From the NCBI GenBank assembly GCA_002269645.1, contig NIVC01002858.1:70729-134728 (forward strand): DNA of 64,000 nucleotides, given 5' to 3'. Below the pieces are notes generated by a model, which worked only from the letters and a program-made list of their open reading frames with translations, was not told the origin of the DNA and searched no databases. The position numbers and the translations under genes were made by a program. Below, in pieces: positions 1 through 64,000 of the stretch. Each line of letters opens with the position of its first letter. Position 1 is the stretch's first letter. The DNA is from Macrostomum lignano. Its lineage: Eukaryota.

Positions 1-91
1 ACAGCTTACTTAGTTACAAAGGCTACAGTTAACTACAGATAAGCATAGAGAAGTTCGCCACAAACTTGATTGGTCGATTGGTGCATATTTA

Positions 92-34131
<34,040 letters not shown>

Positions 34132-35635
34132 TCTGTAACAACTTTAAAGTTAAGCTGCTTACAACTTTGCAATGCTTCTATTCATGCAATGTTTATAGTG
34201 GTTCACACCTTTTCGAACTGAATAAACGAAAATAAAATTGATGAATTGGCAAAAAAAGAAAAAAATAATTAGTTTAAATACCCTATAATTTTAGCTCATT
34301 AAGCAACACAAGATTACAAGAGTGTTACAACAGTACAGCTATAACTAATTTTTTTCACAGTGATTTTTTGAATTAATTATTATTATAAATTATTAAAAGA
34401 CTAATGCTAAATATGAGTCGATCATCAAGATACAGACCTTATCTTTTGTCATATCAATATATTTTTAATATATTTTTTACATTGCATTAATAAATGTTGC
34501 TTTAAGCTGTGGACTTGCTGTCAGATACGATATAAGTACTCCATCGTAGCACACATTATATTCAATACTTGCTAGCCTAAGAACTTCACTAAGCATCCTT
34601 ACCCTATGACTGAGACAGAAAGTCAACATATATCAATATAACAACAATTTTGAATTAACTAATCAAATAAATATCTTTATAAGCTTAATGCAGTGACGGC
34701 GCAGCACCTCCGATTAGGGGCGGGGGCGGTGGTGGGGTGGTCACTCCCTCCCCCAGCGAATTTTTAGAATTAGAGCATGCAGCGCATTACGCTAAAATCT
34801 CACAAAAACATAACGAGCTAGTACTAAACATTTATGGGGGTCACTCCACGAGGGATGGCGGATGGGAGGGTGGTCAACCGGGGGGAGCAGCCCCCTCTGC
34901 CCCCGCGTGCGCCGCCACTGGCTTCATGTATTGCTCTGATTCTCAATTTACGCATCCAGATAGAGTAAAAAGTAAATCCACACAAATTTAAACTTTTTTA
35001 GCAGACTGAGCCAACAAAAAAGCGAGTTTTCAAAGGCTGATAAATTAAAATATGCCAAATTTATGATTCTGTATGTTTGATGCACCACACGGTTAGAAAC
35101 CTAAGGCTCATAAAATTTTTGTAGCTTTGATTTATTGGCTAATAAGTTTGCTGCAACTGAATCCTCTTTGAAGCCATTTATGAATCGACCAAAAAATAAT
35201 GGTACGAAAATCATAAAGTTAAACAGTGCGCTTTACTCTTTACATAGGAGCAACAAGTAAAACAATGTATGCTATAACGACGGGTATTTCAGTAAAGAAA
35301 ACAAATGACTAAAGTTTTTCTTGTACATAATGTTTTTATTTTTAAAATAATTAAGGATTGGGCACTTTTATTAGTAAAAAAATAGCGTCGGCAAATATAT
35401 TTGTCTTTGAATATTTCGATTTGGATTGAGATTCCCTGAAAGTTAGTAGTTGAAACTTAAAACTATAACCGTACAAAATAGTCATTCACTTAGCTAGACT
35501 GTTGAGTATTTCCTCTAGTTTTTGCTTATTTGAGTATTTAATATCATTGTTTACTATTTTACTTCAATAATTTGACTTTAAAGCCTTTGACTTATCTGTA
35601 ACTAAATCTGAATTCTTACTAATATTCAGCAGACA
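34132..35635. promoter_or_regulatory. Putative bidirectional promoter region between DNHD1 (-) and SSNA1 (+)
   Basis: Divergent ATGs 1.5 kb apart; AT-rich with no satellite. No unambiguous X-box was found by eye. Confidence 0.55.
34691..34920. mobile_element. hAT-like MITE, 230 bp
   Basis: 13-bp TIRs CAGTGACGGCGCA / TGCGCCGCCACTG (1 mismatch). 8-bp flanks GCTTAATG and GCTTCATG (7/8) fit a hAT target-site duplication. Confidence 0.75.
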
Positions 35636-38032
35636 ATGACACAACAAGGCGCTGCGCTTCAGGGGTATAACAACGAGCTTGTTAAATGTAAGTGATACTA
35701 GACTGAACTTTAATAAGACCATACTGTGTGTTTGGTCGTATTTTGTGAGTTGAGATATAGTCATTAGCAAAATAGTAATATATGCATCATGCATGTATGG
35801 TTTACATAAAAGTATAATATTTAATATGCAGTATTCAGTAAGAATCTATTCCATAATTTTTGTTACCTTTTTTATCCCTGGCTGTTTCTATTATTCTGTA
35901 TTAGACATTTGATATATGCACAAAGTCATTTTAGTAACATGCTTTCACTGCAGTGGTGTAACTAGTTACTAGTGGTGGGAGTTAGTTGCCCCCTTAAGGC
36001 CTTAGCCAAAAGCCTGAAAAATCACAGGGGTGATCAAGCACATCTTTACCAAAATACAGAGCCATCACCTAGCTGCACCACTGCTTCACTAAGCAAGCAG
36101 TTTAAAAATTGTAGGCCCACTTAAGGGATAAGCACACAAAACACATATGCTGCTTCATGACAATATAGATTCTCATATAGCTAGAAATTTAATAGGGCTA
36201 TTGGAGAACTATAGCTGAGAAATATTGCTATACCTAGTGTGACGGTGTCAAATTCATTCAAATACTTTATGAATTATTCGAGCATAACATTTGTGATTTT
36301 TTAATTTAATATTGATTAATTAACCTGATATATTCAAATCTAATGTAATCAATACTTAAGTTTGTTTTAATTATATCTCAAAATGAATTATTTTAAAGTG
36401 TATTAATTGTGTCTATTTTTGGCTGCATTTTCCTGTGTATGCTCTAGCATGGTCTTTTGACCAATCAAACTCAATCTATTATATGCTAGACTGAAGGCCC
36501 TTCATTATATATTGCAGTTGACTATTATAGAACTACTGCCCCTTTGGATTGTAAACCGGCTGTCAATTTAATAAAAATAAACTATACATTTTCAGCTAAA
36601 ACTTAAATAAAACATACTTTATGACTACTGCTTGCTCTGTCACATTTAATAGAGGTCCTATATTCTTCTGATACTATTATAAGTCCCTGCAACTTTTATC
36701 TTTTCCCTAAGTTAAAAAATCTAAATGTAAGCCATTGCTGTTACTGCATGAATGAGCTTTTCAGCACAATTATTCAAGTGTTGTTCAACAGCTGTGTGAT
36801 TCTAGAACTACTATAAGGTTACTGAATGGACTTTTGGGTTGCCCCTCATAGTATATTGTAATATACCTTTAGTATATATTTCATCTTTGACTATCTAGAT
36901 CCTGTTTCTTATTTATATTTTTCAGCATTGTCTTTAATATCTATATCTTCATTATTCCCTTTCTAATTAACAAACTCATTGAACTAGAATGAGCTAGATT
37001 TGCAAAAATTAGTCAACTTCATGCAGGTAGATGAGGTCCAACACAAACACAGTTGCTCATATATAAGTTTTGCTCCTTATTTATAGTTAATTCTTGTATG
37101 TATTTAAAAAATAAAATTATAAAGAAATGATTAAAAAGCAATTCTTATTTTCCAAGTTCAAATTTCAAAATTAATGATGTTTATAAAAAAATATTGAAAT
37201 ATTTCTACACAAATACTATTTCATTTAACCATTCAAAAGTGTCAAAAGCTATTTAAAAAAACAAATTTTTTATATATTTTTTATTGAAGAATGTCAATCA
37301 ACTGAAAGTCTTATTATTGCAAATTAAAAATTTTAAAGAAATATAGACATGTTCATATCATATTTATTTATTCTATTAGTTTTAAATTTTAATTAAGCTT
37401 CTAATCTTTGATATATATAGTGTATACCAATAGAATTTCTTTTCTATAAAATAACTACAAAGGTTAATTAGATCTAGTCAAATCTCAAAAAATGTTTACT
37501 GTGGTAAATTTTTTCAGTTTAGATGCCATTTTAAACAACACAAGAAGCTAAGAGCTTTAGTCGAAAGTCATTATGTCCCAATATATTTTATAGTAATCAT
37601 AGATGATATACTTGCGAATACTTGTTCATATTAAGGCATTTATTTGTTATTATACCTAGAAAGTTCTTGGACTGTTGTCAAGTGATTTAACAATAATTTA
37701 TTGAACCCATCTCAGGCATTGAGGAACTGTGCTCCAGACGGGACCTGCTACAAAAAGAGATTGACAAGGAGGAGGCCGAGAAGACAAAACTTCAGCGCGA
37801 TCTCAAATTGTTGAGCGACGAGTTGGCCAAAGTGAACGAAAGCCTGAGCAAGAAACTCGCCCACAGGGCTCAATACGATCGGACCATAGCTGAGACTGAG
37901 GCTGCCTACAGTAAGATTCTGGAGAGCTCGCAGACTCTGCTCACCCTGGTGAAACGGGAGGGCCAGGCACTCGGGCCCACCGCGGCTGCTGGCGGTGCTG
38001 CTGGCGGCAACAGCCGAGCCAATCGGGACTGA
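35636..38032 (+). CDS. SSNA1: SSNA1/NA14 (DIP13 family) microtubule/centriole coiled-coil protein, 122 aa; exons 35636-35687 and 37716-38032
   Basis: Spliced protein [17 protein letters not shown]|[16 protein letters not shown]...[29 protein letters not shown] is nearly identical at both ends to human SSNA1 as recalled. Phase-1 GT-AG intron. Confidence 0.96.
35951..36083. mobile_element. hAT-like MITE, 133 bp, in the SSNA1 intron
   Basis: TIRs CAGTGGTGTAACTAG / CTAGCTGCACCACTG (13/15). Flanks TTTCACTG and CTTCACTA (6/8). Confidence 0.6.
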
Positions 38033-38514
38033 CTTCGCAAAAAAATTTAACAATTTTTCCTGACAGCGATAGGAATTTCAACCTGACTGCTTGTTGCTAA
38101 CTACTGTTAGTAGCCTGATTTGAAAATAATAATTTTATTTTACTATAAATGATTCGCTTCATTTTTATGCGTAAGTTTTTATCTGACGGGGCTGTCTTTA
38201 TTATTGGACATAAAATGAAATTTAACTTTGAAATGTCTGGCTTATAATCACTCTGCTTGTGTGCCCGTTTTCTACTTTCAGTAGGTAAATCCGCTCAGTG
38301 ATGAATTAGCTTCGAAAATTTAATAATTAAAATAAACCATAAATTACGTTAAATGAAATTTTTTTATTCAACTAAAGTATGTGTTACTCTGTGTAGTTTT
38401 CTGGCTGTAATTTATAATTACATGTTGATTTGAAATTTTTACTGACAGCCCAGCTTAGCTCTGTATAGCTCTCCAGTGTCTTAGGAATAGTGCAGAGCCT
38501 TCAGCAGTAGATTA

Positions 38515-40088
38515 TCCATGAATCACCCCTGAACCACCTGAGAGAATGACTCCTGAACCACCTGAGAGAATGACCCCTAAACCACCTGAGAGTATCACCC
38601 CTGAACCACCTGAAAGAATGACTCCTAAACCACCTGAGAGAATCACCCCTGAACCACCTGAGAGAAGCACCATTGAACCGCCTGAGAGAACCCCCCTAAA
38701 CCACCTGAGAGAATCACTCCTGAACCACCTGAGAGTATCACCCCTGAACCACCTGAGAGAATGAATCCTGAACCACCTGAGAGAATGACTCCTAAACCAC
38801 CTGAGAGAATGACTCCTGAACCACCTGAGAGAATGACTCCTAAACCACCTGAGAGAATGACTCCTGAACCACCTGAGAGAATGACTCCTAAACCACCTGA
38901 GAGAATGACTCCTAAGCCACCTGAGAGAATGACCCCTGAACCACCTGAGAGAATCACCCCTAAACCACCTGAGAGAATCACCCCTAAACCACCTGAGAGA
39001 ATCCCCCCTAAACCACCCGAGAGAATGAATCCTGAATAAACTGAGAAAACACGCCTGAACCACCTGAGAGAATCACCCCTAAACCACCTGAGAGAATCAC
39101 CCCTAAACCACCTGAGAGAATCCCCCCTAAACCACCCGAGAGAATGAATCCTGAATAAACTGAGAAAACACACCTGAACCACCTAATAGAATCACGCCTG
39201 AACCACCTGAGAGAATGACCCCTGAACCACCTGAGAGAATGACCCCTAAGCCACCTGAGAGAATGACCCCTAAGCCACCTGAGAGAATGACCCCTAAGCC
39301 ACCTGAGAGAATGACCCCTAAGCCACCTGAGAGAATGACCCCTAAGCCACCTGAGAGAATGACCCCTAAGCCACCTGAGAGAATGACCCCTAAGCCACCT
39401 GAGAGAATGACCCCTAAGCCACCTGAGAGAATGACCCCTAAGCCACCTGAGAGAATGACCCCTAAGCCACCTGAGAGAATGATCCCTAAGCCACCTGAGA
39501 GAATGACCCCTAAGCCACCTGAGAGAATGACCCCTAAGCCACCTGAGAGAATGACCCCTAAGCCACCTGAGAGAATGACCCCTAAGCCACCTGAGAGAAT
39601 GACCCCTAAGCCACCTGAGAGAATGACCCCTAAGCCACCTGAGAGAATGACCCCTAAGCCACCTGAGAGAATCACCCCTAAGCCACCTGAGAGAATGACC
39701 CCTAAGCCACCTGAGAGAATGACCCCTAAGCCACCTGAGAGAATGACTCGTAAACCACCTGAGAGAATGACTCCTGAACCACCTGAGAGAATGACTCCTA
39801 AACCACCTGAGAGAATGACCCCTGAACCACCTGAGAGAATCACCCCTGAACCACCTGAGAGAAGCACCATTGAACCGCCTGAGAGAACCCCCCTAAACCA
39901 CCTGAGAGAATCACCCCTGAACCACCTGAGAGAATCACCCTGAACCACCTGAGAGAATCACCCCTAAACCATCTGAGAGAAACCCCCCTAAACCACCCGA
40001 GAGAATGAATCCTGAATAAACTGAGAAAACACACCTGAACCACCTAATAGAATCACGCCTGAACCACCTGAGAGAATGACTCCTGAAC
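38515..40088. repeat. 24-bp minisatellite (GAA/TAAG)CCACCTGAGAGAATGACCCCT
   Basis: Between SSNA1 and UBXN10; homogeneous core with variant flanking blocks. Confidence 0.97.
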
Positions 40089-40208
40089 TGAGTCAGTTCT
40101 GCTGACTCAACAATTAGAAAGCGATTTCTACAACATAACATTTCTGCTTGTAAAGTTTCGAGCTTTTAAAAGCGACCCAGAAGAAATTGTCACAAAGTTT
40201 TTGATGCG

Positions 40209-40859
40209 ATGTCGGCCGCTTCCCGCGATTTGCAGCTGCGAAGCGGACAGGCCAGTCGGACCTCAGCCTTGGCGATGCAGTCTCTTCCCAATAGGTTCGA
40301 TCGCTTCGGCATTATTCCCATTGCGGCGCCAAAGAAGCCGTCCAGACCGCGGGTTCCTCAACCGTCCCACCCGTCGCCCAGAGCCGCCCCGACCTCGCCT
40401 CTGCCACTGGCTCAGCCGGTGAGGCGACGGTCCAGCTTGGACCAGTCGCGGCCTGAACGACCTTTGTCGGCTCAAAAGTACAATGTACTGCCGGATATTG
40501 CGCAACAGAAAGAACAAAACATTCATAGAGAGCAGCACCCAACATCGCACGAAAAACAAGCGCAGAAACAATTAGCTAGCAAGCAAGAGCAGTTGCTTTA
40601 CCTGGCGATTCGAACTCCAGACGGTGCGCGTCGTCAGTGCAGCTATTCGTCCGACACGCAGCTGGGCGTCCTCTGTCGGGACGTGCGCAGCGGCGAGAGA
40701 GCTGACTCTGCAAAGCTGAGCTTGAGTAGCGAACCGCTGGAGGTTGTGTCACCAGCGGACAGGGTCACATTTGGTGAAGCTGACATGACAAAGACTTTGC
40801 AACAATTGGGCATTACCGATCGCTCATTGTTGGTTCTGCAGCGGACCGCGTTTGACTAA
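40209..40859 (+). CDS. UBXN10: UBX-domain protein 10-like (p97/VCP adaptor, ciliogenesis), single coding exon, 216 aa
   Basis: Pro/Ser-rich N-terminus, KYNVLPDI motif (compare KYPVLPSI), C-terminal UBX fold LYLAIRTPDGARR...DMTKTLQQLGITDRSLL. Confidence 0.78.
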   Translation: MSAASRDLQLRSGQASRTSALAMQSLPNRFDRFGIIPIAAPKKPSRPRVPQPSHPSPRAAPTSPLPLAQPVRRRSSLDQSRPERPLSAQKYNVLPDIAQQKEQNIHREQHPTSHEKQAQKQLASKQEQLLYLAIRTPDGARRQCSYSSDTQLGVLCRDVRSGERADSAKLSLSSEPLEVVSPADRVTFGEADMTKTLQQLGITDRSLLVLQRTAFD

Positions 40860-42030
40860 ATCCAAACACCGTCTCCACTCCTCTGCTGTGAGTGACCTCT
40901 GCAGTCAGCTGATCCAATCCAAACACCGTCTCCACTCCTCTCTGCTGTGAGTGACCTCTGCAGTCAGCTGATCCAATCCAAACACCGTCTCCACTCCTCT
41001 CTGCTGTGAGTGACCTCTGCAGTCAGCTGATCCAATCCAAACACCGTCTCCACTCCTCTGCTGTGAGTGACCTCTGCAGTCAGCTGATCCAATCCAAACA
41101 CCGTCTCCACTCCTCTGCTGTGAGTGACCTCTGCAGTCAGCTGATCCAATCCAAACACCGTCTCCACTCCTCTCTGCTGTGAGTGACCTCTGCAGTCAGC
41201 TGATCCAATCCAAACACCGTCTCCACTCCTCTCTGCTGTGAGTGACCTCTGCAGTCAGCTGATCCAATCCAAACACCGTCTCCACTCCTCTCTGCTGTGA
41301 GTGACCTCTGCAGTCAGCTGATCCAATCCAAACACCGTCTCCACTCCTCTCTGCTGTGAGTGACCTCTGCAGTCAGCTGATCCAATCCAAACACCGTCTC
41401 CACTCCTCTCTGCTGTGAGTGACCTCTGCAGTCAGCTGATCCAATCCAAACACCGTCTCCACTCCTCTGCTGTGAGTGACCTCTGCAGTCAGCTGATCCA
41501 ATCCAAACACCGTCTCCACTCCTCTCTGCTGTGAGTGACCTCTGCAGTCAGCTGATCCAATCCAAACACCGTCTCCACTCCTCTCTGCTGTGAGTGACCT
41601 CTGCAGTCAGCTGATCCAATCCAAACACCGTCTCCACTCCTCTCTGCTGTGAGTGACCTCTGCAGTCAGCTGATCCAATCCAAACACCGTCTCCACTCCT
41701 CTCTGCTGTGAGTGACCTCTGCAGTCAGCTGATCCAATCCAAACACCGTCTCCACTCCTCTCTGCTGTGAGTGACCTCTGCAGTCAGCTGATCCAATCCA
41801 AACACCGTCTCCACTCCTCTGCTGTGAGTGACCTCTGCAGTCAGCTGATCCAATCCAAACACCGTCTCCACTCCTCTCTGCTGTGAGTGACCTCTGCAGT
41901 CAGCTGATCCAATCCAAACACCGTCTCCACTCCTCTCTGCTGTGAGTGACCTCTGCAGTCAGCTGATCCAATCCAAACACCGTCTCCACTCCTCTGCTGT
42001 GAGTGACCTCTGCAGTCAGCTGATCCAATC
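40860..42030. repeat. 57/59-bp minisatellite, about 20 copies, starting at the UBXN10 stop codon
   Basis: ATCCAATCCAAACACCGTCTCCACTCCT(CT)CTGCTGTGAGTGACCTCTGCAGTCAGCTG. Confidence 0.98.
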
Positions 42031-43247
42031 GACCTCATCAGAAACCCACTGTAGTCCCAGAAAAATATTTTTGAATGAACTTTGAACAAAACACAATCTA
42101 CTGTATTGCTTCACTACATCTTCTAATGCTGTCACCCTTCCTAAAAAATATAGAGCTTGTGACTGTTTGCTAACGAAATTGCTAGCAAATAATTTCACGG
42201 GCTGAAAGCAGTTTTGTGTTTATAAGTCCAAACTGAAATGACACAAGTGCCTTTTGTTCGGACGTTATATTTGTAGTTTTGTATTTCAGTTGGTTGACGA
42301 ATTTTATTCAATTCATTGTTGTTGTTCTTAGATTCTATTTTTTTGAAATTTGCTTTGTAGAAAATTACACGATAAAATCAATGCAGAAATTCGAGTTGGA
42401 ATGCATAAAAGTTGTATTTTTAGTTGAAAAAAACAAAAACATATTGCAAATAACAAAAAGCGTTCTTAAATACCAGGATTTTTTCACAGCATTTTTAACA
42501 TTTTTTTATTTAAGTTTAGTCTAAGCTGAATGAGTTGAAAGTGTTATAACTGGAAAGTTGAAAAATATATACGAGTGGTGTTCCATAATTATTTTCCGTT
42601 TTGAGTATAGCTCAGACTGTAGAGGTCAGATTGCATTGGACTTTTATCTATGCTTTTGACACCAAAGTGACATCAAAGTGTGAAGCCAGCTCTGCGCTAA
42701 CAGAGTTTATGCCATAGACATCTGCCCTCGGTTTACAAAAATCAAAGTCTGCAAAAAACTGAATTTTGTGTTGGCGTTAAAAGTGCAAGAAGAAGAAGCT
42801 TCTCTCATAATCTTAACGTACTTTTAAAGAAACTCGACTGCCCAAAAGGTTTGCAGCATATCAGCAACTTTTGCTGTCTCTGTTGACGTCTGTCTTTTTG
42901 ATTTCCGGTCACAATGGCACTGCAGAGTTTGTCATTTCAGACGCTTTCACTGTAAAAGTATGGAATTTTGCGCAGAGTAGATATTCTCTAATGATGCTGG
43001 TGTCAAAAGAAGCACACAAAAAAGCTCCAGAATCAGACCTCTGCAGCATGAGCTACTCAGTGTTAAATACTTAAAAAGGAAAATACTTACGGAACACCCC
43101 TCGTATCACACAGGGTCCGAATTTGGCTCAGTAGATGTTGACTTCACAGCCTCGTTTCCTGCAAATTACAGGGTTATACACGCAATGTTTATAAGATTTA
43201 TGATCGTGTTTGCTTTGCGTCAGCTTTGAATATCTCACCTTCTTGAC

Positions 43248-43662
43248 TTGGGAGAAGTGGGTTGCTACAGGTGGAGATGACGGGATGCTCAAGCCATAGG
43301 AGAAGTGTTTTGCTACAGGTGGAGATGACGGCATGCTCAATCCATAGGAGAAGTGGGTTGCTACAGGTGGAGATGACGGGATGCTCAAGCCATGGGAGAA
43401 GTGGGTTGCTACAGGTGGAGATGACGGCATGCTCAATCCATAGGAGAAGTGGGTTGCTACAGGTGGAGATGACGGGATGCTCAAGCCATGGGAGAAGTGG
43501 ATTGCTACAGGCGGAGATGACGGGATGCTCAAGCCATGGGAGAAGTGGGTTGCTACAGGCGGAGATGACGGGATGCTCAAGCCATGGGAGAAGTGGGTTT
43601 CTACGGATGGAGATGACGGGATGCTCAAGCCATGGGAGAAGTGGATTGCTACAGGCGGAGAT
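43248..43662. repeat. 48-bp minisatellite whose unit translates to a WD40-like hairpin (WEKWVATGGDDGMLKP)
   Basis: About 8.5 copies; some units carry TAG in that frame. Confidence 0.95.
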
Positions 43663-44270
43663 GTTTCAGCTGTTTTAATCGTTCAGTAAATTTGTTGGAA
43701 AAATATTTCTCAGCTATTATTGGGACGAGCAAAGCATCTGGGGAGCATGCAATCCCTTCTTGCCTGTCTCCTTGTGTCTTTGATTTCGCAAAGCTTTCAA
43801 GCTTGCAGGCGTTGAGAATTTTGCACCTGCGACCAAATTATTTTGCTGATGATTTTGCTCAATCTTCTGCAAGGCTTTACAGAAAATAGTGACTTTACTG
43901 TCAGATGGGACTGCTCATTGCTAAGGTTATGCTTTCAACTCGTGTAGACCAGCGGCCCTGGCTGGAATCCTGGCGCACACAGTGCAGTGTACATGACTAA
44001 CGATAAATGAAACCCGGGCCGCCGTACACTCCTGTGAGTGTGTGCCTGTAGGTATGACTGTGTACGTATCTGCACGCTTGTTTGCCTGCTCAGAGGAGTC
44101 GGCGGAATGGGCAGCAATGCCTCTCGCCGGTTGTGCGACAATGTCGCTTAAAGTGCGCCAGAGTCTCAGCCTCAGCATGTTTCATTTGTCATTTAAAAAT
44201 CACCGAGACTTCGCTGTGAAAAATTGAGGAACCAGACGCGAACCCACTTGCACTGCTGGGCAGTTGGCTG

Positions 44271-44886
44271 TCAGCGAACTTTCCTGGCGACCATTGGCAG
44301 GATTGATGGATGCCGTACATTCCAGCAGCTGGTTTCGTCTGGTGCACCGCCGGCCCCCGCTGAGCTGGCGGTCGCTTCTGACCGTCGGCGTTGATGCTGG
44401 AAATGTCTACGCGCCGCATCCGTTTCGTCAGCAGCCTGGCGTACCGCCGTCATCAGGGCGGCCAAGTTACGCCACAGCCGTCTGCGTCGGCGAATACGCA
44501 GGCAGCGGCGCAGACAGGTGCCAAAGAGCAGCGCCAGTCCGATTGGTGCCAGCAAGAGGGCGCTGATGGCCACCCGACTCAGCGTGCGGCTCAGCGCTTT
44601 GGACCAGAAATTCGTTTCCAGATCTGAAATATTAAATACATGTCGCTAAGTTTATAATTCGGCTTAACTATTCCAACTAAGCGTAGTTCTTTTCAAACGC
44701 ATTTACTTGGTGTACGATGTCTTTATCGAGCCAGACATTTTCAATAGTCTGACATTCTCTACACAACATGCTTTCTAGATGCATTCTAGTGAAACAGCTT
44801 TTAATTTTGGGCATTTAGACTTTTTACACTCCCTGCTCTAATTGATCAAACAAACCGCAGACAACCTACGTCGACTTACCTGACAT
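44271..44886 (-). CDS. Small orphan single-pass membrane protein, about 119 aa; exons 44880-44886 and 44271-44623
   Basis: ATG TCA G|gtaagt ... tttcag|AT CTG joins in frame (360 nt). Hydrophobic VAISALLLAPIGLALLFGTCL is followed by the basic stretch RRCLRIRRRRR. GC-rich coding-like island in AT-rich surroundings. Confidence 0.5.
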
Positions 44887-46559
44887 TTTCAAGGTGATTT
44901 TTGTCAACAGATCCAGTTTTTCTTGTCAGGCAAACAGCTCAAAACCGACACCCAGGCCATTTTAAAGACATTGTAAGACATATTTTGAACAACCAATCAT
45001 CTTAGACATAGAAAAAGTGTTTAGTTTTATTATTTCTGAATTTGACTGTCTACTTTCAGTAGAACACCGGCAGTTTGGTGCTGTTTTTGGATAGATTGAT
45101 AGATCTCCCGAATCTGTGCATTCAATAGTGTGTAGTGCATGCGCCCTTGTCAGTTGGCAGGGCGCGTTGCACTTTGGGGCTGGTTGGGGGGGTTGGCGGG
45201 CGTGGCAGGGTATGGCCGCCGGCCGGGCTTTGCGCGTGCCCCTCCCCAGCCGTGCCCCTGCCCCGTGCTCAGGGCTGGTTGGCTGCGGCCGGGCCAGCTT
45301 TGGCGCGGGTGCAGCCCCTCCCCCCTTAGGCGGGGTTTTGATTGGCTGGGCCGGCGTGGTTTGTTTTGGTGAGCTTAGCCGGTGGGGCCATCGGCCCCAG
45401 GGTTTGGGTATTATTTAATGCGGCTCTAGGCCTTGCTCACGCCCTTCTCTCTGTTTCTCGGTTTCTCTGTTTCTCTGTTAGTCCTGTTTGTGCTATTTTG
45501 TGTTTTGTGTGCTCCGTGGTTGCAAGCGTGAGACTTTGCTTAAGTAAGAAACAGCGACATTAGCTACCTACGATAAAACAAACCCGAGAGCTCAATTGAG
45601 AAGTTAGTCTTTAAAAAGAATCTTGGAGAATTGAGAAGAAGTTAGAAGCCGCGTTTGACACCTACGAGCCAATCAACAAACGTGCGAACCTGCGAACCTG
45701 CGCTTGAGACCTACGAGCAATAAACGGTGAACAGTCATTTGGCCACTGGTAAGCCGCCGGCTGTTTGAGTCCTTTCTTTTCGGGAAGCTTGCTAGGCTGA
45801 GTTCTTGCCAGAGCGTCATAACGCCGGGAGATCATATAGCTTTTGTAGTACTGTACCGTTTACCCTATATATTGCGTACACCCTACGGTATAGAGACTAG
45901 AAGCACTCGAGAGTGTCACCACATCTCGAGCCGCAGCGTGAACTCTGAGTGTCACAACACCAGAGGGATCGAACTATTATCGCAGAGCGTCGTCACGCCT
46001 GCTCGTCGTATTCATAAAAGTACAGACAGAGCGTCACAACGCCTGTTATATCACATATAATATATATTGTACTCGGGACTGGGCACCCAAACCGACCCGG
46101 GTTACAACAAGTGTACTAACGAGTGCCTGCTTAAGATACTCAAGCAGAGTCTGGCTGCTAACTCTAATAGAGTTGAGCGTCACATGCAACAGCAGCTTAC
46201 ACAGGTTCTGTAACCCGCCTATATTCACGCAGGGTGTGGACGAATAACCTGTGAGAATTAGGCTCAAGTAAAAGCTCAACAGCTGCAGAGTTTAACATTT
46301 CGCGCTAATTGTCGAACCATCAGTCACTTGTACTTTTATTTTATCACTGCTTGCACTCAGACTCAGAGGAAGGGTCAGAGACTATAAAGCAAGCATGCAC
46401 TGTACATGCAGGGACGAACTGCAGCGTCTATGGCTAAACACTTCTGCTGCATAAAAAGACGCGAGGCTCGACTGCGGCTCCCAGCTCAACTTTTGACAAA
46501 CCAAGGACCCATTCAATACTTAATAAAGAAGTTCGATATAGCAAAATAAATCCTGCATC

Positions 46560-49500
46560 ATGCTGTGCTCAGCACTGACTCTGATAATCCTTGTGACTGC
46601 TCAGGAATTCTACGAAGCCAAAGGTAAGAGATTTGGTGTCTCAGAATTGACCTGTGATTGTGTGATGTCGCGACTTCTCAGGCATATTTTTAATTCACCT
46701 TCACTTGTCTCAGCTTGCTCTGTTTTCTCTCCCGTCTGTCTTGTTCAGTCTTGTTATTTTCTCTCTTTCCCTCGCTGCCCTCTGATTGGCTCATTGCTCT
46801 CGCCTTCCTCTCGTCGCGAACTATTACGTGTGCTAATGCTGAGCAGTCTGCAAAAGTGACCTGTGATTGTGTGCTATTGGCACTGGCATCCCTCTGTTTT
46901 CTCGCCCTCTGTGTTTCTCTCCCTCTGTTTTCTCTCCCTCTGTTTTCTCTTTCTCTCCCTCTGTTTTCTCTTTCTCTCCCTCTGTTTTCTCTTTCTCTCC
47001 CTCTGTTTTCTCTCCCTCTGTTTTCTCTCCCTCTGTTTTCTCTCCCTCTGTTTTCTCTTTCTCTCCCTCTGTTTTCTCTTTCTCTCCCTCTGTTTTCTCT
47101 CCCTCTGTTTTCTCTCCCTCTGTTTTCTCTCCCTCTGTTTTCTCTTTCTCTCCCTCTGTTTTCTCTCCCTCTGTTTTCTCTCCCTCTGTTTTCTCGCCCT
47201 CTTCTGTTTTCTCTCCCTCTGTTTTCTCGCCCTCTTCTGTTTTCTCTCCCTCTGTTTTCTCTCCCTCTGTTTTCTCTCCCTCTGTTTTCTCGCCCTCTTC
47301 TGTTTTCTCTCCCTCTGTTTTCTCTCCCTCTGTTTTCTCTCCCTCTGTTTTCTCTCCCTCTGTTTTCTCTTTCTCTCCCTCTGTTTTCTCTTTCTCTCCC
47401 TCTGTTTTCTCTCCCTCTGTTTTCTCTTTCTCTCCCTCTGTTTTCTCTCCCTCTGTTTTCTCTCCCTCTGTTTTCTCGCCCTCTGTTTTCTCGCCCTCTT
47501 CTGTTTTCTCTCCCTCTGTTTTCTCTCCCTCTGTTTTCTCTCCCTCTGTTTTCTCTCCCTCTGTTTTCACGCCCTTTTCTGTTTTCTCTCCCTCTGTTTT
47601 CTCTCCCTCTGTTTTCTCTTTCTCTCCCTCTGTTTTCTCTCCCTCTGTTTTCTCTCCCTCTGTTTTCTCTCCCTCTGTTTTCGCTTTCCCTCTCTCGCTG
47701 CCCTCTAACTGGCTCTTGATCCCGCCCTTTTCTCGTCGCGGACTATACATGTGTTACGAATGATTCTGAGCAGTCTGCAAAACCGACCTGTGAAGTCATA
47801 AGCTTATAAAACACTATCACAACCTGTGAATTTCAGGTTCACCCATAAATCTGGAGCCCATGATTCCCGGTAAGTCTTGCTGGCTCTGCTGCAACATTCA
47901 CATTCTTAGCTTAACCTTTGTCCTGTCACTGTCTGCTTTTAATTCAAGCGCCTTCGAAGGGATGCCACCAATGGAGCCCGAAGGACGCCCTTCTCGACAT
48001 GGAGGTTAAAGAAGACTTCGACCGCATGAGCCAAGGAGTCTGCGCTACTCACTGCTTGATGCGCAAAAAGAAATACTTTGGCCTGGCTGATGGTCGACGG
48101 TGCTTCTGTGGAGATCAAATCGATAGCAAAACAATTGTTCCCAAGTTGGACTGCAACGTTCCATGTTTCAATTTTTCTGACGTTGAAAAGTGCGGCGGTA
48201 GTTCTGCCATGGAAGTATTCGATCTGGTGCCGGTTCCGAAAAACCACTCCGGCCAAAGCGCTCTGGATGTCTACGAACCTGAAGGTGAGAAATTTAAGTG
48301 CATCAGAATCGACCTTTTATCGTGTGCTAATATTGAGCAGTCTGCAAAACCGACCTGTGATTGTGTGCAATAACTAATCAGTCTGCAAAACCAAACTGTG
48401 ATTGTGTGCAATAACTAATCAGTCTGCAAAACTGACCTGTGATTGTGTGCAATAACTAATCAGTCTACAAAACCGACCTGTCATTGTGTGCAATAACTAA
48501 TCAGTCTTAGGAATGATGAGTCTGTCACATTATGAAGACTATTCAAGATTCTTTTATTTGTCAAGCTCAAATGTTCTGTAGCCAGCTAGTGAACTTTTAT
48601 TGACAAAATATTGAACTTTTTCAAAGCTTACAACAGTTTGTGAAGAGCTTGTAAGACTAAGAGCTAATGGTATAGTTGTCATATAAAACGCCATAAAAAC
48701 CTCATGAATTTCAGGTGCACCCATCGATATGCAGCCAATGATTCCCGGTAAGTCTTGCTAGCTCTGCTTCATCATTCGCATTCCTTTTTTTGCCTAACTT
48801 TCGTCCATTTTTCATTTAAGCGCCTTCAAAGGGATGCTACGTTTGGGGGAATCATTATTACGTTCTTGATAGAGAGATCAAAGAAGACTTCAAATACATG
48901 AGCCAACGAGTCTGCGCCTCTCACTGCTTGATGGAATTAGGATCTAAATACTTTGGCCTGGCTGATGGTAGACTGTGCTTCTGTGGAAATAAAATCCATA
49001 GCAAAATAATTGTTCCCAAGTTGGACTGCAACGTTCCATGTTTCAATTTTTCTGACGTTGAAAAGTGCGGCGGTAGTTCTGCCATGGAAGTATTCGATCT
49101 GGTGCCGGTTCCGAAAAACCACTCCGGCCAAAGCGCTCTGGATGTCTACGAACCTGAAGGTGAGAAATTTAAGTGCATCAGAATCGACCTTTTATCGTGT
49201 GCTAATATTGAGCAGTCTGCAAAACCGACCTGTGATTGTGTGCAATAACTAATCAGTCTGCAAAACCAAACTGTGATTGTGTGCAATAACTAATCAGTCT
49301 GCAAAACTGACCTGTGATTGTGTGCAATAACTAATCAGTCTGCAAAACCGACCTGTGATTGTGTGCAATAACTAATCAGTCTGCAAAACCGACCTGTGAT
49401 TGTGTGCAATAACTAATCAGTCTGCAAAACCAAACTGTGATTGTGTGCAATAACTAATCAGTCTGCAAAACCGACCTGTGATTGTGTGCAATAACTAATC

Positions 49501-52500
49501 AGTCTGCAAAACCGACCTGTGATTGTGTGCAATAACTAATCAGTCTGCAAAACCGACCTGTCATTGTGTGCAATAACTAATCAGTCTACAAAACCGACCT
49601 GTCATTGTGTGCAATAACTAATCAGTCTGCAAAACCGACCTGTGATTGTGTGCAATAACTAATCAGTCTGCAAAACCGACCTGTCATTGTGTGCAATAAC
49701 TAATCAGTCTGCAAAACCGACCTGTCATTGTGTGCAATAACTAATCAGTCTACAAAACCGACCTGTCATTGTGTGCAATAACTAATCAGTCTGCAAAACC
49801 GACCTGTGATTGTGTGCAATAACTAATCAGTCTGCAAAACCGACCTGTGATTGTGTGCAATAACTAATCAGTCTGCAAAACCGACCTGTGATTGTGTGCA
49901 ATAACTAATCAGTCTGCAAAACCGACCTGTCATTGTGTGCAATAACTAATCAGTCTGCAAAACCGACCTGTCATTGTGTGCAATAACTAATCAGTCTACA
50001 AAACCGACCTGTCATTGTGTGCAATAACTAATCAGTCTGCAAAACCGACCTGTGATTGTGTGCAATAACTAATCAGTCTGCAAAACCGACCTGTCATTGT
50101 GTGCAATAACTAATCAGTCTGCAAAACCGACCTGTGATTGTGTGCAATAACTAATCAGTCTACAAAACCGACCTGTCATTGTGTGCAATAACTAATCAGT
50201 CTGCAAAACCGACCTGTGATTGTGTGCAATAACTAATCAGTCTGCAAAACTGACCTGTGAATGTGTGCAATAACTAATCAGTCTACAAAGCCGACCTGTC
50301 ATTGTGTGCAATAACTAATCAGTCTTAGGAATGATGAGTCTGTCACATTATGAAGACTATTCAAGATTCCTTTATTTGTCAAGCTCAAATGTTCTGTAGC
50401 CAGCTAGTGAACTTTTATTGACAAAATATTGAACTTTTTCAAAGCTTACAACAGTTTGTGAAGAGCTTGTAAGACTAAGAGCTAATGGTATAGTTGTCAT
50501 ATAAAACGCCATAAAAACCTCATGAATTTCAGGTGCACCCATCGATATGCAGCCAATGATTCCCGGTAAGTCTTGCTAGCTCTGCTTCATCATTCGCATT
50601 CCTTTTTTTGCCTAACTTTCGTCCATTTTTCATTTAAGCGCCTTCGAAGGGATGCTACCATTGGGGAATCATTATTCCGTTCTTAGTAGAGAGATCAAAG
50701 AAGACTTCAAATACATGAGCCAACGAGTCTGCGCCTCTCACTGCTTGATGGAATTAGGATCTAAATACTTTGGCCTGGCTGATGGTAGACTGTGCCTCTG
50801 TGGAAATAAAATCCATAGCAAAACAATTGTTCCCAAGTTGGACTGCAAAGCTTCATGTTTCAACTATTTGTATCATAAAAAGTGCGGCGGTAGGGGCGCA
50901 ATAGAAGTATTCGATCTGAAGCCGGTACCGAAAATCTACTCCGGCCAAAGCGCTCTGGATGTCTACGAACCTGAAGGTGAGAAATTTAAGTGCATCAGAA
51001 TCGACCTGTTATCGTGTGCTAATATTGAGCAGTCTGCAAAACCGACCTGTGATTGTGTGCAATAACTAATCAGTCTGCAAAACCGACCTGTAATTGTGTG
51101 CAATAACTAATCAGTCTGCAAAACTGACCTGTGATTGTGTGCAATAACTAATCAGTCTGCAAAACCGACCTGTGATTGTGTGCAATAACTAATCAGTCTG
51201 CAAAACCGACCTGTGATTGTGTGCAATAACTAATCAGTCTGCAAAACCGACCTGTCATTGTGTGCAATAACTAATCAGTCTGCAAAACCGACCTGTGATT
51301 GTGTGCAATAACTAATCAGTCTGCAAAACTGACCTGTGAATGTGTGCAATAACTAATCAGTCTGCAAAACCGACCTGTGCTTGTGTGCAATAACTAATCA
51401 GTCTGCAAAACCGACCTGTGAATGTGTGCAATAACTAATCAGTCTGCAAAACCGACCTGTCATTGTGTGCAATAACTAATCAGTCTGCAAAACTGACCTG
51501 TCATTGTGTGCAATAACTAATCAGTCTGCAAAACCGACCTGTAATTGTGTGCAATAACTAATCAGTCTGAAAAACCGACCTGTGAATGTGTGCAATAAGT
51601 AATCAGTCTACAAAACCGACCTGTCATTGTGTGCAATAACTAATCAGTCTTAGGAATGATGAGTCTGTCACATTATGAAGACTATTCAAGATACTTTTAT
51701 TTGTCAAGCTCAAATGTTCTGTAGCCAGCTAGTGAACTTTTATTGACAAAATATTAAACTTTTTCAAAGCTTACAACAGTTTGTGAAGAGCTTGTAAAGA
51801 TTAAGAGCTAATGGTATAGTTGTCATATAAAACGCCATAAAAACCTCATGAATTTCAGGTGCACCCATCGATATGCAGCCAATGATTCCCGGTAAGTCTT
51901 GCTAGCTCTGCTTCATCATTCGCATTCCTTTTTTTGCCTAACTTTCGTCCATTTTTCATTTAAGCGCCTTCGAAGGGATGCTACCATTGGGGGAATGGTT
52001 ATTCCGTTCTTACTAGAGAGATCAAAGAAGACTTCAAATACATGAGCCAACGAGTCTGCGCCTCTCACTGCTTGATGGAAACAAGATGGAAATACTTTGG
52101 CCTGGCTGATGGTAGACGGTGCCTCTGTGGAAATAAAATCCAATCACAAATTATTCCCAAGTATTACTGCAACGCTTCATGTTTCAACTATTTGTATCAT
52201 AAAAAATGCGGCGGTAGGGGCGCAATAGAAGTATTCGATCTGAAGCCGGTACCGAAAATCTACTCCGGCCAAAGCGCTCTGGATGTCTACGAACCTGAAG
52301 GTGAGAAATTTAAGTGCATCAAAATCGACCTGTTATCGTGTGCTAATATTGAGCAGTCTGCAAAACCGACCTGTGATTGTGTGCAATAACTAATCAGTCT
52401 GCAAAACCAAACTGTGATTGTGTGCAATAACTAATCAGTCTGCAAAACCAAACTGTGATTGTGTGCAATAACTAATCAGTCTGCAAAACCAAACTGTGAT

Positions 52501-53285
52501 TGTGTGCAATAACTAATCAGTCTGCAAAACCAAACTGTGATTGTGTGCAATAACTAATCAGTCTGCAAAACCGACCTGTCATTGTGTGCAATAACTGAGC
52601 AGCCTCCTAAATTGAGTTGAGATTGTTTGCAATTATACAAACAAAAATAGTTTGCCACATTATGCAGGCTATTCACGCGTTGCTTTTTCAAGCTCAAAGT
52701 GTACGGAAAAGTGTATGAACTTTTATTGATTGTCTTCAAAACAAGATTGTCTTTCGGGGCAATAAAACAACAACTTTTTACAATCTGAAAATTTCAGCTT
52801 GTGAATATAGTATACTATTGAGCTCAAGAACGCCATCATAACCTGTAAATTTCAGGTGCACCCATCGATATGCAGCCCATGATTCCCGGTAAGTCTTGCT
52901 GGCTCTGCCTCATCATTCGCATTCTTTTACTTAACTTTCGTTCCATTTTTTTCAAGCGCCTTCGAAAGGATGCTACCTTTGGTACCTGAATGGAGATCAT
53001 AGAGATTTTGCTTTAAAATATGAAGTTGACGAAGACTTCAAATACATGAGCCAACGAGTCTGCGCCACTCACTGCTTGATGGAAAAAACTTGGAAATACT
53101 TTGGCCTGTTTGATGGTAGACGGTGCTTCTGTGGAGATGAAATCAGGTCCCGAAATGTTCTCAATTTGATATGCAACGTTCAATGTTACAACTATTTGTA
53201 TGGTGAAAAGTGCGGCGGTAGGGACGCAATGGAGATATTCGATCTGGTTCCGGTTCCGAAGAACTACTCTGGCGAAACTGCCTGA
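46560..53285 (+). CDS. Secreted multi-WSC-domain (putative carbohydrate-binding) protein with five tandem cassettes, about 635 aa if cassette 3 is frame-corrected
   Basis: Signal-peptide exon 46560-46623 (MLCSALTLIILVTAQ). 33-nt micro-exons at 47837-47869, 48715-48747, 50533-50565, 51859-51891 and 52856-52888. WSC exons at 47949-48284, 48821-49159, 50639-50976 (1-nt short), 51965-52300 and 52957-53285 (stop). All introns are phase 1. WSC pattern GC..MS..C..HC..KYFGL..G..CFCG..C..PC..KCGG..A.EVF. Confidence 0.85.
46890..47690. repeat. Polypyrimidine 15-bp array CTCTCCCTCTGTTTT in WSC-gene intron 1
   Basis: Flanked by a ~110-bp imperfect direct repeat (about 46760-46870 and 47680-47790). Confidence 0.97.
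48335..52598. repeat. Four arrays of a 41-bp unit TGTGCAATAACTAATCAGTCTGCAAAACCGACCTGTGATTG (about 48335-48505, 49210-50325, 51025-51648, 52350-52598)
   Basis: One array follows each internal WSC exon; copy number differs strongly between cassettes. Confidence 0.97.
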
Positions 53286-53889
53286 CTGATGAAAGCTGCT
53301 GAATTGGATGCTTGAACAGAAACTGTCGTTAAACATCTGTTTAAATGCAAAATATAAACAATTGCAATGTTTCAAACAACTCTTATTTTACTGACTTTAT
53401 CTAAAAACGGCACCAACTGCTGACTGACCCAAACCCTGATTTAACCATAGACTTAACCCTAAACCTAACCCTAATCAGAACCTGACCCTAACTCAATCCA
53501 ACCTAACCTTACTGTATCCAATCAGATGCTCCTATTTAATCGTTACTCGCATTATTTAGCTCACCTGCAAGTAAGGTTTTTTGATAGAATTGATAAATTT
53601 AAAGCGCTAATTTGTCTAAACTTCAATGTGGTACGATACCACCTGAATGTCTCTGGATTGGGTTTCTAGACAGGGTGTCTGGACATAGACCTCCCGACAC
53701 AGGTCTCTGACAGAGGTCTCCAGACAGAGTGAATTTAGTAACTGTAACTAACTAGCAATCTTCGCCCTCCCGATGGGGACATCTGGATAGAATCCTTGCT
53801 CTTTACAAATAACAAATAGACAGCGAAATAAAGCCTTCATAAAAAACAACAGACATTCCCTCTAAAAACAAAACATCCAAAGACAGCAT

Positions 53890-54355
53890 TCAAGCATCGA
53901 TCCCCAAATAGCAAGCATCCCCCAGACTGCAAGCATCCCCCAGATAGCAAGCACCCCCCCAGATAGCAAGCAACCCCAGGATAGCAAGCATCCCCCCAGA
54001 TAGCAAGCAACCCCAGGATAGCAAGCATCCCCCAGATAGCAAGCAACCCCCAGATAGCTAGCATAACCTGGATACAAAGAGACTTTATAGATATCTAGCA
54101 ACCCCCTCTCAGATAGCAAGTACCCTCCACCCCCCAAGAGCAAGCATCTTCCAATAGCAAGTTACCCCAGTAGCAAGCATCCTTCCGATAGCAAGCAACC
54201 CTCAGATAGCAAGCATCCCTCAGATAGCAAGCATCCCTCAGATAGCAAGCATCCCTCAGATAGCAAGCATCCCTCAGATAGCAAGCATCCCTCAGATAGC
54301 AATCATCCCCCTGATAGCAAGAAACCATCCTTAAATAGCAAGCATCCACCAGAGA
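53890..54355. repeat. About 18-19-bp minisatellite GATAGCAAGCATCCCTCA
   Basis: Intergenic tandem array. Confidence 0.92.
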
Positions 54356-54564
54356 ACAAGTAGCTAGTGCAACAATTTCCTTAGCTTTATAGGCTCCATT
54401 TTGTTTGGCATGACACTTCTTTTTATGTTTGAAACGGTGTCTCTTTTATGTTTGAAATGATAGCTCTTTTATGTTTGGCATGGTGGCTCTTTTATGTTTG
54501 ACATGGTGGCTCTTTTATGTTTAGCATTTTGTGTTTTTAAGGTGTTTTAATAAAAAAATTATTT

Positions 54565-54636
54565 TGCACTACTAAGATTCGAACCCAGGTCGCTACATTA
54601 GCAGTTCAGTCTGTTCGCATCATATAGGCTATCTCT
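54565..54636 (-). pseudogene. Degenerate tRNA-derived (SINE-like) fragment
   Basis: Minus strand TAGCCTATATGATG ... GGTTCGAATC at A/B-box spacing; no cloverleaf. Confidence 0.4.
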
Positions 54637-54959
54637 TTTCAATTGGAGAACATGAATTGTGGCCCTTATAGTTCAATACTTACAGCAAGTCGGTTAGAGT
54701 AAAAAGTTATGACATAATCAATTTCTCAGTCAGCCAGTATCAGTCTCAATTCAAGTTAGCAATATGGTTACGCAATTTAAATCAAGTCGTGTGCGCATTT
54801 CTTCGACACTGTTTTCAACTTGTTGTGATGCAATCTTTATCAGAATCAAAATTCAGTCAGTCAGTTTTTTCTCTAGCATTCTATCTTACAATGTGTTTCA
54901 AGTCTAAAATTTTGCTTGACCTTTGCAAAAAAGCTTGTTTTTCGAACATTGAGTAATTT

Positions 54960-55105
54960 CTTAGCCAGGATGCATGTACACCGTCCCAGGAAAATTTCTG
55001 ATCGAATGGTGCAAGTTTGAAGAAAATCGGTTGAGCCGTTTTTCTCTAATCGATCACACAGCTACATACATACATACATGCACAGACAACTCATTTTTAG
55101 GATAT
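54960..55105 (+). mobile_element. Non-autonomous Helitron-like (Lep1/DINE-type) 3' remnant
   Basis: AAGTTTGAAGAAAATCGGTTGAGCCGTTT followed by (TACA)n and a short tail resembles the widespread CATA-microsatellite Helitron ends (from recall). Confidence 0.45.
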
Positions 55106-56699
55106 AGGAAAATCGAACGCTAATTTAATAAATTTCAGAATGATAGATCATATTAATGTAGTTCATATCGATAGGTTATTTGAATGCAGGAATGTAATTA
55201 ATGATCGTTTCAGTTCCCCACGAGGAATTATAGGACGTTTGAATACAATGAATGTGCTGATTGATAATCATTTTAATTATCAAATCCTTTGTAATCGGTT
55301 GACTGATCGGAGCAGTTCTACCCGGACATCGATCTCCGGACAAAGGTCTCCGATATGTGTTTGGCTGTCTGTAGGTGTACAATCTAGTAGGGGAATCCGT
55401 CACTCTACCCAGTCGTGATCATATTGGCAGTGAAATTTACTGGGAGAATCCCGAGGCAAGGAGTTCTATAATGAGCACTATAATTAGCATCTGGAGTGGA
55501 AACGAGTTTTTAACTTTTACCTCTATCACGAGGCCACGCAGTTTGTAAACCTCATTTAGTCTTTTTTGCGAGTAGCATAGGCAGAGTCAGAATGAGTCAT
55601 AGACATTCAGTGCTGGCTCCATGCGGTGAAGATTATCTTAACAATTTGCGTGACCTCATGAGGTAAAAGTGAAAAACTCGTTTCCACTCCAAATGCTAGA
55701 ACTCCTTGCCCGGGCCCAACTTGGAGACCCATGTCTATGGTTGGAGACGTTTTATCGACATGTTTTGTTTTGTGGCTACCTCACCCCTTCCTTTAATATT
55801 TTTCGAACATCTGTTTTTAATGGCGTCAATTTCTTCTTTACCTTACCGTATAGGTAGCTGCATGTGTCACAGGCCAGGATATAGAACTCAGTTTTGTACC
55901 CAGTCAGGCAGAAATGAGCATCGGAGTCCGGTAGACAGAAAAGAAAGAGACAAGGATGCGGCTCACCCGGAGAAAATGAGTGATACTGTATGCGTAGCTG
56001 CGGCGCCCAGGCACATAGCCGACAGGGGGAGGAGGGCTACTTCCTAATTAAGCTACAGGTTGCACCTGCCCCTTCGCGATTCTCCTCCCCACCATAGCCT
56101 GGCCATAATTACAGGCCAGCCTGACAGTCTGCAAGGGTCTCAAACCATCCTTCCCTTCCCCACATATTTCTTTCTGCATTCTAGCAGCGTCTTGTGTCCC
56201 TCAGTCTGTAATTATTCTCAATTTTCGAGGCTTAGCTCTCGAGGACAGGCCGACTGCCGCGACTGCAGCAGGGAGCGGCGGTTGCCCGCTCGTGACACCG
56301 CGGCCGGTTGTCAGTGCAGCGGGATCGATCGGAACAGCTGTTGCTATTACGCAGTGCCGATGTTCAAGAAAGTGATGCTCAAAATACTGGCTTTTTTGAG
56401 CAGTGCGAAAAGCTGACCCCTGAAGCACTCGTACACACGCACCTTTTTCATTGTCAGGCCTCTGTGCACACACTCCGTGTCCTGGTAATTGGCTAATCGT
56501 GTAGTTTGGCTAGCAACTAAGCCTCGCCATGAATTTTTTTATGTAATATTTCCTTGATAAAAATTTGAGAATAGACAGACGGTTAGAATAGCATTTAAGT
56601 TCAGTTAGAAAACAAACGGTTTTGGAATTTGCGCAAACGGAATTTTTTCTTTTTAACTGAAATAAAAAGTTATTTTTAGAGTCTAAGGAAATCGTAGGG

Positions 56700-57240
56700 A
56701 ATCTAAGGATTTTTATAGAAGCTCCTAGGGACTCTCAGAGACTCTTAAACTCTTATAAACTTTTAGGGGACTATATAGGGTACTTTTAGGGAACTCTTAC
56801 AGACTGAATGGGACTCACAGACTCTGAGGAGTCGTAGTGACTCAAGGGGACTCTTAGGGACTCTTAGGGACTCATATAAGACTCTATGGGACTCTTAGGG
56901 ACTCACATAGACTCTATGGGACTCTTAAAAACTCATATAGACTCTTAGGGACTCTCATAGACTCGAAGGGACTCTTAGGGACTCTTATAGACTCGAAGGG
57001 ACTCTTAGGGACTCTTAGGGACTCTTATAGACTCAATGGGACTCTTAGGGACTCATATAGACTCTATCGGAATCTTAGGGACTCTTATAGACTCAATGGG
57101 ACTCTTAGGGACTCATATAGACTCTATCGGAATCTTAGGGACTCCTTTAGACTCAATGGGACTCTTAGGGACTCATATAGACTGTATGGGAATCTTAGGG
57201 ACTCTTACAGACTCTAGGGGACTCTTAAGGACTCCTAGAC
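56700..57240. repeat. 10/30-bp minisatellite built on GACTCTTAGG / GACTCTATGG
   Basis: Tandem array. Confidence 0.92.
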
Positions 57241-57614
57241 GTGACTTAATTTAAGAGAGCGCCGCGCCATTTTCATTTGAAATTCTGTATGCAGCCCTTA
57301 TCACTTTCTCTTCCTCTTCCTTCAACCCCTCCCCCGTCAAAGCCAGTGCTTTGTCTCAGCGAATCACCGAGTCCCAGAAGTTGTTTATCCCTAGCTATTC
57401 AAGCTGAGGCATCGCGGGTAGAAGGCAGGAAAAGCCGCCTGTTTACTTCTTTCAAGGAGTTTCTTGCCCGAGTCGACGAGCCAGGCTGACTTTACTGGAC
57501 GGGTGAGGCCCTGTTTTGTTTGTAATTCTATCTATTTGTTGTCTGCTGAAATCATATTTTTATGAAATTTTTACTAGAAAAGTGGGTAAGCAGCGAAGTA
57601 AGGTAATCAGTAAG

Positions 57615-58332
57615 CTTGGTGGGCAGTTTAGTTGGTGAAAAGTGTAGTGGGTGAGCAGTGAGGTGGGTGAGCAGTGAGATGGGTGAGCAGTGAGATGGGT
57701 GAGCAGTGAGATGGGTGAGCAGTGAGATGGGTGAGCAGTGAGATGGGTGAGCAGTGAGATGGGTGAGCAGTGAGATGGGTGAGCAGTGAGATGGGTGAGC
57801 AGTGAGGTAAGTGAGCAGTGAGGTGGGTGAGCAGTGAGGTAAGTGAGCAGTGAGGTAAGTGAGCAGTGGGGTGGGTGAGCAGTGAGGTAAGTGAGCAGTG
57901 GGGTGGGTGAGCAGTGGGGTGGTGAGCAGTGAGGTGGTGAGCAGTGGGGTGGGTGAGCAGTGGGGTGGGTGAGCAGTGAGGTGGTGAGCAGTGGGGTGGT
58001 GAGCAGTGAGGTAAGTGAGCAGTGGGGTGGGTGAGCAGTGAGGTAAGTGAGCAGTGGGGTGGGTGAGCAGTGGGGTGGTGAGCAGTGAGGTAAGTGAGCA
58101 GTGGGGTGAGCAGTGAGGTAAGTGAGCAGTGAGGTAAGTGAGCAGTGGGGTGGGTGAGCAGTTAGGTGGTTGAACAGTGGGGTGGGTGAGCAGTGAGGTA
58201 AGTGAGCAGTGAGGTGGGTGAGCAGTGAGGTAAGTGAGCAGTGGGTGGGTGAGCAGTGAGGTAAGTGAGCAGTGGGGTGGGTGAGCAGTGAGGTAAGTGA
58301 GCAGTGGGGTGGGTGAGCAGTGGGGTGGGTGA
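57615..58332. repeat. 16-bp minisatellite GTGAGCAGTG(AGGTAA/GGGTGG/AGATGG)
   Basis: Intron upstream of the 58394 exon. Confidence 0.96.
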
Positions 58333-58393
58333 AATGAAACGAGCACAATCATAAGTTCTGCTTTAAACTGATTAAAACGATTTCATAATGCAG

Positions 58394-60291
58394 GTTCAAA
58401 GTCCAATTTTGCAACTGCAACCCTGCTGCACCATGAGCCTCAGCTGGGACTCCCAGGTGCGCCCGAAGCTAATAACCCTAATCAACTCGCACAAAGTGGT
58501 GCGCTGCCGCCAGGCCACTTTCACCGCCACCTGCCTCCAGCGCCTGAAAGAATACCACGAGAAATCAACAGAACACGCTGAGCCTAACGAGTTTCTTCTG
58601 CCGCCTACGGAGATTCTCCTGCCAGATTTTCTCTGCGAGGTGCGGACCGGACCGTTGAGCGACCAGCCGCCCATGGTGCTGGTGCTCGCCGATGGCCTCC
58701 TGCTGATGGCCAGACAATCAACGCCTGCCACGTGCGGGACGTCGTCGACCGCGTGTCAGGCGTCGGAGAGTAACGACTTGGCGAAGTGGGGGAACCAGGG
58801 TATAACCAGGCCCGAATGGCAGGCTCTGGCACAAGAGTTGACGCCTCACCTGACTCTCTGCCTGCACAGCTGCACTTTAGACCTCATCAATGGCTACTCC
58901 ATCCTGCTGTCCTCGCCTCATCTGACCCTGGAGTTCACGCCAGTCAGCTACAATCCGCAGAGCCTGTTCGAGATGATGTCCGCCTCAAGAGAGTTGGACA
59001 TCACCTATTTGTTCCTCAGCCTGCCCTTGGAGACTAAGCCTAACAACTTGGGCTTGCAGTCGCCGAGACACGTATCTCAAGCCTCCCTGTTGTCGCAGGT
59101 GCCTCTGTCATCTAGTCCGTGTTCGACGAAGTTCTTTAAAAAGAAATTCGACTCTCTTTGGGGCTACTTTAATTTTCGAGCTCCGATTATTGAAAATTCG
59201 AAGATGTTCTACGGAGCGATAACCTCCCCTGACCTGGAAGGAAACCTTCAGGTGAGAGTTAGCTTCCTGTGGCGGTAGAAGCTTGCTTACTTGACTCAGT
59301 TGCAGGGAGTCTCCTAGCATCCAGATACAGCGGTGAGGCGTTGATGCCCATTCCGTTAACCCTTGGCGACCACGGGCAGCTGGTGCTGCGGTGCCCGCAG
59401 CTTGGTCCACCTTTCGGAGAGTCCAGGTGGATGGTTACTTACCCGGTAGCCCTTTGGTAGCGGACGAGCTGGCAGAGATTCTCGGGCCTGAAAACATTGG
59501 AAAAGTCCGGGATTGGGCCGAGGCAGGTGGGCCTGCCCTGAGTAAAGACGGGGCATTCACAAGTGAAACGTTTCATGTTTCGAGTTTTCAAAATGCCCCC
59601 CCCGTCCAGACAAACAGGAAACCCCATAACCCGGCTCGCATAAAAAAACAATCATTTCTCTATCAACAATCAGGTGACCCGAAAGCCGAAATCTAAGCGT
59701 CAGAAGCTGTGGGGCGTGCTGAAGTGCCAGACAATCTACATGTTCAAGAAGCGGTCCAGCGCTTGCAACGCCGAATACGAGGTTAACTTGGAGAACTTCA
59801 ACGAGCTCGAGGTGCTAGATGAGAGCTCCAAGGAGGTTCCGTCGAGCAAGAAGGAGCAACTCCAGCAGGCCGTTGGCAGTCAGAATGTTCGCACTTTGGC
59901 TCTACGGTTTTCCAACTCGAAGAAGAGTGTCTACCTGACTCCGTTGGATCGCTTCGATTTCAAACGCTGGGAGGAGAGCCTCAACAATATTCTGCGCGGC
60001 GAGCGAAAATCCGAGCGCAGCGTGGAGGCCCTCAACGCGCTGCAGGCGAGACGAATATCCGGTCTGAGCAATTCGTTTCACAATTTGTCATCGACTAATG
60101 GCAGCAGGGCGCAGTCGCCTGCGTTCGTGCGCAAGGATGGCAAGCACGGACTAAATATTGTGAGCAGTCACTGCAGTTGCTCAGATAGAGCAGGGTGCAT
60201 TGCTATAAATAATGTCATTTTAAACTACCAAAAGATGAACGGAAACAAAGGACAATGTATGGTGCAGTTTAATTTCATGTTTAAACATTAA
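58394..60291 (+). CDS. PH-domain protein, internal exons 58394-59251 and 59674 to about 60160 (or read-through to stop 60291); probably two PH domains
   Basis: Phase-0 join gives LEGNLQ|VTRKPKSKRQKLWGVLKCQTIYMFKK (PH beta1-3) and RWEESLNNIL (terminal helix). The first exon has MVLVLADGLLLMARQ, a weaker PH-like strand pair. 5' exons (perhaps near 56300-56484 and 57420-57502) are unresolved. Confidence 0.6.
59380..59560 (+). mobile_element. Interspersed repeat, about 180 bp, copy 2 (PH-gene intron)
   Basis: Homologous to 23617-23800 in inverted orientation. Confidence 0.8.
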
Positions 60292-62816
60292 AGCCCGCCC
60301 TGCAGAGTATTTGCGGAGGAAAAATAGTTGAAAAACAACACACTGGCCAGCAACCCGCAGAAAAAGTGAGCAGCTGCAGGAAACCTTCCCATTTCCTTAG
60401 TTCGACATAACAGGCAAAATGAAACAGAGACGGGGAGGAAGGGGGAGAGGGAGAGAGGCAGAAAGAGGAACAGCCGGCCAGCCTTGACAGCTAGCTAGTC
60501 TTGGCGAAGGTGCTCAACCGCATCAAGGCATGGCCCATCGCCTGCCCTCATCCCTGCTCAACGCTGAGCATCTCTACTCAGACATTCACTCGTCCTCTAC
60601 ATTTCCCCTCCCTTCTCGTTGAAAGGCCAAACTGCGCGGAGAGCTCCCATTGGGACTTATTGGATCATCTCCGCTCGAATCTGCCGAACTAAAATATACA
60701 ATCTGTTCTTTCCAGTTATGTTGGACTCGCCGATCCGGTTGCGTCCTCTCTTCCTCCTACGAGGCTCCCCATCCCTTCTAACCTAACCGGGTGAGGTTTC
60801 GGGTCAGAGTCAAAGCCACTTGCATGTCTTTGCCCTCCATCAGTCGTCTTTCTTCGAACACGATCGTCTTTTTTAGCTCGCCTCGCATGCGAGGCTCAGG
60901 CCCGGCATGCATATAAAGCGCATAGCTGCTCACGTCTGCGCCGGCTTTTCTCACGCACATCGTCATTTCTTGTTACTCAGTCTGATCTCATCTCGCGTGC
61001 AGTTATAGAATTACACTAATGTTACAGACTACATTGTGCACTTGAATCACTCATTCGCCCTGATGTCTATGGTGAAGAGATGCGCTAAAAACAGAAGCAC
61101 TTTCCATATTTTTTTTCGTTTAACAGTTCGGTGCGTTTATTTCAAAGTGGTCTCCCATGTTAATCTGCTTTAAGTTTGAAGAGACTAATGGAAATGGAAA
61201 TTAATCAACAATTTTTACTCTTAATTTTTACATAAACTACTAATTAAGGACTAATTAAGCTGTGAGAAATCAAACAGAAGAATCCCTCCAGTTCCTTACT
61301 GGTATGGATTTTGTTAGCTTTCAGTGAAACTACAGACCGGATCGACAAAAGCAATGCTAATAGCTATGCATTTAACTTTGCTGTCGTGTAGCACTCAAAG
61401 CCTGACTCGATGGCTTATTCTCAATCTTTAACTATACCTTCACGTGTTTACTATACAGGTTTGTAACCAGATTTCCTGTGCGAGAAACTGGACACCAGGA
61501 AAATTTCTGAATACGAGAGAAGACGTAGCTTTTACCGATACAATTAGTTCGTTAGATTGAGTAGGCCAAACACACACGCGCACACACACTCCCGAGTTCG
61601 AACTTAATCCCAATCCCAATTGATTAATTGATAATTAGCAATACGATAGCTGTACCCTGCCGTTAATAGCTTATGCCCGTACGAACTGATGAAGAGAGAT
61701 TGAAACTGATCGATGAGGACGGTCGGGACATGGGATAAAAATAATAAATGCATGTATTGTGCGCGTAAAGAAAAGGAAAATAGTAAAATTACTTTCGTTT
61801 CTTGAAAAAAAAGGCTAGCCTCATGCAATAATAAAGTTTGCTGTAGATACTCAATAACATTAAAAAGTCGCCATCTTTTAAAGTGCGCAGTAAATTCTAG
61901 CTCAGTATTGACTTTTGAGTGACGCAACTTGCGCCACGCGACGCAGAGCTGGTGCGGAGGGATTGGAAGAGCGGAGGGCGAAGACTGGATGCATTGAAGC
62001 TTCCGCTAGGTTGTCATTGTTTTTTAAGCATTTATCAATATCAAAATGGTTGACCGGGTGATAGACGCTGGTCGAAAGACACTGCTCACTGGGGCAAAGG
62101 GTGGCGACTTTTCAATGTTGCTGAGTATAGTATCTATAACCGAGCGAAAGTGTAAATAACCTGGATGACGTTGATGAAGTTTATAGGTCAAAAAATCGAT
62201 ATCGGGTGTTTTAAATCACGCAAGTTTTTCAACTCTGAAAATTTCCACCCTTATTTACCATTCCGATCAAAAAGACTGCTTCAATTCTTGCTTAAAGTTC
62301 CTTACGCTGCAAGTGTACCAGTTGCAAGATCGGGTTGGGGGGGGGAGATCCCTAGCCAAGAAAAGTGCAAAGCAAACTGCTCAGAGCTGTCTTCTTGCTC
62401 TGTCGCTCTCACACCCTCACAACTCGATCTACCAAAGACAGCCCAGCTAGTCTGTAGTCTCCTAGTCTTACACAGCTAAGCCGCCATCTGTCCGTTGATG
62501 CGGTTTTGCAGCAATCCCACCCAACCTCTCTCTCCAGCCTCCGGCCGCTGCCCAGCCCCTGGCAACTGGCGCAGGCTCGAATCCTCCCGTTCCACGAGCT
62601 AAAAATTTTACATCGTCGAAGGCAGTAAAATTTCATATGAGCTCGATATTTTTAATATTTCATAAACTACATCACATCGTCGAATAGTCTTGCTTGTTTT
62701 CAAACTTGCGGTTTTAGATATAGAGTAGAAGCTCGAGATAAAAAAATCTCTATTTAACAACGTCGTTCTCTAACCAACTTATCAGTCAATAAATCTCATC
62801 ACCCAACCAATTCCAG

Positions 62817-63276
62817 TCCCGAAGCAGTCGCGAGATAATGGCCTCGTGTACAAACTTGGACGAGCTTGGCGGCTGCGGTAGCAGCGGGGGCGGCGCTGGC
62901 GGCGGAGCCGGCGGAAGCGCCGTTGGAGGCGCAGGCAGCGGTGGAGCAATCAGCCTTGGTGGCGGCGGCAGCAGCCTTGGCGGGGGCACCGGCGGTCACT
63001 ACAGCGGCCTGAGCAAGCAGGGTCAGTGGGCGATAGACAAACCTGGACTCTCTTCTGTCTCTCTCCTGTGATGTTTGAAGCCTTAACTGTCTCAGATGAA
63101 GTTTTTAATCTCCAACTGTCTGAATGAGCCTCCCCCAAAACGGCCCACCATTCCAGGAGGATGTTCACCGGGCGAGGAGTCAATCACCATCTACTATCAG
63201 GGCTCGCACGCGCAACCATCACCGTCAACTGCATCGCCGATGACAACCTGCAGCTGACAGTGACGACGAAGACTAT
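62817..63276 (+). CDS. Probable exons of an unidentified protein with a Gly-rich tract (62817 or 62838 to 63021; 63201-63276)
   Basis: GC-rich ORF MASCTNLDELGG(G-rich)HYSGLSKQ, donor G|gtcagt, phase-consistent acceptor tatcag|GG and donor AT|gtaagg. Could be a separate gene or the tail of the PH gene. Confidence 0.45.
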
Positions 63277-63364
63277 GTAAGGAGAGACTGTAGCTTTGTC
63301 CAAGACAGATGCCAGAGTTTCGTCTAGAGATCTATCTCAGGAAATCGTATGAGCTCGTAGGAAT

Positions 63365-63915
63365 CTCCTGACTCAAAGCTTTGGCACCCCCCCCCGACTC
63401 AAAGCTTTGGCATCTCCTGACTCAAAGCCTTGCGTCTCCTAACTCAAGCTTTGGCATCTCCTGACTCAAAGCTTTGGCATCTCCTGACTCAAAGCCTTGT
63501 CATCTCCTAACTCAAAGCTCTGGCATCCTCCCGCCTCAAAGCTTTGGCATCCCCCCGACTCAAAGCTTTGGCATCCCCCCGACTCAAAGCTTTGGATTTC
63601 TGACTAAAACTTTGCACCCCTGACTTAAAGCTTTGGCATCCCCCCCGACTCAAAGCTTTGGCACCCCGACTCAAAGCTTTGGCATCCCCCGACTCAAAGC
63701 TTTGGCATCCCCCAGACTCAAAGCTTTGGCATCCCCCCCCCGACTCAAAGCTTTGGATTTCTTGACTAAAACTTTGGCATCCCCTGACTCAAAGCTTTGG
63801 CATCCCTTCGCTCAAGCTTTGATCTTCTGACTCAACCTTGGCTTCTCCGAGTGTGGCACCCCAGACTCAAAGCTTTGGCATCCACTCGACTCAAAAGCTT
63901 TGGCGTCCCTGACAA
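63365..63915. repeat. About 22-24-bp minisatellite GACTCAAAGCTTTGGCATCCCCC
   Basis: Tandem array with a variable C-run. Confidence 0.94.
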
Positions 63916-64000
63916 CCGACTCCAAAATTATTTCTATTTTAGTTTACATCAGGTGGTTGCTAGAATAACTATATTGAGACAATTAGCTATAAAGCGATGA

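Follow-up and report, generated by a model that had tools for sequence, protein, structure and literature searches.

Secreted proteins with WSC domains are prostate-gland and seminal-fluid candidates in the flatworm Macrostomum lignano (PMC4490696, PMC6953679, PMC5977470 Table S1). RNA815_80.4, which carries two WSC domains, is prostate-specific (PMC4490696), Mlig-pro46 was reported to be WSCD2-like (PMC6953679), and the table of top BLAST matches from a prostate in situ screen holds many matches to WSC proteins (PMC5977470 Table S1). Outside the animals, the secreted SiWSC3, a protein with three WSC domains, has long beta-1,3-glucan as its ligand, as summarized in PMC7816849. In yeast Wsc1, the hallmarks of the domain are a PAN/Apple-like fold wrapped by a long L5 loop, eight conserved cysteines forming four disulfides, and a CGG motif (PMC9024836). 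The assembly paper of M. lignano reports 180 Mb in blocks duplicated at an identity of at least 95%, as the DV1 line's karyotype would lead one to expect (PMC5730564).

The gene described here lies in a window of 64,000 nt (the whole stretch of DNA analysed), with which M. lignano contig NIVC01002858.1 ends. It was annotated beforehand as a hypothetical or WSC domain-containing protein but is unstudied. The original prediction recognized no described animal family with this layout, which was an overstatement, as the gene is annotated, WSC proteins are documented in M. lignano, and multi-WSC arrays are widespread in eukaryotes. Taken as a whole, the locus is best explained, with good probability, as a gene for a secreted protein with five WSC domains whose array arose by module duplication and which would serve as a lectin-like gland secretion, an indel in one of its exons being an assembly artefact.

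Genomic copies, exon layout, and predicted product

Positions 46560-53285 of the window correspond to the GenBank gene BOX15_Mlig022635g2, whose locus (L003) spans 40652-63285, and encode its protein PAA54807.1 exactly. By sequence comparison, this gene is one of three near-identical M. lignano copies, together with Mlig022635g1 (PAA87879.1; locus L002) and Mlig009486g1 (PAA91241.1; locus L001). The flanks of the three copies are 94-99% identical, and the copies contain five (Mlig022635g2), five (Mlig022635g1), and six (Mlig009486g1) units. Except for a run of G residues in the third unit, the exons of Mlig022635g2 and Mlig022635g1 have no mismatches over 1907 nt. PAA54807.1 (351 aa) is annotated as a truncated protein starting at an internal ATG (50652) because of a 1-nt indel in this G-run, while PAA87879.1 (635 aa) is identical to the spliced product of the window with one G restored. 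No further WSC exons and no second array were found elsewhere in the window by tblastn.

The gene consists of a signal-peptide exon and five tandem units (Table 1), and the repeat is a two-exon module in which a linker micro-exon of exactly 33 nt precedes one exon encoding a whole WSC domain. This layout had been proposed originally, and the analysis bears it out, including the two micro-exon peptides GSPINLEPMIP and GAPIDMQPMIP, both of which are encoded, and the phase 1 of all introns. All ten introns are GT-AG, and their splice-site pairs are near-identical from unit to unit, with no division into weak and strong sites. Thus, the gene has the class 1-1 exon-duplicated modular layout, with a phase-1 signal exon, symmetric 1-1 domain exons, and tandemly duplicated modules. 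One detail of the original prediction needs correction, as the internal units are not all multiples of three, the exception being the 338-nt exon 7 of unit 3. Of the ten unit exons, the other nine are frame-neutral (33, 336, or 339 nt, or terminal), so that the claim that any subset of cassettes keeps the frame applies to the symmetric exons and fails when exon 7 is included as assembled. Exon 1 also opens PAA87879.1 in the sister copy and the one-unit paralogue Mlig018627g1.

Table 1. Exons, repeats, and other features of Mlig022635g2, in window positions.
Feature	Positions	Strand	Details
Copy-specific insertion	45105..46148		~1.04 kb, 0.4 kb upstream of the ATG; missing from both sister copies
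Exon 1	46560..46623	+	64 nt; start codon, signal-peptide-like leader MLCSALTLIILVTAQEFYEAK, and first base of the next codon; phase-1 end
CT-rich microsatellite	46889..47682		15-nt unit, ~51 copies, in intron 1 (46624-47836)
Micro-exon 1	47837..47869	+	33 nt, phase 1-1; linker GSPINLEPMIP
WSC exon 1	47949..48284	+	336 nt, phase 1-1; 8 Cys and CGG motif
41-nt minisatellite	48338..48507		4 copies, unit1-unit2 intron
Micro-exon 2	48715..48747	+	33 nt; GAPIDMQPMIP
WSC exon 2	48821..49159	+	339 nt, phase 1-1
41-nt minisatellite	49213..50325		27 copies, unit2-unit3 intron; 93 copies in sister L002
Micro-exon 3	50533..50565	+	33 nt
WSC exon 3	50639..50976	+	338 nt as assembled, frame-breaking; mosaic, 5' part unit-2-like, 3' part unit-4-like
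G-run in WSC exon 3	50663..50666	+	GGGG, 1-nt indel; units 2 and 4, like unit 3 of L002, have GGGGG
41-nt minisatellite	51002..51650		~15-16 copies, unit3-unit4 intron
Micro-exon 4	51859..51891	+	33 nt
WSC exon 4	51965..52300	+	336 nt, phase 1-1
41-nt minisatellite	52354..52599		6 copies, unit4-unit5 intron
Micro-exon 5	52856..52888	+	33 nt
WSC exon 5	52957..53285	+	329 nt (326 + TGA stop); most divergent unit, without C-terminal linker tail

With one G restored, the predicted product is a protein of ~70 kDa with a signal-peptide-like leader, five tandem WSC domains, and proline-rich linkers. The proposed Pfam check recovered a WSC match (PF01822, gathering cut-off 27.8 bits) in every unit. 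Units 1, 2, 4, and 5 scanned singly gave 40-50 bits (E 3.6e-13 to 4.5e-10), and the whole protein with the restored G gave 170 bits (E 1.3e-50) over five matched stretches including unit 3. Each unit contains eight cysteines and one CGG motif, and the cysteine columns are invariant in the alignment. Among solved structures, sequence matches were obtained to the yeast Wsc1 CRD (7PZ2, E 4.9e-07) and human Kremen1 (5FWS, E 6.3e-05). A word-indexed search for homologues of a single unit returned two M. lignano models only, which did not suffice for a deep alignment; AlphaFold2 on a 5-sequence alignment gave a pLDDT of 41.6, too low to be used, and the WSC fold of the product is therefore predicted from its sequence, with indirect support from the matches to 7PZ2 and 5FWS. 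The leader has a hydrophobic core (ALTLIILV) with a 9-residue Kyte-Doolittle mean of up to 2.78 and V-T-A at positions -3 to -1 of the likely cleavage site, and no hydrophobic segment follows it in the whole protein (top 19-residue mean 0.62). These features agree with the original proposal of a secreted-type protein, as far as can be predicted.

The frameshift in unit 3 and the proposed exon skipping

The four-G run makes the WSC exon of unit 3 338 nt long and thus breaks the frame; the corresponding exon in the sister copy has 339 nt. As assembled, the full-length frame meets a stop 20 codons into exon 7, after ...SKKTSNT, and the phase-1 register downstream of unit 3 is kept only by skipping the 338-nt exon or by restoring one G. 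The k-mer contexts ACCATTGGGGAATCATTATTCC (GGGG allele) and ACCATTGGGGGAATCATTATTCC are found only in the third unit of the Mlig022635 copies. We consider the 338-nt exon to be, with good probability, an uncorrected PacBio/Canu homopolymer error and not biology. The assembly was built from PacBio reads with Canu and polished with short reads, the exons of Mlig022635g2 and Mlig022635g1 differ solely at the G-run, and units 3 and 4 of Mlig009486g1 likewise differ only by a G-run indel, being otherwise identical over 1565 nt. The third-unit indel is present in two of the three copies, so that a real shared lesion is conceivable. Of the GenBank models for the three copies, two are truncated and begin at an internal ATG, probably through such homopolymer errors in the assembly.

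Were the 1-nt deletion real, the window copy might be a young pseudogene, a redundant duplicate disabled by this deletion, to which the 1-kb insertion close to the promoter may have added, with the intact Mlig022635g1 supplying the function. The frameshift in exon 7, the copy-specific insertion upstream of the ATG, and the extensive redundancy expected in the DV1 line fit this scenario, but the copy shows no second lesion, as it has no exon substitutions relative to the intact copy, intact splice sites, and open downstream units. Furthermore, the lesion lies within a G5 homopolymer of a short-read-polished PacBio assembly, where reads from near-identical copies would be expected to map preferentially to the error-free copy, and a like indel is the sole difference between otherwise perfect tandem duplicates in Mlig009486g1. 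Pseudogenization of the window copy is thus conceivable but doubtful. Another rival reading is regulated cassette splicing, as envisaged in the original prediction, in which units or lone micro-exons would be skipped in frame to yield isoforms of differing valence. In its strong form, the frameshifted third cassette would be real and its skipping obligatory for a full-length product. Skipping is frame-neutral for the internal exons, which are symmetric (1-1) apart from the 338-nt exon, skipping of unit 3 reopens a frame of 511 aa, and the indel recurs in two copies. Some gene models also lack pieces of a unit: older-annotation models omit one micro-exon between two units of this gene (P0005) or in the one-unit paralogue (P0173), and two further models lose Cys1 through an internal acceptor that keeps the frame, namely an older UniRef model (P0007) in unit 5 and P0010, which is GenBank's model for the one-unit paralogue.

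However, the models that drop exons are predictions only, and 33-nt exons are often missed by ab initio predictors. In the only RNA-guided annotation (GenBank Mlig_3_7, which combines StringTie/TACO with de novo transcripts), the intact copy appears in the all-inclusive form with 11 exons, and the 90% protein cluster contains no cassette-skipped GenBank isoform. The splice sites, near-identical in all units, also speak against regulated skipping, as does the resemblance of the indel to a consensus error. Phase 1-1 symmetry is required for, and left behind by, tandem exon duplication of extracellular modules (Patthy's class 1-1 rule). The symmetry is accounted for as a footprint of this origin and is therefore no evidence of skipping, for which it is needed but which it is insufficient to show. 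Cassette splicing is thus an improbable reading, and the original expectation of skipped isoforms is not borne out by the available models. A further possibility is that GGGG is real in the two copies and the third cassette must be skipped. Taken with the introns rich in minisatellite repeats, the gene would then encode a lectin of the seminal fluid that adjusts its valence in two ways, through obligatory or regulated skipping and through very fast, recombination-driven change in unit number. We regard this as very unlikely; if true, the gene would parallel variable-repeat recognition proteins on a small scale and under sexual selection. A role of the 41-nt intronic repeat as a decoy splice unit was also considered and rejected, since its CAG and GTGATT motifs, 16 nt apart, would be sterically implausible as a splice-site pair.

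Array growth and its significance

Module duplication is the preferred origin of the array. Acting on the two-exon module, tandem duplication, unequal crossing-over, and gene conversion have probably enlarged the array and are probably still changing it, as the pattern of its units suggests. The unit sequences are mosaics of neighbouring units, and the sixth unit of Mlig009486g1 duplicates its neighbour perfectly over 1566 bp, although an assembly artefact is in principle conceivable for this unit. The search for paralogous arrays that had been suggested found the same module in paralogues with one and three units. Mlig018627g1 (PAA81925.1) has the same signal exon, one 33-nt micro-exon, and one WSC exon, Mlig010030g1 (PAA84335.1) has three units of a 42-nt micro-exon and a WSC exon, all in phase 1 and with apparent GC-AG introns, and Mlig005509g3 encodes one WSC domain per phase-1 exon without a micro-exon. 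As unit numbers differ among the genomic copies (five and six) and the paralogues, the predicted change in copy number is supported. The phase-1 symmetry would let module duplications remain in frame, which explains its presence here.

Extra homology for misalignment may come from the hypervariable 41-nt minisatellite in the long inter-unit introns. Its copy numbers, in intron order, are 4/27/15/6 in the window, 9/21/21/21/10 in the six-unit copy, and 4/93/11/5 in Mlig022635g1. In the window, it was found nowhere outside the four long introns of this gene, and paralogue L006 lacks it, which led us to reject a genome-wide repeat or mobile element as its source.

As it stands, the gene is a neat but unremarkable example of how exons duplicate, one that illustrates a well-known rule and adds nothing to it. 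If followed up, however, the gene family could show rapid change in the number of binding domains in secreted proteins, for which the perfect 1.6-kb tandem duplicate, the mosaic units, the hypervariable intronic minisatellite, and the paralogues with one, three, five, and six modules are the relevant evidence. Sexual selection and the function of seminal fluid are studied in M. lignano as a model species, RNAi and transgenesis work in it, and WSC proteins are tied to its prostate; thus, this biology would be easy to approach experimentally.

Possible function and comparison with known systems

The protein may be a multivalent glycan-binding, lectin-like gland secretion, with the prostate and seminal fluid as the leading candidate site, as suggested by the other secreted WSC proteins of M. 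lignano. The full texts and supplements searched (Weber 2018, Patlar 2019, Wudarski 2017, and Brand 2020) contained no expression record under Mlig022635, Mlig009486, or Mlig018627. Identity of the gene with Mlig-pro46, Mlig-pro63, or RNA815_80.4 was rejected because the published primers match no copy with up to three mismatches allowed; the RNA815_80.4 fragment is ~30% identical and represents a distant paralogue. Weber's RNA815_7102 and RNA815_15432 were considered as possible transcripts of this gene, since both have CDZ98531 as their top BLAST match, and among named matches outside the flatworms CDZ98531 is also the best for the protein studied here.

The WSC domains might instead recognize other proteins, in the manner of the Kremen ectodomain with Dickkopf and LRP6, or form part of a structural or adhesive matrix, and not be lectins. 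The Kremen WSC domain is part of a protein-protein complex, Kremen1 is the second-closest solved relative, and the high dN/dS between units (0.5-1.1) would fit fast co-evolving protein interfaces. Each unit has 9-17 aromatic residues, however, and aromatic-rich surfaces are typical of carbohydrate binding. The WSC domains of Wsc1 and Krm1 have no obvious ligand pocket (PMC9024836), which favours a protein-protein role, but SiWSC3, the only biochemically characterized free multi-WSC protein in the account cited above, is a glucan lectin, and its need for long ligands fits multivalency. The literature searched yielded no ligand of any animal multi-WSC protein. We consider a role other than glycan binding unlikely.

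Compared with known systems, the gene is closest to its sister copies and paralogues, as Mlig022635g1, Mlig009486g1, Mlig018627g1, and Mlig010030g1 share the module of a phase-1 linker micro-exon and a one-domain WSC exon, in five, six, one, and three units, respectively. The 41-nt intronic minisatellite is found only in the Mlig022635/009486 gene among the copies and paralogues compared. RNA815_80.4 (Arbore 2015, PMC4490696) likewise has a signal-peptide-like leader, but two WSC domains versus five here and ~30% identity, and Mlig-pro46 (Patlar 2019, PMC6953679) is a different gene of the same species whose primers find no match here; these two and the present gene are members of one rapidly evolving WSC expansion. 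SiWSC3 of Serendipita indica (Wawra 2019, as cited in PMC7816849) is likewise described there as secreted and composed of tandem WSC domains only, with three domains and a lectin activity towards long beta-1,3-glucan, but it is fungal, and proteins of this type share only ~25-34% identity with the flatworm protein. The eight-cysteine framework and CGG motif of the flatworm units are common to yeast Wsc1 (7PZ2) and human Kremen1 (5FWS), which, unlike the flatworm gene, have a single WSC domain in a membrane receptor and neither a tandem array nor linker micro-exons. Finally, the class 1-1 exon-shuffled extracellular mosaics likewise have one domain per symmetric phase-1 exon, a phase-1 signal-peptide exon ahead, and tandem expansion, and the flatworm gene differs from them in that every domain exon is accompanied by a linker micro-exon of its own, separate and 33 nt long.

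Gene structure, annotation and predicted product

Exon signatures were found by pattern search, and the sequence from 46000 to 54000 was read directly. The resulting model has 11 exons, an exon 1 followed by five units of a linker micro-exon and a larger WSC exon, bearing out the five-unit modular layout of the original prediction. All ten introns are GT-AG, and both acceptors (…TTTCAG, …TTTAAG) and donors (GTAAGT, GTGAGA) are near-identical between units; short introns within units measure 68–79 nt and long introns between units 430–1373 nt. By eye, a CT-rich array in intron 1 is flanked by two mutually similar stretches, each closing with a single degenerate unit of the 41-nt repeat seen in the inter-unit introns, which suggests that intron 1 is homologous to them.

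Features of the WSC gene and its surroundings
Feature	Position	Strand	Size and remarks
Dynein heavy-chain ORF fragments	454-23000	-	large; GC 0.53-0.65
UBX-domain ORF	40209-40859	+	216 aa, intronless; E 1.1e-05
Window-only insertion	45105-46148		~1.04 kb
Exon 1	46560-46623	+	64 nt
Intron 1, CT-rich array with two flanking stretches	46770-47795		stretches ~100 nt each
Intron 1, CT-rich array	46889-47682		15-nt repeat, ~51 copies
Unit 1, micro-exon	47837-47869	+	33 nt
Unit 1, WSC exon	47949-48284	+	336 nt
Unit 2, micro-exon	48715-48747	+	33 nt
Unit 2, WSC exon	48821-49159	+	339 nt
Unit 3, micro-exon	50533-50565	+	33 nt
Unit 3, WSC exon	50639-50976	+	338 nt
Unit 3, G-run	50663-50666	+	GGGG
Unit 4, micro-exon	51859-51891	+	33 nt
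Unit 4, WSC exon	51965-52300	+	336 nt
Unit 5, micro-exon	52856-52888	+	33 nt
Unit 5, WSC exon	52957-53285	+	329 nt including TGA
Degenerate telomere-like run	53430-53500		…AACCCTAAACCTAACCCTAATC…; just past the stop codon
18-nt minisatellite, 3' flank	53902-54353		CCCCAGATAGCAAGCATC, ~24 copies
Two 23-nt repeats	54402-54527		after the 18-nt minisatellite

The dynein domains lie in the order expected for one minus-strand gene (Dynein_C, AAA_lid_11, AAA_7, Dynein_AAA_lid, AAA_6, DHC_N2), in a region richer in GC than the WSC gene (~0.41).

A protein search returned BOX15_Mlig009486g1 of Macrostomum lignano, whose 90% cluster also contains BOX15_Mlig022635g1 (PAA87879.1, 635 aa) and the window copy, BOX15_Mlig022635g2 (PAA54807.1, 351 aa), whose locus on NIVC01002858.1 (GCA_002269645.1) matches window positions 40652-63285. 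The gene is already annotated as a hypothetical or WSC domain-containing protein, so the claim that it belongs to no described family is not supported: the WSC domain family is known. The GenBank annotation derives from RNA-seq-guided transcript assemblies (PMC5730564), and the 11-exon structure, micro-exons included, is therefore transcript-supported via the intact copy.

Scanned singly, units 1, 2, 4, and 5 score 40–50 bits against Pfam WSC (PF01822; cut-off 27.8), and the protein with one G restored in unit 3 (see below) matches in five stretches (E 1.3e-50), confirming the predicted WSC content in all five units. Each unit has eight cysteines and one CGG motif, the hallmarks of the domain according to the Wsc1 structure paper (PMC9024836). 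A hydrophobic core marks the leader (MLCSALTLIILVTAQ…), where V-T-A occupies positions -3 to -1; no further hydrophobic segment follows in the whole protein, and N-X-S/T sequons occur in four of the five units. This make-up points to a secreted-type glycoprotein of ~70 kDa, in line with the modular secreted array originally proposed.

Genomic copies and the unit-3 frameshift

The flanks of the three genomic copies are 94–99% identical, which fits the 180 Mb in blocks duplicated at at least 95% identity in the sequenced DV1 line (PMC5730564). The UBX ORF is called as a gene upstream in all three (458-1108 in L001, the Mlig009486g1 locus; 4973-5623 in L002, the Mlig022635g1 locus). Neither L001 nor L002 has the insertion 0.4 kb upstream of the ATG, which starts with a GC-rich part and has short direct repeats within it.

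Genomic copies of the array
Copy	Contig	Units	Unit-3 WSC exon	41-mers per long intron
Window, Mlig022635g2	NIVC01002858.1	5	338 nt	4/27/15/6
L002, Mlig022635g1	NIVC01000212.1	5	339 nt	4/93/11/5
L001, Mlig009486g1	NIVC01000093.1	6	335 nt, shortened at a G-run homologous to the window's	9/21/21/21/10

The claim that all internal units are multiples of 3 fails at unit 3 of the window copy, where the G-run is one shorter than the homologous GGGGG of units 2 and 4. Spliced as assembled, the frame soon ends at a stop (…GCYHWGIIIPFLVERSKKTSNT*). Restoring one G gives a 635-codon open frame matching PAA87879.1 exactly, and skipping unit 3 likewise keeps the frame. Because of this indel the annotated model of the window copy is truncated, PAA54807.1 being encoded exactly from an internal ATG at 50652.

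We regard the frameshift as probably an assembly error. Besides the G-run, the exons of the window copy and L002 show 0 mismatches in 1907 bases, and their non-satellite intron 3 in 1666; units 3 and 4 of L001 match perfectly across 1565 nt, of which 861 nt are hypervariable minisatellite, and differ solely in the G-run. GCA_002269645.1 is a short-read-polished PacBio/Canu assembly, a type whose leftover errors are typically homopolymer indels, and short reads of near-identical copies may map preferentially to the error-free copy, which would leave such an error uncorrected. A real young lesion is possible, and the fall of the indel in the third unit of both affected copies (window and L001) calls for caution towards the assembly-error reading.

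Evolution and splicing of the array

The predicted change in unit number is supported by five versus six units among the copies and by 1, 3, 5, and 6 across paralogues. In an alignment of all eleven WSC exons, the 3' half is identical in units 1 and 2, unit 3 of the window combines a unit-2-like 5' part and middle with a unit-4-like 3' part, and units 3 and 4 of L001 are combinations of other segments, a mosaicism of the kind that unequal crossing-over and gene conversion would leave. The extra L001 unit duplicates its neighbour in tandem, perfectly over 1566 bp. At L001 9886-13016, two units in a row, 1565 and 1566 bp long and each made of a micro-exon, a WSC exon and a 21-copy minisatellite intron, differ only in G-run length; a very recent tandem duplication is more likely here than an assembly artefact doubling the unit. 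The 41-nt minisatellite fills the long introns with 4 to 93 copies across the three genomic copies, and none was found outside the WSC gene within the 64-kb window. Between units, dN/dS is high at 0.5–1.1 (2.1 for units 3 versus 4, from few changes only) and the cysteine scaffold is invariant; the units diverge mainly in their loops.

Cassette splicing, as originally claimed, found no positive support: the RNA-guided model contains every exon, and the 90% protein cluster holds no skipped GenBank isoform. Frame-neutral skipping requires symmetric phase-1 exons. In-frame tandem exon duplication requires them just as much, and it is the classic explanation of class 1-1 modules in extracellular animal proteins. 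Two older gene models (P0005, P0173) omit a micro-exon, as predictions from other pipelines. In-frame internal acceptors are predicted 69 nt inside the unit-5 WSC exon (older model P0007, window 52957-53025) and 54 nt inside that of Mlig018627g1 (GenBank model P0010, L005 8412-8465); either would delete the domain's first cysteine. We treat all four models as leads, not data, and consider it unlikely that units are skipped as cassettes by regulated splicing. The observations behind the original prediction were largely right and its interpretation half right.

WSC relatives and putative function

An exhaustive HMMER search returned 1096 proteins at E ≤0.001, many with multiple WSC stretches. 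Among ten relatives looked up, all those above ~40% identity are M. lignano paralogues; among the rest are a crinoid protein, a fungal GlcNAc-transferase, and a protein from Diplonema in which 18 WSC stretches match. In Mlig018627g1 the signal exon of our gene recurs, with only one module after it (33-nt micro-exon, WSC exon). Mlig010030g1 combines a phase-1 signal exon with three modules of a 42-nt micro-exon and a WSC exon, all phase 1; its linker (GAKVYPVIP) can be recognised as a homologue of GAPIDMQPMIP in our gene. In the more distant Mlig005509g3, each WSC domain occupies one phase-1 exon, and there is no micro-exon. Judged from these exon structures, the M. lignano expansion generally has each WSC domain on its own symmetric phase-1 exon, and the linker micro-exon marks a subfamily. 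Given the annotated protein, donors after the WSC exons of Mlig010030g1 (L006 10577, 11461, 12299) read GCAAGT after an exonic G in all three units, and these introns appear to be of the GC-AG type. On NIVC01000507.1 (L005 2143-14454), the neighbours of Mlig018627g1 are a second WSC gene, of 131 aa, and a gene with a CAP/CRISP domain (PF00188), and four further paralogues (PAA91528, PAA91566, PAA91578, PAA91580) share one 1.12-Mb contig; the family is therefore partly clustered in the genome.

The literature full texts and supplements yielded no expression site for this gene. It is not RNA815_80.4, Mlig-pro46 or Mlig-pro63, since the primers match no copy and RNA815_80.4 is only ~30% identical. 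In M. lignano, RNA815_80.4, with two WSC domains, is prostate-gland specific, and its knock-down abolishes prostate-antibody staining (PMC4490696). Knock-down of Mlig-pro46, reported as WSCD2-like, lowered sperm competitive ability, and such homology is said to recur in several other seminal-fluid candidates (PMC6953679); the top-BLAST-hit table of a prostate in situ screen also has many WSC-annotated entries (PMC5977470 Table S1). The best-studied free multi-domain case, SiWSC3, is a carbohydrate binder: its three WSC domains bind only long beta-1,3-glucan, as expected for multivalent binding (PMC7816849). By analogy with SiWSC3 and the prostate proteins, we propose a putative secreted, multivalent, glycan-binding gland product, with prostate and seminal fluid as the leading, unproven site. 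The gene is of modest interest, raised slightly by how recently a unit was duplicated, by the introns filled with minisatellite, and by an experimentally tractable species. By sequence, the closest solved structures are the cysteine-rich domain of yeast Wsc1 (7PZ2, E 4.9e-07) and then human Kremen1 (E 6.3e-05). The gene is annotated but uncharacterised, of textbook construction, and belongs to an expansion, specific to its lineage, within a known domain family.
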